Positions 1-64,000 of a stretch of DNA of 64,000 nt are shown here, one piece after another. The stretch spans positions 544,001-608,000 of the forward strand of contig JAXSNR010000001.1 in NCBI GenBank assembly GCA_037925075.1, in the 5' to 3' direction. Numbering within the stretch: the first letter of the stretch is position 1; every line of letters starts with the position of its first letter. The translations under genes were made by a program, and so were the position numbers. Source of the DNA: Aquificaceae bacterium (lineage in GTDB: Bacteria > Aquificota > Aquificia > Aquificales > Aquificaceae). The notes below the pieces were generated by a model. The model made no database searches. It worked only from the letters and a program-made list of their open reading frames with translations, and was not told where the DNA came from.

Positions 1-1392
1 GGCGTTGACCTGTGGCTTGAAAGTACCCCTCTAAGAGAAGAAGGCATGAAACCCTTTGAAATACTCCTCTCCGAAAGCCAAGAGAGGATGATACTTGTAA
101 CACAAGAAGATAAGGTATCAAGGCTTATGGACCTTGCCAAATACTACCATCTTGAAGGTGCGGTGGTAGGAAGGCTTACAGAGAGCGGGCTTTTTAGGGC
201 TTATTACGAAGGTCAAGTGGTGGCGGAGCTTCCCGTAAGCCTCATAGTGGAAGAGGCCCCCGTCTATGAAAAACCCTATTCAGAACCCGCCTACATAAAA
301 ACAGTTTGGAGTTTTAATCAGAGAAGCCTCCCAGAAGTAAACTTGGAAGAAGCCATACTCAAAGTTTTAACTTCTCCAAACGTAGCCTCCAAAGAGTGGA
401 TATACAGCCAGTATGACTATCAGGTGGGCACAAACACCCTTTTAAAACCCGGCGGGGATGCGTCAGTTCTAAGGGTCAAGTGGGTCAAAAAGCCAGAGCT
501 AAGGAGCGAAAGATTTATAGCAATCACCGCAGAAGGTAATTCAAGGATGTTTTTCCTTGACCCCTACGAAGGTGGCAAGTATGCGGTCGCGGAAGCCTTG
601 AGAAACCTTGCATGCGTTGGTGCAAAACCTCTGGGAATAACCGACTGCCTAAACTTTGGAAATCCAGACAGGCCGGAAATCATGTGGCAGTTGGTGAGGG
701 CTATAGAGGGCATATCGGACGCTTGCAGGTTCTTTGAGGTACCCGTGGTAAGCGGGAACGTTTCCCTATACAACGAGACTGTGGAAAAAGAAGAGATAAG
801 AAACGTATACCCAACACCCATATTGGTGGCGGTGGGCTATTTAGAGTCTGGAAGGTTTATTGACCACAGCTTTAAAGAGGAGGGAGATGTTATCTTTCTG
901 GTGGGGGACATAAGGAGGGAGTTTTCCCTTGCGGGCAGTGAGTACCTAAGGGTGGTGCATGGGAAAGTGGCAGGCAGGACTCCTTATGTGGACCTTGAAA
1001 AGGAAAAGAAGCTACATACCCTTCTTATAGAGCTCGTAGGGAAAGGGCTTCTCAGGTCCGCCCACGATGTGTCTGTGGGAGGGCTTGTGATAACTCTTTT
1101 TGAGAGTGTCTTTGGCACAGGTTTGGGAGTTGATATAAACCTTTACATGGAAAACAGGCTTGACCAGTTTCTCTTTTCAGAAAACCCTACCTTGGTGGTG
1201 GTGAGCTTGAGAAAAGAAGATGCGGAAGCCTTTAAGGACCTTGTGGAAGAACAAGGCCTTGACTGGCTATTTTTGGGAAGGGTAAAGGAGGAACAGTTTT
1301 TTACCCTGACCAACAACGACGAAAAAATCCTTGAGCTTCCTGTGAGGTCTATTGAAAAGTTATGGAAAGAAGCCTTAAAAGACCTGTTTTAG
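1..1392 (+). CDS. purL: Phosphoribosylformylglycinamidine synthase subunit PurL (5' end lies outside the window)
   Basis: Frame is open from base 1; motifs LLSESQERM, QYDYQVG, TDCLNFGNP, VSGNVSLYNE, SAHDVSVGG. Confidence 0.96.
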   Translation, partial: GVDLWLESTPLREEGMKPFEILLSESQERMILVTQEDKVSRLMDLAKYYHLEGAVVGRLTESGLFRAYYEGQVVAELPVSLIVEEAPVYEKPYSEPAYIKTVWSFNQRSLPEVNLEEAILKVLTSPNVASKEWIYSQYDYQVGTNTLLKPGGDASVLRVKWVKKPELRSERFIAITAEGNSRMFFLDPYEGGKYAVAEALRNLACVGAKPLGITDCLNFGNPDRPEIMWQLVRAIEGISDACRFFEVPVVSGNVSLYNETVEKEEIRNVYPTPILVAVGYLESGRFIDHSFKEEGDVIFLVGDIRREFSLAGSEYLRVVHGKVAGRTPYVDLEKEKKLHTLLIELVGKGLLRSAHDVSVGGLVITLFESVFGTGLGVDINLYMENRLDQFLFSENPTLVVVSLRKEDAEAFKDLVEEQGLDWLFLGRVKEEQFFTLTNNDEKILELPVRSIEKLWKEALKDLF

Positions 1393-1838
1393 TATATTGG
1401 ATCAGTACCCTTTTGGTCTTGTTTCTTGACCTTATTACCAAGGAGCTTGCGGAAGCCTATCTTAAGGACAGGGACATAAGCCTTTTACCTTTCCTTCACC
1501 TTGTACTGGTTTACAACAAGGGCGTCGCCTTTGGCCTTTTTGCCAACGCTCCAGATTTTTTAAGACTTCCCCTTCTTTTTATAACCCCGCTGGTCGCCCT
1601 TGTTATAACTTTTCTGTATGCCATAAGGGTAAAAGGTGTGCTTGTTCCCATACTTATGGGTATGGTGGGTGGAGGAGCCCTTGGAAACCTTTATGACAGG
1701 GCTTTACTTGGACAAGTAAGAGACTTTGTGTACCTTTCTTACGGAGGGCTTTCTTGGCCAGCCTTTAACCTTGCGGATGCCAGTGTAAGCGTAGCCATAG
1801 TGCTTCTTTTCCTAAGAGAGGCCTTAAAAAAATGGTAG
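1362..1838 (+). CDS. lspA: Lipoprotein signal peptidase II
   Basis: NKGVAFG, GGALGNLYDR, VRDF, PAFNLAD motifs; about 4 hydrophobic segments. Confidence 0.95.
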   Translation: MERSLKRPVLVYWISTLLVLFLDLITKELAEAYLKDRDISLLPFLHLVLVYNKGVAFGLFANAPDFLRLPLLFITPLVALVITFLYAIRVKGVLVPILMGMVGGGALGNLYDRALLGQVRDFVYLSYGGLSWPAFNLADASVSVAIVLLFLREALKKW

Positions 1839-1871
1839 CAAAGGCTAAAAATTTTGTTATATTCTATCCCT

Positions 1872-2141
1872 ATGGTGGAGAAAATAGCTCATCTTGCCAG
1901 ACTAAGGCTTACAGAGGAGGAAAAGGAATACTTTGATAAACAACTCAAAAGCATACTGCACTTTGTGGAACAACTGCAGGAGGTTGACACTTCAAAGGTA
2001 GAAGCCTTTACTTCCCCCTTTGAGGAAACACCCATGAGAGAGGATGAGCCCGTAAAAGCTTTTGAGCCCCAGTTGGTCTTGCAGAAGGCTCCAAAGGCAG
2101 AGGGAAGCTTTTTTGTGGTGCCAAGAGTGGTAGAATATTAA
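1872..2141 (+). CDS. gatC: Asp/Glu-tRNA amidotransferase subunit C
   Basis: IAHLARL N-terminus, REDE, FFVVPRVVE C-terminus; ATG 1872 preferred to the TTG at 1854. Confidence 0.92.
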   Translation: MVEKIAHLARLRLTEEEKEYFDKQLKSILHFVEQLQEVDTSKVEAFTSPFEETPMREDEPVKAFEPQLVLQKAPKAEGSFFVVPRVVEY

Positions 2142-2153
2142 GAGGAGAGGCGT

Positions 2154-3176
2154 ATGATAGAAGAGGTACAAAAGGAAGCTCTTGAGAAGAGGAAGGCGTT
2201 AGAAAACGCCATGGTAAGCATAGAGAGGCGTTTTGGTAAGGGTTCCATAATGCCTCTCAAGAAGGCGGAAAAGGTAAAGGTGGATGTGATACCCACGGGC
2301 TCCATAGCCCTTGATATAGCCACTGGTATAGGGGGAATTCCAAAGGGAAGGGTTATAGAAATCTTCGGTCCTGAATCCTCTGGCAAGACAACGCTTGCTT
2401 TACATATAATAGCGGAAGCCCAAAAAAAAGGAGGGATAGCGGTTTTTATAGACGCGGAGCATGCCCTTGACCCCAAGTATGCAGAGAAGATAGGAGTTGA
2501 CACGGAAAACCTTTACATATCTCAACCAGACTACGGAGAGCAAGCTCTTGAAATAGCGGAAAGCCTTATAGCAAGCAATGCGGTTGATGTTATAGTGGTA
2601 GACTCGGTGGCCGCTTTGGTACCCAAAGATGAATTAGAGGGTGAAATAGGAGAAGCCCATGTGGGAAAACAGGCACGACTCATGTCCCAAGCCCTAAGAA
2701 AGTTAAAGGGTATGGCTCACAAGGCAAACACCGCCATAATCTTCATAAACCAGCTAAGAGAGAAGATAGGGGTTATGTTTGGAAACCCGGAAACCACGCC
2801 CGGCGGTAGGGCCCTAAAGTTCTTTGCGGACATGAGGCTTGATGTAAGACGTGTAGGAGAAGTTAAAGATGGAGGAGAGAAGACCGGCAACAGGGTAAGG
2901 GTAAAGGTGGTAAAAAACAAGCTTGCTCCACCCTTCCAAGAGGCGGAGTTTGATGTGCTTTATGGAGAAGGCATATGTAAGCTTTGCGACCTTATAGACG
3001 TGGCAAGCGAGCTAAAGGTGATAAACAAAAGCGGTGCGTGGTACAGCTATGGCGATATAAGGCTTGGGCAAGGTAAAGAACAGGCAAAGAAGTTTCTTAT
3101 GGAAAACCCTGAAATTGCTCAAGAGATAGAGAAAAAGGTAAGGGAGGTCGCAGGACTTGCTACAGCTGATACTTAA
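2154..3176 (+). CDS. recA: Recombinase RecA
   Basis: [42 protein letters not shown]. Confidence 0.99.
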
Positions 3177-4254
3177 AAAGGCAATAGAGCTTGGTGCTTC
3201 AGACATACACATAAAAACAGGTTCCGTGCCAATAGTAAGAGTTAAAAAGAAACTCCAAAGACTTGAGGACTTTCCTGTGCTGGATGAAAAGGTGATGGAG
3301 CTTATAGTCAGAGAGGTGTTGGAGAAGAACCGTAAAAAGATGGCAGAATTTGAAGAGTATGGAGAGACAGATACCTCTTACTCTCTTCCTGGTGTATCTC
3401 GCTTCCGTGTTAATGTCTACAAACAAAGAACAGCCGTAGGCCTTGCCTTTAGAACTGTTCCTTATAAAGTGCCCTCCTTTGAAAGCTTGAACCTCCCTGA
3501 GGTCATGAAAAGAGTGGTGCTTGAACATACCAAGGGCCTTATCCTTGTTACAGGACCAACGGGCTCCGGCAAGTCCACAACTCTTGCTTCGCTCATAGAA
3601 ATCATAAACTCCACAAGGGACGATGTGATAGTCACAATAGAAGACCCTATAGAGTACCTTTTTAAGGATAATAGAGCCTACATAGTTCAGAGGGAAGTTG
3701 GTATAGATACCTCTTCCTTTGCAAGAGGCCTGAGGGCAGCATTAAGAGAGGACCCAGATGTGATAATGGTGGGTGAAATAAGAGACCCAGAAACCGCTCA
3801 GATAGCCTTGCAAGCTGCGGAAACAGGCCACTTAGTTATGTCCACCTTGCACACCCTTGACGCAAAGGAGACCATAAACAGGGTAATAGGTATGTTTAGC
3901 CTTGAGGTCCGAGAGCAGATAAGAATACAGCTTGCGGAAACATTGGTTGCCATATTTTCTCAGAGACTGCTTCCAAGGGCGGACGGTAAGGGGATAGTGC
4001 CCGCGGTGGAAGTGCTTTTGAACACCGCCTCCATAAGGGAGGCAATTGTAGACACTACCAAGTTTGATGATATACCTCTTTTAATTGAAAAGGGGAGGTC
4101 CGTCTACGGAACACAGCTCTTTGACCAACATCTTGAAGAGCTTTACAGAAAGGGCCTTATTGACTACAACACCACACTCAGGTATGCCAGCAGACCAACA
4201 GACTTAGAGCTTAGGCTTAAAGGTATAGCTTCTGGAGGTAGAGGCTTTATCTAA
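3157..4254 (+). CDS. PilT/PilU-family type IV pilus retraction ATPase
   Basis: [53 protein letters not shown]; PilT versus PilU not resolved. Confidence 0.9.
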
Positions 4255-4895
4255 TGAAGATAGCCATAGATGGTCCTGCGGGAAGTGGAAAAAGCACAGT
4301 AGCCCGTCAAGTTTCCAAAAGGCTCAACATACCCTACCTAAACACAGGGCTTGTTTACAGAGCCTTTGCCTATATGTACAAAGAAGAGAAACCAGAGGAT
4401 CCCTTAAGGCTTTTTGAAAACCCGCCAGAGGTGAAACTGCTACCCGGGGAAACGAGGGTTTTTTACAAAGGAAGGGACATAAGCCAGCTTCTTACATCGG
4501 AAGAAATAGGAGGCGTTGCTTCTCAAATAGCAAGCTTGCCAGCCTTTAGGGAGAGGATAAATCTCTTTTTTAGGGCTTTGGTGGGTGATGGGCAGGTGGT
4601 CGCAGAAGGCAGAGATGTGGGAACTCACATATTTCCAGACGCTCCCGTGAAGATATTCCTGACCGCCTCTGCAGAGGAGAGGGCAAGAAGAAGGTGTGCT
4701 CAGCTTATGTCAGAAGGCATATCCGCCAACTACGAGGAGGTACTCAAAGCCATATTAGAAAGGGACGAAAGGGACAAAAACAGGCCCCTTTATCCCTTTA
4801 GACCTGCGGAGGATGCCATAGTGATAGATACCACAAGCCTAAAGCCTGAAGAGGTGGTGGAAAAAATCCTAAGCCTTTTAAAAGAAAGGGTATAA
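4254..4895 (+). CDS. cmk: Cytidylate kinase
   Basis: IAIDGPAGSGKST, EGRDVGT, KIFLTASAEERARRR. Confidence 0.95.
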   Translation: MKIAIDGPAGSGKSTVARQVSKRLNIPYLNTGLVYRAFAYMYKEEKPEDPLRLFENPPEVKLLPGETRVFYKGRDISQLLTSEEIGGVASQIASLPAFRERINLFFRALVGDGQVVAEGRDVGTHIFPDAPVKIFLTASAEERARRRCAQLMSEGISANYEEVLKAILERDERDKNRPLYPFRPAEDAIVIDTTSLKPEEVVEKILSLLKERV

Positions 4896-4902
4896 TTTTC
4901 CT

Positions 4903-5901
4903 ATGAAAGACTTCTGGTTCTGGGTAGAAGATTACGACAAAAAGCTTATTACCACAGCCCTTGAATCGGGTGCAAGCGTTATACTCCTTTCTGACCCCTC
5001 CAAGGTGCAAGAGGTAAAGGCTCTTGGAAGGGTGCTTGTGGCTTCAAAGGATGGTGGCGACCTAAAGGAAGGACAAGACTATGTGTATGTGCTCATAAAG
5101 GGTAAAGAGGACGAAGAAAAAGCGGGTAGATACCCACCTCACATAAAGGTCATCGTGGAAACCACCGACTGGACCATCATACCCCTTGAAAACCTAATAG
5201 CCCAAAGGGAAGAGCTTTATGCGGTGGTGAAAAACGAAGAAGAAGCAAGACTTGCCATTAGGGTATTAGAGAAGGGAGTAAAGGGTATAGTTTTGAAGAC
5301 AAGGGACATAAACACCATAAAAAGGGTGGGAAAGGTGCTTGAGGAGGAGGAAGAAAGGCTTCCGCTCGTGGTGGTCAAAATAACCAAAATACTACCCCTT
5401 GGGCTTGGTGATAGAGTATGCGTAGATACCACATCCATGCTAAAAAGAGGCGAGGGCATGCTTGTGGGAAACTCCTCGGGTGGTATGTTTTTGGTGCATG
5501 CGGAAACGGAGGAAAACCCCTATGTGGCATCAAGGCCCTTTAGAGTTAATGCGGGTGCGGTGCATATGTACATAAGGGTACCAGAAAACAAAACCAAGTA
5601 TCTGTGCGAGCTTTCCGCGGGAGACCCTGTTATGGTCTATGACCATCAAGGAAGGGGAAGGCTTGTGTATGTGGGCAGGGCAAAGGTGGAAAGAAGGCCT
5701 ATGCTCTTGGTGGAAGGAAAGTATGAAAACAAAAAGGTAAGTGCCGTACTTCAGAACGCTGAGACCATAAGGCTTACCAAGCCAGATGGAACTCCCATCT
5801 CTGTAGCAGACCTAAAAGAAGGGGACGAAGTTTTAGGCTATGTGGAAGAGGCAGGTAGGCACTTTGGCATGAAGGTGGAGGAGACCATAACGGAGAAGTG
5901 A
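4903..5901 (+). CDS. 3-dehydroquinate synthase II (archaeal-type AroB')
   Basis: [45 protein letters not shown]. Confidence 0.93.
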
Positions 5902-7295
5902 TATTAAAAGAAGTCCTCTCTTTGGCAAAGGGCATAACCTCAAACTCAAAGGAAGTTCAGCAAGGCTACATCTTTGTTGCCATAGAAGGCACTCAGCTTG
6001 ATGGTCACCAGTTTGTGGAAGAAGCTTTACAAAGGGGTGCAAGCTATGTGCTTGTGGAGAAGGAGCTAAAAAACGCAGACCCACGCATAATAAAAGTGGA
6101 GGACACAAAAAAGGCCCTTGGTGAGCTTGCAAACCTCTTTTACGGCGAGCCCTCAAAGGGCCTTAAGGTAATAGGTATCACAGGCACCAACGGAAAAACC
6201 ACAAGCACCCACATAGTAGAATCCATACTAAACAAAGCGGGAATAAAGACAGGTCTTATAGGTACCATATACTACAGGCTTGGAGAGCGGATTTACGAGT
6301 ACGAGGGGAGGACTACACCGGACCCAATAAAGTGGCACTCTACCTTAAAGGCTATGAAGGAAGAGGGGGCAAAGGCGGTGGTTTGTGAGGTTTCTTCTCA
6401 TGCCTTGGAGCAAAAAAGGGTCTGGGGCACACGCTTTTATGCGGTAGCCTTTACAAACCTAAGCCAAGACCACCTTGACTACCATAAAACCATGGAAAAC
6501 TACTTCCTTGCCAAGGCATCACTCTTTACCCACTACGAATATGAACATGCTCTAATAAACGCGGACGACCCTTGGGGCAAAAGGCTCATTGGTATGGCAA
6601 AAGGTGTAAAGACCTACGGAATGGAAGGGGACTTAAAGATTCTGGACTTTTCCACAGACTTTGAGGGCTCAAGGCTTAAGGTGGAGTACGAAGGAAAAAC
6701 TTACCGCTTTTTCTCCAACCTAAGGGGAAGCTTTCAGGCTTACAACCTATCCCTTGGCATACTTTTGTGCTTCCTTTGGGGGCTTAAAGAGGAGACAATC
6801 CAAGCTGGTATAAGGCAAGTGCAAGTCCCGGGTAGGTTTGAAACCTACAAGGGCAACGGCTTTGTGGTGGTAATAGATTACGCCCACACGCCCGACGCTT
6901 TGGAGAAGGTGCTAAGGACAGCAAAAGGTCTTTCCAAAAATAGGTTAATCGCGGTTTTTGGTGCTGGTGGCAACAGGGACAGAAAAAAGAGGCCTCTTAT
7001 GGGAAAGGTTGCACAGGAGATTGCGGACTTGGTGGTGCTTACCTCCGACAATCCAAGGTTTGAGGAGCCAGAAGCCATAATACAGGACATACTGGAAGGT
7101 GTGCAGGAAAAAAGCAAGGTACTTGTAGAGCCAGACAGGAGAAAAGCCATTGAGCTTGCCATAAGCATGGCACAGGAGGGGGACGTTGTTGTGATAGCGG
7201 GCAAGGGACACGAAGACTATCAGGAAATAAAGGGTGTAAAATATCCCTTTAAAGACTCAGAAGTGGTCAAGGAGGTCCTAAGTGTGCGACTTTGA
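5898..7295 (+). CDS. murE: UDP-MurNAc-Ala-Glu:meso-diaminopimelate ligase
   Basis: GITGTNGKTT, EVSSH, DHLDYH, DYAHTPD, SDNPR, AGKGHEDYQ. Confidence 0.96.
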   Translation: MILKEVLSLAKGITSNSKEVQQGYIFVAIEGTQLDGHQFVEEALQRGASYVLVEKELKNADPRIIKVEDTKKALGELANLFYGEPSKGLKVIGITGTNGKTTSTHIVESILNKAGIKTGLIGTIYYRLGERIYEYEGRTTPDPIKWHSTLKAMKEEGAKAVVCEVSSHALEQKRVWGTRFYAVAFTNLSQDHLDYHKTMENYFLAKASLFTHYEYEHALINADDPWGKRLIGMAKGVKTYGMEGDLKILDFSTDFEGSRLKVEYEGKTYRFFSNLRGSFQAYNLSLGILLCFLWGLKEETIQAGIRQVQVPGRFETYKGNGFVVVIDYAHTPDALEKVLRTAKGLSKNRLIAVFGAGGNRDRKKRPLMGKVAQEIADLVVLTSDNPRFEEPEAIIQDILEGVQEKSKVLVEPDRRKAIELAISMAQEGDVVVIAGKGHEDYQEIKGVKYPFKDSEVVKEVLSVRL

Positions 7296-7542
7296 AACTC
7301 TTCATTACAGCCTCAAGGAAGAGCTACTTAACCTTTTTAAAGAAGCGGACACACCACAGCCAAGGGTGAAGATAACAAGCCTAAAGAGCGGTAAGGTATG
7401 CGGTCTTGCCAATTTGGCAAAGCTTATCCTTTACTTTGAAAGGGAGGGCTATGTGGTGGTGCTAAACAAGGAAGAGGACTACAGGGAATGGGAGATACAG
7501 ATAGAAGCGGGCATACTTGACCTTATTCTTGGATACGGATAA
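7282..7542 (+). CDS. Small hypothetical protein (86 aa)
   Basis: Fills the gap between murE and gnd with host-like codon usage; GTG start overlapping the murE end. Confidence 0.7.
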   Translation: MCDFETLHYSLKEELLNLFKEADTPQPRVKITSLKSGKVCGLANLAKLILYFEREGYVVVLNKEEDYREWEIQIEAGILDLILGYG

Positions 7543-7545
7543 AAT
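7517..7545 (+). promoter_or_regulatory. Sigma70-type promoter for gnd (probably leaderless)
   Basis: TTGACC(7517-22)-17 bp-TAAAAT(7540-45); ATG 7 nt later; no Shine-Dalgarno. Confidence 0.65.
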
Positions 7546-7552
7546 TTGAACC

Positions 7553-8446
7553 ATGAAGCTTTTTATGATAGGCTTGGGGAGGATGGGGCTTGGTATGTCA
7601 AGAAGGCTTATATCAAAGGGGCATAAGGTGGTGGGCTACGATGCAAGCCCGCAGACAAGGGAAGGGGCAAAGGCTTATATGGAGGTGATCCATAGCTTTG
7701 AACAAATACCAAAAGAAGAGGAAAAGCTTTTGTGGCTTATGGTGCCTCACGATGTGGTGGATAAGGTCCTTGAGGATATAAAGCCTTACCTTAGGGAAGG
7801 GGATGTGGTGGTGGATGGGGGAAACAGCTACTACAAAGATTCTCAGAGAAGATACGAAAGGCTTAAGGCTTTTGGCGTGAGCTTTTTGGATGTGGGTGTG
7901 AGCGGTGGAGTTTATGGGGAAGAGCTGGGCTACTGCCTTATGGTGGGAGGTGAAAGGTCCGCCTTTGAGAAGATAGAAGCAATTTTGAAGGATCTGTCCT
8001 ACGAAGGAAAAGGTTATGCCTACCTTGGTACTTCCGGTGCGGGGCACTTTGCCAAGATGGTGCACAACGGCATAGAATACGCCTTTATGCAGGCTATAGG
8101 TGAGGGCTTTGAGCTTTTAAAGGAAAGTGGTTTTAACTATGACCTAAAAGAGGTGGCACGCATATACAACACGGGAAGCGTTATTCGTAGCTGGCTTATG
8201 GAACTCACTCAAAAGGTCTTTGAGGATTTTGGAGACTTGGAAGGTATAAAGGCCTATGTGGAGGACACGGGGGAAGGACGCTGGACGGTGGAAGAGGCCA
8301 TAAAAAGGGCTGTGCCAGTGCCTACCATAGCGGAAGCCCTCTTTGCCCGCTTTCGCTCAAGACAGGAAAACTCCTTTAGGGACAGGCTTTTGGCAGGCCT
8401 TAGGTTTGAGTTTGGAAGGCATCAGGTAAAGCAAAAGAATGAATAA
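7553..8446 (+). CDS. gnd: 6-phosphogluconate dehydrogenase (short-chain, decarboxylating)
   Basis: GLGRMG, VDGGNS, DVGVSGG, AGHFAKMVHNGIEY, EGRWT, FGRH. Confidence 0.95.
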   Translation: MKLFMIGLGRMGLGMSRRLISKGHKVVGYDASPQTREGAKAYMEVIHSFEQIPKEEEKLLWLMVPHDVVDKVLEDIKPYLREGDVVVDGGNSYYKDSQRRYERLKAFGVSFLDVGVSGGVYGEELGYCLMVGGERSAFEKIEAILKDLSYEGKGYAYLGTSGAGHFAKMVHNGIEYAFMQAIGEGFELLKESGFNYDLKEVARIYNTGSVIRSWLMELTQKVFEDFGDLEGIKAYVEDTGEGRWTVEEAIKRAVPVPTIAEALFARFRSRQENSFRDRLLAGLRFEFGRHQVKQKNE

Positions 8447-9734
8447 GAGTTTTTCCCTTTTTATCTTTGGTGGCACGGGAGACCTTGCAAAAAGAAAGCT
8501 ACTTCCATCTATCTCAAGGCTTTACTCTAAAGGCTATTTAAAGGGGCTTGACAAGGTCTATTCCTTGGCAAGAAGCAAGCGGGAGGATTGGGAGAGAGTA
8601 GCCTGTAAGTTAGACAAAGGCTTTGGGAAGCTGTGCCACTTTATACCTTTTGACGCCAAAGATTGGAACTCTTACGTGGAGCTTGGAAAGGTTATAGAAA
8701 AGCTAAAAGGTCAGGAGCTTATCTTTTTCCTTTCCCTCAGTCCCTACCTTTTTGAGGATGCTATAAGAAACCTCGGAAAACTTCTTAGAAACTACACAAA
8801 CCCGAGAAAGATTGTGGTGGAAAAGCCCTTTGGCTTTGACCTGACCTCCGCCAAAAGGCTAAACGACCTTTTGCACCGGTATTTTATAGAAGAGGAGATA
8901 TACCGCATAGACCACTTTCTTGGAAAGGATACCATTCAAAACCTTTTCTCCCTTAGGTTTTCCAACATCATATTTGAAGGCATATGGAACAGAAGCTTTA
9001 TAGACCATGTGAGAATACTCGCCCTTGAAAAGGTAGGTGTAGAAGGAAGAGGAGAGTTTTACGACAAGGTGGGAGCCATAAGGGATATGCTTCAAAACCA
9101 CATGCTTCAGATGCTTGCCTTTACCGCCATGGAGCCACCCGCCTATATGTCAGAGAAATACATAAGAGACGAAAAGGTAAAGGTGCTCAAAAACACACGC
9201 ATTGAAAAGCTCATAAGAGGTCAGTACGAAGGCTATCTTAGGGATGTGGGAGTGGAAAGCTCAAAGACGGAGACCTTTGTAGCTTGTAAGATTTTTGTGG
9301 ATAACTTCCGCTGGCACGGAGTGCCCTTTTACCTGATAACAGGAAAAGCCCTTTCTAAAAAACTAACTCAAATAGAGATTGTTTTTAGAGAAATCCCACA
9401 GAGCCTTACAAAGCTACTGGATTGTAAGCCCCACCAAAACAAGATTATCTTTCAGACCGCACCCGAAAGCAAGCTTCAGATATTCTTTGAGCTAAGACCA
9501 CCCACAGGCAAGTTTATAGCCTGCCCTGTGGAAACCTCCATAGAGTACAAGTTTCCCTCAGAGTTTGAAGACGCCTATGAGGTGCTACTCCTTGACATTG
9601 TAGAGGGAGACCAATCTCTTTTTATAAGGGCTGATGAAATAGAAGCCATGTGGGAAGTGGTGGAGCCTTACCTTAACCTTGAAGAGGAGCCGTTTGTTTA
9701 TAGTTCGGATTTTGAAATTCAGAGGGTGGATTAA
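8439..9734 (+). CDS. zwf: Glucose-6-phosphate 1-dehydrogenase
   Basis: GGTGDLAKRKL, VEKPFG, RIDHFLGK, RDMLQNH, RWHGVPFYLITGK. Confidence 0.96.
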   Translation: MNKSFSLFIFGGTGDLAKRKLLPSISRLYSKGYLKGLDKVYSLARSKREDWERVACKLDKGFGKLCHFIPFDAKDWNSYVELGKVIEKLKGQELIFFLSLSPYLFEDAIRNLGKLLRNYTNPRKIVVEKPFGFDLTSAKRLNDLLHRYFIEEEIYRIDHFLGKDTIQNLFSLRFSNIIFEGIWNRSFIDHVRILALEKVGVEGRGEFYDKVGAIRDMLQNHMLQMLAFTAMEPPAYMSEKYIRDEKVKVLKNTRIEKLIRGQYEGYLRDVGVESSKTETFVACKIFVDNFRWHGVPFYLITGKALSKKLTQIEIVFREIPQSLTKLLDCKPHQNKIIFQTAPESKLQIFFELRPPTGKFIACPVETSIEYKFPSEFEDAYEVLLLDIVEGDQSLFIRADEIEAMWEVVEPYLNLEEEPFVYSSDFEIQRVD

Positions 9735-9750
9735 TAACGATGACAGCTTG

Positions 9751-10029
9751 CTAAGAAGTTTTATCTCTTCTTCTCTTTTTCGTAAAGCTCATTCTCTCTT
9801 CCTTCTTTTTGATTTCCCTTAAGGCGAATTCCACAATAAGAAATAAACTAAGAAATAACGCAAAATAAAAGATGTGTTTATCCCAATTTACTCGCTCTCC
9901 TTTGTAATAGTCATACAAAGGCAAAAGGATGTTCAAGATGATGCTCAATAATAGCAACAACCTTGCTGTTTCAAGCCTTGTTATAAGTCTTCTTATAAGC
10001 CTTCTGTCTGAAAAGAGTATTTTAAACAT
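9751..10029 (-). CDS. Small AT-rich hypothetical membrane protein (two TM segments, basic termini)
   Basis: 92-aa ORF, purine-rich AGAAGG upstream of the ATG, two hydrophobic runs; more AT-rich than flanking genes. Confidence 0.65.
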   Translation of the reverse strand: MFKILFSDRRLIRRLITRLETARLLLLLSIILNILLPLYDYYKGERVNWDKHIFYFALFLSLFLIVEFALREIKKKEERMSFTKKRRRDKTS

Positions 10030-10085
10030 TTTTACCTTCTTATTTTATAACCTTTCTCTACATTCTCAACTATGCAATCAGCAAC

Positions 10086-10180
10086 ATTTCAACTCCACAC
10101 GGTAGATTAGCAACAGCAATTATCGTGGGACTTTTACAGATTGGGAAAGCTCTTTCAACTCCACACGGTAGATTAGCAAC
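10086..10180 (-). CRISPR. Orphan mini CRISPR array: two 29-bp repeats, one 37-bp spacer
   Basis: Repeats at 10086-10114 and 10152-10180 are 28/29 identical (minus strand GTTGCTAATCTACCGTGTGGAGTTGAAAG, Aquificae-type with GAAA(G/C) 3' end); spacer 10115-10151; no cas genes in the window. Confidence 0.88.
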
Positions 10181-10310
10181 CTCAAAACACCACATAAAAA
10201 ATAATAAGAACTATCAAAGCTTTTGTCAATACCCTACCCTTTTCAAATAAAGGTGATTTGCCAAAAACTTCAGGTCGTGCAAGGTTGAGTGTGTTATTGT
10301 TAAATTTAAA
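10181..10310 (-). promoter_or_regulatory. Putative CRISPR leader
   Basis: AT-rich non-coding stretch abutting the 5' end (minus strand) of the intact repeat; far boundary approximate. Confidence 0.6.
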
Positions 10311-10312
10311 CC

Positions 10313-10406
10313 ATTGAAAAACAAGGCTTTGAGCTATACGCCGTATTACCGTAAAACCGTAATTATGTCTTTACGGCTTTATGGCATAACTAAAGCCCTA
10401 TTCAAT
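10313..10406. repeat. Long imperfect inverted repeat with 8-bp-period CCGTA units
   Basis: CCGTA at 10341, 10349, 10357 mirrored by TATGT/TACGG/TATGG at 10364, 10372, 10380; outer arms GGCTTT/AAAGCC and ATTGAA/TTCAAT. Confidence 0.7.
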
Positions 10407-10466
10407 TGCCAAGATAACAAGGGACTTAAAGCCCCTATAACCTTGGAGTGAGTATAATTATACCGC

Positions 10467-11096
10467 ATGAAAATAAAGGTCTTTTCCTCAAACAAAACGG
10501 AGGATATCCTGCTTAGGTTTCTTCGGAGGCTAATTAAAACTTTCCTCAAAAGCCACAAGGTTTGTCATATAGCTTTGGCTGGTGGGAAAACTCCCATGAA
10601 GCTTTATAGAATGCTTTCTTCCGAAAGTCTTCAGTGGGATAGGTTAAGGTTTTACCTGAGCGATGAAAGGTATGTGCCCATTTCTTCCGACCTTAGCAAC
10701 TACAAAAACATCAGGGAAGCTTTGGGAGAGAGGGCAAGGCTTGCCTTTTTCAAAACGGAGATGCCACCGGAAGAGTGTGCCATGGACTACAGCCTTCAAC
10801 TACCTGAAAGGCTTCATATTGCCTTGCTTGGTGTAGGCTCCGATGGGCATACCGCCTCCTTGTTTCCACAGGTGGAATGTGAAGATGTTAGCCCAAAGGT
10901 TTGCTTGAGTAGGTCTCCGGATGGGCTTTTGAGGCTTTCTTTAAAAGAAGAATATCTAAACTCTTCCTGTGTGGTGGTGTTTTTCCTAAAGGGGGAAGAA
11001 AAAAGGCAGGCTCTTGAGTGGCTCCTAAGCGAAGGTTCCGTTCCCGCAGGAAGGATTAGAGGCAGACTAAGGAGTTATGCATTTACAGATTTATAA
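10467..11096 (+). CDS. pgl: 6-phosphogluconolactonase
   Basis: IALAGGKTP, DERYVP, SN, LLGVGSDGHTASLFP; follows zwf. Confidence 0.92.
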   Translation: MKIKVFSSNKTEDILLRFLRRLIKTFLKSHKVCHIALAGGKTPMKLYRMLSSESLQWDRLRFYLSDERYVPISSDLSNYKNIREALGERARLAFFKTEMPPEECAMDYSLQLPERLHIALLGVGSDGHTASLFPQVECEDVSPKVCLSRSPDGLLRLSLKEEYLNSSCVVVFFLKGEEKRQALEWLLSEGSVPAGRIRGRLRSYAFTDL

Positions 11097-11103
11097 TTAA
11101 CCT

Positions 11104-12438
11104 ATGGAAGCCCACATCCTTGTGGTGGATGATGAGAAGTCCATAAGGGAAACCTTAAGGGCTATTCTTGAAGAAGAGGGCTACAAGGTAGCCACCGCAG
11201 ACAGCATAAAATCCATGAAGGAAAAGGTGGAGAGGCATTTTTTTCACTGCGTGCTTTTAGACCTTTGGCTTCCAGATGGCAACGGGCTTGAATATATTGC
11301 CTACCTTAAGGAAAAGCTTCCCGGATCCGCCATCATAGTCATAACAGGACATGGCAAAACGGAGCATGCGGTAAGGTCCATAAGGGAAGGTGCCTACGAC
11401 TTTCTTGAAAAGCCCTTTTCTATAGACAGGCTTTTGACCACCGTAGAAAAAGCCCTAAAGGAGACCATAAGGTCCAGAAGGGAAGAGGAAGAAGACCCAA
11501 TAATTGGCAAAAGTAGGAAAATCCTTCAGATAAAGGAGCTTATCCACAAGGTCGCAAAGACCAACGCCAGCATCCTTATAGTTGGTGAAAGTGGGACGGG
11601 AAAGGAGCTTGTCGCAAGGAGAATACATAAGCTTTCAGATAGGTCCGAGGGACCCTTTGTAGATATAAACTGTGCGGGACTTCCCGATGAGCTTGTAGAG
11701 GCGGAGCTCTTTGGCTACGAAAAGGGAGCCTTTACTTCCGCCAGTCAGAGAAAGCTGGGCAAGATTGAGCTGGCTCACGGTGGAACCCTGTTCCTTGATG
11801 AGGTCTCCGAGCTAAGCCCAAGGGCTCAGGCAAAGCTTTTAAGAGTCCTTGAAACAAAGGAATTCACAAGGCTTGGAGGAACGCAAGTTATCAGGTCCGA
11901 CTTTAGGCTAATCTGTGCCACCAACAAGGACCTACAAGAGGAGGTAAAAAAAGGAAGCTTCAGAGAAGACCTTTATCATAGGATATCCACCTTTGTGATA
12001 AGCCTTCCACCACTCAGGGAAAGGGGAGAAGATATAGTCCTTCTTGCGGAGTACTTTCTTTCAAAGTTTCTTGCGGAGTACCGCAAGCCACCCAAATACC
12101 TAAGCGAGGAAGCAAAAAGGCTTCTTGAAACCTACCAGTGGAAGGGAAATGTAAGGGAGCTAAAAAACCTTATGGAAAGGCTTGTTATACTCCATGAGGG
12201 CACCCAGATAACAGAAAAGGACTTGCGAAGCCTTCTTGGCTTTGACCATGAGCCGGAGGACATAAGGTCCCTTCTTATGGAAAAGGACCTAAGAAGGGCA
12301 CGCCAAGCCTTTGAAAAGCTTTTCATTGAAAGGAAGCTAAGGGAGAACAACTACGACCTTAAAAAAACCGCAGAAGCCATAGGCATAGACCTTTCAAACC
12401 TCTACAGGAAGATAAGGTACTACGAGATAGAGATATAA
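11104..12438 (+). CDS. Sigma54-type response regulator REC-AAA+-HTH, NtrC4-like
   Basis: Receiver (VVDDE, LDLW, FLEKP), GESGTGKE, GAFTSA, FREDL, WKGNVREL, Fis-type HTH IGIDLSNLYRKI. Confidence 0.93.
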   Translation: MEAHILVVDDEKSIRETLRAILEEEGYKVATADSIKSMKEKVERHFFHCVLLDLWLPDGNGLEYIAYLKEKLPGSAIIVITGHGKTEHAVRSIREGAYDFLEKPFSIDRLLTTVEKALKETIRSRREEEEDPIIGKSRKILQIKELIHKVAKTNASILIVGESGTGKELVARRIHKLSDRSEGPFVDINCAGLPDELVEAELFGYEKGAFTSASQRKLGKIELAHGGTLFLDEVSELSPRAQAKLLRVLETKEFTRLGGTQVIRSDFRLICATNKDLQEEVKKGSFREDLYHRISTFVISLPPLRERGEDIVLLAEYFLSKFLAEYRKPPKYLSEEAKRLLETYQWKGNVRELKNLMERLVILHEGTQITEKDLRSLLGFDHEPEDIRSLLMEKDLRRARQAFEKLFIERKLRENNYDLKKTAEAIGIDLSNLYRKIRYYEIEI

Positions 12439-12442
12439 TTAA

Positions 12443-13903
<1,461 letters not shown>

Positions 13904-14908
13904 TTACAAAATTAGCATGCCATCACCGTAGCTGTAAAACCTGTACCCTTCCCTTATGGCCTCTCTGTAGGCATTGAGGATAAACTCCCTTCCACCAAAG
14001 GCACACACAAGAAAAAGAAGGGAAGACCTCGGCAGGTGAAAGTTGGTAATAAGGGCATCCACCACCTTAAACTGGTAGCCCGGGTATATGTACAGGTCTG
14101 TCCAGCCTTCGAAGGGTTCAAAGCCAGCGGTTTCCAAAGCTCTAACTACGGTGGTGCCTACCGCCACAACCCTGCCACCCTTAGCCTTTGTTTCTTTTAT
14201 CAACTCTATGGTCTCCTCTGGCACCTTTACATACTCTGGATCCACGCGGTGAAGCTCCACCTCTTGAACCTTTACAGGCTTAAAGGTACCATAGGACACA
14301 TGAAGGGTTATAAAGGCTTTCCTTATTCCGTACTCCTCAAGCCTTCTCAAAAGCTCTTCGGAAAAGTGAAGGCTTGCGGTAGGCGAGGCGACAGAGCCCT
14401 CCACCTGAGCAAAGACCGTCTGATAATAAACCCTGTCTAAGGGCTCCTCTTCCCTTTTAAGATAGGGGGGTATGGGAATTTTTCCGTGCTCGTCTAAGGC
14501 TTTTATGGGGTCTTGGGACAAAAGCCTTACCTTAAACCTGCCACCCTCTATATGTTGGAGCACTTCCACCTGTAGGTCATCTGCCACATGTATCTTCAAA
14601 CCTTCTTTTATACCCTTGCCACCTATCAGGGCGTACCATCGCTCCTTGTCTATAAAGTCTGTTAGAAGGACTTCTACCTTGCCACCTGTGGGCTTTTGTC
14701 CATAGAGCCTTGCGGGTAAAACCTTTGAGTTGTTAAAAACCAAAAGGTCTCCCCCCTTCAGATAAAGGGGCAGGTTCCAAAAGATATCATGCCTTATACT
14801 CTTTTCTTTCCTGTCAAGGACCATAAGCCTTGCCTTGTGCCTTGGCTGGACAGGGTATTTTGCTATAAGCTCCTCAGAAAACTCATAGTCAAAGTCCTCT
14901 GTTTTCAT
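13904..14908 (-). CDS. queA: SAM:tRNA ribosyltransferase-isomerase
   Basis: PIPPYL, YQTVFA, GSVASPTASLHF, VGTTVVRALE, TNFHLPRS, YRFYSYGD. Confidence 0.97.
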   Translation of the reverse strand: MKTEDFDYEFSEELIAKYPVQPRHKARLMVLDRKEKSIRHDIFWNLPLYLKGGDLLVFNNSKVLPARLYGQKPTGGKVEVLLTDFIDKERWYALIGGKGIKEGLKIHVADDLQVEVLQHIEGGRFKVRLLSQDPIKALDEHGKIPIPPYLKREEEPLDRVYYQTVFAQVEGSVASPTASLHFSEELLRRLEEYGIRKAFITLHVSYGTFKPVKVQEVELHRVDPEYVKVPEETIELIKETKAKGGRVVAVGTTVVRALETAGFEPFEGWTDLYIYPGYQFKVVDALITNFHLPRSSLLFLVCAFGGREFILNAYREAIREGYRFYSYGDGMLIL

Positions 14909-16092
14909 TCTCTCGCAAGATACTTGAGAATAACAGGTGCAACGAGTGTGGTCGTTGCCACTACAAAGATGACCACCGCATAAAGAAGGTCGTCGTACAG
15001 ACCGCTTTGCCTCCCAAACTCCGCAAATATAAGACCCACCTCACCCCTTGGAAGCATGGAAAAGCCTATCAAAAGCTTTTCCCTTAGCGTTCCTTTTACG
15101 AAAAACCCAGATATAACCTTTCCAAAGATTGCCACAAGCAGAATAAGTAAAGAAAGGCTCCAAAACTTTATGGAGGTAAAGTCTATTGCCTTTAGGTTTA
15201 GCTGAAGTCCCACATAGACGAAAAATATGGGTGTTAAAACCCACACAAGGGGCATGATGGTATGTTCTACCTTGTGGGCGAGTTTTTCGTCCGTTTTCAA
15301 AAACACCGCAAAGGGTAGTGCAAAACGTCTTGAAAAGGCAAGCCCTGCGGTAAAGGCTCCAAGTATCTCTGGAGAGCCTACTTTGTGAGCAAGGAAGGCA
15401 AAGAGAAATACGGTCGCAACCACCGTAGGCGGTATAAAGTCCTCCGTTTTGAGCCTTCTGGAAAGTATGGCTATTACCCTTGCGAGAATTTGGGCAAGTA
15501 TGGGCGAGAAGATAAAGAAGGTGGCAATGTACAAAACAAGCATGGCAAGGGCATCAAAATGAACCACCCCTTCCTTTGAAAACTCATACAACCCCGCAAG
15601 CACTATAACTCCAAAGATATCGTCAAGCACCGCAGCACCCAAAACTATCTGTGCAAACCTTTCCTTCATCTTTCCAAGGTCGTCAAGCACCCTTACAGTT
15701 ATGCCGATGCTTGTTGCCGTCAAAGTACCACCTATAAAGAGGGAAACGGTAAGCGGTAAATTCAAAAGATAGTAGCTCAAAAGGGTTCCAATAGCCATAG
15801 GTGTAAAGGCACCCACAAAGGCAACCACAAAGGCGGATAAGCCTACTTTTTTTAGCTGGTTTATGTCCGCCTCAAGCCCTATATGGAAAAGAAGAAGTAT
15901 TACACCTATCTCCGCAAGTAGCCTTATAACCTCGTTGGGCTGGATAAGACCAAGGGCACTTTTGCCAAGCAAAACGCCCACCAGTATCTCCCCAAGGACA
16001 GGAGGAAGCCCAAACCTTCCAAAGGTGTCTCCTATTACTCTTGCAAGAAAGAGTATTATGGCAAGGTAGAGAAAGATGGTGTGAAGGTCCAT
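14905..16092 (-). CDS. CPA2-family cation:proton antiporter (NapA-like)
   Basis: About 12 TM segments; TATSIGIT, AAVLDDI, MLPRGEVGL. Confidence 0.9.
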   Translation of the reverse strand: MDLHTIFLYLAIILFLARVIGDTFGRFGLPPVLGEILVGVLLGKSALGLIQPNEVIRLLAEIGVILLLFHIGLEADINQLKKVGLSAFVVAFVGAFTPMAIGTLLSYYLLNLPLTVSLFIGGTLTATSIGITVRVLDDLGKMKERFAQIVLGAAVLDDIFGVIVLAGLYEFSKEGVVHFDALAMLVLYIATFFIFSPILAQILARVIAILSRRLKTEDFIPPTVVATVFLFAFLAHKVGSPEILGAFTAGLAFSRRFALPFAVFLKTDEKLAHKVEHTIMPLVWVLTPIFFVYVGLQLNLKAIDFTSIKFWSLSLLILLVAIFGKVISGFFVKGTLREKLLIGFSMLPRGEVGLIFAEFGRQSGLYDDLLYAVVIFVVATTTLVAPVILKYLARE

Positions 16093-16095
16093 GGC

Positions 16096-16542
16096 TCATA
16101 TATTATAACCCGTTGAGCCAAAGCCTCCGTCGGACCTTTGAGTGGTGCTTAGCTCCTTGACCTCCTCCAACTCAGCTTTGACCACAGAGCATATGACCAT
16201 CTGGGCTATCCTGTCTCCCCTGTTTATCACAAAGTCCTCTTCCCCGAGGTTTATGAGTATTACCTTTATTTCCCCCCTGTAATCCGCATCTACGGTGCCG
16301 GGCGTGTTCAAAAGGGTTATGCCGTGTTTTATGGCAAGACCGCTTCTTGGTCTTATCTGAGCTTCAAAGCCCGGAGGCAGTTCAATTGCAATGCCGGTAG
16401 GTACAAGGACCCTTTGCATAGGCTTTAAAACTACAGGCTCATAAATTGCAGCAGTAAGGTCCATTCCAGAGGCATGCTCTGTGGCGTAAAAGGGCAGTGG
16501 CAAGTCTTCTGCGTGCGGAAGTCTTTTAATTTTTATTTTCAT
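16096..16542 (-). CDS. dut: dUTP diphosphatase
   Basis: [35 protein letters not shown]; real start MKIKIK at 16542 with a GGAG/AAGG RBS. Confidence 0.96.
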
Positions 16543-16554
16543 AGCCTTTCTCCA

Positions 16555-16626
16555 AGCCGGCGGTGGGATTTGAACCCACGGCCTAGGCATTACGAGTGCC
16601 TCGCTCTGCCACTGAGCTACGCCGGC
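16555..16626 (-). tRNA. tRNA-Thr(CGT), CCA not encoded
   Basis: Acceptor GCCGGCG/CGCCGGC, D arm GCTC/GAGC, anticodon arm AGGCA-CTCGTAA-TGCCT, T loop GTTCAAATC. Confidence 0.96.
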
Positions 16627-18695
16627 TCTTTAATGCCCATGTTGGTAAGCTTTGCCCTTCCCTGCTCATCGATCTCTAACACCTTTACAAAAAGCTCATC
16701 CCCAACGCTAAAGCGAGCCCTCACATCTTTAATATATCCTTCCATCTTGCTCACATGCAAAAGCCCCACCTTTCCTGGTAGTATTTCCACAAAGACGCCG
16801 TAGGGCTCAACCCTTGTAATCTTGCCCTTATAGACCTTGCCCACCTCCACATCAGCGACTAGCCCTTGAATGATCCTTTTTACCTCCTCTATGGCTTCCT
16901 TTGAATTGGATGTGAGAGAAACCCTACCGCCTTCGTGCACCCAAACAGACACACCCATTTTGTCCCTAAACTCCTTAACATTCTTGCCACCTGGTCCTAT
17001 TACCACCAAAGCCTTGTCCTCTGGTATGGTGATGATCTCTATCTTAGGTGCGTAAGGAGACACTTCTTTTCTTGGTTCTGGTATTGCATCGTACATCTTC
17101 TCCAGAATGTAAAGCCTTCCTTCCTTTGCCTGATGGAGGGCTTCCTTCATTAACTCCTTTTTCAGACCCTTTATCTTTATGTCCATCTGCACACTGGTTA
17201 TACCGTCCCTTGTACCTGCCACCTTAAAGTCCATGTCTCCAAGCTGGTCCTCGTCTCCCAAGATATCGGAAAGTATTGCGTACTTTTCTCCTTCCATTAT
17301 GAGCCCCATGGCTATGCCTGCCACATGCTTCTTGAGGGGTACTCCCGCATCAAAGAGAGCCAAAGACCCAGCACACACGGTTGCCATAGAAGTGGACCCG
17401 TTGGATTCAAGGATGTTGGACACCACCCTTATGATGTAGGGAAACTCGGTTTCTGGTGGTATAAGGGGCTCTATGGCTCTTTCCGCCAGGGCTCCATGTC
17501 CTATCTCCCTTCTTCTTGGTGGACCCCACGGCTTGGCTTCACCGGTGGAAAAGGGTGGGAAGTTGTAGTGAAGCATGAACCTTTTAAAGGTTTCCCCTTC
17601 GTATATGCTTTCCACCATTTGAGCCTCTTCCGGTGAGCCTAAGGTCGCAGTGGCAAAAGCCTGCGTTTGTCCCCTTGTGAATATGGCACTGCCGTGAGGT
17701 CTTTCAAAGGGATGTATCTGTATGCTTATAGGTCTTATATCCTTTGGACCCCTTCCATCTATACGCCTACCCTCTTCAAGAACCTGCCTTCTCATAAGCT
17801 TGCTTATAAGCTTTTTGTAGTTATAGCCAAGTTTAAAGTGCAGGTCCTCGGGAATTTGATATTTTTCTATAAACTCCTTGAGAATTTCAGACTGAAGGGT
17901 TTTCCTTTGCCTTTTATCTGAAATGCCAAAGGATTGGATTATCTTGGGAGTGCAAAAGTCTTCGAGCTGTCTCTGAAGCTCTTCGGGAAGCTCCATGCCT
18001 TCAAAGGCTACCTTTGGGACTCCAACCCTGTTTCTTAAATCTTCTTGAACTTTCAAAAGGTCCTGTATGGCGGAAAGCCCAAAGTAAAGTGCTTCTACAA
18101 AGGTGTCCTCATCTACCTCTTTGGCTCCACCTTCCACCATCACTATGGCATCCTTGCTTCCCGCCATAACTATCTCAAGGTCTGCCCTTTGCCTTTCTTC
18201 ATAAGTGGGGTTTGCTACAAACTTGCCATCTACTCTGCAAACTCTTACACCCGCTATAGGACCATCAAATGGTATGCGTGATATGTGAAGTGCAGTAGAA
18301 GCTCCAGTTATGGCAAGCACATCTGGGTCGTACTTGTCGTCCGCAGACAAGGTAAGGGCGGTGATTATTACATCGTGGAAAAAGCCCTCGGGAAGCATAG
18401 GTCTTATGGGTCTGTCTATGACCCTTGATACAAGCACCTCTCTGTCCGTGGGCTTGCCCTCCCTTTTTACAAAGCCACCGGGTATTTTCCCCCAAGCGGA
18501 AGATTGCTCCCTGTAATCCACCGAAAGAGGAACAAAGTCTATGCCCTCTACAGGCTCTTCGGACATGACCGTGGTCACCAGCACCGCGGTATCACCCTGA
18601 CGAACAACCACCGCACCATCCGCCAGCTTTGCGTAATGCCCAGTTTCTATGATTATTTCCGATTCTCCCAACTGCGCACTCGTCCTTTCCATCAT
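16617..18695 (-). CDS. pnp: Polyribonucleotide nucleotidyltransferase (PNPase)
   Basis: [45 protein letters not shown] and S1 domains. Confidence 0.98.
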
Positions 18696-18964
18696 TTAAC
18701 CTTCAGCCCAAGTCTCTGTACTATCTCTAAATACCTCTTGTAGTCTCTTTCCTTGAGGTATTCAAGGTGCCTTCTCCTTGCGTGTATGAGGGCTATAAGG
18801 CCTCTTCTTGAGTGAATGTCCTTTTTGTGCTTTTTGAGATGTTCTGTGAGCTTGTTTATACGCTCTGTTAGTATGGCTATCTGCACCTCTGGCGAACCCG
18901 TATCCTTTTCATGCCTTTGGAAGCTCCTTATAAGCTCCTCTTTTAGTGTCTTTGGTAATGCCAT
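18692..18964 (-). CDS. rpsO: 30S ribosomal protein S15
   Basis: [30 protein letters not shown] before ATG 18964. Confidence 0.97.
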
Positions 18965-19004
18965 CTCTTTCCTCCTGAGTTTCTTCAAAAGATATTATTA
19001 TATC

Positions 19005-19310
19005 TCAACCACCACCGTATTCGCTCTGGTCTATTTCCATCAGAAACTCTTCCACCATATCCTTTATAAGTTTTACAGTTTCATGAACCGGGGCATCAAG
19101 GTAGTATTCAAAAAGTTCTATTTTTCTCTCGTGAAAATGTTGCTCGTCCGTGTAGTATCTTAGAAGTAGGTAGGGAGTTTTAAAGCTTTGGTCAAAGTTG
19201 GGATCTTCGGGTGTTATAATATCGTACTCCACATCAAGACCTCTAAGACTTTCCCCAAGGGCTTTTCTCAGTTCTTCTATCTTGGCACTGTAAATCTTCC
19301 AGTCTTTCAT
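19005..19310 (-). CDS. Acidic hypothetical protein (about 101 aa)
   Basis: Host-like codons; ATG 19310 avoids overlap with rnr and has TAAAAT 8 nt upstream. Confidence 0.7.
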   Translation of the reverse strand: MKDWKIYSAKIEELRKALGESLRGLDVEYDIITPEDPNFDQSFKTPYLLLRYYTDEQHFHERKIELFEYYLDAPVHETVKLIKDMVEEFLMEIDQSEYGGG

Positions 19311-19326
19311 GGTTAAATATTTTACA

Positions 19327-21411
19327 ATGGAAGGGGTTTCCATAGAGGGGCAGATCCTGAATATACTCAAAGGTAGCAAGAAGCCCCTCAGCTTTGAGGA
19401 CATACTCCAAAGGCTTGGGCTTGGCCAGAAGGGAAGAAAAACCCTAAAAAAGGCATTAAAAAGCCTCAGAAAATCCGGTAGGCTCAGTCTTCAAAAGGGC
19501 AAGTACTTTTATGCAGAGGAGGAGATAGTAAGCGGAAAGGTAATACCCTATCCCGCGGGCTTTGGCTTTCTGCAGGTGGGAGAAGGCAAAAAGGACATAT
19601 ACATACCACCCTTTGAGATGGTAAGGCTCTTTGGGGGTGATGTGGTAAAGGCAAAGGTGGTGGAATACAAGGGGAAAAGGGAGATAAGGGTTCTAAGAGT
19701 GCTCAAAAGGGCAAAAAGGGAGATAGTTTGTAAAATCCAAAAAAAGAAAAGGTCTTGCCTTGCTTTGCCTGTGGATGAAAACCAGCATCAGACCATAATT
19801 CTTGAAAAGGGCAAGTGTGAAGATTTAAAGGATGGTACCCTTGTGGTGGTGGAGATAAAAAGGTTTCCCACAAAGGGCCATCCTGCGGTAGGTAGAATAA
19901 GGGAAGTGTTGGGACATCCGGAAGAAAAAAATCTAACTATAGAGGTGCTTATAAGAAAGTACAACTTACCAACCTCTTATCCTGAAGAGGTGCTAAAGGA
20001 AGTAGGAAGCATACAGGTGGATTGGGAGAAGGAGCTAAAAAGAAGAAGGAACCTAACAGACCAGCTATGCTTTACCATAGATCCAGAGAGGGCAAAGGAC
20101 TTTGACGATGCGGTCGCAATAGAAAAAACTCCGGAAGGTTATAGGCTCTGGGTCCATATAGCGGATGTTTCCTATTTTGTAAAGGAAGGCTCAGCCACAG
20201 ACAAGGAAGCCTTTAAAAGAGGTTTTACCTTCTACCTGCCCGATAGGGCATTGCATATGCTTCCGGAAAGGCTTGCGGGTGACCTGTGCAGTTTAAAACC
20301 TAACGAAGACAGGCTTGCCTTTACTTGTGAGATGCTTTTTGACGAAAACGGGAGGCTTTTGGAGTACGACATATACGAAAGCGTAATAAGGAGCAAGGCA
20401 AGGCTTACCTACGATGAGGCTCTTAGGCTTATAGTAGGCGATCCAGCCTTGGAAAGTAGATACCCACAGCTTGTGAAACCCCTTAGGCTTATGGAAGACC
20501 TATACAGAATACTTTCAAAGATGAGGTGGGAAAGGGGAAGCATAGACTTTGACCTGCCGGAGGCGGAGCTTGTGGTGGATGAGTTTGGGGAGCCTGTAGC
20601 CCTCATGCCCTATGAAAGACATATTGCCCACAGGATAATAGAGCAGTTTATGATATCCGCCAACGAAACTGTGGCCATGCACCTTGAAAGCGTGGGATAC
20701 CCATGCCTCTATAGAGTTCATGAAAAGCCAGACCCTCAAAGGGTGGAAAATCTCCTTGAAATCCTTGCGGGACTTGGCTACAAGGTAAAAAAGCCCTCTT
20801 TAACTCCTAAGTTTTTCCAAAAGATAATAGAGGACTTTGAGGGACGTCCTGAGGAAAACCTTGTGAGGTTTTTGACCCTTAGAAGCATGAAAAGGGCTCA
20901 CTATTCTCCCCATAATCTCGGGCACTTTGGACTTGCGTCAGAACATTACGCTCACTTTACCTCACCTATAAGAAGATATCCAGACCTTATAGTCCATAGG
21001 CTTTTGAAAAGGGCTCTAAAAGGTGAAGATATAGACTATGAGAAAACCCTTGCCTATCTTGAGATGGCGGGTATGCATCTATCACAACAGGAAAGGCTTG
21101 CAGAAGAGGTAGAAAGAGAAGCCATAGACAGGCTAAAGGTTCGCTTTATGAAGGCTCACATGGGTGAAGAGTTTGAAGGTGTAATAACTGGAGTTATGTC
21201 CTTCGGTATCTTTGTGGAAATCCAAGAGTACCTTGTGGAAGGGCTTGTAAGTATTACCACCCTCAAGGAAGACCAATACATATACGACGAGCCAGCACAT
21301 AGGCTTGTGGGGGTAAGCAGTGGTAAGGTTTTTAGGCTTGGAGACAAGGTAAGGGTCAAGGTGGTAGGTATTGATGAAGAGAGGGCAAGACTGGACCTTG
21401 TTTTAGTTTAG
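19327..21411 (+). CDS. rnr: Ribonuclease R
   Basis: N-terminal HTH and CSD, TIDPERAKDFDDA, HFTSPIRRYPDL, C-terminal S1; start probably ATG 19327. Confidence 0.96.
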   Translation: MEGVSIEGQILNILKGSKKPLSFEDILQRLGLGQKGRKTLKKALKSLRKSGRLSLQKGKYFYAEEEIVSGKVIPYPAGFGFLQVGEGKKDIYIPPFEMVRLFGGDVVKAKVVEYKGKREIRVLRVLKRAKREIVCKIQKKKRSCLALPVDENQHQTIILEKGKCEDLKDGTLVVVEIKRFPTKGHPAVGRIREVLGHPEEKNLTIEVLIRKYNLPTSYPEEVLKEVGSIQVDWEKELKRRRNLTDQLCFTIDPERAKDFDDAVAIEKTPEGYRLWVHIADVSYFVKEGSATDKEAFKRGFTFYLPDRALHMLPERLAGDLCSLKPNEDRLAFTCEMLFDENGRLLEYDIYESVIRSKARLTYDEALRLIVGDPALESRYPQLVKPLRLMEDLYRILSKMRWERGSIDFDLPEAELVVDEFGEPVALMPYERHIAHRIIEQFMISANETVAMHLESVGYPCLYRVHEKPDPQRVENLLEILAGLGYKVKKPSLTPKFFQKIIEDFEGRPEENLVRFLTLRSMKRAHYSPHNLGHFGLASEHYAHFTSPIRRYPDLIVHRLLKRALKGEDIDYEKTLAYLEMAGMHLSQQERLAEEVEREAIDRLKVRFMKAHMGEEFEGVITGVMSFGIFVEIQEYLVEGLVSITTLKEDQYIYDEPAHRLVGVSSGKVFRLGDKVRVKVVGIDEERARLDLVLV

Positions 21412-22494
21412 AGGACTTCCAGCTTTGCCCTCAAAGCACCTGCGGATTTAATAGCCTGCAAAACGGATATTATCTCTCTTGGAGTTTGCACCTATTCTAT
21501 TGAGAGAATCTACAAGCTGTGAGACGGTAGCACCCCTTAGTTCCAAAAGCCTTGCCTCCTTTTCTTCAACTTTGAGCTCCGTTCTGGGAACCGTTCTTGT
21601 CTCTCCGGGAGGTAAAGGAGGAGGTTGAACCACTTGTGGGGCTTCTTTGATGGTGACCGTAAGACTACCAACCGCTACCGAGACGGGGCTTATGGTAGCA
21701 TCACCACCCAAGAGAACTGTCCCAGTCCTACCATCTATAACCACCCTTGCAAAGGAGGGCATATCAATTCTTACATCCTCAACCTTAGCCAGGAAATCTA
21801 CAGGGTTCATATCCTTTGGTATCCTAAGCTTGACGGTGCTTGCATCCACAGCCTGAGCCACCTGCATACCAAACTCTGTGTTTATCCTATCTTGAATTAG
21901 CCTTGCGGTGGAAAAACTAGGGCTATCAAGGTAAAGGTTAACCTCCTCAGACATTCCCTGCAAAGGTAATTCCCTCTCCACAAGGGCACCATTTGGTATT
22001 CTACCTACTGTGGGCGTGTTTTTTACTTGCTGAGCTCCTCTACCTCTTGCCTCATAGCCACCAACTATGACCTGACCCTGAGCCAAGGCGTAGACCTCAC
22101 CATCTGGACCTCTCAGTGGAGTAAGAAGAAGAGTGCCACCCTCAAGACTTTTAGCGTCACCCACAGATGAGACCTCCACATCTATAGCCATTCCCGGCTT
22201 TGCGTAGGGAGGGAGCTTGGCAGTAACCATAACCGCTGCCACGTTTTTTGTGGTCATCCTTCTTGGGTCCACCACGATGCCCATCCTATTTAGCATATTG
22301 GCTATGCTCTTTACCGTAAACAAGGTGCTCTTACCGTCTCCCGTACCCTTAAGCCCCACCACTAAACCATAACCCACAAGATAGTTGCTCCTGTTTCCCT
22401 CTATGGTTGCCACATCCCCTACGCGTGTGGCAAAGCTAAAGGAGAAAAAAAGCATCAGAAGGGCAAGACCTTTGCAAGTATTTTTGCAAACCAT
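21408..22494 (-). pseudogene. flgI: Flagellar P-ring protein FlgI with a one-base-insertion frameshift near the C-terminus (real lesion or sequencing error)
   Basis: LVGYGLVVGLKGTGD, NVAAVMVTA, GDAKSLEGGTL; removing one A at 21485-21487 restores GATPREIISVLQAIKSAGALRAKLEVL* ending at 21408. Confidence 0.85.
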
Positions 22495-23120
22495 CCAGGG
22501 TTACCTCCATCCACTAGAAAGCCTTTTCCATCTATGAAAACTTCAAGGTTTGCTATTTTATCGCTGGAGACCGTGTTAGTGCTATCTATGTCCTCAGCTC
22601 TAACAATGCCCCTTAGAATAACTTCCCTTTGTGAGTTGTTCATAATTATGTTTTTCCTAGCCTCTACGAGCATAGTATTGTTGGGATACACTCTCATAAT
22701 TCTTCCTGCAAGCTTTGTAGTCAAAAGGCCCGTCTGCTGGACTTTGCCAGAGCCCTTTGTGTTTATCTGCCCAGAGCCTTGACCTCCTATGTCCGTAAGG
22801 GTGTTCTGCGAAAGGCCAAAAAAGGAGCTTATTCCTTGTTGAAAGGCGGAGGACCTTTGCGTTTGGTTTGAAATGCTTTCTATCGCACTCATACTTTCTA
22901 CCACCTGAAGGAATATCACATCCCCCACCTTGCTTGCCCTTCTTTCTGAGTAGAGGTCTTGATAGCCATTTTTTGGCATAAGGCTTCCCTTTGAGGCATA
23001 CTCAGCCCTTTCCTCACCGGCGGGATACGGGTTTCTCCTCTCATAATCTTCCAAAGTACTCAATTTTGGACCGCAGGAGAAGACTAAAAGCCAAACTGCT
23101 AAGAGCCACAACCTCCCCAT
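22455..23120 (-). CDS. flgH: Flagellar L-ring lipoprotein FlgH
   Basis: Lipobox VFSC, RASKVGD, LRGIVRAEDI, PGWF..LPF; adjacent to flgI. Confidence 0.92.
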   Translation of the reverse strand: MGRLWLLAVWLLVFSCGPKLSTLEDYERRNPYPAGEERAEYASKGSLMPKNGYQDLYSERRASKVGDVIFLQVVESMSAIESISNQTQRSSAFQQGISSFFGLSQNTLTDIGGQGSGQINTKGSGKVQQTGLLTTKLAGRIMRVYPNNTMLVEARKNIIMNNSQREVILRGIVRAEDIDSTNTVSSDKIANLEVFIDGKGFLVDGGNPGWFAKILAKVLPF

Positions 23121-23130
23121 GCTTAATAAT

Positions 23131-24864
23131 TTAATCCTTCTCCCACCTCTTGTTTATAGAAGCCTCCACCTCCACAGGCACTTGCTTAAGCACTATCTTT
23201 CCTGCATGCTTCATTGCCCTTTCAAGAAGCTCCTTAACCCTATCCGCAACAGTTTCTTCACATTCCACAACCACCTCGTCATGAACAAGGTTAACCACAT
23301 CCGCCTTTAAGTTCTCTTTCCTTAGCTCTGCATCAAACATAAGCACAGAAAGTTTAAGGAGGTCTGCGCCAGTGCCCTGTATGGGATAGTTTACCGCATC
23401 TGGGAAGGTATGAGCTACATAAGGTCTTCCCAACAAGGTATAACCTCTTGACTCCTTAAACTCTCTTAACTCCCTTTTCACCTTTTCGTGCCATGCTTTT
23501 ATGGCTGTGTAGTAGGCAAAAAAACTTTCCCTTATTCTTTGGGCTTCTTCCAAAGAAAGGTTAACTCCGTATGTTTTTGCATACTCCACAAGACCCTTTG
23601 CGGATATACCGTAGATAAGGCCAAAATTTACCGCCTTTGCAAGCTGGCGTTCTTCTTTTGTTATCTGATCCTCAGGTTTGCCCAAGAATACGCCCGCAGT
23701 ATAACGATGTAGGTCTCTGCCCTGCATAAAAGCCTGCATCATCTTTTCCTCCCCCACATACTCGCTTGCAATTCTCAGCTCAATTTGGGAAAAGTCCGCT
23801 ATGACGAAGGTCTTTCCTTCCTCTGCTTTAAATATGCTTCTAAGATTTCTCGGTATGTTTTGCACATTAGGGTTCATGCTTGCCATTCTACCTGTGATAG
23901 CACCTATCTGCTTAAACTCCGGATATACCCTACTACCCTTGAGTTTTTCCCTTATCTCCTGAAGTTTTTCTATGGTCTTTTTCAGACCCCTTATTTCAAG
24001 AAGCTCAGATACCACAGAATGAAGAGAATACTCCGCAAGAACCTTATCGTCGGTGGAAATGTTTCCCTTTTCAGTTTTTGGAAGGTCAAGACCAAACCTT
24101 TTTGTGAGAAGTTCTCCCACCTGCTTTGGAGACATGGGATCTGTCCTGTATCGCGTCATAAAGTCCATTACCTTCCTTTTTAAGAACCTTTCCTGTTCTT
24201 TTAACTTCCTTTCTAACTCTTCCCTATCCACCGGTATGCCCTTCATCTCCATCTTTGTCACTTCTTGCACAAAGGCCATTTCCACTATGGCAACAGGATT
24301 GACAAGCCCAAAGACCTTTGAAGTCCTCGTTTTCAGAAGGATCTCTTCCCTGTGAGTGTGTTCATTGAGCTTTTCAAGAAGAAGGTAAAAAAGGTCTCTC
24401 ACCACCTTAACATCCAGAGCCGCGTACTCTAACTGTTCCCTTCCAAGAAAGGGCTGTCCCCAGTTGGAAGCCTGAAGACTCTTGTCCAAAACCTGCCCCA
24501 GATAGTGCATGGCGACCTTTTGAAGAGAGTGCTTATCCGTGTTTCCAAGAAGTTGGCTTGCTATCATGGTATCAAAGACCGCATAGGGCTCTATCCCATA
24601 GGCGTAAAGATATTTAAGGTCAAACTTAAGATTGTGGCCCACTATGCCCTTGTGGGAGAGCAAGCTTTTAAGAAAAAGAACACCTTCTTCTCCAAGGTCA
24701 AAGAGGTCAAGTATGAATATGTCCTCTTGACCTCCAATCTGAACAAGCCTTATCTGATTGCTGGAAACTTCCGTATCAAGGAAGAGGTACTTTTCACCTT
24801 TGAGGTGTTCGTATACGCTGCCGAGCCTCTCCCTTGATCTTATGTAGCTAAACTTTGGCACCAT
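23131..24864 (-). CDS. polA: Family A DNA polymerase with 3'-5' exonuclease, no 5'-3' exonuclease
   Basis: LDTE, GHNLKFD, YAALD; TGRM..NPNVQNIP, ADFSQIELR, RQLAKAVNFGLIYG, VHDE; only 577 aa. Confidence 0.95.
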   Translation of the reverse strand: MVPKFSYIRSRERLGSVYEHLKGEKYLFLDTEVSSNQIRLVQIGGQEDIFILDLFDLGEEGVLFLKSLLSHKGIVGHNLKFDLKYLYAYGIEPYAVFDTMIASQLLGNTDKHSLQKVAMHYLGQVLDKSLQASNWGQPFLGREQLEYAALDVKVVRDLFYLLLEKLNEHTHREEILLKTRTSKVFGLVNPVAIVEMAFVQEVTKMEMKGIPVDREELERKLKEQERFLKRKVMDFMTRYRTDPMSPKQVGELLTKRFGLDLPKTEKGNISTDDKVLAEYSLHSVVSELLEIRGLKKTIEKLQEIREKLKGSRVYPEFKQIGAITGRMASMNPNVQNIPRNLRSIFKAEEGKTFVIADFSQIELRIASEYVGEEKMMQAFMQGRDLHRYTAGVFLGKPEDQITKEERQLAKAVNFGLIYGISAKGLVEYAKTYGVNLSLEEAQRIRESFFAYYTAIKAWHEKVKRELREFKESRGYTLLGRPYVAHTFPDAVNYPIQGTGADLLKLSVLMFDAELRKENLKADVVNLVHDEVVVECEETVADRVKELLERAMKHAGKIVLKQVPVEVEASINKRWEKD

Positions 24865-25333
24865 GCTTTAGACTAATCTTCTCAAGGTCAACCCACATGG
24901 CTATCTCGTCGCATGATGGAAACTTGACGCAGTTTATACACTCACCCCAGACTTTGTGCGGAAGTTTTACCTTTTCCACTTCTTCAAAGCTTAACCTTGA
25001 GAAAAAGCTTTGGGCGTAGGTTAAGACAAAGACTTTTTTGACACCAAGCTCCTTAGCCTCTTTTAGGCATGCCTCCACAAGCTTGGTACCTATTCCCATG
25101 CCCTTGTGCCTTTCGCTTACCGCAAGGCTTTTTATCTCCGCGAGGTCTTCCCAGACTATATGAAGAGCACCACATCCCACAAACTCCCCCTCTAATTCGC
25201 ATACCCAAAAATCCCTTATGTTTTCGTATATAGAGTTAAGGCTCCTTGGAAGAAGCAAACCCTCCTTGGCATACTGATTTATTAGGTTGTATATATCTCC
25301 AGCATCTTCTAGCTTTGCCTTTCTTATCACCAT
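24848..25333 (-). CDS. GNAT N-acetyltransferase, short ArgA-type
   Basis: LLLPRS, LAEIKSLAV, GMGIG, LPHKVWGECINC. Confidence 0.85.
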   Translation of the reverse strand: MVIRKAKLEDAGDIYNLINQYAKEGLLLPRSLNSIYENIRDFWVCELEGEFVGCGALHIVWEDLAEIKSLAVSERHKGMGIGTKLVEACLKEAKELGVKKVFVLTYAQSFFSRLSFEEVEKVKLPHKVWGECINCVKFPSCDEIAMWVDLEKISLKHGAKV

Positions 25334-26376
25334 TCAAAACTCTGAACTACTATGTAGCCTTGTTTATTGGCTTCTTCCAAAAAGCTTTTACTGGCGAAGT
25401 GAGTAATTATGACTGGCACCACCTTTTCTGGAGAGTATTCTCTGTACTCCTCAAGGGCTATCCTTATCTTTTCCTCCAATTCCTCAAACACCTCCTTAGC
25501 CCTTTCCGGTCCTATGGATAACCTGCTTTTTGCCTCACCCACTATTAAAACCCTTTCTCCGTTTCTTTGTCCCTCCGCCAACAAATTTATTTCTTTACCT
25601 TTTATTTCCCTCCTAATCATGCGGTTATAAACCTTTATCCCAAAGTTCCTTTCAAGATAACCGGGCAAGTTCCTGTATGCCTCGTTCTCAAGCATATAAC
25701 CCATCGTTTGGTCTATACCACCAAGCTTTCTATTTAAATCTCTCTGAGATAGTAAAACCTCTTGCAAAATAATTTGCGTTTTCTTAGATTCCTCCGCAAG
25801 TTCCGCGAATTTTTGCTCGGTTATCTTCTTGTATTCTCTTAGCTCCTCTTCCGTCCTTCTCTGGGCTTCAGCGAGTTCCGCAAATTTCTGCTCTGTTATC
25901 TTTTTGTATTCTCTTAGTTCTTCTTCTGTTTTTTTCTGGGCTTCCGCAAGCTCGGCAAACCTTTGCTCAGTTATCTTTTTGTACTCTTTTAGCTCCTCTT
26001 TTGTTCTTCTCTGAGCCTCCGCAAGCTCCGCCACCTTTTGTTCGGTTTTCTTCTGAGCTTCCGAAAGCTCTGCCAGTTTCTGTTCTGTTCTCTTCTGTGC
26101 CTCTGAAAGCTCAGCTATCTTCTGCTCAGTCTTCTTCTGTGCTTCAGTTAGTTCCAATATGCTTTCGTCCACCTTTCTTTGATTTTGAGCAAGCTCTCTT
26201 ACCACATCTTTGAGAGACTCAATGGATTTTTCAAGTCTATCTATAGCCTCCTTTACTTCCATAAAATCTGTCGCTTTCACCAGTTGGTCTAAAAACTTGA
26301 TAAATTCCGCTAGCACCTCCACCTGTTCTGGTGTAAAGACCGCACGCATTTTTGAAAGAAGCTCTTCCACCTTCAT
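25327..26376 (-). CDS. Coiled-coil repeat protein with C-terminal PD-(D/E)XK-like domain
   Basis: ELxEAQ(K/R)(K/R)TE repeats; C-terminal EINL...VGEAK; overlaps both neighbours. Confidence 0.8.
   Translation of the reverse strand: MKVEELLSKMRAVFTPEQVEVLAEFIKFLDQLVKATDFMEVKEAIDRLEKSIESLKDVVRELAQNQRKVDESILELTEAQKKTEQKIAELSEAQKRTEQKLAELSEAQKKTEQKVAELAEAQRRTKEELKEYKKITEQRFAELAEAQKKTEEELREYKKITEQKFAELAEAQRRTEEELREYKKITEQKFAELAEESKKTQIILQEVLLSQRDLNRKLGGIDQTMGYMLENEAYRNLPGYLERNFGIKVYNRMIRREIKGKEINLLAEGQRNGERVLIVGEAKSRLSIGPERAKEVFEELEEKIRIALEEYREYSPEKVVPVIITHFASKSFLEEANKQGYIVVQSFEW
25795..26150 (-). repeat. Intragenic tandem repeats: three 75-bp (25 aa) units plus about four 42-bp (14 aa) units
   Basis: Equivalent positions at 25801, 25876, 25951; protein unit AELAEAQxxTxEELxEYKKITEQxF. 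Confidence 0.85.
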
Positions 26377-27668
26377 CCCTTTAAAATATAGTCAATATGT
26401 TTGTAAAAATCTGGATAAGATACCGCAACGCACTCAGGATCATCTATTATAGTCTCTCCTTCCGCGACAAGCCCCGCTATGGAAAAAGCCATGGCTATCC
26501 TATGGTCTCCGTAGGTTTTTATGGTGGCACCCTTTAGCCTTTCAACGCCTTCTATCTCAAAGCCATCCTCAAGCTCTTCCATCTTTGCACCCATGGCTCT
26601 TAGGTTTTCCACCACCGCTTTTATTCGGTCGCTTTCTTTTACGCGAAGCTCCTGAGCACCCCTTACAGTGGATCTTCCTTCCGCCAGAGCCATAACTATT
26701 GCCAAAATAGGAAGCTCGTCAATCATGGAAGGCACTTCCTCCGAAGCCACCTCCGCACCCTTCAGCCTTCCATTGTATTTAACATACACATCCGCCACAG
26801 GCTCTCCAGATATCTCCCTTAAATTTTCATACCTTATATAAGCTCCCATCTGTATAAGCTTTCTAAAAAAGCCATCCCGTGTGGGATTTACTAAAACATC
26901 CTTTAGGAGAAGTTCCGAGCCTTCAAGAAGGCATGCCAAGGCTACGAAAAAACTGGCGGAGGATGGGTCCGCAGGACAGTATATGTCCGTTCCTTTTAGG
27001 CTTTGACCACCTTTTAGCTTTATCACATGTCCCTCTTTGCCTTCCATCTGTATTAGGCTTACACCAAAAGCCCTTAGCATCCTTTCCGTGTGGTCCCTTG
27101 ATAGGATAGGCTCCACAATTTCTATGTACCCTTCCGCCCTTAGACCCGCAAGCAATAGTGCAGACTTTACCTGAGCGGAAGCCCTTTTGTTGAAGAAGGA
27201 AATTCCCTTTAGCTTACCACCTCTTACGCATATGGGTAGTTTGTTGCCTCCTTCTCTTCCATCAAGGAATGCTCCCATTTGTCTAAGAGGCTCCACTACC
27301 CTAAGCATGGGTCTCTGCCTGAGGCTTTGGTCTCCTGTGATAACGCTAAAAAAGGGTTGGGTTGACAAAATACCAAGCATAAGCCTTGCGGTTGTTCCCG
27401 AGTTTTTCGCATCAAGCACATGGGAAGGCTCAAAAAATTGAAAGTTCCTTCCCAAAACCTTTAGCTCTTTGCCCTTCCTTTTTACTTCTACTCCAAGGCT
27501 TTGTACCATCTCTAGAGTAGCCTCCGTGTCCGCGGAGCTAAGCCAATCTCTTATATAGCTTTCTCCTTCCGCCAAAGAAGAAAGCATCACCGCCCTGTGG
27601 GATATGGATTTGTCAGAAGGGACTCTAAGCTCTCCCTTTGCCACCTTTGCCCTTGAAAGCGCGCGCAT
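26373..27668 (-). CDS. aroA: 3-phosphoshikimate 1-carboxyvinyltransferase
   Basis: DKSISHR, NSGTTARL, SAQVKSA, RDHTERM, ELRVKESDRI, DHRIAM. Confidence 0.97.
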   Translation of the reverse strand: MRALSRAKVAKGELRVPSDKSISHRAVMLSSLAEGESYIRDWLSSADTEATLEMVQSLGVEVKRKGKELKVLGRNFQFFEPSHVLDAKNSGTTARLMLGILSTQPFFSVITGDQSLRQRPMLRVVEPLRQMGAFLDGREGGNKLPICVRGGKLKGISFFNKRASAQVKSALLLAGLRAEGYIEIVEPILSRDHTERMLRAFGVSLIQMEGKEGHVIKLKGGQSLKGTDIYCPADPSSASFFVALACLLEGSELLLKDVLVNPTRDGFFRKLIQMGAYIRYENLREISGEPVADVYVKYNGRLKGAEVASEEVPSMIDELPILAIVMALAEGRSTVRGAQELRVKESDRIKAVVENLRAMGAKMEELEDGFEIEGVERLKGATIKTYGDHRIAMAFSIAGLVAEGETIIDDPECVAVSYPDFYKHIDYILKG

Positions 27669-27695
27669 GCGGTTAATTTTAAACCAACCTTTCTT

Positions 27696-28448
27696 TCACC
27701 TTACCATAAGCGTATAAACTCCCACCAAAAGCCCCCAAAGAATTACAAAAAGCCTCACCGCCTTTGGCTTAAATTTTTGAGAAACCCTTGCCCCCAAATA
27801 TCCCCCCAAGGCAAAGCCCGGCATCATAGAAAAGGTGTATATCCAGCTTACCTTACCACTGACTATAAAAATTGTCGCACCAAGTAGGTTTATGGAAAAG
27901 CCCAGAATATTCTTCAAGGCGTTGGCGGTGTGTATGTTTGACACACCAGATAAAGTAAGGCTTGCCAACATCATTATGCCTATGCCTGCACCAAAGTAGG
28001 TTCCATATATGCCGGTGATAAACTGAAGAAGCAAGGCTAAAGGTAAAGTAAATCCCCCTCCTTGTAGCACAAGCCGAGCTAACAAATTTCTTATTACTTC
28101 GCCGAAGGCAAGCATAAAAACCGCAAGAAATATTAAAAAAGGCACTATGGACCTGAAAGTTTCAGAGGGTGTTTTTATAAGAAGAAGGGCACCAGCCACC
28201 GCACCCACAAGGGAGGAAAGAAGAAAGGGCAAAAGGAGGCCCTTTGTCTGTTTTATTCTTCTTCTGAAGCCAAAGGCACCCGAAAGAGAACCCACCCAAA
28301 GAGCTACCGTGTTGGTTATGTTGGCAACCACAGGGTCAAGCCCAAGCCACACAAGAGTGGGAAAGGTAATAAGCGTTCCACCACCAGCAACCGAGTTTAT
28401 AGCCCCAGCAAGCACGGAGGCACCAAAGGCCAAAAGGTAAAACTCCAT
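27696..28448 (-). CDS. Sulfite exporter TauE/SafE (DUF81) family membrane protein
   Basis: AGAINSVAGGG, YGTYFGAGIG, ANALKN; multi-TM. Confidence 0.88.
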   Translation of the reverse strand: MEFYLLAFGASVLAGAINSVAGGGTLITFPTLVWLGLDPVVANITNTVALWVGSLSGAFGFRRRIKQTKGLLLPFLLSSLVGAVAGALLLIKTPSETFRSIVPFLIFLAVFMLAFGEVIRNLLARLVLQGGGFTLPLALLLQFITGIYGTYFGAGIGIMMLASLTLSGVSNIHTANALKNILGFSINLLGATIFIVSGKVSWIYTFSMMPGFALGGYLGARVSQKFKPKAVRLFVILWGLLVGVYTLMVR

Positions 28449-29068
28449 TAGACTATCTTTCCAAACTCCTCAAACTTAAACCTGTAAGCCCTTGGCAAAA
28501 GTTCTTTTGATAGGTCTTTGTAGCCTATGGCTATGACCATGGGTACCACCTTGTGGTCTTCTATCTGTAAAAACTCTTTTAGCTTTGTCTCGTCGTAACC
28601 TTCCATAGGATGGGTTTCAAGTCCATAGGCTCTGGCAACTATCATTATGGTCATTCCAAAAAGAGCTGTATCTCTTACCGCCTTTCTAAAGGCTTTATGA
28701 GGGTCTTGCCAACCTGCGATGATTTGACTTTTAAGGTTTTCTTTTGCCTCTGGTTTTATGTAGCCAAGCTCTATCCAGCTTTGGAGTACTCTATCCACAT
28801 GCTCAAAGCCTGCCCTTGTGTTGGCAATAAGTACAAGGTTTGCACTGGCATCTTCCACCTTTTGCTGGCCATAGCATATATCTTTTAGCTTCCTTTTCTT
28901 TTCCTTATCCTTGACCACTATAACCTCCCAAGGCTGGATGTTGTATCCCGAGGGTGCTGTGGCAGAGATCTCAAGTATTTCCTTTATAAGCTCATCGGGC
29001 ACTTCCCTTGCGGGATCAAAGAAAGTTATGGACCTTCTTTCTGTTATAAGCTTTAAACATTCTTTCAT
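28448..29068 (-). CDS. Nitroreductase family protein
   Basis: ERRSI, APSGYNIQPW, THPMEGYD, IAIG. Confidence 0.92.
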   Translation of the reverse strand: MKECLKLITERRSITFFDPAREVPDELIKEILEISATAPSGYNIQPWEVIVVKDKEKKRKLKDICYGQQKVEDASANLVLIANTRAGFEHVDRVLQSWIELGYIKPEAKENLKSQIIAGWQDPHKAFRKAVRDTALFGMTIMIVARAYGLETHPMEGYDETKLKEFLQIEDHKVVPMVIAIGYKDLSKELLPRAYRFKFEEFGKIV

Positions 29069-29643
29069 AGGACTTCCTCCAGTTCTTTCTTAACCCTTTC
29101 CAGCATGGACCTTCTTTCATCATAACTTACATAAGGCACCGAGTAAAGGAAGAGATGTTTTAAAACCTCTATCCCGCAAAACTTAAAAATGCCTATATCT
29201 GTGGTTTTTATGAGGCATTCCTCCATGCCAGAGGGTTTGTATTCAAGCTCACTGGCTCCAAGAGTGTTTATGATCACAGCTTTTTTATCGGAGAGAAGTC
29301 CCACAAGCTCGCCATCTTTCTCTTCGTAAGCAAAACCATAACTAAAAACCCTGTCTATATATCCCTTTAGTATTGCGGGCATTCCTGCCCACCATACGGG
29401 GTATATGAAAACCAAGAGGCTTGATGCCCTTATTATTTCCTGCTCTTTTCTTATGTCCTCTGGCACATTGCCTGAGAGAAAGACCTCAAAGTCCCTTGCG
29501 GACAAAACAGGATTAAATTCAAGATTATAAAGGTCTCTGAGGTTGTAAGCTATTCCTTTATTCTTTAAGGTCTCAAGTACCACCTCCTTTATGGCATTGT
29601 TGAAGCTTTTTTGATTGGGATGGGCATAAATTACGCATACCAT
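29065..29643 (-). CDS. Flavodoxin-fold NAD(P)H:quinone oxidoreductase (Flavodoxin_2)
   Basis: YAHP..SFN, RDLY, YPVWWAGMPAILKGYIDRV. Confidence 0.9.
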   Translation of the reverse strand: MVCVIYAHPNQKSFNNAIKEVVLETLKNKGIAYNLRDLYNLEFNPVLSARDFEVFLSGNVPEDIRKEQEIIRASSLLVFIYPVWWAGMPAILKGYIDRVFSYGFAYEEKDGELVGLLSDKKAVIINTLGASELEYKPSGMEECLIKTTDIGIFKFCGIEVLKHLFLYSVPYVSYDERRSMLERVKKELEEVL

Positions 29644-29681
29644 GTTAGACCTCCTTTACTTGGAAGATTGACGAAGGCTAT

Positions 29682-29906
29682 CTACTCCTCCTGAAGCTGA
29701 TAATTCCAGTACTCCACGGCTTCTTTTACAGATTCAAGATTTTTCTTAAGGTCTTCTGTAAGACCTTTCATGAACCTCTCACAGCCTTCCACCGGAGCGT
29801 AGCTTGCGCATTCTTCCGCCTCCTCCGCACAAGCGTAAAGCATCTGACTTAGGCTTTCCAGCCTTTGTAGGTATTCTCTTACTCTTTCCCTGTCAAAATT
29901 TTCCAT
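29682..29906 (-). CDS. Small acidic helical protein with 3 Cys
   Basis: 74-aa ORF with GGAGG RBS, inside the operon. Confidence 0.7.
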   Translation of the reverse strand: MENFDRERVREYLQRLESLSQMLYACAEEAEECASYAPVEGCERFMKGLTEDLKKNLESVKEAVEYWNYQLQEE

Positions 29907-29915
29907 AATAGCCTC

Positions 29916-30110
29916 CTACAGCTTTATCTCTATCCTTGAGTTTTCATCGTAGAGGTAAAGCTTTCCTTCCTCTTCGTCCTTTGTCCTTTTGTGTGAACCA
30001 TCGCAGAAGGGAAACTTCTTTGAAAGACCGCACTGGCAAAGGTAGTGGGTTTCCCCACCTGTCTCAAGTTTGTAAGGACCCTTCTCTGTTAGCTTTACAA
30101 GTCTTGCCAT
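29916..30110 (-). CDS. CDGSH iron-sulfur domain protein
   Basis: GP..LCQCGLSKKFPFCDGSH; GAGG RBS. Confidence 0.93.
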   Translation of the reverse strand: MARLVKLTEKGPYKLETGGETHYLCQCGLSKKFPFCDGSHKRTKDEEEGKLYLYDENSRIEIKL

Positions 30111-30111
30111 T

Positions 30112-30534
30112 TTATACCTCCTTTTGTGGTGGATTGTATAAGAAGCCTGTTAGCCCACCCCAAACTATATGAAGCAAAAAGGTGCTGATTTGTGCATTTA
30201 TTGGCATTGGGTTTTGAAACCAGAGGGCTCCTCCAAGACTACCCACGAAGGAAACCACCATAACAAATATGTGCCAAAGCACACCGTAGATTATGCCCTT
30301 TACAAGCCCCGGACCGGGTAGTTTTGTCCATACATAAGGAAGCACCAGAGGTATGGCAAAAAGGGTTGCATCTATCTGGTGCTTTAGCACCCAGCCCCAA
30401 TCCTTTGTGCCGGGAAATATCCCAAAAAGCCCAAACCAGCCCGCATACACCATATCAAGCACCACCATAGCCCACCCACCCATCTGAGACGCAAAGAGAA
30501 AGCTCCAAAAATTTACGTTCCTTATAACACTCAT
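30112..30534 (-). CDS. Hypothetical membrane protein (about 4 TM, conserved-looking His)
   Basis: AGGAGGTG RBS before ATG 30534; hydrophobic segments containing KHQ, WHI, LHIVWG. Confidence 0.8.
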   Translation of the reverse strand: MSVIRNVNFWSFLFASQMGGWAMVVLDMVYAGWFGLFGIFPGTKDWGWVLKHQIDATLFAIPLVLPYVWTKLPGPGLVKGIIYGVLWHIFVMVVSFVGSLGGALWFQNPMPINAQISTFLLHIVWGGLTGFLYNPPQKEV

Positions 30535-30560
30535 AGCGACACCTCCTGTTTTTTGCTTTG

Positions 30561-30589
30561 AGTTTATACCCATATGTATTTTGTGTCAA
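30561..30589 (-). promoter_or_regulatory. Sigma70 promoter of the redox operon with a palindrome in its spacer
   Basis: Minus strand TTGACA(30589-84)-17 bp-TAAACT(30566-61); ATAC-N6-GTAT at 30566-30579. Confidence 0.75.
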
Positions 30590-30620
30590 GAACGGTCTTT
30601 TTTGTTATATACTATCCTTT

Positions 30621-30983
30621 ATGAAACAAAAGAACAATTCCACAGTATGCCCTGCGGAGATTGCCATACAGATACTAAGCGGTAAATGGAAGCTATACAT
30701 ACTCAAAAACCTTATGGATGGCAAGAAGAGGTTTTCTGAACTTCAGAGGGCAATCCCGGGCATTACCCAGAGGATGCTTTCAAAACAGCTCAGAGAGCTT
30801 GAATCCTGTGGTCTTATAAAAAGAACAGTTTATCCAGTGGTGCCTCCCATGGTGGAGTATGAGCTTACGGAGATTGGCAAAAGCCTTGAGGATATCTTTG
30901 AAGCTATGCATCGCTGGGGACTAAGATACATCGAATTTACATCCACAGATGATATAAACTGTCTAGATAGAACTACAAACTAA
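30621..30983 (+). CDS. HxlR/DUF24-family winged-helix regulator
   Basis: VCP, GKWK, RFSELQRAIPGITQRMLSKQLRELE, PPMVEYELT; ATG 30621. Confidence 0.93.
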   Translation: MKQKNNSTVCPAEIAIQILSGKWKLYILKNLMDGKKRFSELQRAIPGITQRMLSKQLRELESCGLIKRTVYPVVPPMVEYELTEIGKSLEDIFEAMHRWGLRYIEFTSTDDINCLDRTTN

Positions 30984-31090
30984 CACCATCATCAAACTTG
31001 AAAAATTAGCATCTGAGAGCTTTACGTTGATTATACAAAAATCCCCTTAGACCATACCCCACACTTCGTAAGTTAAATATATTTAATATC

Positions 31091-31579
31091 ATGAAAACCA
31101 TAAGTAAAGAAGAGTTAAAGGAGCTTTATGACAAGGATTTTCCACTCTGGGCTGAGATTAATCTTGAGCTACTCAGAGAAAAAGCCTACGACCTCGTAGA
31201 TTGGGAAAATCTCTTGGAGGAAATAGAGGATATGGCAAGGTCTGACCTAAAAGCTTGTATAAGCTATTTAGCGGTTATTCTGGAGCACCTTTATAAGTGG
31301 GATAACTTCAAGAGCTTGGCAGGAGGAGAGACAGCAGGAATGTCTTGGATAAAAAGCATAAACAATGCAAGAAGAAAGATATTAGCCATGCTTGATGTTT
31401 ATCCAAGTTTGAGAAATAAACTTCCCAATGAAGTTGGCACCGCATGGAAGTTTGCAAGAAGGGAGCTTGAAGGCTGGCTTGAGGACAACAAGCTCAACCC
31501 AGAAGACTTTTCTATATCAGAAGAATGCCCCTATACCTATGAGACTGCCATGACAAGGGATTTAAGGAAAGAGCTTTGA
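31091..31579 (+). CDS. DUF29 family protein
   Basis: LYDKDF.LW, DWENLLEEIE, LEHLYKW, SW..SI..AR, PSL, ECPY. Confidence 0.88.
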   Translation: MKTISKEELKELYDKDFPLWAEINLELLREKAYDLVDWENLLEEIEDMARSDLKACISYLAVILEHLYKWDNFKSLAGGETAGMSWIKSINNARRKILAMLDVYPSLRNKLPNEVGTAWKFARRELEGWLEDNKLNPEDFSISEECPYTYETAMTRDLRKEL

Positions 31580-31645
31580 AATTTTGCAAAAATGTAAGCC
31601 TATATTCAAAGCGTTTTTGCAAAAGTGCAAAAGTTAAAAAGGGGC

Positions 31646-31674
31646 TTGACAAGGAAACTTTTATCTGCTATCAT
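31646..31674 (+). promoter_or_regulatory. Strong sigma70 promoter of the porin gene
   Basis: TTGACA(31646-51)-17 bp-TATCAT(31669-74) with extended TG; AAGGAGG RBS downstream. Confidence 0.8.
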
Positions 31675-31707
31675 ATAGCCATCAAAACCTTTAAGGAGGG
31701 TACCAAC

Positions 31708-32874
31708 ATGAGGAAGAGCTTACTTGCGGTAGCAGCCCTGATGGGTGCAAGTGTATTGCCAGCCAAGGCGGCCATGTTCAGAGTAGACGAGCAAACCTTT
31801 GCCAACATGGGCTACATGTCCCAAATATGGGCACAGAACCTTGGCAAGCAGAATGCTGGAGAAGAATCAAGAACAAACTTTTCCATCAACAACGCAAAGG
31901 TCTACTTCTCTGGGCAGGTAAACAAGATGGTTAAGTTCCATGTGGAGCTTGACGCTTCTCTCGGAATAGGTAGGGATGCAGCAGAGGGACGTACCAGAAT
32001 AGGTGACGCTCATATAACTCTTGCCTTTGCCCCAGAATTCAATCTCATCGCTGGCTATCAAAGGCTTCCCTTTAGCAGGCAAACCCTCAGCTCAGGGTAT
32101 GCTGCCATAATACCAACTGGCTATGGATATGGTAGAGTTGCGGGCGGAGCACCCGTATTTGCTTCGGCTTCCATAGGTGCTGCGGGAGTTGGAGGTACTG
32201 GCTCAAGAGATGCAGGTCTTTCTGTGATGAGCAACATAGGGAACGGTATGATAGTCTTCAGGGGTGGTGTGTTTGACGGTAGGTACGATAGCAGAGTAAT
32301 AGGACAGACTGATGAAAGCCTTGCCCTTGCTTTTAGGGTGCAGTTTACACCCACCATGCTTGGCTACAAGGGCGAAACTGGGTATGCTATCAGCGATACA
32401 TACCTTGGCACTCAAAACGTGCTAACCCTTGGCGTGGGTTACAACACTCAGAAGGACGAAAGGGCTTCTACGGGCAACACATGGAAGATGCTGAGCGTAG
32501 ACCTCAACTGGGAGCAGAAGTTTGGCGATATAATACCCAACCTTCAAATAGGATACAACGACCTTAAGGACTACAACGGTGCTAGGGATGACGCCAGAGC
32601 CTTCTGGGTACAGGGTCAACTGCTCTACAACCAAGTGGTGGGTCTTGGAAAGCCAGCCCTTGCACTCGGTTGGTTCTTCAGTGAACAAAAGCCTGCGGGT
32701 GGTGGAGCAAAGCCCAAGGTCAACAGATATGCGGTATACTTTAACTACTACATAAAGGGCAATGCCGCCAAGGTACAAGCTGGTATAGATACCTTCCAAA
32801 GGAACAGTACAGATAAGGGTGCAAACGGCAAAAACTACACCGACTTCACCCTTGCTCTCCAAACACAGTTCTAA
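31708..32874 (+). CDS. Outer-membrane beta-barrel porin (OprO/OprP-like)
   Basis: Signal peptide MRKSLLAVAA..AKA, alternating beta pattern, C-terminal Phe; codon usage of a highly expressed gene. Confidence 0.85.
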   Translation: MRKSLLAVAALMGASVLPAKAAMFRVDEQTFANMGYMSQIWAQNLGKQNAGEESRTNFSINNAKVYFSGQVNKMVKFHVELDASLGIGRDAAEGRTRIGDAHITLAFAPEFNLIAGYQRLPFSRQTLSSGYAAIIPTGYGYGRVAGGAPVFASASIGAAGVGGTGSRDAGLSVMSNIGNGMIVFRGGVFDGRYDSRVIGQTDESLALAFRVQFTPTMLGYKGETGYAISDTYLGTQNVLTLGVGYNTQKDERASTGNTWKMLSVDLNWEQKFGDIIPNLQIGYNDLKDYNGARDDARAFWVQGQLLYNQVVGLGKPALALGWFFSEQKPAGGGAKPKVNRYAVYFNYYIKGNAAKVQAGIDTFQRNSTDKGANGKNYTDFTLALQTQF

Positions 32875-32889
32875 GACCTCTTAAAAAGT

Positions 32890-34194
32890 CTAAGCCCCGC
32901 TTTGTGCGGGGCTTTTTTCTTTGAAAAGAATTTCTAAAGCTTTTTCTTTCTCTTGTGTGTCTACTCTCAAAGAAAGAGTAGCCTTTGGCAAAAGGTAATG
33001 GGTCGCTATATGAATTATGTTGATATCCTTCAAATGCTCTATTAAATAGGACGCAAAGGCGTCTGGGATTTTCCAGAGTATAAGGTCTTTAATACCTTTG
33101 TTTTTTAAATCACTTGAGAGAGAATAAAGGACTTCAAATTCTGGTTTAACCACAAGGACTTCCTTTGCCTGCGGATAAAAGCCATGATATTCTTCTGGTT
33201 TTAACAAAAGTGCATTGCTTATATCCTGAGACAAAAGCCGGTAAATAGCTTCAAGCTCATCCACCATCTCTCCATAGAGGTATGCTATACCCTGCCTTCT
33301 GTCAAAGCTACCTAAGGGCATCATCCTTCCCCCTTCTAAGCTTTTCCTTTTTGGTAAAGGTGGCAAAAGAAGGGAGCCATAACCTATAAAGGTCAAAAAG
33401 CTATCCACTGGGTTTTCTACAGGTTCCCAGCTCAGGTGGTTTCTTGTCCAGTTTAAGCCCATGGGTAGTGGGCTTTCTACAAGCTTTAGATAGCCTTTTA
33501 CTCTTACTATGTTTTCGGGCAATCTTTTTAGGTAGTCTTCCATTTCATGCATGTGATAATAACCTTCTAACTTGACAGTAATTTGAGAAAACCTTTCCCT
33601 TGCGTGTATGGTTGGGTGGTTGCTCTGGGTCTTTTTTGGCTTTTCTCCTTCAAAAAAGGTAAAAAACTCCTCTTCTACCTTGCCTTCGTAAGATAAAAAC
33701 ATAGGCTTGTCTTTGATGTAATCCTCAAGCTGGGTTATGTCTTCTTCAAGGGCAAGATCACACCTGCTTGCAACCACGCAATGGCTATAGCTTATCTGCG
33801 ATAAAAAAAGGGGTTCCTTCTGAAGGGCTATCCAGCTGTCCGCAGGCACCACACACACCGCAAGATAGGAAGAAAAGCCAGAGCTTTCCATAGCTTGCAT
33901 AACTGGGTATGGGTCCGAAAGCCCTGAGGTTTCCACGACCAGAAGGTCTATATCTTTTAGGCTACTGATTACGCTTTCAAGTTCTCCAGCACTCTCACAA
34001 CAAAAGCATCCCCCCTCCACCCCCATAACCTTTAGACCCTTTTGGTAGTATGCTAACCTATCATAACTGATCTCGCCAAAGTCATTAACCACTATAGCCA
34101 ATCTCTTGTGTTTGTACCTTTCCACAAGGCTTTTTAGGACAAAGGTGGTTTTACCACCACCCAAAAAGCCCGTGACCAAAAGGGCTTGACGCAT
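32890..34194 (-). CDS. COG0523/CobW-family GTPase metallochaperone with extra C-terminal region
   Basis: GFLGGGKTT, VNDFGE, GGCFCC, ETSGLSDP, CobW_C-like RVKG. Confidence 0.9.
   Translation of the reverse strand: MRQALLVTGFLGGGKTTFVLKSLVERYKHKRLAIVVNDFGEISYDRLAYYQKGLKVMGVEGGCFCCESAGELESVISSLKDIDLLVVETSGLSDPYPVMQAMESSGFSSYLAVCVVPADSWIALQKEPLFLSQISYSHCVVASRCDLALEEDITQLEDYIKDKPMFLSYEGKVEEEFFTFFEGEKPKKTQSNHPTIHARERFSQITVKLEGYYHMHEMEDYLKRLPENIVRVKGYLKLVESPLPMGLNWTRNHLSWEPVENPVDSFLTFIGYGSLLLPPLPKRKSLEGGRMMPLGSFDRRQGIAYLYGEMVDELEAIYRLLSQDISNALLLKPEEYHGFYPQAKEVLVVKPEFEVLYSLSSDLKNKGIKDLILWKIPDAFASYLIEHLKDINIIHIATHYLLPKATLSLRVDTQEKEKALEILFKEKSPAQSGA
32892..32918 (+). terminator. Rho-independent terminator after the porin gene
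   Basis: AAGCCCCGC-TTTGT-GCGGGGCTT followed by a T run; lies within the 3' end of the convergent gene. Confidence 0.88.
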
Positions 34195-35456
34195 TACACA
34201 AGGTAGGCTCTTCCTACCCTCTCAAAGACCTGATAGAAGTCCCTTACCACCTGTCCCTGTGCCTGCCCTGAGGGGGCGGTCTGTATCCTCTTTACTATCC
34301 CCCACTTTTCTGTATCCACCACAAACACACTATCAGCCACCCTGTTGGTTATGTACATCCTTTTGCCCACAAAAACCGCATGTCCCATGTGCTTGCCCAC
34401 CCCAGTATCCACCACCTTTATGGACTTTCTCTGTTGAAGGTCTATAACCTCAAACTTGGTATCTCCGTACTGGGTTATAACCGCATACCTTCCATCGGGT
34501 GTGATGTATGCATGCCCCACACCCTTTATCTCAGAGTTTATCTTTGCAACTTCCTTTCTTGTGTCCGCATCGTATATGGCTATTGTTGTTCCTTCAAAGG
34601 GACTTGCTCCCCTGTTGCAAAGTACAAAGAGTTTTCCATCGTTGGTAAAGTTTCCATGATGCCCTTCTATCCTTGCTAAATCTTGCTTTTCTAAAAGGTC
34701 AAGCTCGGGCTTTAGAATTCCCTTGTATATGGGAGATGCTGGGTCCGAAACATCATAGATATAAACATTAGGAGCGGACATACCACCCTTGGGCTTGTTA
34801 AACTCCACAGTAACCCAAAGCTCCTTACCCCTCCAATCAAAGTAATGGGGATTTCCAGAAACAGAGACCTCCCTTATAACCTTCCCATCCCTTCCAATCA
34901 AATAAAACTTATTGTCCGCATAATTGCCTATGGCATAAATCCTTCCATCGGGAGACCATGAACCGTGCATGGTAAAGTCTCCCTTATGCTCTTTGTTTGC
35001 AACAGGCAGGCTAACAGTGGCGACTATTTGGTTATTGGAAGTGCTTATAAAAACAACCCTTACTCCTTCTCCGTCAAGCCCAGAATGATTGACCGCCACA
35101 AGGGCACCATCCGGAGAAATAACAGGATGCTTGGGCCTGTTTCCAGTCTCAAGGTTTTTGACCAGCTCAAGCCTTTGGGCGTCTATTATGCTAACTGTTC
35201 TGTTATTTGGTGCATTGTTGGCAACATAGAGAAATCTACCATCTTTTGAGATAGAGCCAAGAGTCCCACCCTTTCCACCCGTTTCTATAACCTTGACGAT
35301 TTCATCCTTCACAGGGTCAATAACAACCACCTTTCCATCTCCCCTTAAAGCAAAAAGGGGCATGTTTTGAGATGCATAAACCACCCTGTTAAGACCAAGA
35401 AGCAAGTAAGCCCCACCAAAACCTGCGGACACAAGCAATTCTCTTCTTGTTAGCAT
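34194..35456 (-). CDS. Tat-exported YncE/YVTN-like beta-propeller protein, His-rich
   Basis: MLTRRELL twin-arginine signal after AGGAGGTG RBS; repeated SPDG/TPDG..YVAN/YITN..VSIID blades. Confidence 0.85.
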   Translation of the reverse strand: MLTRRELLVSAGFGGAYLLLGLNRVVYASQNMPLFALRGDGKVVVIDPVKDEIVKVIETGGKGGTLGSISKDGRFLYVANNAPNNRTVSIIDAQRLELVKNLETGNRPKHPVISPDGALVAVNHSGLDGEGVRVVFISTSNNQIVATVSLPVANKEHKGDFTMHGSWSPDGRIYAIGNYADNKFYLIGRDGKVIREVSVSGNPHYFDWRGKELWVTVEFNKPKGGMSAPNVYIYDVSDPASPIYKGILKPELDLLEKQDLARIEGHHGNFTNDGKLFVLCNRGASPFEGTTIAIYDADTRKEVAKINSEIKGVGHAYITPDGRYAVITQYGDTKFEVIDLQQRKSIKVVDTGVGKHMGHAVFVGKRMYITNRVADSVFVVDTEKWGIVKRIQTAPSGQAQGQVVRDFYQVFERVGRAYLV

Positions 35457-35484
35457 TTTTTCACCTCCTAAGAGTTTTGAAGTT

Positions 35485-35513
35485 ATTTTAAAGGCTTTAA
35501 ATTGGCAATTCAA
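35485..35513 (-). promoter_or_regulatory. Sigma70 promoter with overlapping palindrome
   Basis: Minus strand TTGAAT(35513-08)-17 bp-TAAAAT(35490-85); AATTG-G-CAATT at 35500-35510. Confidence 0.65.
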
Positions 35514-35535
35514 TAATTTTTACTTATAAAATCCA

Positions 35536-36825
35536 TCAAATGTATTTATTTAAGCTATTTCTTATATTCAAAAGACTTGAAAAAAGGTAAAGCAAAAAAG
35601 CCAATCCAGAAGTAAAAGCAAAGGCACTCTTTAAAGAAAGATAAAAAGCCATACGCAGGTCAAAGAAGGAAAAAATCTTCACACACCACAAAACACACTT
35701 ACCCATAAGCTCCAAGGGAAAGGTAGGAAGGCTAAAAAAGGTTATAAGCTCTAAAACACCATAGGCGGTAAAGGGAAAAAGCATATATCCCACCACTGGG
35801 CTAAAAGGAATACTGCCAAAGCTTGTATGGGTAAAGGAAAGCAAAAGGGGAGAAACTCCAAGAAAGGCAAAAAGGGAAACTCCAAAGGGTAAAAGTACAT
35901 ACCTGTAAAGCTTGGAATCCTTTTCTGGCAAAAGCCTTAGACCAAGGATTATGTAAAGGGTTGCAAAAAAGGAAAGCCAGAAGGAAAAGGATTGAGAAAA
36001 CTCGGGCTTTAGAAGAAGCAAAAAAGAGCCAGAAAAGAGCAAAATGCCAAGGGAGTTGGGCCTTCCTTCAAAGAGTCTTACAAAAACCCAAAGCAAAAGC
36101 ATAAGCCAAGCCCTCAGAACGGGAGCTTCCTTAGGGACCAGTAAAAGCACATAAAGGCTTGTGCCAAAAGCACCCAGTAAAAGACCATAGGGATAGGGAA
36201 GTAGATACCTAAGGATGAGAAAGACCATACCCACATGAAAGCCGGAGATAACCAGAAGATGCACAAGCCCAGTTTTTGTGAAGTAGTACTGAAGGTCTTG
36301 GGGAAGGCTTTCACGGGCTTCGCCAAGAAGGTAAGTTAGCACAAGGGCTTTTACCTCTTCATCCTTTATCTTTTCTTCTATGCGGTCTATGTAGGCCTTC
36401 CTTAAACTCCCTTGTGAAATAAAACCCTTTATGTCCTTGTAGCTACCGGAGATAAAAAGTTTCCCATCTTCTGCCTTTACCTTCCCATAAAGGATGAAAG
36501 AACTTAGCGGAAGGTCCTTAAGTCCATAAATCTTTACAAAGGCAAGCTTTCCGTAAATCTCCGGAAAATCTCCACCCACAACCTTTGCCTTAAGGGTAAG
36601 CCCACTGTCAGTTTCTACAGGCACTCCCGCAAGCTTAAGATAGACTTTTCCCCCCTCTTCAAACCATAGATATCTGTTTTCTCCTTCTGTCCTCCAAAGG
36701 CTAAAGACAAGCACCGCAAGAAAAAGGGCAAACTGTAAAAGCTCACCCTTTTCTGGCAAGGAGAAGATAGACCAATCCAAAAAGCCTTTTTTGGACCTCC
36801 ACCACCTCAAAGCCCTCCTCCTCAA
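35536..36825 (-). CDS. comEC: ComEC/Rec2 competence membrane protein (no MBL domain)
   Basis: GLVHLLVISGFHV, PVLRA, SFWLSF; start uncertain (TTG 36759 plausible). Confidence 0.85.
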   Translation of the reverse strand: MRRRALRWWRSKKGFLDWSIFSLPEKGELLQFALFLAVLVFSLWRTEGENRYLWFEEGGKVYLKLAGVPVETDSGLTLKAKVVGGDFPEIYGKLAFVKIYGLKDLPLSSFILYGKVKAEDGKLFISGSYKDIKGFISQGSLRKAYIDRIEEKIKDEEVKALVLTYLLGEARESLPQDLQYYFTKTGLVHLLVISGFHVGMVFLILRYLLPYPYGLLLGAFGTSLYVLLLVPKEAPVLRAWLMLLLWVFVRLFEGRPNSLGILLFSGSFLLLLKPEFSQSFSFWLSFFATLYIILGLRLLPEKDSKLYRYVLLPFGVSLFAFLGVSPLLLSFTHTSFGSIPFSPVVGYMLFPFTAYGVLELITFFSLPTFPLELMGKCVLWCVKIFSFFDLRMAFYLSLKSAFAFTSGLAFLLYLFSSLLNIRNSLNKYI

Positions 36826-37396
36826 GCTCCCTTTTCACCTCCCGAAGGCTAAGGGAGTTCTCCAAAGAATGGATAAAAAAGTCCCACTTTTCCCTGCCAA
36901 AGAGAAAGAGCCCTATGGGCTTTAGTGGATATTTCATAAGGAAGATAAGAAGGGGAGTAAGAGCAAAGCGGTTTATGTCAAGCATTGCAAGCTCTCCACC
37001 CTTTGACAAGGTCCTCCTTGCCTCCTTTAAAAAAGCCCTCCTGTCCAAAAGATGCCTATATACAAGGGAAAGGCTTATGGAGCCAAAGGTGTTATCCTTG
37101 AAGGGCATATTTTCCGCATCAGCGACCAAAAACTTACAAGCCTTACACTTGGACCTTGCCAGCCTTAGCATTTCAAGAGAAAGGTCTATACCCACCCTAA
37201 GACCCCTATTTTGGGACCTCAGCAAGACCTCACCGGTGCCTGTACCCACATCAAGCCTGTTTCCCTCTGGGCTTAGCATACTCAAAAGGTCTCTCTGCCA
37301 GCGGTCAATCCTTTTGAAGGTTATAAGGTTTAGAAAAAGGTCGTACTTCTTGCTTACGGAAGAAAAAACCTCTCCAACAGTCTTTTTAGTTATCAT
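36743..37396 (-). CDS. Class I SAM-dependent methyltransferase, UbiE/MenG-like
   Basis: F..V..KYD..LN..TF, LDVGTGTG, IDLS.EML, ADAENMPF. Confidence 0.85.
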   Translation of the reverse strand: MITKKTVGEVFSSVSKKYDLFLNLITFKRIDRWQRDLLSMLSPEGNRLDVGTGTGEVLLRSQNRGLRVGIDLSLEMLRLARSKCKACKFLVADAENMPFKDNTFGSISLSLVYRHLLDRRAFLKEARRTLSKGGELAMLDINRFALTPLLIFLMKYPLKPIGLFLFGREKWDFFIHSLENSLSLREVKRELEEEGFEVVEVQKRLFGLVYLLLARKG

Positions 37397-38162
37397 AAAC
37401 TACAAGCACCTGCGGATACCTATCCTGTAAGCCCTCTGAAATAGAAACCCCTACAACCATAGGAAGGGTCTCCATGTTATAGACCTTTGATAAAATTTCA
37501 GCCCTTTTGAGAGCCCTTTGTGCGGTCTTATCTTCAAGAGTATTAGACACCTCAACCGCAAGAAGCAAATCCCTACCATCTTCGGACCTTACCTTTATTA
37601 GTGCGTCAAGGTTTAGGGCGGATGTCCTTTCTTCTTGGGTTATAAGGCCATTGTCTAAGGCGGTTTCCAGCTTTTCTGACCACTCTTCTATGGGAATTGC
37701 CCTAACCCTTCTAAAATACCTCCCAAAGTAGGCAGGTGCCCGCTCTCTAACCTTTCTTTCAAGGCTGTCTCCCTTTAACCTTCCCACATCCACCTCCAGC
37801 TTGCTTACTTTATTTTTAAGTATGGCTACATCTCTTTCAAGCCTATTATAACCTTCTTCTAACCTTTTCTGACCCTCCTCCAACCTGCTGTAGGCTTCCT
37901 CAAGCCTTTTTTGACCTTCTTCCAGCCTGTTGTAGCCCTCCTCCAGTCTTTTCTGTCCTTCTTCCAACCTTTCCACACGCTTTGCCAATGGTCTAAACTC
38001 TTCTTCTACGAACTTGTCAAACTTCTGGGGTAGCTTTAAAAGTTCTTCGGTTAGCAACAGAGATAGTAGTTGTTGAGCCCAGTCGGGGTGTTCTCTCAGT
38101 GCCTGTAGGATATCGTAAAAGCTTCTTATGATGTACTCCTTTTGCTTTTCCTCTATGGCCAT
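37386..38162 (-). CDS. Heptad-repeat coiled-coil protein with C-terminal PD-(D/E)XK-like domain
   Basis: RLEEG(Q/Y)x repeats, DVGRLKG..LE, D...LAVEVS. Confidence 0.8.
   Translation of the reverse strand: MAIEEKQKEYIIRSFYDILQALREHPDWAQQLLSLLLTEELLKLPQKFDKFVEEEFRPLAKRVERLEEGQKRLEEGYNRLEEGQKRLEEAYSRLEEGQKRLEEGYNRLERDVAILKNKVSKLEVDVGRLKGDSLERKVRERAPAYFGRYFRRVRAIPIEEWSEKLETALDNGLITQEERTSALNLDALIKVRSEDGRDLLLAVEVSNTLEDKTAQRALKRAEILSKVYNMETLPMVVGVSISEGLQDRYPQVLVVYDN
37841..37970 (-). repeat. About six 21-bp (heptad) tandem repeats
   Basis: RLEEGQK RLEEGYN RLEEGQK RLEEAYS RLEEGQK RLEEGYN, synonymously diverged at DNA level. Confidence 0.85.
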
Positions 38163-38192
38163 AACATAGAATATTCTAAGACTTTTCTTACC

Positions 38193-38798
38193 TTAGGCAA
38201 TTATCTCCGCAAAGGTCAGCATCCTCTTTTGGGTTTTGTCCCTTCTGTAGGAGGGTAGGCTATGATGGCATACGGTGCATACTCCATACTGAAAAAGTCT
38301 TTTTATTCCGTACTTTTTTAGCCTTAAAATCACCTCCCCCTGTGTGTCCATGTAGGTCTTTTGATTTCTGAGGTGAAGACTAACAAAATGCTCTCTGAAC
38401 TCCTCCCCCACTTCATAACAACAGGCTTTGGCGGAAGGTCCCACAAAGGCGAAAAAGTCTTCAAGTCCCTCAAGGCTTGAGAGCATCTGAAGGGTCTTTT
38501 CCACTATGCCTTCCTTTATCCCCCTCCAACCTGCATGAATCACTGCTACCGTCTCTTTTCCCAAAAAGGCAACGGGTACACAGTCTGCGGTCTTTACACC
38601 TATTTTCAGACCCTTCTTCTGTGTTATTATTCCGTCTCCCTCAAGGCTCTCCACAAGGTCCTCAAGCAAGAAAACCTTTGAAGAATGCACCTGTTTAAGG
38701 GTTAGAACATCCTTGTCTTCTTCGTAGGGTTTTAAAACTATCCTTGCCCTCTGGGTTTGAAAAGAAAACATAAAAGCCTTTTCCTCAAGCCCTTTCAC
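38193..38798 (-). CDS. YfiH/PgeF (DUF152) family protein
   Basis: QVHS, GDG, TADCVP, HAGWRG, GPSA..CCYEV, CT.C...SYRR. Confidence 0.92.
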   Translation of the reverse strand: MKGLEEKAFMFSFQTQRARIVLKPYEEDKDVLTLKQVHSSKVFLLEDLVESLEGDGIITQKKGLKIGVKTADCVPVAFLGKETVAVIHAGWRGIKEGIVEKTLQMLSSLEGLEDFFAFVGPSAKACCYEVGEEFREHFVSLHLRNQKTYMDTQGEVILRLKKYGIKRLFQYGVCTVCHHSLPSYRRDKTQKRMLTFAEIIA

Positions 38799-38838
38799 CT
38801 TAATAAAATCTTAACATCCACCAATTAGAATAAAAGGC

Positions 38839-39279
38839 ATGAAGGTAGCCTTTATATGCACTGGTAATTCCGCAAGGAGTCAGATGGCGGAGGGCTTTGC
38901 CAAAAGGCTTGCTGAGGTTCTAGGTCTAAACATTCAAGTGTACTCCGCTGGTTCAAACCCAGCACAGGAAATAAACCCTCTTGCGGTGGAGGTTATGAAG
39001 GAAAAGGGTATAGAACTATCCTCTCAAAGACCAAAGGGTCTTGAAGCCATACCTTACCGAGAGCTTGACCTTGTTATAACCCTGTGCGACAGTGCAAGGC
39101 AGACATGCCCTGTGGTGCCGGGAGTTCAAATGATCCACTGGGACCTTCGGGACCCAGCAGGCTTTGAAGGCACCTTAGAAGAAAGGCTTGAGTTTTTTAG
39201 AAGGGTCAGGGATGAAATAGAAGAAAAGGTTTGGGACCTTTTGCAAAGCTTACAGCTCAGGAAGATAAACTCCTATTAG
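38839..39279 (+). CDS. arsC: Arsenate reductase, thioredoxin-dependent LMW-PTPase fold
   Basis: CTGNSARSQMAE, ITLC....CP, HW...DP. Confidence 0.85.
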   Translation: MKVAFICTGNSARSQMAEGFAKRLAEVLGLNIQVYSAGSNPAQEINPLAVEVMKEKGIELSSQRPKGLEAIPYRELDLVITLCDSARQTCPVVPGVQMIHWDLRDPAGFEGTLEERLEFFRRVRDEIEEKVWDLLQSLQLRKINSY

Positions 39280-39304
39280 CTCTCAGGGTGCTTGGCTTAT
39301 AAGT

Positions 39305-39736
39305 ATGATAAACTTTCCCACAATCATGGAATTTTTCTACTATTGTAGCCTTACAGCACCTGTAGAATTGGTAAAAGACTTCTTTAAAACCTCGGGCAAT
39401 CTCACAAAGATAACTCCCTTATCTTTTCTTTTTAAGATTGACCCACAAGAAGACCTGAAGGAAGGCATGGTGATTAAGGTAAAGTTTCTTGGCTTTACGC
39501 TTATGGAAAGTCTTATAAGGGATGTAAACCCTTTTGGCTTTACCGATTTGGCTCTTAAAAAGCCCTTTTTCATAAAACACTGGAAGCACAGGCACATACT
39601 TGTACCAAAAGGACCTTCAACCGTAATAGAAGACCATCTTACTGTGGAAAGCCCTCTACCAGATGCCTTGCTAAGACCAATCCTTAGGTTTATCTTTCAC
39701 CACAGATGCAAGAGCTTAAAAAGAATACTAACATAG
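39305..39736 (+). CDS. SRPBCC-family protein
   Basis: FF....NL.KITP, F.D...K.P...WKHRH, F.HR; start may be ATG 39326. Confidence 0.75.
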   Translation: MINFPTIMEFFYYCSLTAPVELVKDFFKTSGNLTKITPLSFLFKIDPQEDLKEGMVIKVKFLGFTLMESLIRDVNPFGFTDLALKKPFFIKHWKHRHILVPKGPSTVIEDHLTVESPLPDALLRPILRFIFHHRCKSLKRILT

Positions 39737-40173
39737 AACCGCAAACCTTTGCACTTTTGGGTACTCTTTTGCTTCCTCTTGGTGGTATGCACGAGGTTTT
39801 TGCACTTTTTGGAGGGCTTGCCCTTATGTATGGAATGTCTGGGCTTTTGGATAGGGCTTCTCTTGGAGAGCTTAAAAAAACCTTTGGCGTGGGTCTTTTG
39901 CTTGCCATAGTAGGTGGGCTTTGGGCAAAACATGTGCTTGACTCCCATGGCTTTGAGGTAAAGAGGCTTCTTATAACCGCTTTTGTCTCTGGCTTGGGAC
40001 TTTACCTTCAGTCAAGGTGCTACGGTGCTTTGGCACGGATAAGCAAAAAGGACCTTCTTGATTTGGGTGGTATTCTTCTTGTGGTGGGCTCTGCCACCTT
40101 TTGGTTTTATGTGGGTTTTTTACCTTTGGTGCTTGGCGTTGTTTTTATAGCCTATTCCTTCTGGAGGTGGTAG
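39706..40173 (+). CDS. Hypothetical multi-TM membrane protein
   Basis: Several Gly/Leu-rich hydrophobic segments; lies in the operon. Confidence 0.7.
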   Translation: MQELKKNTNIEPQTFALLGTLLLPLGGMHEVFALFGGLALMYGMSGLLDRASLGELKKTFGVGLLLAIVGGLWAKHVLDSHGFEVKRLLITAFVSGLGLYLQSRCYGALARISKKDLLDLGGILLVVGSATFWFYVGFLPLVLGVVFIAYSFWRW

Positions 40174-40174
40174 C

Positions 40175-40678
40175 ATGAAGGAGTTTTTGATAAAGGTACT
40201 TGCCTTGCTTGGGATTGCTCAGGCGGGTCTTAACCTTCAAGAGGGTCAGCAAGCATACCCTTTTAGCCTAAAAAATCAGGATGGAAGGGTGGTCAACCTT
40301 TCGGACTACAAGGGCAGGTGGGTGGTGCTTTACTTTTATCCAAAGGCGGACACACCGGGATGCACCATGCAGGCAAAGGAGTACACACGGCTCATGCCAG
40401 AGTTTGAAAAGCTAAAGGTAAAGGTTTTTGGCATAAGCACCGACAACGTGGAAGGCATAAGGAAATTCAGAGAAAAGTACAACCTATCTGTGGAGTTTCT
40501 CTCAGACCCAAAGGGTAGCGTGGCAAAAGCCTACGGCGTGACGGTGATAGCGGGTTTTTGTTCAAGGGATACGGTGATCATAAACCCAGAGCTAAGGGTA
40601 GAAAAGATATACAGGGGCGTGGACCCATCCGCAGACCCAAGCAAGGTTTTAGATTACCTGAAAAACAAAGTAAAATAA
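40175..40678 (+). CDS. bcp: Peroxiredoxin, Bcp/PrxQ family, with apparent signal peptide
   Basis: LYFYPKADTPGCT, GIS.D, LSD; N-terminal MKEFLIKVLALLGIAQA. Confidence 0.88.
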   Translation: MKEFLIKVLALLGIAQAGLNLQEGQQAYPFSLKNQDGRVVNLSDYKGRWVVLYFYPKADTPGCTMQAKEYTRLMPEFEKLKVKVFGISTDNVEGIRKFREKYNLSVEFLSDPKGSVAKAYGVTVIAGFCSRDTVIINPELRVEKIYRGVDPSADPSKVLDYLKNKVK

Positions 40679-40719
40679 AACTCTTGAATTTAACATAGTC
40701 AGACCCACATACTTAATCT

Positions 40720-42726
40720 ATGCGTGCCAGCCTAAAGGTTTCTGGAATGACCTGTGTAAACTGTGCAAGAGCCATAGAGATAAGCCTTAAAAAGCTAAGG
40801 GGTGTTCGCAAGGTGGAGGTTTCCTTTGAGTTGGGGAGGGTGATGGTGGATTTTGACGAGGACCTTCTTAGCACCGACCAGATTGGAAGGGTTATAGAAT
40901 CTCTTGGCTACAAGGTTGAAGGGATAGAAGGTAGAAGAAGGTCCTTTGAACTTCTTCTCTTTTGTTGGGTTGCCAGCCTTATCATAATGGCTCTCATGTT
41001 CTTGCATATTCCCTTTAGCCTGTATATGCAAGCTCTTTTAGCTACTTTGGTCCAGCTTGTGGGAGGGTACAGCCTTTACAAGGGGGCTATAAACTCTCTT
41101 AGGGCAAAGGTGGGCAATATGGACCTGCTTGTCGCACTTGGAAGCACTTCCGCCCTTGTGTATAGTTTTCTATCTCTCTTTTCCCTTCTTCCCGGCGAGC
41201 CCTTCTTTGAGACCTCCGCCTTTTTGATAACCTTTGTAAGGACGGGTAAGTTTCTTGAAGAATGGGTAAGGTCCAGAGCCCTCAAGGGCTTGAGAGAGCT
41301 TTTCTCCTTGCAAACCCTTAAACTGAGGGTCCTTAAGGAGGGGAAAGAGGTGGAGAGGTCTCCTTTGGATGTTTTTGTGGGCGATACTCTAATCTTGAGA
41401 AGCGGTGATATGGTTGCGGTAGATTGCAAAATCTTGGAGGGTTCTCTTGAGGTGGACGAGTCCCTCGTAAGTGGAGAAAGTCTTCCTGTGGTCAAATCCA
41501 CAGGTGATAGGCTTATCTCCGGTAGTGTGGTCCTTTCTGGTTTTGCGAGGGCAAGGGTAGAAAAGACCTTCTCAAGCAGTTATGCAAACCTTCTTGTGAG
41601 GCTCGTGGAAGAAACACTTAGCAAAAAGCCAAAGGTTCAAAGGCTTGCGGACAGGTTTTCCCACTACTTTGTCCAGTTTGTGCTTTTGCTTTCCCTTTTG
41701 ACCCTTCTTTTCTGGTATGTGTCCACCGGAGACCTACAAAAGGCAATAAGCTTCTCACTGGCGGTGCTTGTGGTTTCCTGTCCCTGTGCCTTTGGTATTG
41801 CGGTTCCCCTCGCCCTTACCGTAGGGCTTTTTAGAGCATACAAGAAGGGCATTCTCATAAAGGACCCCTCCGCGGTTGAAAAGCACATAGACCTGATCCT
41901 CCTTGACAAGACGGGCACCCTCACAGAGGGCAAGCCAAAGCTGGCCAATTTTACCCTGTACGATGAATCCGCTCTTTCTGTCGCTTGCGGGCTTGCAAAG
42001 GCTTCAAACCATCCCTATTCCCTGTCCATAAGGGACCTTTGCAAGTCAAAGGGTATAGAGGGAGAGGTCCTTGAAAACTGCAAGGAAGAAGCTGGGCTAG
42101 GTGTGGTTTGTGGTGATTACATGCTTGGTAGGTCCGAGGGGGGCGTAGCCCTGTACAAAAAGGAAACAAAGCTTGCGGAGTTCTACTTTGAAGACAAGCT
42201 CAGACCAGAGGCAAAGGAGGTGGTTGATTTTCTCCGCTCAAAGGGCATAAGGGTTTATATGCTTACGGGAGATAAGGAAGAAAAGGCAAGGTCTGTTGCC
42301 CAAAGGCTTGGCATAGACCAGTTTCTTGCAAACGCAAAGCCCGAGGACAAGCTCAAGAAGGTACAGGAACTGAAAGGAGAAGGCTACAAGGTTGGGCTTG
42401 TGGGTGATGGTATAAACGACGCCCCCGCCATGGCTCAGGCTGACCTCTCCTTTGCCTTGGGCTCCGGCACCGATATGGCAAAAAGGGCGGGCGATGTGAT
42501 CCTTCTGAGGGGGCTTGGTGGACTAAGGGAGTTTTTTGAGATAAAGAAGAAAACCATGAGTAGGATAAAACAAAACCTCTTCTGGGCTTTTGTTTATAAC
42601 CTTTTGGGAATACCCATAGCTGGGGGGCTTCTCTATTCAAAGGGTATATACCTCAAGCCCGAGTTTGCGGGTCTTATGATGGCGGTTTCTTCTCTCAGTG
42701 TGGTGTTGAATTCCATAAGGAAATAG
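40720..42726 (+). CDS. copA: Cu(+)-type P1B ATPase
   Basis: GMTCVNC, SGES, CPC, DKTGT, HP, GDGINDAP, YN and MAVSS. Confidence 0.92.
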   Translation: MRASLKVSGMTCVNCARAIEISLKKLRGVRKVEVSFELGRVMVDFDEDLLSTDQIGRVIESLGYKVEGIEGRRRSFELLLFCWVASLIIMALMFLHIPFSLYMQALLATLVQLVGGYSLYKGAINSLRAKVGNMDLLVALGSTSALVYSFLSLFSLLPGEPFFETSAFLITFVRTGKFLEEWVRSRALKGLRELFSLQTLKLRVLKEGKEVERSPLDVFVGDTLILRSGDMVAVDCKILEGSLEVDESLVSGESLPVVKSTGDRLISGSVVLSGFARARVEKTFSSSYANLLVRLVEETLSKKPKVQRLADRFSHYFVQFVLLLSLLTLLFWYVSTGDLQKAISFSLAVLVVSCPCAFGIAVPLALTVGLFRAYKKGILIKDPSAVEKHIDLILLDKTGTLTEGKPKLANFTLYDESALSVACGLAKASNHPYSLSIRDLCKSKGIEGEVLENCKEEAGLGVVCGDYMLGRSEGGVALYKKETKLAEFYFEDKLRPEAKEVVDFLRSKGIRVYMLTGDKEEKARSVAQRLGIDQFLANAKPEDKLKKVQELKGEGYKVGLVGDGINDAPAMAQADLSFALGSGTDMAKRAGDVILLRGLGGLREFFEIKKKTMSRIKQNLFWAFVYNLLGIPIAGGLLYSKGIYLKPEFAGLMMAVSSLSVVLNSIRK

Positions 42727-42760
42727 TGTATAATACATAGGCTATACCGAGGAGGTAAAT

Positions 42761-43000
42761 ATGGCTTTGAGGATAAGAGTTTCAAGGTACGGAAGGAGAC
42801 ATCATCCCATATACAGGCTTGTGGTGGCTGACGCAAAGGCTCCAAGGGATGGTAAGGTGGTGGACATAATAGCCACCTACGACCCAGTAAACAAAAGGCT
42901 TATAGAGGTAAAGGAAGAAAAGCTAAAGGATTGGCTCCAAAAGGGAGCCCAGTTAACAGACAGAGCAGAAGCCATACTCAAAAACGCAAAAATACTCTAA
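42761..43000 (+). CDS. rpsP: 30S ribosomal protein S16
   Basis: RIR..RYG...P.YRLVVAD...RDG, GAQ.T. Confidence 0.96.
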   Translation: MALRIRVSRYGRRHHPIYRLVVADAKAPRDGKVVDIIATYDPVNKRLIEVKEEKLKDWLQKGAQLTDRAEAILKNAKIL

Positions 43001-43013
43001 CAGGAGGTAGAAA

Positions 43014-43253
43014 ATGAGCCAACTTAGGGACATCGTGGAAATAACAGCCAAATCCCTTGTGGACAACCCTGAGAGGGTAAACGTCCAAGAAATTGAGGGA
43101 GAAAAGACGGTGGTAATCGAACTCAGGGTTGACAAGAACGACCTTGGGAAGGTCATAGGAAGAGGTGGGCGCATAGCAAGGTCTCTCAGGACCATCCTTT
43201 CCTCCATGGGCAGAAGGATAAACAAAAGGGTGGTGCTTGAAATCCTTGAGTAG
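43014..43253 (+). CDS. khpA: KH-domain RNA-binding protein
   Basis: LVDNPE, DLGKVIGRGGR; follows rpsP. Confidence 0.92.
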   Translation: MSQLRDIVEITAKSLVDNPERVNVQEIEGEKTVVIELRVDKNDLGKVIGRGGRIARSLRTILSSMGRRINKRVVLEILE

Positions 43254-43269
43254 TTTATAATAGACCTCC

Positions 43270-44409
43270 ATGGGAAGGACTGTAAAAATGGCAGAGTCCC
43301 CCATGGAGGGGCACCCAGACAAACTGGCGGACCTCATAGCGGACGCCCTTTTGGATGAGTTTATAAAAAAAGACCCATACAGTAGAGTTTCCCTTGAAAT
43401 ACTTCTTATATCTGGCATGACCTTTATCGCTGGTCATGTTTCCACAGAGAGCTATGTGGATATACCCGGCGTTGTAAGAAGAACCATAAAGGAGGTGGGC
43501 TACAACAGGCCAGAATATGGCTTTGATGCGGATTCCTCCGCGGTTATAACCTCCATAGAAGAGCAGAGCCCTGAGATAGTTTTGGGTATATCTTCGGAGG
43601 GTGCGGGAGATACCGCAACGGTTGTAGGTTATGCGTGCAACGAAACCAAAAACCTTATGCCCACTCCCATAAGCCTCGCCCATGAGCTTTCTCAAAAGAT
43701 ATCGGAGCTAAGAAAATCCGGCAAGGCACCCTTTTTGAGACCCGACGGCAAGGTGCTTGTGACGGTGCTTTATGAGGACAACAAGCCCCTTTTTGTAAAG
43801 GATATAATAGCCTTCTGCCAGCATGACCCAGAGACCCCCCTTGAAAAGCTCAGAGATTTTATAACCGAAGAGGCGGTCAAAAGGGTTGTACCCCAAAACC
43901 TGATAGGTAAAGACACTCGCATATTGGTAAATCCCTCTGGTAGGTTTGTGCTGGGAGGTCCTGCGGCAGACGCAGGGCAGACGGGCAGGAAGATAGTCTC
44001 AGACGCCTACGGTGATGTGGCTTACTCTGGCGGTAGTGCCTTTTCTGGCAAAGACCCCACAAAGACGGACAGAACAGCCTCTTACATGGCAAGGCTTATG
44101 GCAAAGCATGTGGTGGCAAGCGGTCTTGCGGACAGGTGCATGGTTCAGATGGCTTACGCCTTTGGCATGAGCGAGGTAATAGCCTTTGATATAGAAACCT
44201 ACGGCACAGAGAAGGTGGAAAAGGAAAAGATAAGACAAAGGCTTTTGGAAGTTTTCCCAACAAGCCCCAAGAGGATGGTGGATTTTCTTGACCTAAGAAA
44301 GCCCATATACAAACAGACCGCTTGCTATGGACATTTTGGAAAGGAAAACCTTCCTTGGGAAAGGCTTACAAAGATTGAAGAGTTTTTAGAGCTCAAGGAG
44401 TCTATCTAA
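43270..44409 (+). CDS. metK: Methionine adenosyltransferase (divergent bacterial type)
   Basis: EGHPDK, GAGD, RPDGK, GRFVLGGP, FSGKDPTK.DR, YGHFG. Confidence 0.9.
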   Translation: MGRTVKMAESPMEGHPDKLADLIADALLDEFIKKDPYSRVSLEILLISGMTFIAGHVSTESYVDIPGVVRRTIKEVGYNRPEYGFDADSSAVITSIEEQSPEIVLGISSEGAGDTATVVGYACNETKNLMPTPISLAHELSQKISELRKSGKAPFLRPDGKVLVTVLYEDNKPLFVKDIIAFCQHDPETPLEKLRDFITEEAVKRVVPQNLIGKDTRILVNPSGRFVLGGPAADAGQTGRKIVSDAYGDVAYSGGSAFSGKDPTKTDRTASYMARLMAKHVVASGLADRCMVQMAYAFGMSEVIAFDIETYGTEKVEKEKIRQRLLEVFPTSPKRMVDFLDLRKPIYKQTACYGHFGKENLPWERLTKIEEFLELKESI

Positions 44410-45234
44410 ATAAACCGCACCCCCCACCGCGCATAGGTCCCTTCCCAAAGCCTGATAAAGACCATCATACCTACCACCACCGGCAACAGGGTAGCCAAGA
44501 GAAGGATGGAAAAACTCAAAGACAAGCCCGGTGTAATAGTCCTGAGGGCGAAGCTCAGAAAGGTCAAAAAGTAGGTTAAGGTCCCTCAGACTTTCATACA
44601 CCTCCAAAAGCCCATCACACTCCAAAGAAAACTCGGGATGCTTTTCCTTAAACTTTTCCAGCACCTCTGGACCGCCTTGTGCGGTAAGCAGTTCCAAAAG
44701 CTCGGGTGCATCAGAAAGCTCTGAGAAGTTCTTCTCAAGCAGGACTTTCTTATGGTTCTCTCCGTACCTTTTTAGAAGGCTTTGGGCTATGCCCACATGT
44801 CCCACGCTCACTGTCAGTTCCCTTAGCCCACAGGCTTTTAGGTAGTCTCCTATCTTCTGGATCACCTCCACTTCCGCCTTGCGTGAAGGTTCTCCAAGAA
44901 GCTCAATACCCACCTGAAAGCTTTCAAACTCCACCTTTGAGGAAAAGGTGTTCCCAAAGTAGAAAACCCTAAGGGGTAGCTCCAATTCCCTTTGAAGGCT
45001 AAGAAACCTTGCAAGGCTTACAGTCCAGTCTTTTCTTAGGCACAGAAGGTTTCCCTCCTGAAGGCTTCCCACCACAAAAGCCCCCTCACCATGAAAACTG
45101 GGACTGTACAGCTCTATGGAGGGAAGCATAATGTACCTGTAGCCAGAAAAGGTTTCACAGGCTTTTAGGAAAAAGTCTTTTAGCTTTTCTGATTCTTCAA
45201 AGTTAAAAAACCGCTCCTGTGGTGGGAATTTCAC
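44386..45234 (-). CDS. hisZ: ATP phosphoribosyltransferase regulatory subunit
   Basis: LRKDWT, QVGIELLG, YYTGLVFE, GGGRYD; HisRS-like without anticodon domain. Confidence 0.88.
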   Translation of the reverse strand: MKFPPQERFFNFEESEKLKDFFLKACETFSGYRYIMLPSIELYSPSFHGEGAFVVGSLQEGNLLCLRKDWTVSLARFLSLQRELELPLRVFYFGNTFSSKVEFESFQVGIELLGEPSRKAEVEVIQKIGDYLKACGLRELTVSVGHVGIAQSLLKRYGENHKKVLLEKNFSELSDAPELLELLTAQGGPEVLEKFKEKHPEFSLECDGLLEVYESLRDLNLLFDLSELRPQDYYTGLVFEFFHPSLGYPVAGGGRYDGLYQALGRDLCAVGGAVYLDRLLEL

Positions 45235-46265
45235 GGAGAGTTATTATAACAAGAGGAATTCTTAAAGGCTTGACTTTTCAAAAGCACCTCTTCCCACTCT
45301 CTCTCTGGCAAAGAGTCCCAGACTATGCCAGCACCTGCATAGTAAGAAAGCCTATCGCCCGAGCCTATGGCAGTCCTTATAAGCACGCTAAGAAGGAAAT
45401 CTTCACCCTTTAAAAGCCCACCAGCCCCGCAGTAATAATCTCTACTGTGAGGCTCAAGCTGGTCTATGACCTCCACCGCCTTTCTCTTGGGAGCACCCAC
45501 CACGGAGGCAGGTGGAAAGGTATTCTGTAGTATCTCTGGGAGGCTTTTGTTGGTTTTTGCCCTCACCGTGGAATGCATCTGAAAAAGGGTTTTGTACTCT
45601 TCCACTCTAAAAAGCTCTGGCACCTCCACGCTTCCGCACAAGGCTATTCTTGAAAGATCGTTCCTTACCATGTCCGTTATCATGAGATTTTCCGCCCTAT
45701 CCTTTTCGCTCTTCAAAAGCTCTTGCCTTGTTTTTGCGGTTCCCTTTATGGGCTTGCTGAGGACAACCTCCCCACGCTTTTGTAAAAAAAGCTCCATAGA
45801 ACCACTTATGATGTAGAAATCTTCAAGGTCAAGGAAAAAGGCATAGGGCACAGGCTGGCTTTTGTAGTACCTAACAAAAAGGTCAAGAGGTTCTCCCTTA
45901 AGGGAAAAGTCAAATCTACAGGTGAGGTTAAGTTGATAAACCACGCCCTCTGAGATAAGCCTTTTTACATCCCTTACCGCTCCCACATAGCTCCTACTAT
46001 CAAAGGAAGAATACACCTCCTCAAGCCTTACACCTCTTGGTCTATGGAAAAAGCCCTCCACACCATCCAGTTCAAGGTATAAAATAGGAGGAAAGCCCGA
46101 ACTTTTTACCCGCAAGCCCAAGGTTTGAGAGCTAAAAGAATAAGAAAGCACAAGAAAGCCAAAGCCCTTTAGCCTTTCAAGAGAGTCAAGAAAATAAAGC
46201 CTTTTTACCTTAGCCCGAAAAAGCCCCACCTTCCCAAACCAACCACCCGAAAGAAAAAGACGCAT
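45231..46265 (-). CDS. pabB: Chorismate-binding enzyme, aminodeoxychorismate synthase component I-like
   Basis: YQLNL, SMELFL, KPIKGT, AENLMITDMVRND, GAPK, AGAGIVWDS. Confidence 0.8.
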   Translation of the reverse strand: MRLFLSGGWFGKVGLFRAKVKRLYFLDSLERLKGFGFLVLSYSFSSQTLGLRVKSSGFPPILYLELDGVEGFFHRPRGVRLEEVYSSFDSRSYVGAVRDVKRLISEGVVYQLNLTCRFDFSLKGEPLDLFVRYYKSQPVPYAFFLDLEDFYIISGSMELFLQKRGEVVLSKPIKGTAKTRQELLKSEKDRAENLMITDMVRNDLSRIALCGSVEVPELFRVEEYKTLFQMHSTVRAKTNKSLPEILQNTFPPASVVGAPKRKAVEVIDQLEPHSRDYYCGAGGLLKGEDFLLSVLIRTAIGSGDRLSYYAGAGIVWDSLPEREWEEVLLKSQAFKNSSCYNNSP

Positions 46266-46757
46266 TCACAACAGCCTTTTCCACTCTTGAACCATATGCT
46301 GGTCAATGTCCACCAAGACAACCCTCTTAAGGCTCTTAGCTTGAAAACTTTTTATCTCCTCAATCATAGCCTTTGCGGATACATCCTTTGGAAGCCTTCC
46401 CACGCCCGTGCCCATACCCGGCATGGCAATACTTTCAAAACCCATCCTATCCGCAAGCTCCAACCCAGCCCTTACCGCTTTTCTTACCTTCTCCTCAGTG
46501 GTTTCCATGGCAGGCTCTTCCATGGTGGGTGCATGTATAACGCCCTGAAAAGGTAGCTTCCCTGCTGTGGTAAGAACCGCAGACCCAACGGGTATTGGAG
46601 CCTTTGAAACCGCCTCCCTTTCTATCTCCTCACCCCCAAACCTCTTGATAATGCCCGCAACACCACCACCCATAAGACCAAGAGAGTTTGCGGGATTTAC
46701 TATGGCATCCACCTCAACCTCAAGAAGACTTCCAAGATGTACCTCTATGCTTAGCAT
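46266..46757 (-). CDS. Macro-domain (ADP-ribose-binding) protein
   Basis: DAIVNPAN, GGGVA, VIHAP, PGMGTGVG. Confidence 0.92.
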   Translation of the reverse strand: MLSIEVHLGSLLEVEVDAIVNPANSLGLMGGGVAGIIKRFGGEEIEREAVSKAPIPVGSAVLTTAGKLPFQGVIHAPTMEEPAMETTEEKVRKAVRAGLELADRMGFESIAMPGMGTGVGRLPKDVSAKAMIEEIKSFQAKSLKRVVLVDIDQHMVQEWKRLL

Positions 46758-46765
46758 GATAAGTG

Positions 46766-46839
46766 CGTCCCCGGGAGGATTCGAACCTCCGACCTCGAGA
46801 TTAGGAATCTCGCGCTCTGTCCTTCTGAGCTACGGGGAC
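46766..46839 (-). tRNA. tRNA-Arg(CCT), CCA not encoded
   Basis: Acceptor GTCCCCG/CGGGGAC, anticodon arm CGAGA-TTCCTAA-TCTCG, T loop GTTCGAATC. Confidence 0.96.
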
Positions 46840-46850
46840 TAAGATATATA

Positions 46851-47229
46851 TTATATCAAACCCAGACTTTTTGCGTACTCTCCATATTTTTTATAAGTCT
46901 TTCCTATATGACCTGCAAGCCACCCCATGCCAAGGATAGAGCTTCTCTAAAAGCTACTACATCACCCGATTGTAAGGCTGGAAATAGGTCCTGTATGACC
47001 TTTCTAAAGTTCTCATGTGCCCGCTTATGCCTCTCAAACTCTGGATAGCCTATGCTTTGTAGAAATTTCTCTTCTCTGGTAAGGTGGTAGTCCACATAAT
47101 AAAGAAGCTTTTCCTTAAAGACTGATATTGCCTCTTCCTACCTTCCTTGATTAGCTCATAAACCTGATTGAGAAGTTCAACAAGCATGTTATGGTCCTTG
47201 TCCATTTCTGGCACGCCAGCGAGTAAGTT
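46851..47229 (-). pseudogene. Bacteriohemerythrin pseudogene
   Basis: GVPEMDKDH..L, then YH..REE, HKRAH, then WL.GHI...KKY in shifted frames (shifts near 47135 and 46925); no intact start. Confidence 0.85.
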
Positions 47230-47248
47230 TCAGGTATTTTATTGAATC

Positions 47249-47920
47249 CTATTTCAGAACCTTTGCGGTCTTATGATAAAAGATGTACAAATCCAGCTCC
47301 GCCTGAGACATGTTAAGCTCTCTACATATATCTTCCAGCTTCCTTTCCGCCTCAAGGTATATTTTTCTTGTAAGAGTTTTGTAGTCCTGCAGAAGTCCCT
47401 TTTCCTTTAAGTATCTAAAGATGTGTCTGTCCACTATTGCCACATCCTCAAAGCCTATGTTCCTTAGAAAATGAGAAGCCTCCTTAAGCCCCAAGCCCTC
47501 AATCTTGTATTTGGAACAGCTATCGCTCAACAGGTCTCTAAGTGTTTTTCCGCTTTCCTTTGCACCCTTTAAAAGCTCCTCCACCTTTTCAAACCTTTCT
47601 CTGGCTTTAACTATTCTCTCCACCCTTTGCCTTGTAAAGCGATAGCCAACAGAAGCTATCACTTCTTCCAACTCTTCCAAGCTAAGCTTTCTAAAGCCCT
47701 CAATACCTATCATACTTTGTAGTTTTATACCCATAAGTACGGAAGAGTTGGCTGTTAGAATACAAAAACAAAGCTCGGAGAATATATCCGCCTGATAAAC
47801 ATAGTCCGCAAAAGGTCTAAAGTCAAAGGTAGTTATCCCCTTCTCACCAAGCTCCTTGAACTCCGCAAGCCTTCTATCCACGTAGGGCTTTATACTATCC
47901 TTTTTTAGCTCTTCAAACAC
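47249..47920 (-). CDS. ogg: 8-oxoguanine DNA glycosylase/AP lyase (archaeal-type Ogg2)
   Basis: ELCFCILTAN, GLGLKEASHFLRN, AIVDRH, C-terminal VLK. Confidence 0.9.
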   Translation of the reverse strand: MFEELKKDSIKPYVDRRLAEFKELGEKGITTFDFRPFADYVYQADIFSELCFCILTANSSVLMGIKLQSMIGIEGFRKLSLEELEEVIASVGYRFTRQRVERIVKARERFEKVEELLKGAKESGKTLRDLLSDSCSKYKIEGLGLKEASHFLRNIGFEDVAIVDRHIFRYLKEKGLLQDYKTLTRKIYLEAERKLEDICRELNMSQAELDLYIFYHKTAKVLK

Positions 47921-49457
47921 CGCAAACCTCCTTTATAAGCTCCTTTGCCCCTTCCAGTGTTTTGCTGTTTACCGTTCCCATAAGCCTTGCTATCTCCTCA
48001 AGCCTTTCCTTTTCTGAAAGTTCTACTACCCTTATTAGGGGCATGCGTCCAATGGATTCTTTTTTTGTGGTAAAGTGCTTGTCTGAAGCACTTGCTATGG
48101 CTGGTGAGTGGGTCACCACTATAAGCTGTGTATTTTTTGAAAGCTCCCTGAGTAGTTTGGCAAGCTTGATGGATGTGGCTCCGCTTATGCCAGTATCTAC
48201 TTCATCCAACACGTAGGTTTGAGCTGGTGGTGAAAGCATAAAAAGGGCAAGGGAAAGCCTTGATATTTCACCACCAGAAGCCACCTCTGATATGTCCCTT
48301 TCATCCCTCCCATAGGAAGAGAAAAGAAACCTCACCTGCTCTCTGCCGTATCTTCCTTCCCTTCCTTCAAAGGAAACCTTAAAGCTCGCTTCTTCAAGAC
48401 CCATATTCTTGAGGTATTCAAGCACCCTTTTTTCAAAATCTTCCTTTGCCTTGAGCCTCATATGGCTTAACTTTTCATAAAGCCTATCAAGCTCTTCCCT
48501 CTTGAGGCTTAGCTCCTTTTCTATTTCTTGCGTGTCCTCTTCCTCAAGCCTTTGAAGTTCCTCTTTTAAAAGTAGCATGTGCTTGTATATGTCCTCGTAG
48601 CTCATCCTGTATTTTCTTTCAAGCGTTTGGACTTTAAATACCTTTTGGTTAAGGTTGTCCAACTCTTCCTGACTGTAGGATATGAGCTTTGACCTTAGAT
48701 TTCTTTCAAGTTCTCTGATGTTTTCCTCAATAAGTTGAGGTTCAAAGCCTTCTTGAAAAACTCCAATACTTGTAAGCTCTTTAATAGCTTTTTTCAAAAC
48801 TTTGAAACCTTCCAATGATGCCTCAATGCCAGAAAGTGCCTGAAAAATAAGGCTATTTACCTTCTCCGCCAAGTTTATCTTCTCAAGCCTATTTCTTACC
48901 GAGATGTACTCATCAGGCGTTAGCCCCACCTCTTGTATCTTCTCTATCTCCTCCAGTATGATCTTCCTTCTTACCTCTCTTTCAATCCGTCTCTGGTTTG
49001 CATTTTTTAGCTTTTCCTCCAGCTCCACCACCTGCTCGTAAAGCTTTTCCACAGATTTTCTGATTTCTACACATCCCCCAAAGCTATCGTAAACATCCCT
49101 TTGAAAGTCCGCCCTTAGTATCTTTGTTCTGTCGTTCTGCCCTTGAAGGAGAAGGCTTGAAGAAAGCAATTCTTCCACCACCTTTTTTGTACTGCCTCTT
49201 CCGTTTAGATAATACCTGCTTCTGCCCTTTGATAATTCTCTCCTTACAACAAAGGGCTCACCCTCTATAAGAAGCTCCGCTTCCACGCAAGTACCCTCTG
49301 GATAGTCTCCATCCTGTCCCATGAGAAAGAGCAAGGAAGCCACCGTAAGGGACTTTCCTGTGCCAGTCTCTCCAGTGATAACGTTCAAGCCCTTGTCAAA
49401 AAAAATCTCCTCATCTTTTATAAAGAAGAAGTTTTCAAGGCTTAACCTTGTAAGCAT
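47913..49457 (-). CDS. recN: DNA repair protein RecN
   Basis: ITGETGTGKS, coiled coil, ASGGEISR, DEVDTGISG, VTH, EIARL. Confidence 0.93.
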   Translation of the reverse strand: MLTRLSLENFFFIKDEEIFFDKGLNVITGETGTGKSLTVASLLFLMGQDGDYPEGTCVEAELLIEGEPFVVRRELSKGRSRYYLNGRGSTKKVVEELLSSSLLLQGQNDRTKILRADFQRDVYDSFGGCVEIRKSVEKLYEQVVELEEKLKNANQRRIEREVRRKIILEEIEKIQEVGLTPDEYISVRNRLEKINLAEKVNSLIFQALSGIEASLEGFKVLKKAIKELTSIGVFQEGFEPQLIEENIRELERNLRSKLISYSQEELDNLNQKVFKVQTLERKYRMSYEDIYKHMLLLKEELQRLEEEDTQEIEKELSLKREELDRLYEKLSHMRLKAKEDFEKRVLEYLKNMGLEEASFKVSFEGREGRYGREQVRFLFSSYGRDERDISEVASGGEISRLSLALFMLSPPAQTYVLDEVDTGISGATSIKLAKLLRELSKNTQLIVVTHSPAIASASDKHFTTKKESIGRMPLIRVVELSEKERLEEIARLMGTVNSKTLEGAKELIKEVCGV

Positions 49458-49469
49458 ATAGATTAAAAT

Positions 49470-50660
49470 TTAGCCCAAAATCTTCCTAAGATTTTTCTCC
49501 AACATTTCCAACATGTAGGCAAACTTTCGGTCTTGAGACTTTTTTTCCTCCACCTTCCTTATTGAGTAAAGGGCAAAGGTATGGTCGGACCTTCCAAAGA
49601 GCCGTGCTACTTCCGAGTAGGACATATGAAGAAGAGTCCTACAAAAGTACATGGCTATCTGTCTTGCTTTGAGGACCTTTCTTTCCTTTGTTTCCCTTTT
49701 GAGGTCTTCCTGCTTTAAGTTGAAGTATTTTGCCACATGCCTTATGAGGTCCTCTTCTTTGCGTGCAACTTGTGCGGTGGGATCTTTGACACCGGCAACC
49801 TTTAGAGTTTTAATAAAACCTTCTATTTCCCTTACGCTGTATCCCGTGTTTTCCATCACGTAGTCTATATGCCTTTTGTCGGTAGGAAGTCCAAAGAGCA
49901 AAAGCTTATGCTTCACTATGGACAGTTTTGTCTCTTCATCCAAGCCTATCTCTATAATGAGACCGCTGGCAAACCTACTTAAAAGCCTTTCGGAGATATC
50001 CTTAATGTCCTTTGGATGTCTGTCGCTCACTAACACTATCTGCTTTTCCGCACTTTGCAAAGCTTCAAAGACTCTAAAAAGTTCCACCTGTGTTCTCTCC
50101 TTTCCAGAAAGGAACTGAACATCATCCAGAAGAAGGATATCCACAGAAGCATAGCTTTTTCTAAAGCCTTCTATCTTCCCATCCCTTAGGCTTTTTATCA
50201 TCTCCTCAGAAAACTCTAAGGCTGGTCTGTAAAGGGCTTTAAAGCCATTAGACTTTGCCCCGTTGCCTATGGCATGGAGAAGGTGGGTTTTCCCCAGTCC
50301 CACACCGCCATATATAAAAAGAGGGCTATAAACACCAGGATTTTTGGACACTTCAAGGCAAACCTTGTATGCAAGCTGGTTGGACTTTCCCACCACAAAG
50401 TTGTCAAAGCGGTAAGAGGACAAAAGACCATCCTTTATAAAATTCTCCGACTGCCCCCTTTCCTCTTCATGAGATCTTACCTGTATCTCCTTTCCGTAGT
50501 CGGAAAGCCTTGCCCTTATGTATTCAAGCACCCACCTTTTTTGTTCAAGGGTTGGCGTGATTATAAGCACCCTGCTTGGGGTTTCCTCAATCCTAAACTG
50601 CCTAAAAAAACCCACCGCAAACCTGTCTTTGTTTTCCACAAAAAGCAAAAAATCCCTCAT
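49470..50660 (-). CDS. dnaA: Chromosomal replication initiator DnaA
   Basis: FDNFVVG.SN, GGVGLGKTHL, DDVQFL, SRF, ARQIAMY, DHT. Confidence 0.96.
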   Translation of the reverse strand: MRDFLLFVENKDRFAVGFFRQFRIEETPSRVLIITPTLEQKRWVLEYIRARLSDYGKEIQVRSHEEERGQSENFIKDGLLSSYRFDNFVVGKSNQLAYKVCLEVSKNPGVYSPLFIYGGVGLGKTHLLHAIGNGAKSNGFKALYRPALEFSEEMIKSLRDGKIEGFRKSYASVDILLLDDVQFLSGKERTQVELFRVFEALQSAEKQIVLVSDRHPKDIKDISERLLSRFASGLIIEIGLDEETKLSIVKHKLLLFGLPTDKRHIDYVMENTGYSVREIEGFIKTLKVAGVKDPTAQVARKEEDLIRHVAKYFNLKQEDLKRETKERKVLKARQIAMYFCRTLLHMSYSEVARLFGRSDHTFALYSIRKVEEKKSQDRKFAYMLEMLEKNLRKILG

Positions 50661-50816
50661 GGCTCATGTCCGCAGTTTATACTCTTATGTTCTTCTTTTG
50701 TTGACCCTCAAAGGATGTTTAAATCATAACCCCTGAGCCATAGCCCCCTCAAGTCAGAAGGAACTTATGGGATAAACCTTTGAAGGTGGTGAACCTAAAT
50801 CTGGGATAGTCTGAGG

Positions 50817-51821
50817 CTATTTAAAAAAACTTAAAAAGTCCATCTCGCTTAGCCTTGGTATGTTCAAGATCTGAAGGTTTTCCCTCAAGTGTTCCAGCTT
50901 ACTCATACCTACAAGGGCTGTGCCAACGCCTGGAGTGCTAAGGACAAACTGAAGGCTTGCATGCACATCCTTTTCTACTCCGAGCTTTTTCTTTAGCTCC
51001 TGAGGCACCCTACCTAGGACCCTTCCTTGGTATATACTGGCGCTTGTGTATGTGTATATGCCAAGCCTTTGACAAGCTTCAAGGGTGGAGAGCCTTTCAC
51101 CACCTACTTCATGGTTTTTGAGAGTATAAGCTTCTGGCATGCCAAGGTTGTAGGGAAGCTGTATAAACCTAAAGTGATGGTCCTTGCCCGCTACCTCTTC
51201 CGCAATGCCCAAAAGCTCCAAAAGGTTTAGGTACTGCCTACTGGCAGGAGAGACCCTAAAGCCTCCCCAAGTGGCAAGCCCATAATACCTTATTCTGCCC
51301 CTATTGACCTCAGACTCAAGGTATTCAAAGCACTCCCTTATCTTTTCGTTAAAGGTTTTTCTGTCAAAGAAGTTTAGCTGTTCTTCTGGGTTATGAAGGA
51401 AGTATATATCTATGTAGTCTGTGCCCATATTTTCAAGGCTTTTGTTTAGGCACCATTCAATAAACCTTGCGGACAGGTAATGCCCCTGAGGTGTCATCTC
51501 CTCCAGTTTTACAATGCCAGTATTTACAAAGTTCTCGTAAAAGTAGTCTTTTGGGTCAACTCCCGCGTCCACATCAAAGGGTATGTATCCCCCCTTTGTG
51601 GAAATTATCAGTTTATCTCTTGGCACTTCCTTCAGCACTTCCCCTATATCTCTCTCGCTTTTCATGTACCTATAGACTATGGCGGTATCCACCACATTTA
51701 CACCCATCTGTAGGGCGGTTTTTATGACTTCCCTGTATCCTTGAGATGTTCTTTGATCAAGCTCTCCAAGGTATGTGCCAACTCCAAGTTCTGAAAGTTT
51801 TAAGTCAAGAAAGCTTTTCAT
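50817..51821 (-). CDS. Aldo/keto reductase family protein
   Basis: LGVGT, DTA..Y, STKG, SLEN..TDYIDIYFLHNP, QLPYN. Confidence 0.9.
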   Translation of the reverse strand: MKSFLDLKLSELGVGTYLGELDQRTSQGYREVIKTALQMGVNVVDTAIVYRYMKSERDIGEVLKEVPRDKLIISTKGGYIPFDVDAGVDPKDYFYENFVNTGIVKLEEMTPQGHYLSARFIEWCLNKSLENMGTDYIDIYFLHNPEEQLNFFDRKTFNEKIRECFEYLESEVNRGRIRYYGLATWGGFRVSPASRQYLNLLELLGIAEEVAGKDHHFRFIQLPYNLGMPEAYTLKNHEVGGERLSTLEACQRLGIYTYTSASIYQGRVLGRVPQELKKKLGVEKDVHASLQFVLSTPGVGTALVGMSKLEHLRENLQILNIPRLSEMDFLSFFK

Positions 51822-51832
51822 GATAGCCCCCT

Positions 51833-52528
51833 TTAAAGGTTCAAAAAGTCAAAACTTCCCACCTGCTTTTGAATTAAGCCCTCTTTCAACAAAAGGTTTT
51901 CCTCCTCCCTTATTAGACCCTCTGGCATAAGCCTTTTGGGACAGGCATAGGAGCAGTTCATACAGTGGGTGCAAAGTTCTGGCCTAAGACTTTGTAAAAC
52001 TTTCAGAGTACCCTCATAGCCTGCGTTTCTTGGGTCATAAAGGTGCTTGTATATTCTCGTTAGGACCAATGGACCACCAAAAAGCTCGCTCTGAGATAGT
52101 ACAGGGCATACGCTATCACAAACTCCGCAGAGAATACACTCCCAGCTTCTTGAAGTTAGTCGGTTTATCTCTTCCTCTATCTTTGGTTCCTTCTCATTTT
52201 CTGTAAGCCAGACCCTATAACCTTTAAGCTTTGTGTATAGACCTTCTTGGTCCACCACCAAATCCCTTATAACAGAAAAGTTGTCAATAGGCTCAATTAG
52301 TATGCATTCTCCCTCTTGTATCCATGTGGAGCATGCAAGAACAGGCTTTCCGTTTAGCTTTACCGCACAGGTTCCACATATGCCAGCTCTACACATACTC
52401 CTAAAGGCAAGGGTAGGGTCAAGCTCTTCTCTGACCTTGTACAAAAGCTCAAGTAGTGTAGCACTCTGAGATACCTTAATTTCAAACTCCTCAAAGCCAC
52501 CGGGATACCTCTTTATCCTTAGCTTCAC
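51833..52528 (-). CDS. Succinate dehydrogenase/fumarate reductase Fe-S subunit
   Basis: CRAGICGTC, RDLVVD, CILCGVCDSVCP, CTHCMNCSYACP. Confidence 0.9.
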   Translation of the reverse strand: MKLRIKRYPGGFEEFEIKVSQSATLLELLYKVREELDPTLAFRSMCRAGICGTCAVKLNGKPVLACSTWIQEGECILIEPIDNFSVIRDLVVDQEGLYTKLKGYRVWLTENEKEPKIEEEINRLTSRSWECILCGVCDSVCPVLSQSELFGGPLVLTRIYKHLYDPRNAGYEGTLKVLQSLRPELCTHCMNCSYACPKRLMPEGLIREEENLLLKEGLIQKQVGSFDFLNL

Positions 52529-52530
52529 TT

Positions 52531-54039
52531 TTAGTACCTCTTTATTTCAATCTGATACTTTTTTATCCTATAATCAAGCTGACGTAGGGTATATCCCAGA
52601 AGCCTTGCCGCCCTTGATTTCACGTACCCTACCTTTTCAAGAGCCTTTAGGATCTCATCCCTCTCTGTGCTTTGTATAACCTGCGGCATGTTTTTAGCTC
52701 CCACATCATAAATCCTTGCAAAAAAGTAGGGCGGAAGGTCTATCTCTCTTATTAGACCATCTTTGAGTATGACAAGTCTCTCTATGGTGTTTTCTAACTC
52801 TCTTACGTTTCCAGGCCATGGGTATTCCATAAAAACCTCAATGACCTTGGGGTCAAGCCTGACCCTTTTGCCATAACGTTGGTTGAATATATCCAAAAAG
52901 TGGTCTATTAGTATGGGTATGTCTTCTCTTCTTTCCCTGAGGGGGGGTATGTGTATGGGAAGGACGTTTAGTCTGTAATATAGGTCTTCTCTAAAATGTC
53001 CCTGAGATACGAGCTCCGAAAGGTTCTTGTTGGTGGCGGAGATGATGCGCACATCTACCTTTATGGTCTTTTCACTGCCAAGTCTTTCTATTTCCTTATC
53101 CTGTATAACCCTTAGTATCTTAGGCTGTAGGGAAAGGGGCATATCTCCGATTTCATCAAGAAACACGGTTCCTCCGTTTGCCAACTCAAACTTTCCCTTT
53201 TTTGAAGTATAGGCTCCTGTAAAGGAGCCCTTTTCGTAGCCAAAAAGTTCTGCTTCAAGCAAGGTCTCCGGGATGGCACTGCAGTTTATGGTTATAAAGG
53301 GCTTTTCCTTTCGCTTGCTCATAAAGTGTATTGCTTTTGCGACAAGGCTTTTGCCTGTGCCACTTTCTCCGGTAATTAGCACATTTACATCCGTCTGGGC
53401 AATCCTTTCCACAAGGTCAAGAAGGTTTTTTATCACCGGGCTTTTGCCCACTATACCCTCCACGTTGTACCTTTCGCTGAGGGCCTTTGTAAGAAGCCTC
53501 TTTTCTTCTTCCCACTCCTCCCTCTCTCGATTTATCCTCTCGTCCAGCTTGTAAAGCATACCTATCATCGTCCCCATTATGAGCAAAAGCTCCACTCCCT
53601 TTTCTACGCTTTCTTCTCCAAAGTCTTTAAAGACCGCAAGAACTCCAATGATCTCACCTCCCACCCTTATGGGCACTGCCACAAAACTCTCACCGGGCTC
53701 AAGCCTCTCCCTTAGACCTGTTTTGTTGAGATAAACGTTTATTTTGGTATCTGAAAGAAATACGGGCACGCCATCCTTGTAGACCTTTCCCACTATGCCC
53801 TCACCCTTTTTAAAGATGCCCCTTTCTGCTTCCTCCTCTGTGAGCCCAAAGGCTTTGATTATTTTTAGTGCCTTTATCTCAGGTCTGTAAAGGGCCACAT
53901 AGCTATGCCTTACATCCCAAAAGGAATACAAAACCTTTAGAACTTCCTCTATGCTTTTTGTAAACTCAAAGCCTTTACTGAGTATCTTGGCGACTTCATT
54001 GACTATGGTAAGCTCTCTGAAGTTCAAGCCCTTTTCCAT
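52531..54039 (-). CDS. NifA-like sigma54 activator (GAF-AAA+-HTH)
   Basis: GAF (GEGIVGKV, VPI), GESGTGKS, GSFTGA, FREDLYYRL, WPGNVREL, HTH. Confidence 0.92.
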   Translation of the reverse strand: MEKGLNFRELTIVNEVAKILSKGFEFTKSIEEVLKVLYSFWDVRHSYVALYRPEIKALKIIKAFGLTEEEAERGIFKKGEGIVGKVYKDGVPVFLSDTKINVYLNKTGLRERLEPGESFVAVPIRVGGEIIGVLAVFKDFGEESVEKGVELLLIMGTMIGMLYKLDERINREREEWEEEKRLLTKALSERYNVEGIVGKSPVIKNLLDLVERIAQTDVNVLITGESGTGKSLVAKAIHFMSKRKEKPFITINCSAIPETLLEAELFGYEKGSFTGAYTSKKGKFELANGGTVFLDEIGDMPLSLQPKILRVIQDKEIERLGSEKTIKVDVRIISATNKNLSELVSQGHFREDLYYRLNVLPIHIPPLRERREDIPILIDHFLDIFNQRYGKRVRLDPKVIEVFMEYPWPGNVRELENTIERLVILKDGLIREIDLPPYFFARIYDVGAKNMPQVIQSTERDEILKALEKVGYVKSRAARLLGYTLRQLDYRIKKYQIEIKRY

Positions 54040-54509
54040 CAATGCTCTTCTTTAACCTTGTAATAAAAGATAAGCACCCCAATCACTATGGCAATGGCTA
54101 CACCAAACATAAGGGTTTCAAAGGGCTCTTTCCACTTTACCACGTTCTTGGTGAAGGTTATGGCAAGTATGAGCACTACGACGCTTGCAAGCTTTGCCTT
54201 AAGCTGGTCTATGCTTTCAATCTTTAACCAGTCTGGTACCTCAAGCTTTCCCACGAAAAGCTCATAAAGACCCACCGCAAAGATGTAAAGAATGACCGAA
54301 AGCAGGTGGATGTCCATAACCGCTATAAACTTGGTGGAGAGTATGGCGCTATCAAGATACTCGGGCTCTTTAAAAACCTTATAAAGGGTTTCAAAGGAAA
54401 GGTAGACGCCATAAAAGCCAAGAAAGACCGCACTTATAAAAAGGCTTAGAGCTGGTAGCACCGCAATAGCCTTTCCCTTCTCCACAAAGGCTCTTACAAG
54501 CCTTTCCAT
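54039..54509 (-). CDS. YqhA (UPF0114) family membrane protein
   Basis: D..L....YIFA.GLYELFV, WL.I.S.DQLK.KL. Confidence 0.85.
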   Translation of the reverse strand: MERLVRAFVEKGKAIAVLPALSLFISAVFLGFYGVYLSFETLYKVFKEPEYLDSAILSTKFIAVMDIHLLSVILYIFAVGLYELFVGKLEVPDWLKIESIDQLKAKLASVVVLILAITFTKNVVKWKEPFETLMFGVAIAIVIGVLIFYYKVKEEH

Positions 54510-54922
54510 CAGTCCACCTCCGAGTTTATTATTATCCTTAAACCCCTTGTCCCAACCTTTGCATTGGTGGACCCCATTAGGTCTCCCTTCTGTGGGTCTG
54601 CGGAGCCAGAAGTACTGAGCCTTGCGGTTATTATAACCTGACCTTCCATAAGCCTGTCGTGGCTTAGCTTATGCTTGCCCGTTATCTTAAACTTGTGGGG
54701 CAGTTTTGGATTTTTTACCCTAAGGACTGCCAAGGGCATGGGGTTTTCTAGGTCTCTAACGGAGATTATAAGAAAGGTATCACCCTTTGGAGCCTTGTTT
54801 TTTAGGCTCTCATCAAGGATAACCTCACCTTCTATAAACTGGTTTCTGTACTTTTCAAGGGGTACCTCCTTGGGCAGGGGCTGACACGAAAAAAGAATAA
54901 GAAGGGCAAGAAGTACAAGCAT
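54509..54922 (-). CDS. Lipoprotein with CcmI/CycH C-terminal-like Ig domain
   Basis: Lipobox LFSC; MPLAV, ARLS.SG.A....GDL. Confidence 0.7.
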   Translation of the reverse strand: MLVLLALLILFSCQPLPKEVPLEKYRNQFIEGEVILDESLKNKAPKGDTFLIISVRDLENPMPLAVLRVKNPKLPHKFKITGKHKLSHDRLMEGQVIITARLSTSGSADPQKGDLMGSTNAKVGTRGLRIIINSEVD

Positions 54923-54931
54923 AGAGGTCTA

Positions 54932-55612
54932 TTATAAAGGATGCAGTCTGTATAGGTCCTTTACGAGACTTGGAAACTCCTCGGGCTTTATTACCTTACA
55001 GAAGGGCATACCAAGACATAGGACTCTGTTTGCGTTTCTTAGCACAAAGCCCACGTCGTGGGATACAACCACCACCGTCCTTTCCTTTGCAACCTCTTTG
55101 AGGATATGTTCTATATGCTCTTGAGCGTGTATATCAAGGCCCGTCATAGGCTCGTCAAGGACCAAAAGGTCTGGGTTTGTGGTGAGAGCGAGGGCAAGTA
55201 GGACCTTTTGCTGTTCTCCGCCGGAGAGTCTTACAAAGGGTCTTTTGAGTAGGTTCTCAAGATGTAAAAAGGCTATGACCCAACCGATTTTCTCCTTTGG
55301 TGCAACCGCCCTAAGAAGCTCTCCCACATTGCCCGCAAAGGACTTTTCCACCGAAAACCTCTGGGGCACATAACCTATTCTTCTCCACTGGGTAAAGCTC
55401 TCCAACCTTTCACCGAAGAGCCTTACCTCCCCCTTTTTGGGCTTAATAAAGCCCAGTATTATCCTAAGAAGGGTACTTTTGCCAGCACCGTTTGGACCAA
55501 GAATGCCAAAAAACTCACCCTTTTCCACATAAAAGCTCAGACCCTCCAAGAGGGGTTCATCCTCTCTATATCTAAAGTGTAGGTTTTGGACCTCTACTAT
55601 CTTTTCTGACAA
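54932..55612 (-). CDS. Zn/Mn ABC transporter ATP-binding protein (ZnuC-like)
   Basis: GPNGAGKST, GYVPQ, LSGGE, LDEP, SHD. Confidence 0.9.
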   Translation of the reverse strand: MSEKIVEVQNLHFRYREDEPLLEGLSFYVEKGEFFGILGPNGAGKSTLLRIILGFIKPKKGEVRLFGERLESFTQWRRIGYVPQRFSVEKSFAGNVGELLRAVAPKEKIGWVIAFLHLENLLKRPFVRLSGGEQQKVLLALALTTNPDLLVLDEPMTGLDIHAQEHIEHILKEVAKERTVVVVSHDVGFVLRNANRVLCLGMPFCKVIKPEEFPSLVKDLYRLHPL

Positions 55613-56436
55613 GCCAAACCCTCTGAAAGCCTAAGTAGGTTCCTTCTCATTATGGAAAAGTAGTCTTCTTCCTTCTCCTCTGGAAACAGTGAGGTATTCA
55701 AGGGCAAAACCCTTGCACCCACTTCTTGGGCTATCCTTCTTGCAAGCTTTTCCTCATACCCAAGCTCCACAAAAACCGCCTTAACTTGAGCCCTTTTTGC
55801 CCTCTCTACCATTCTCATCACCTCTGAGGGCTTTGGCTCCTCTTCCGCATGAAGCCCCCTAAGACCCACTATCTCAAGCCCATAATCCCTTCCCAAGTAT
55901 ACAGCAGAAAGGTGGGTGATCACCAAGGTTTTGTTTTTGCAGGTGGAAAGCACATTTCTGTATTCACCGTCCAAAGCCTTGAGAAGTTCCACATATTCAC
56001 CCGTTCTCTTTTTGTAGTATTCAGTCCCAGATGGGTCTATCTGAGAGAGAGCCCTTTGTATGTTTTCCACAAGGCTTATGTACGCCTTAGGTGAAAGCCA
56101 CAGATGTGGGTCAAGGCTTTTTCCTGCCCTTATGAGCGTTAGGCCCTGTGTGAGGGGGTAGGCTTTTCCCTTTTGCAAGCTTTCTGCGACCCTCTTTTCC
56201 CATCTTTCCACCCCCATGTACAGAAAAGCCCTTGCCCTCTGTAGCCTTCTCATATCATCGGGCTTTAGCTCGTAGTGGTGAGGGTCCGCCTGAGATCGCA
56301 CAAGCACATCCACATCAAACCTTCCCTCCGCAATGTACCTCAGAGGGTAGTATATGGGATATGAAGATGCCATCAAAAGCTCCTTAGCATAGCCCAAGGG
56401 GGAAACAAACAGCACCAACAGGATAACCACCAACAT
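55597..56436 (-). CDS. Zn/Mn ABC transporter substrate-binding protein (ZnuA-like)
   Basis: DPHHYE, DPHLWLSP, TH, EP; signal peptide from ATG 56436. Confidence 0.9.
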   Translation of the reverse strand: MLVVILLVLFVSPLGYAKELLMASSYPIYYPLRYIAEGRFDVDVLVRSQADPHHYELKPDDMRRLQRARAFLYMGVERWEKRVAESLQKGKAYPLTQGLTLIRAGKSLDPHLWLSPKAYISLVENIQRALSQIDPSGTEYYKKRTGEYVELLKALDGEYRNVLSTCKNKTLVITHLSAVYLGRDYGLEIVGLRGLHAEEEPKPSEVMRMVERAKRAQVKAVFVELGYEEKLARRIAQEVGARVLPLNTSLFPEEKEEDYFSIMRRNLLRLSEGLACQKR

Positions 56437-56462
56437 GTTTTTTATTTTAAACAAAGAGAAGA

Positions 56463-57233
56463 TTAGAGCCTCTTTGCCTTCTCTGTGGTTTTTCGCACGC
56501 ATTCCATTATTATGCCCTTAAAGCCCCTTTCTTCCAAGACCTTTATGCCTTCTATGGTGGTCCCTCCGGGAGAGGCAACCCTTGTGATCCACTCCTCTGG
56601 GTTTCCACCGAGCCTTTTCAAAAGCTCGCAAGAGCCAAGTATTGTATCTATGGCTATGGACTTTGCCTTTTCGTAAGGAAAGCCCTCCATAACACCCGCA
56701 AGGGAAAGGGCATGCACAAAGCTAAAGACAAAGGCAGGACCTGAACCAGCAAGGGCGGTAAAGGCATCAAAAAGGCCTTCCTCAAGCTCATAAAGGCTAC
56801 CACAATGAGAAAAAAGCTCAAGAAACTTTTCCCTTTCCTCTTCCTTTATTCCTTTACCACAGGCAAAGGCTATAACAGCTTTCCTCACAAGAGCGTTTAT
56901 GTTGGGCATCAGTCTAATAAGCCTTGATGTGCCAGAAAGCTCTTCCATCTTTGCAAGGCTTAGCCCTGCAACTACGCTAATCAGCACCTTTTCTTCAAGC
57001 CTTCCTTTAAGAGTATTTAGGACCTTCTCCACATCCTTTGGCTTTACAGCCAACAAAAGCCAGTGAGAACCCTTTAGAAGAAAATCAAGGTCTGACGCTA
57101 CACCAAAGCCCTCAGAAAGTGCCTTTGACCTCTTTTCTTCGCTTATGTCATACACCATAATCTCCGCATGCTCCCTTAGAGCCTTTGCAAAGCTTTCTCC
57201 CATGTTTCCATATCCTATGATTCCTACCACCAT
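56463..57233 (-). CDS. proC: Pyrroline-5-carboxylate reductase
   Basis: GYGNMG, AVKP, RLMPN, AGSGPAF, VASPGGTT. Confidence 0.96.
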   Translation of the reverse strand: MVVGIIGYGNMGESFAKALREHAEIMVYDISEEKRSKALSEGFGVASDLDFLLKGSHWLLLAVKPKDVEKVLNTLKGRLEEKVLISVVAGLSLAKMEELSGTSRLIRLMPNINALVRKAVIAFACGKGIKEEEREKFLELFSHCGSLYELEEGLFDAFTALAGSGPAFVFSFVHALSLAGVMEGFPYEKAKSIAIDTILGSCELLKRLGGNPEEWITRVASPGGTTIEGIKVLEERGFKGIIMECVRKTTEKAKRL

Positions 57234-57234
57234 G

Positions 57235-58062
57235 TTATCTCCTCAACTTTGATATCAATCTCTCCCAAAAGCTGGGAGCATAGGGCTTTATGTTTAGTGG
57301 TAATTTTACAAGAGCGTTGGTTAGGTCCCTTATAAAACTCTCCTCAAAGGGGCTTTGGTTAACTATGCTCCTTATGATTTTGGGGTTGTACCTTATACTG
57401 CCAAGATAATGAACCTCCGCGGAGGTGAATTTTTCACAAACCACCTTAATACTCTCAAATACCTTCTCACCCTCCTCGTAATTTTGCACCTTATTAACCA
57501 CAAGGTAGAACTCCTTTACCTTGTCTTCGCTGTTTAAAACCTTTATAAGTCCATAAGCGTCCGCTATGGCAGTTGGTTCTGGGGTAGTAACTACAAGGGG
57601 TATGTGGCACGAAGAAACAAGGGCTGTGGTGTCCGAGTGTATGCCCGGTGGCGTGTCAAAAATAACCCAATCGTAATTTCTCTCCGCGTACTCCTGAAGC
57701 CTAAGGATTAGGTTTCTTAGCTGTGTGGGAGGTAGGTTAACAAGCTCTCTAACTCCGCTTCCGCTGGATATAAAGGCCAGGTTTTCATCCACAGATACAA
57801 CAACATCCTCAAGGGGAACTTCGCCCATAAAAAAGTTGTAGAGGTTCTTTTTGGGTGTTATCCCTAACATTATATGAACGTTGCTAAGGCCTAGGTCTCC
57901 ATCCACTACAAGTACCTTCTTTCCGTTTCTACCTACTATCCTCCCCATGTTTATGGTTATAAGCGTTTTGCCCACACCACCCTTTCCGCTCGCCACCGCT
58001 ATGTATCCCGTCTTCTTCTCTTTGCCCTGTACACTCATAAGGTGAAGACCTTGGGTTTCCAT
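57235..58062 (-). CDS. flhG: MinD-like flagellar number regulator FlhG/FleN
   Basis: SGKGGVGKT, DGDLGLSN, TPEPTAIADAY.LIK; directly after flhF. Confidence 0.9.
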   Translation of the reverse strand: METQGLHLMSVQGKEKKTGYIAVASGKGGVGKTLITINMGRIVGRNGKKVLVVDGDLGLSNVHIMLGITPKKNLYNFFMGEVPLEDVVVSVDENLAFISSGSGVRELVNLPPTQLRNLILRLQEYAERNYDWVIFDTPPGIHSDTTALVSSCHIPLVVTTPEPTAIADAYGLIKVLNSEDKVKEFYLVVNKVQNYEEGEKVFESIKVVCEKFTSAEVHYLGSIRYNPKIIRSIVNQSPFEESFIRDLTNALVKLPLNIKPYAPSFWERLISKLRR

Positions 58063-59168
58063 CAGTGCACCTCTAAGAAAATCTTAGATAGGTACTCGTA
58101 ATTTGCCATGACTATGTCCTCCGGTACTCTCTGACCCGTTGTAAAGCATAGTATGGGCATTTGCGTTCTGTATGCTACGTTTATAGTAGTCCCAAAATAA
58201 CTTGTCTCATCAAGCTTTGTAAATATAAGGCCTGAGGGTTCTACTACGCTAAAGCTCTCTATTATCTCGTACTGGATTTTCTCCTCTGTGTTTGCACTTA
58301 AAGTTATGTATGCTCTAAGGGCTGGAAGCTTGGAAAAAAAGGGTACGAGTTCTCTTATCTTTATCTCGTTGTATTGACTTCTGCCACCTGTATCTACAAG
58401 CACCATATCAAGGGAAGAGAGTTCTCCTATACATTCTCTTAGCCTATAGGGTGTGTCCGCGACCCTAAAGGGAAGCTCCATTATGTTGGCGTAGGTCTGA
58501 AGCTGTTGTATAGCACCCACTCTATAGCTGTCTATGGTTATAAGCCCCACCTTCTTACCCCATTGTCTCAGCACATGTGCAAGCTTTGCTATAGTAGTGG
58601 TTTTTCCTACACCGGTTGGCCCAAGCAAGGCAATAACGCTAAATCCTTCTTCTGGAAAGTTTTCCACCAGTTTTATGTTCTTACTGAAACCTTCCATGAG
58701 GGAATCCATGTTTTCTCTCTTAAGATCAAGTCGCCTGAGCTCAAAGTCATACCCGCATGCTGATTCCACTATCTTCTGTGCCACATCTCTTGAAACACCC
58801 TTGTTTATCAGCTTATTCATCAGATACAAGGCCCTTATGGAATACTCACCCTCTAACTCGTCCCTTTTTATTTCTTCCTTTTCTAGTCTTTGTCTTTTGA
58901 CTAATTCCATAACCTCTCTGAGGTTCTCTTTAAGTTTGTTTATCTCCTGATAGAGGCTTTCCTCCTTTTTTAGCTCTTCCGCAAAGTCTTCCTTGTCGGG
59001 TATGCCTACAGTTATCTCAAGCTTTGACCTTTGGGGAAAAGGCAAAAAGGGAATAAGTTTTTGTTTTATAACCCTTGTGGAAAGTATGACAGCTTCAGAG
59101 CCATAGAGTGCTCTTACCTCCTCCACCGCCTCTTGTAATGAATCCACCAGCAGTTTTTTAATTTTCAT
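58062..59168 (-). CDS. flhF: Flagellar SRP-like GTPase FlhF
   Basis: [40 protein letters not shown]. Confidence 0.95.
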
Positions 59169-61193
59169 CCAAAACACCTATAACTTTGAGATTTAGTTGC
59201 CTATCAAGTTCATTATAAGATAGCACTGTAAGGTTTGGCATGTAGTTTTCAAGAACCCTTCTGATGTGTCTCCTTATAGAGCTTGAGGTTATAAGAATTG
59301 GCACAGTCTGATACTGGTTGAATTTTGCAACTTCCTGAGAAAGCTTTGGGTATATGGTATTGACGAGAAGGTCTAAAAATTCATCCTCTTTACCCTCCTG
59401 CACATAGGCCGTAAGCTTCGCTTCAACCTTCGGAGATATTATCATGGCGTAAAGGGTTCCATTTGTAGAGTACAGTCTCGTTATCCTCTTGGCAAGTCTT
59501 TGTCGCACATACTCGGTAAGAAGGTCTGGGTCTCTTGTCTGCTCTATGTAATCTGCAAGGGTTTCAAGGATGGTAAGAAGGTCGTTTATGGGTATACCTT
59601 CTCTGAGAAGGTTTTGAAGCACTCTATGAAGCACAGAGATTGGCACCACATCAGGCACAAGTCCTTGAACCGCCTTTGGGTATCTCCTTGATAGGTTTTC
59701 CACCAGTTCAAGCACCTCAGCCCTTCCCAGTATTTCATGTAGGTTTCTCTTTATAGTTTCGCTTATGTGGGTTATGATGGCGGTGGATATATCCACCACC
59801 ATGTAGCCTAGTCTTTGGGCTCTGTCTTTTAGGTCTTCCCTTATCCAATAGGCTTTTAGTTTAAAAGATGGGTCCTTTGTCTCTATACCCTGGAGTGGCT
59901 CTTTGGCACTTCCAAGGTCTATGGCAAGCCAGTGTCCTGGCACTATCTCATAGGAGTCCACTTCTATGCCCCTTATAAGTATGCGGTATTGATGAGGTCT
60001 TAGCCTAAGGTTGTCCCTTATGTGAACCAGCGGTATAACCACACCATACTCACTTGCAAGCTGTCTTCTTACTGTCTTTATCCTATCCGGCACATCACCA
60101 CCTTGAGACTCATCCACGTAAGGTATGAGCCCGTAGCCTATCTCGAGGGCTATAGTCTCTGGCTGGGTGATTAGCTCCTCTTCCTTCTTTTCCGCAGAGG
60201 GCTTTTCTGTTCTTTGATAAGCTCCTCAAGTTTTCTAAGCTCTTCCTGTTTTAGGGCTCTACTGAGAGCGTAATAAAGTCCTCCGAGCATGCCCGCCATA
60301 AGGAAGAAGGGAAGTTTTGGAAAGCCTGGAATGAGACCTATAAAAACAAGGAGAGCAGAGGAAAAAAGGAATACCTTTGGCTCCTTTGAAAACTCTCTAA
60401 GAAGAGCTTTCCCAAGCTCATCCCTTGAGGAGGATTTGGTAGTCACTATTCCTGCGGAAGTTGATAGCATGAGGGCTGGTATCTGGCTGGCAAGCCCCTC
60501 ACCCACTGTAAGGAGAGAGTACGTCCTTATTGCATCAGAAAACCCCATACCCTTAAAAACCAATCCCACCAGAAGACCACCCACAAGGCTTAGGAAAAGT
60601 ATTATCAACGCTGCAATGGCATCACCCCTTATAAACTTGCTTGCACCGTCCATAGCTCCAAAAAAGCTGGCTTCTTGCTCAAGTTGTGCCCTTCTCCTTT
60701 TGGCTTCTTCTTCCGTTATAAGCCCTGCGTTGAGGTCTGCGTCTATGCTCATCTGTTTTCCGGGCATGGCGTCAAGGGTAAAGCGTGCGGCAACTTCAGA
60801 AACCCTCTCAGCACCTCTGGTTATGACCACAAAGTTTATAACTATAAAAATAAGAAACACTATAAACCCCACTACCACATCTCCACCCACCACAAAGGTG
60901 CCAAAGCCCTCTATAATATGCCCTGCGGCAGATGTCCCCTCATGTCCGTAAAGCAGTATTCTCCTTGCGGCGGCTATGTTTAGGGAAAGCCTAAGGAGCG
61001 TTCCCAAAAGCAAGATGCTGGGAAAAACGGAAAGCTCTAAGGGTTCCTTTATAAAGGTGGTTAGCACAAGCACCGTCATTGAAAAAGTGATACTAAGGGC
61101 AAGTAGAAGGTCAAGAAGAAAAGCGGGCACTGGCAAAACTATGGCACCCAGTATAACCACAAAGGCAAGAATAACCCACCCTTCCCTAAGCAT
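59158..61193 (-). pseudogene. flhA: Flagellar export gate FlhA split by a one-base frameshift (real lesion or sequencing error)
   Basis: N-half [29 protein letters not shown]-half [16 protein letters not shown]; adding one A at 60203-60206 joins them via [28 protein letters not shown]. Confidence 0.88.
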
Positions 61194-61230
61194 AGGACTA
61201 TTATTATATTAATGGAACGGAGGGAGCTTA

Positions 61231-61728
61231 ATGGAGCTTGATATAATTCAATACGATTTAGACCCAGATACAAAAAAACAGCTACAAAGAATACTGCAAA
61301 ACCTGCTGAATAAAACCTCTGCCAGTGTGATATTACTTACTGACGATGCTGGAAGGGTATTAGATATAAAAGGCAATAAGCAAGAGGCCTTGGAAACAGA
61401 GTTTCTGGCAACTCTTATAAGTGGCATATTCGGTGCTGCGGTTGAAATGGGGAAAATTCTTAGGATGGAAGACCTTGATGTTCTTCAATACGAAAGCAAA
61501 AGTATGGATGTGGTTATAAAACACATCCGCCCAAGGTTCTTGCTCGGCATAATAGTGGGGAAGGGGGTAGCTCTTGGCACTGTGAGGCTTTTCTTGAAGG
61601 AGGCAGCCGAGGCACTTGAAAAAGTCCTTGAGAGGGCGCAATGGGCTCCATCAACGGAGATAAAAATAGATATAAAGGAACTTGAGGAAAAATTGAACAG
61701 GATTTTGGGGGGTTCTTATGAAGCTTAA
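61231..61728 (+). CDS. mglB: Roadblock/LC7 protein, MglB-like
   Basis: ILLTDDAGR, LATL..G.F.A..EM.K.L, LGTVRL, C-terminal helix; GGAGG RBS. Confidence 0.82.
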   Translation: MELDIIQYDLDPDTKKQLQRILQNLLNKTSASVILLTDDAGRVLDIKGNKQEALETEFLATLISGIFGAAVEMGKILRMEDLDVLQYESKSMDVVIKHIRPRFLLGIIVGKGVALGTVRLFLKEAAEALEKVLERAQWAPSTEIKIDIKELEEKLNRILGGSYEA

Positions 61729-62287
61729 GATAGTGTATTTTGGCTCCAGCCTTGCTGGTAAGAGCACCAACGTAAAAAAGTTGTATGAAATACTTAAGGA
61801 AAGGAGTCTAACAAAAGGTGATATGGTGGTTATGGAAACTGAAGAACAAAGGACGCTCTTTGTAGAGATGTTTATAAGCTCTATAAACATTGACGGATAT
61901 GAATTTGAACTAAAGATACTAACAACACCCGGTCAGTTTAGACTTCATCCTCTCAGAAAGGTCATAATGAAGGGAGTGGACGGCCTCGTTTTCGTGGTGG
62001 ATAGCTCAAAGGAGAGGGAAAAAGTAAACTTTCTCGTTATGAGAGAGACCGCGGCGGTTTTGAAGGAACAAGGGGAAAACTTGCTAAGGTTTCCTGTAGT
62101 AGTTCAGTATAACAAAAGGGATTTGCCCGATGCCATGGACATAGAGGATATGCAGGTCCGATTCAATCCTTGGGCTACAGATTATGTGCCAGCGGTAGCA
62201 ATAAGGGGAGAGGGTGTGTTAGAGACCTTTCAAAAAATCATAAAAAACATACTGGTAAGAAAATATGCGGGGAACGCCCTTATATAA
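61718..62287 (+). CDS. mglA: MglA-like small Ras-type GTPase
   Basis: KIVY.G...AGKSTN, RTL, PGQ, GVDGLVFVVDS, YNKRD, A..GEGV. Confidence 0.88.
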   Translation: MKLKIVYFGSSLAGKSTNVKKLYEILKERSLTKGDMVVMETEEQRTLFVEMFISSINIDGYEFELKILTTPGQFRLHPLRKVIMKGVDGLVFVVDSSKEREKVNFLVMRETAAVLKEQGENLLRFPVVVQYNKRDLPDAMDIEDMQVRFNPWATDYVPAVAIRGEGVLETFQKIIKNILVRKYAGNALI

Positions 62288-63386
62288 AGACATAGACATA
62301 AGCACAGTACGGCTTGACACGCTAAAAGAAGAAATAAAAGAAAAGTCCTTTACCGGTTTTATGAAATTAACCTACTGGGATGCGGAAGACTACCACTTCT
62401 ACTTACATGGAAGTTGGGTAGCAGGTATAAGATATCTTTCAGATGGTGTTGGCAAGAAATTAGAGGTTGAAGATTACAGACTATACACAGAAAAGGGGCT
62501 GCTATCCTTGTATGCCACATCACCTATTGAGGTTTTCACCTTTCTTGAATGCCTGAAAGACAGCATAAGCCCTTACAGCTTTATCACCTATGGACATGAG
62601 CTTATAGCACCAATTCAACTTACTCATACAAATCCCAACAAGGTCCTTGAAAATTTAATGTCCATGCAGATGTACGGTTATATGATAATCAGCAAAGAAA
62701 AGGAACTTGGACCCCTTATTGCCTTTTCGGGGGGAAAACCGGTTTTTATCAGTGAAAAAGGCTTGTCCACAGATGCAACCCTACGCATAGATCCAAGCCA
62801 CGCCTACATGGCCGTATTCCAGACAGAGCCAGAGCTTGTAAATTTTTTAGCCTCTCTTGATAGCATTAGAAAGGTAGAAAGCACAAAAAGTGATATACAA
62901 AACCTTAAGGAGCTGACAAAAAAGCATAGTACCTCATATCTTCTCTTAGAGGTTTTTATCACAGAAGGGATGCGTTTTTTCAGCCTTATAAAGGGAAATT
63001 CCATTATTTTTAAGGCACTAAACAAATTAGGGCAGATAGAAGGAGGAGTACCTCACCTTTCTTATGAGACCGCATATTCCATTAATCTTTACACCTTGGA
63101 GATAAAAACGGACCTAAAGCCCGTAGAGGTTCGCTTTAACCTATCTACTGGAGAAACAAGCCTTGTAGAAGGCAATATACTTTCTTCTATAAAGAATGCC
63201 TTTGTGGATGAGATTGGTCCTATAGGAGTAGCTGTGTGGAAGAAGGTTTTTGAAAAAATGGGGTTTGCTCAGGACAGACTTCCAAAGGACAGGCTTTCAG
63301 AGTTTATACAAAGGCTTGCGCAAGAAATACCGGATGAAAAGCATTCAAAAAGGTTCTTAGAAAAAACAAGGAGGTGGCTACTATGA
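62265..63386 (+). CDS. Hypothetical protein; PATAN/DUF4388-like N-terminal regions and C-terminal helical IGP domain
   Basis: L..L......FTG.MKL.......Y.HG..V pattern repeated around MYGYMII..FSGGKPV; overlaps mglA; domain call by eye. Confidence 0.6.
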   Translation: MRGTPLYKDIDISTVRLDTLKEEIKEKSFTGFMKLTYWDAEDYHFYLHGSWVAGIRYLSDGVGKKLEVEDYRLYTEKGLLSLYATSPIEVFTFLECLKDSISPYSFITYGHELIAPIQLTHTNPNKVLENLMSMQMYGYMIISKEKELGPLIAFSGGKPVFISEKGLSTDATLRIDPSHAYMAVFQTEPELVNFLASLDSIRKVESTKSDIQNLKELTKKHSTSYLLLEVFITEGMRFFSLIKGNSIIFKALNKLGQIEGGVPHLSYETAYSINLYTLEIKTDLKPVEVRFNLSTGETSLVEGNILSSIKNAFVDEIGPIGVAVWKKVFEKMGFAQDRLPKDRLSEFIQRLAQEIPDEKHSKRFLEKTRRWLL

Positions 63387-64000
63387 AAAAGCTTTTACCA
63401 AAAAGCATAAGATGGAAGATAAGCCTACCCGTGTTGATTTTTGGAGTGCTCGCTGGGTTGGCTACAGGCGTATATACCTACAAAACAGAAATAGACAAGG
63501 CGGTTTACACCACGGAAGAAAAGGTCAAAACCGCAATATCCTTCAGCGATAGCTCAAGAGAGTATGTAAGGAAAACTCTAAGGCCGTTGATTTTTGACTT
63601 TCTTGGAAGAGCAAAGGGTTGTTTGCAGGAGGACTTTATCTTAGAAGCTCAGTCTTCTAGCTTTTTTACAGCTTCCATATTCAACATGGTTAACGAGAAA
63701 ATGCCCGACTTTCAACTTAGACAGGTAGCATACAACCCCATAAACCCAAAGAATAACCCCACGCCAGAAGAGGCGAAAATCATAAACTTTATGAAGGCAA
63801 GCGGTCAAAAGGAGTACGCGGGTGTTGCGGAAATTAATGGTCAGAGTTATTTAGTCCATGCCTTCGGAAAGGTGGCGGAGGCAGGATGTATGCAATGCCA
63901 CTCTACAAGAGAAGCCATGCCCAAAAGCCTTATAGCCAAGTATAACCCTGCCTATGACCCCAACTGGAAGGTGGGAGAGCTTGTGGGAGCGGTAATAGTG
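63383..64000 (+). CDS. Membrane-anchored DUF3365 (Tll0287-like) c-type heme sensor protein, 3' end outside the window
   Basis: Not in the ORF track; ATG 63383 with GGAGG RBS, N-terminal TM, NPINPKNNP, CMQCH, WKVGELVGA; frame open to the window end. Confidence 0.85.
   Translation, partial: MKKLLPKSIRWKISLPVLIFGVLAGLATGVYTYKTEIDKAVYTTEEKVKTAISFSDSSREYVRKTLRPLIFDFLGRAKGCLQEDFILEAQSSSFFTASIFNMVNEKMPDFQLRQVAYNPINPKNNPTPEEAKIINFMKASGQKEYAGVAEINGQSYLVHAFGKVAEAGCMQCHSTREAMPKSLIAKYNPAYDPNWKVGELVGAVIV

Follow-up and report, generated by a model that had tools for sequence, protein, structure and literature searches.

A decayed orphan CRISPR array between zwf and pgl of an Aquificaceae bacterium holds a small gene in its oldest slot, probably through oversized capture

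Gene-sized foreign fragments that occupy a spacer slot between two CRISPR repeats have been described in Sulfolobus: SiL-E1, a pseudo-spacer of about 2 kb, resides in CRISPR_2 of S. islandicus LAL14/1 (PMC3718332), and an 899-bp plasmid fragment lies between repeats of locus F in S. solfataricus (PMC4390879). As far as the accessible portions of these sources go, SiL-E1 is homologous to its donor up to both repeat edges, and its mechanism is unproven; the origin of gene-sized pseudo-spacers has been an open question since the Sulfolobus description. Mini-arrays of the CreR, CreTA and CrePA kinds, according to the accessible text of three preprints (bioRxiv 2023.03.03.530964, 2024.01.05.574328, and 2023.03.10.532045), consist of a single spacer enclosed by two repeats, with a small cargo gene alongside. 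Aquificales genomes each carry several scattered arrays, many of them without adjacent cas genes and some with few repeats; the available sections of the source mention neither genes between repeats nor a leader common to two repeat families (PMC4227106), both of which are encountered here.

Like the Sulfolobus cases, the locus between zwf and pgl of an Aquificaceae bacterium (genome G000; 1.6 Mb, 99.95% complete, 4 contigs) holds a gene-sized fragment in a slot between two repeats (Table 1). It is read here as a decayed orphan CRISPR array whose oldest slot contains a whole small gene, which was probably acquired by oversized Cas1-Cas2 capture and is likely read from the leader promoter. Integron cassette arrays, in which an upstream promoter is followed by recombination sites that alternate with small genes (ORFan, membrane, or toxin-antitoxin) of the same sense, offer a further comparison.

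Table 1. Features of the zwf-pgl locus (positions in the window, i.e., the whole 64-kb stretch of DNA analysed) and other gene-bearing units of the same kind
Feature	Position	Strand	Remarks
zwf (G6PD)	8439..9734	+	431 aa; Pfam
Distal degenerate repeat R4	9710..9738	-	20/28 match to the repeat; coincides in part with the new zwf 3' end
Gene-sized pseudo-spacer, 347 nt, 33% GC	9739..10085	-	between R2 and R4; holds R3 and the ORF
ORFan, 92 aa, predicted two-helix membrane hairpin, N-in/C-in, basic tail	9751..10029	-	same sense as the array
Shine-Dalgarno-like AGAAGG	10035..10040	-	5 nt ahead of the ORF ATG; from sequence
Collapsed 23-nt repeat R3	10063..10085	-	abuts R2
Repeat R2, 29 nt	10086..10114	-	type I-associated Aquificaceae repeat family
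Spacer, 37 nt	10115..10151	-	target search negative
Repeat R1, 29 nt, leader-proximal	10152..10180	-	
CRISPR leader	10181..10444 (far end ~10444)	-	predicted sigma-70 promoter at 10229-10201
pgl (6-phosphogluconolactonase)	10467..11096	+	Pfam; divergent from the leader
G000 unit, 105-codon acidic ORF	C1:655299-655702 (L027)		beside an ODP gene; cas6 there in G013, G016, and G024
G002 cassette, 129-aa two-helix protein			
G024 cassette, 255-aa outer-membrane-like protein	L086:2250-3085		
G011 cassette, 83-codon membrane ORF			
L276 cassette, 44-aa basic ORF			
G051 cassette, hicB/hicA-like pair			
G012 toxin-antitoxin-like unit			eighth case, merged away by de-duplication; label read from sequence; no Pfam match

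The 732 nt that separate the two genes have a GC content of 32-38%, against 42-47% in the flanks, in keeping with an earlier note on this DNA that had recognized an AT-rich insert of about 730 bp. The elements it had read on the minus strand (leader, repeat, 37-nt spacer, repeat, degenerate repeat, and ORF) are likewise all present. R1 and R2 are identical over 28 nt; the 29th base of the repeat, C at 1085 of the 1114 unique spacer junctions of relatives, is G and T at this locus. The score of the collapsed R3 is reached by 0.08% of 40,000 random genomic 23-mers and by 0.12% of 20,000 AT-rich 23-mers. The promoter-like site of the leader, TTGACA-17-TATTAT, agrees with the consensus at 11 of 12 positions, and no terminator-like site was found between it and the ORF. 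A weak promoter-like sequence that overlaps R3 (TTGAGA-16-TAAAAT, 10069-10042) is not significant, the promoter scan returning three sites versus 2.3 expected. Contigs from three of eight hot-spring DNA runs (X1-X3, from one study and one of them maybe the source sample; the lack of cover on the ORF in X5-X8 carries no weight) bridge zwf, repeat, ORF, and repeat with zero differences; therefore, the locus is not a one-off misassembly.

Rfam returned a single chance snoRNA match (E=3.2), and a hairpin-wrapped, IVS-like cassette was rejected, as the predicted fold, which has no shuffle control, contains no long end-to-end stem. Where zwf and pgl are separated, a TATAAT-like box with no clear Shine-Dalgarno sequence is often seen by eye 10-15 nt ahead of the pgl start (window 10450-10467, L002-L023), and none was seen by eye in G019 and G023, where the two genes are contiguous, hinting at possible leaderless transcription after operon breakage.

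The position of the ORF relative to the array depends on a fourth repeat. R4 is the sole 20/28 site on both strands of the genome, in which ten sites score 19, none scores 21-24, and the five true repeat copies score 25-28. As it lies downstream of the ORF, 376 nt from R2 start to start, the ORF is located inside the array and fills a 347-nt slot, a long fragment flanked by R2 (28/28) on one side and by R4 on the other, as in described pseudo-spacers. The earlier note, which missed R4, was right about the presence of the ORF and wrong in placing it after the array. R4 lies 9 nt from the end of the zwf homology to relatives. This homology ends at codon 421, the approximately 22 conserved terminal residues being replaced by ten codons that run through R4, and the protein has 431 aa in G000 versus 442-444 in G003, G013, and G019. 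Residues 1-421 are 79.6-84.3% identical to those of relatives, compared with 77.1-85.8% for gnd, so the remaining zwf appears to show no clear excess divergence. Truncations that end no more than 9 nt from a repeat edge are seen in cas6 (G000 C2:430682-431255) and in a Cas7 fragment (G051 L297:1486-1727) as well as in zwf (window 9702-9738).

The product of the ORF bears out its earlier description as a 92-aa basic protein with two transmembrane segments encoded on the strand of the array: two hydrophobic peaks (19-residue means of 1.95 and 2.16) are accompanied by 6, 3, and 11 Lys and Arg residues in the N-tail, loop, and C-tail, respectively. Its topology resembles that of class II holins. 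No homologue was found in 5.8 billion proteins by a word search at near and longer lengths, nor in 1.84 billion representatives, the 24 other genomes of the genus, or viral contigs; thus, the homologues beside arrays that the earlier note had proposed to look for are missing from the genus genomes. Scans against PHROG and NCBIfam gave no matches, Pfam matches had E-values of at least 0.018, and PADLOC returned a weak match to KwaA (E=0.008); the Pfam and PADLOC matches are weak hydrophobic ones. A fold search yielded no BFVD matches at E<=0.001, a helical hairpin making such a search uninformative. Neither in sequence nor in fold does the protein match a known holin or toxin. The best guess is a phage- or plasmid-derived accessory membrane protein.

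A frame for which no relatives were found might also be a chance one, untranslated in AT-rich filler, with R4 a chance match and the locus merely a shrunken array. The lack of homologues among the 1.84 billion representatives agrees with this, as does an ESM recognition value of 2061, below the range of known families (best atlas match 0.87). Such an explanation is nevertheless most improbable: an ORF of this length arises in only 13 of 5000 shuffles of the cassette and here follows a Shine-Dalgarno-like motif, the single-sequence structure model comprises two long helices forming a hairpin (pLDDT 81.5), R4 is unique genome-wide and coincides with the zwf junction, and the layout recurs in relatives.

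The site itself has a history. Among the 24 other genomes of the genus, 22 contain pgl. G003 has a leader and 23 repeats of the same family between zwf and pgl, and G013 has a homologous leader and ten type III repeats, both without the ORF; in G016, G024, and G002, trailers of other kinds adjoin the pgl side. Depending on the genome, the trailer behind the pgl-leader is that of zwf, thiF, or cobB. Because long arrays occupy the site in relatives, the G000 locus is a remnant of a long-standing array site and not a new mini-array. The contiguity of zwf and pgl that the earlier note proposed to look for in relatives thus holds for G019 and G023 and gives way to arrays in G003 and G013, and its idea of a dispersed orphan leader-repeat cassette is right as to dispersal and wrong as to a fresh insert. 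The leader shares 88% identity, over approximately 250 nt, with the leaders of both type III-A arrays of G000 (C2:447244-447495 and 451175-451424), with copies in 15 of the 24 other genomes.

In other respects, the array components are ordinary. The repeats are identical to those of multi-spacer arrays (up to 64 copies), the conserved leader has a predicted promoter, and the spacer is of ordinary length, the commonest lengths with this repeat being 36-37 nt (37-38 counting the last base of the repeat). The named genome records in which the repeat occurs are those of Aquificaceae (Hydrogenobacter, Thermocrinis, and Aquifex labels) and Thermodesulfobacteriaceae, together with a small number of MAGs bearing loose labels. 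An array of this repeat adjoins cas2, cas1, Cas7, and cas6 in G016, which identifies the repeat as type I, presumably of subtype I-B. The type III-A locus of G000 uses a different repeat and lies on C2, a contig other than that of the mini-array. Family searches of this genome found no cas1 (PF01867), cas2 (PF09827), or DevR-family Cas7 (PF01905), while cas1 passes the cut-off in 8 of the 25 genus genomes. The only Cas6_C match in G000 is a fragment devoid of residues 1-50, whose start coincides with the edge of a solitary copy of the mini-array repeat. Thus, the cognate genes for adaptation, for processing, and for the effector were not found intact. These genome-wide searches gave no cas1, cas2, Cas7, or Cas6_C match in the 64-kb window, so the earlier statement that it contains no cas genes stands for the families covered. 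Many type III systems lack cas1 and cas2, and some use crRNAs from type I systems, according to the accessible part of PMC9048733.

Repeats of two families, type I and III-A (alike at 17 of 29 positions when compared by eye), are found behind the same leader; at the zwf-pgl site, one family takes the place of the other (G013 L074), and within one array (G009 L130), the two are mixed. A leader common to both suggests that they may share an adaptation module. Most array leaders of the genus and family (L072:3058-3270, dozens of genus leaders, and G092 L298) contain a small divergent RHH/Arc-like gene (PHROG 582, E=0.016) that adjoins repeated TTACGG motifs. The gene, a candidate array regulator, is missing from the zwf-pgl leader, and tblastn gave no significant match to it in G000. 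In the first type III-A array of G000 (C2:447573-448014), two spacers occur twice each, as expected if the array is frozen. A generic repeat scan also detected a coding coiled-coil tandem repeat at G000 C1:57795-57926, beyond the window, and an AT-rich non-coding direct repeat at C1:155467-155569.

Searches for a target of the spacer, which the earlier note had proposed for the host genome, for viromes, and for partial PAM-flanked matches to cas or ORF promoters, were negative throughout. The best match within G000 covers 23 of 37 positions, compared with 23-25 in 15 shuffles. Scans of IMG/VR with 18-mers hit 13 and 1 loci, extending to just 20-24 of 37 positions; among 148 genomes of the order, only the spacer itself was recovered at up to three mismatches; and BLAST against phage and plasmid sets gave matches of 17-18 nt at most (E 5-6). 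None of the 1114 unique spacers of relatives matches the mini-array spacer or a gene-bearing cassette beyond 18 nt. Against the ORF insert (best 12/20) and the type III-A cas locus (best 15/20), no match was obtained, the PAM of the system not having been derived. A 10-nt seed pattern of the spacer has 17 non-self genomic matches versus 0-9 in ten base shuffles, which ignore codon bias; these matches cover merely 14-21 of 37 positions and share no common flank, and none falls in the insert or the cas locus.

The seed-pattern excess bears on the remaining proposal of the earlier note, a CreTA/CrePA-like or Cas6-gated unit in which spacer RNA or repeat cleavage would control a toxic, holin-like membrane protein guarding the CRISPR system. 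Such control is very doubtful. A mini-array does adjoin a small basic two-helix ORF of class II holin-like topology, a type III-A effector with its Cas6 and a shared leader is present in trans, two other cassettes hold toxin-antitoxin-like genes, and the weak KwaA match points the same way. On the other hand, searches for cas1, cas2, and a type I Cas7 were negative, the cognate Cas6 is a truncated form, the seed matches miss both insert and cas locus, and the PHROG, NCBIfam, and fold searches did not connect the protein to a toxin or holin family. The repeats are canonical, the spacer is of ordinary length, and the site is a known array site at which the ORF is not conserved beside arrays in the 24 genus genomes; besides, a guarded toxin should presumably have fired upon loss of the type I system. 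Two defining features, as far as they can be taken from the accessible text of bioRxiv 2023.03.03.530964 and 2024.01.05.574328, are lacking: a position in an effector-bearing cas locus and a partial match of the spacer to a toxin or cas promoter. In contrast to the mini-arrays of these preprints, the zwf-pgl array is neither in nor near a cas locus, its genome yielded no type I effector and only a type III-A system on another contig, its gene lies inside the array, and long ordinary arrays occupy the site in relatives.

The arrangement recurs in related species, which suggests that Cas1-Cas2 likely takes up an entire gene from time to time. Of 83 distinct ends of arrays or solo repeats, nine are followed, 89-1229 nt downstream on the same strand, by a copy of at least 20/28, compared with 0 of 83 on the opposite strand; this tally, drawn from ends with 1200 nt of downstream sequence, includes the zwf-pgl locus and L297 (fetched because its repeat pair was visible), and the relatives in it are not independent. 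Seven of the nine enclose same-sense ORFs (the zwf-pgl locus, G000 C1:655k, G002, G024, G011, L276, and G051; Table 1), although ordinary trailer genes are often same-sense too. Dropped from the cassette count were L122 (IS insertion), L130, L199, and L201 (hybrid type I/III arrays), L154 (no ORF of at least 40 aa), L261 (leader duplication), a gap of Ns in G023, L109 (a gene, a second leader, and a III-type repeat, 19/28), and L132 (19/28, 1772 nt). The last of these (G002 L132:2494-4294) is a borderline 1.7-kb cassette consisting of a solo repeat, a ubiB-like gene (label read from sequence), the 19/28 copy, and a thiF-like trailer that directly follows arrays in relatives. The L027 unit has the same 376-nt repeat spacing as the zwf-pgl unit (348 nt between 28-nt cores) with an unrelated sequence, and its ORF has no other copy among 61 genomes. 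None of 1215 inter-repeat gaps in 60 metagenome array loci bears a gene; gene-bearing gaps are rare, old events. The repeat occurs in no viral contig, and a phage attachment site or viral solitary repeat is accordingly unsupported.

Filled and empty forms of the same site can be compared in two instances. The trailer beyond the G024 cassette abuts, at 98-99% identity, the last repeat of arrays in G008, G010, G012, and metagenomes, and that of the hicBA-like unit of G051 is 97% identical to the trailer of a 51-repeat array in G092. The G024 insert shares 92.8% identity, over 875 nt, with a locus of G017 (L212), whose genome is devoid of this repeat. The homology starts approximately 6-7 nt past a TTGACA-17-TATAGT sequence of G017, i.e., at the predicted transcription start, and stops where a 12-bp hairpin has its foot, immediately ahead of the T-run. 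Both ends of the insert abut repeats with no spacer remnant, and four nucleotides of microhomology (AAAC) are found at the 5' junction. The transcript-sized fit is a single, post-hoc case; the G051 and G002 inserts carry more upstream DNA. The gene of the G002 cassette has a repeat-free homologue in G009, its 5' side comprising some 25 unmatched nucleotides so that the junction is not clean. A short 20-nt spacer ahead of the G024 cassette contains a TGnTATAAT extended -10 motif.

In contrast to the Sulfolobus pseudo-spacers, the Aquificaceae inserts are bacterial, occur at 7-8 loci across the family at the old or trailer ends of arrays, and are complete single genes or gene pairs in array sense. 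The sole traced donor is a repeat-free locus of a sister species, with no indication of a plasmid nature, and its homology reaches both repeat edges as in SiL-E1; the zwf-pgl ORF differs in having no known donor and a worn distal repeat. The likeness to integrons consists of an upstream promoter, repeated site-like elements, and small same-sense genes in between, to which filled/empty pairs and two repeat-free donors may be added. Unlike in integrons, neither IntI nor attC is present, no cassette was found at two different array sites, and each array holds one cassette.

These data must be weighed between capture and recombination. The main rival to capture is a mosaic in which dispersed near-identical repeats act as short homology anchors, and a gene behind the last repeat of another array is joined through repeat-anchored and microhomology recombination without an integrase, becoming a passenger. 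It ranks as the main rival because an exchange of flanks and repeat types between arrays is visible: leaders and trailers occur in varying combinations at different loci, with the same trailers behind different leaders; one repeat family has taken the place of another at one site (G013), and the two are mixed in a hybrid array (L130); and deletions stop at repeat edges (cas6 in G000 and the cas7 fragment in G051). The AAAC microhomology of G024 would be compatible with illegitimate recombination, and the available portion of PMC3718332 offers recombination through a matching spacer as another possibility, while speaking against random recombination for such inserts. Recombination of this kind is a serious, if rather unlikely, explanation, as it predicts partial spacer remnants or ragged ends, whereas the G024 insert matches its donor to both repeat edges, and the donor genome has no repeat copy that could serve as an anchor.

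Oversized capture by Cas1-Cas2 appears somewhat better than an even choice for the zwf-pgl locus, where R4, the only 20/28 site of the genome, is found at the zwf junction in the orientation of the array, and no such ORF occurs in the 24 other genus genomes. Against it speak the messy 5' junction, which consists of a collapsed repeat, the lack of fresh captures among the 1215 metagenome gaps, and the fact that arrays also recombine. Protein, genus-genome, and viral searches found no donor of the ORF, so its own junctions are without comparison. An array occupied the site in this lineage, as the long arrays or empty site of relatives indicate. Before their loss, Cas1-Cas2 probably joined a foreign fragment of approximately 350 nt at a repeat and duplicated the latter, and retention would favour inserts that lie in the sense of the leader promoter and carry a ribosome-binding site. 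The distal repeat has decayed to what are now the last codons of zwf; decay of the 3' ends of arrays is routine, at least in the accessible part of PMC4869251. With the type I and adaptation genes lost and the cognate cas6 truncated, the array is likely frozen. Its RNA is predicted to be an unprocessed 5' leader of about 170 nt for a small inner-membrane protein, because there is no terminator-like site before the ORF and no cognate Cas6.

A DNA route for a transcript-sized insert is plausible, since the type III-A system of Streptococcus thermophilus shows a preference for hairpins, terminators, and gene starts during adaptation (PMC8860593, accessible text). RNA capture by RT-Cas1 or through an RNA intermediate was rejected, the reverse transcriptase family PF00078 being found in none of the 25 genus genomes; the available portion of bioRxiv 2020.02.27.968263 gave no mention of reverse transcriptase activity in polymerases of Aquificae phages.

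A bolder and decidedly speculative extension is that Aquificaceae arrays might function as an integron-like platform for gene capture. Between duplicated repeats, Cas1-Cas2 would integrate DNA the size of a transcription unit, with cuts at transcription starts and terminator hairpins of the kind seen in the G024/G017 pair, and the leader promoter would express it. Useful captures would outlive the cas genes, the 92-aa ORFan would be a domesticated example, and the same activity could explain the deletions at repeat edges.

The zwf-pgl locus is the weaker example, as donor and function are lacking, and its value resides mostly in the pattern that it uncovered. The open-access literature, supplements aside, yielded neither entire genes recurring in array sense within Aquificaceae arrays nor a donor whose junctions coincide with transcript edges. 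Within the family, there are several independent cases, comparisons of filled and empty sites, and a near-identical donor that is free of the repeat and has base-exact junctions, which permits direct testing with thermophile Cas1-Cas2. A natural long-fragment integrase, if confirmed, would be of interest for genome writing. If the integrase captures and expresses whole genes, CRISPR adaptation would constitute a route of horizontal gene gain and genome shuffling.
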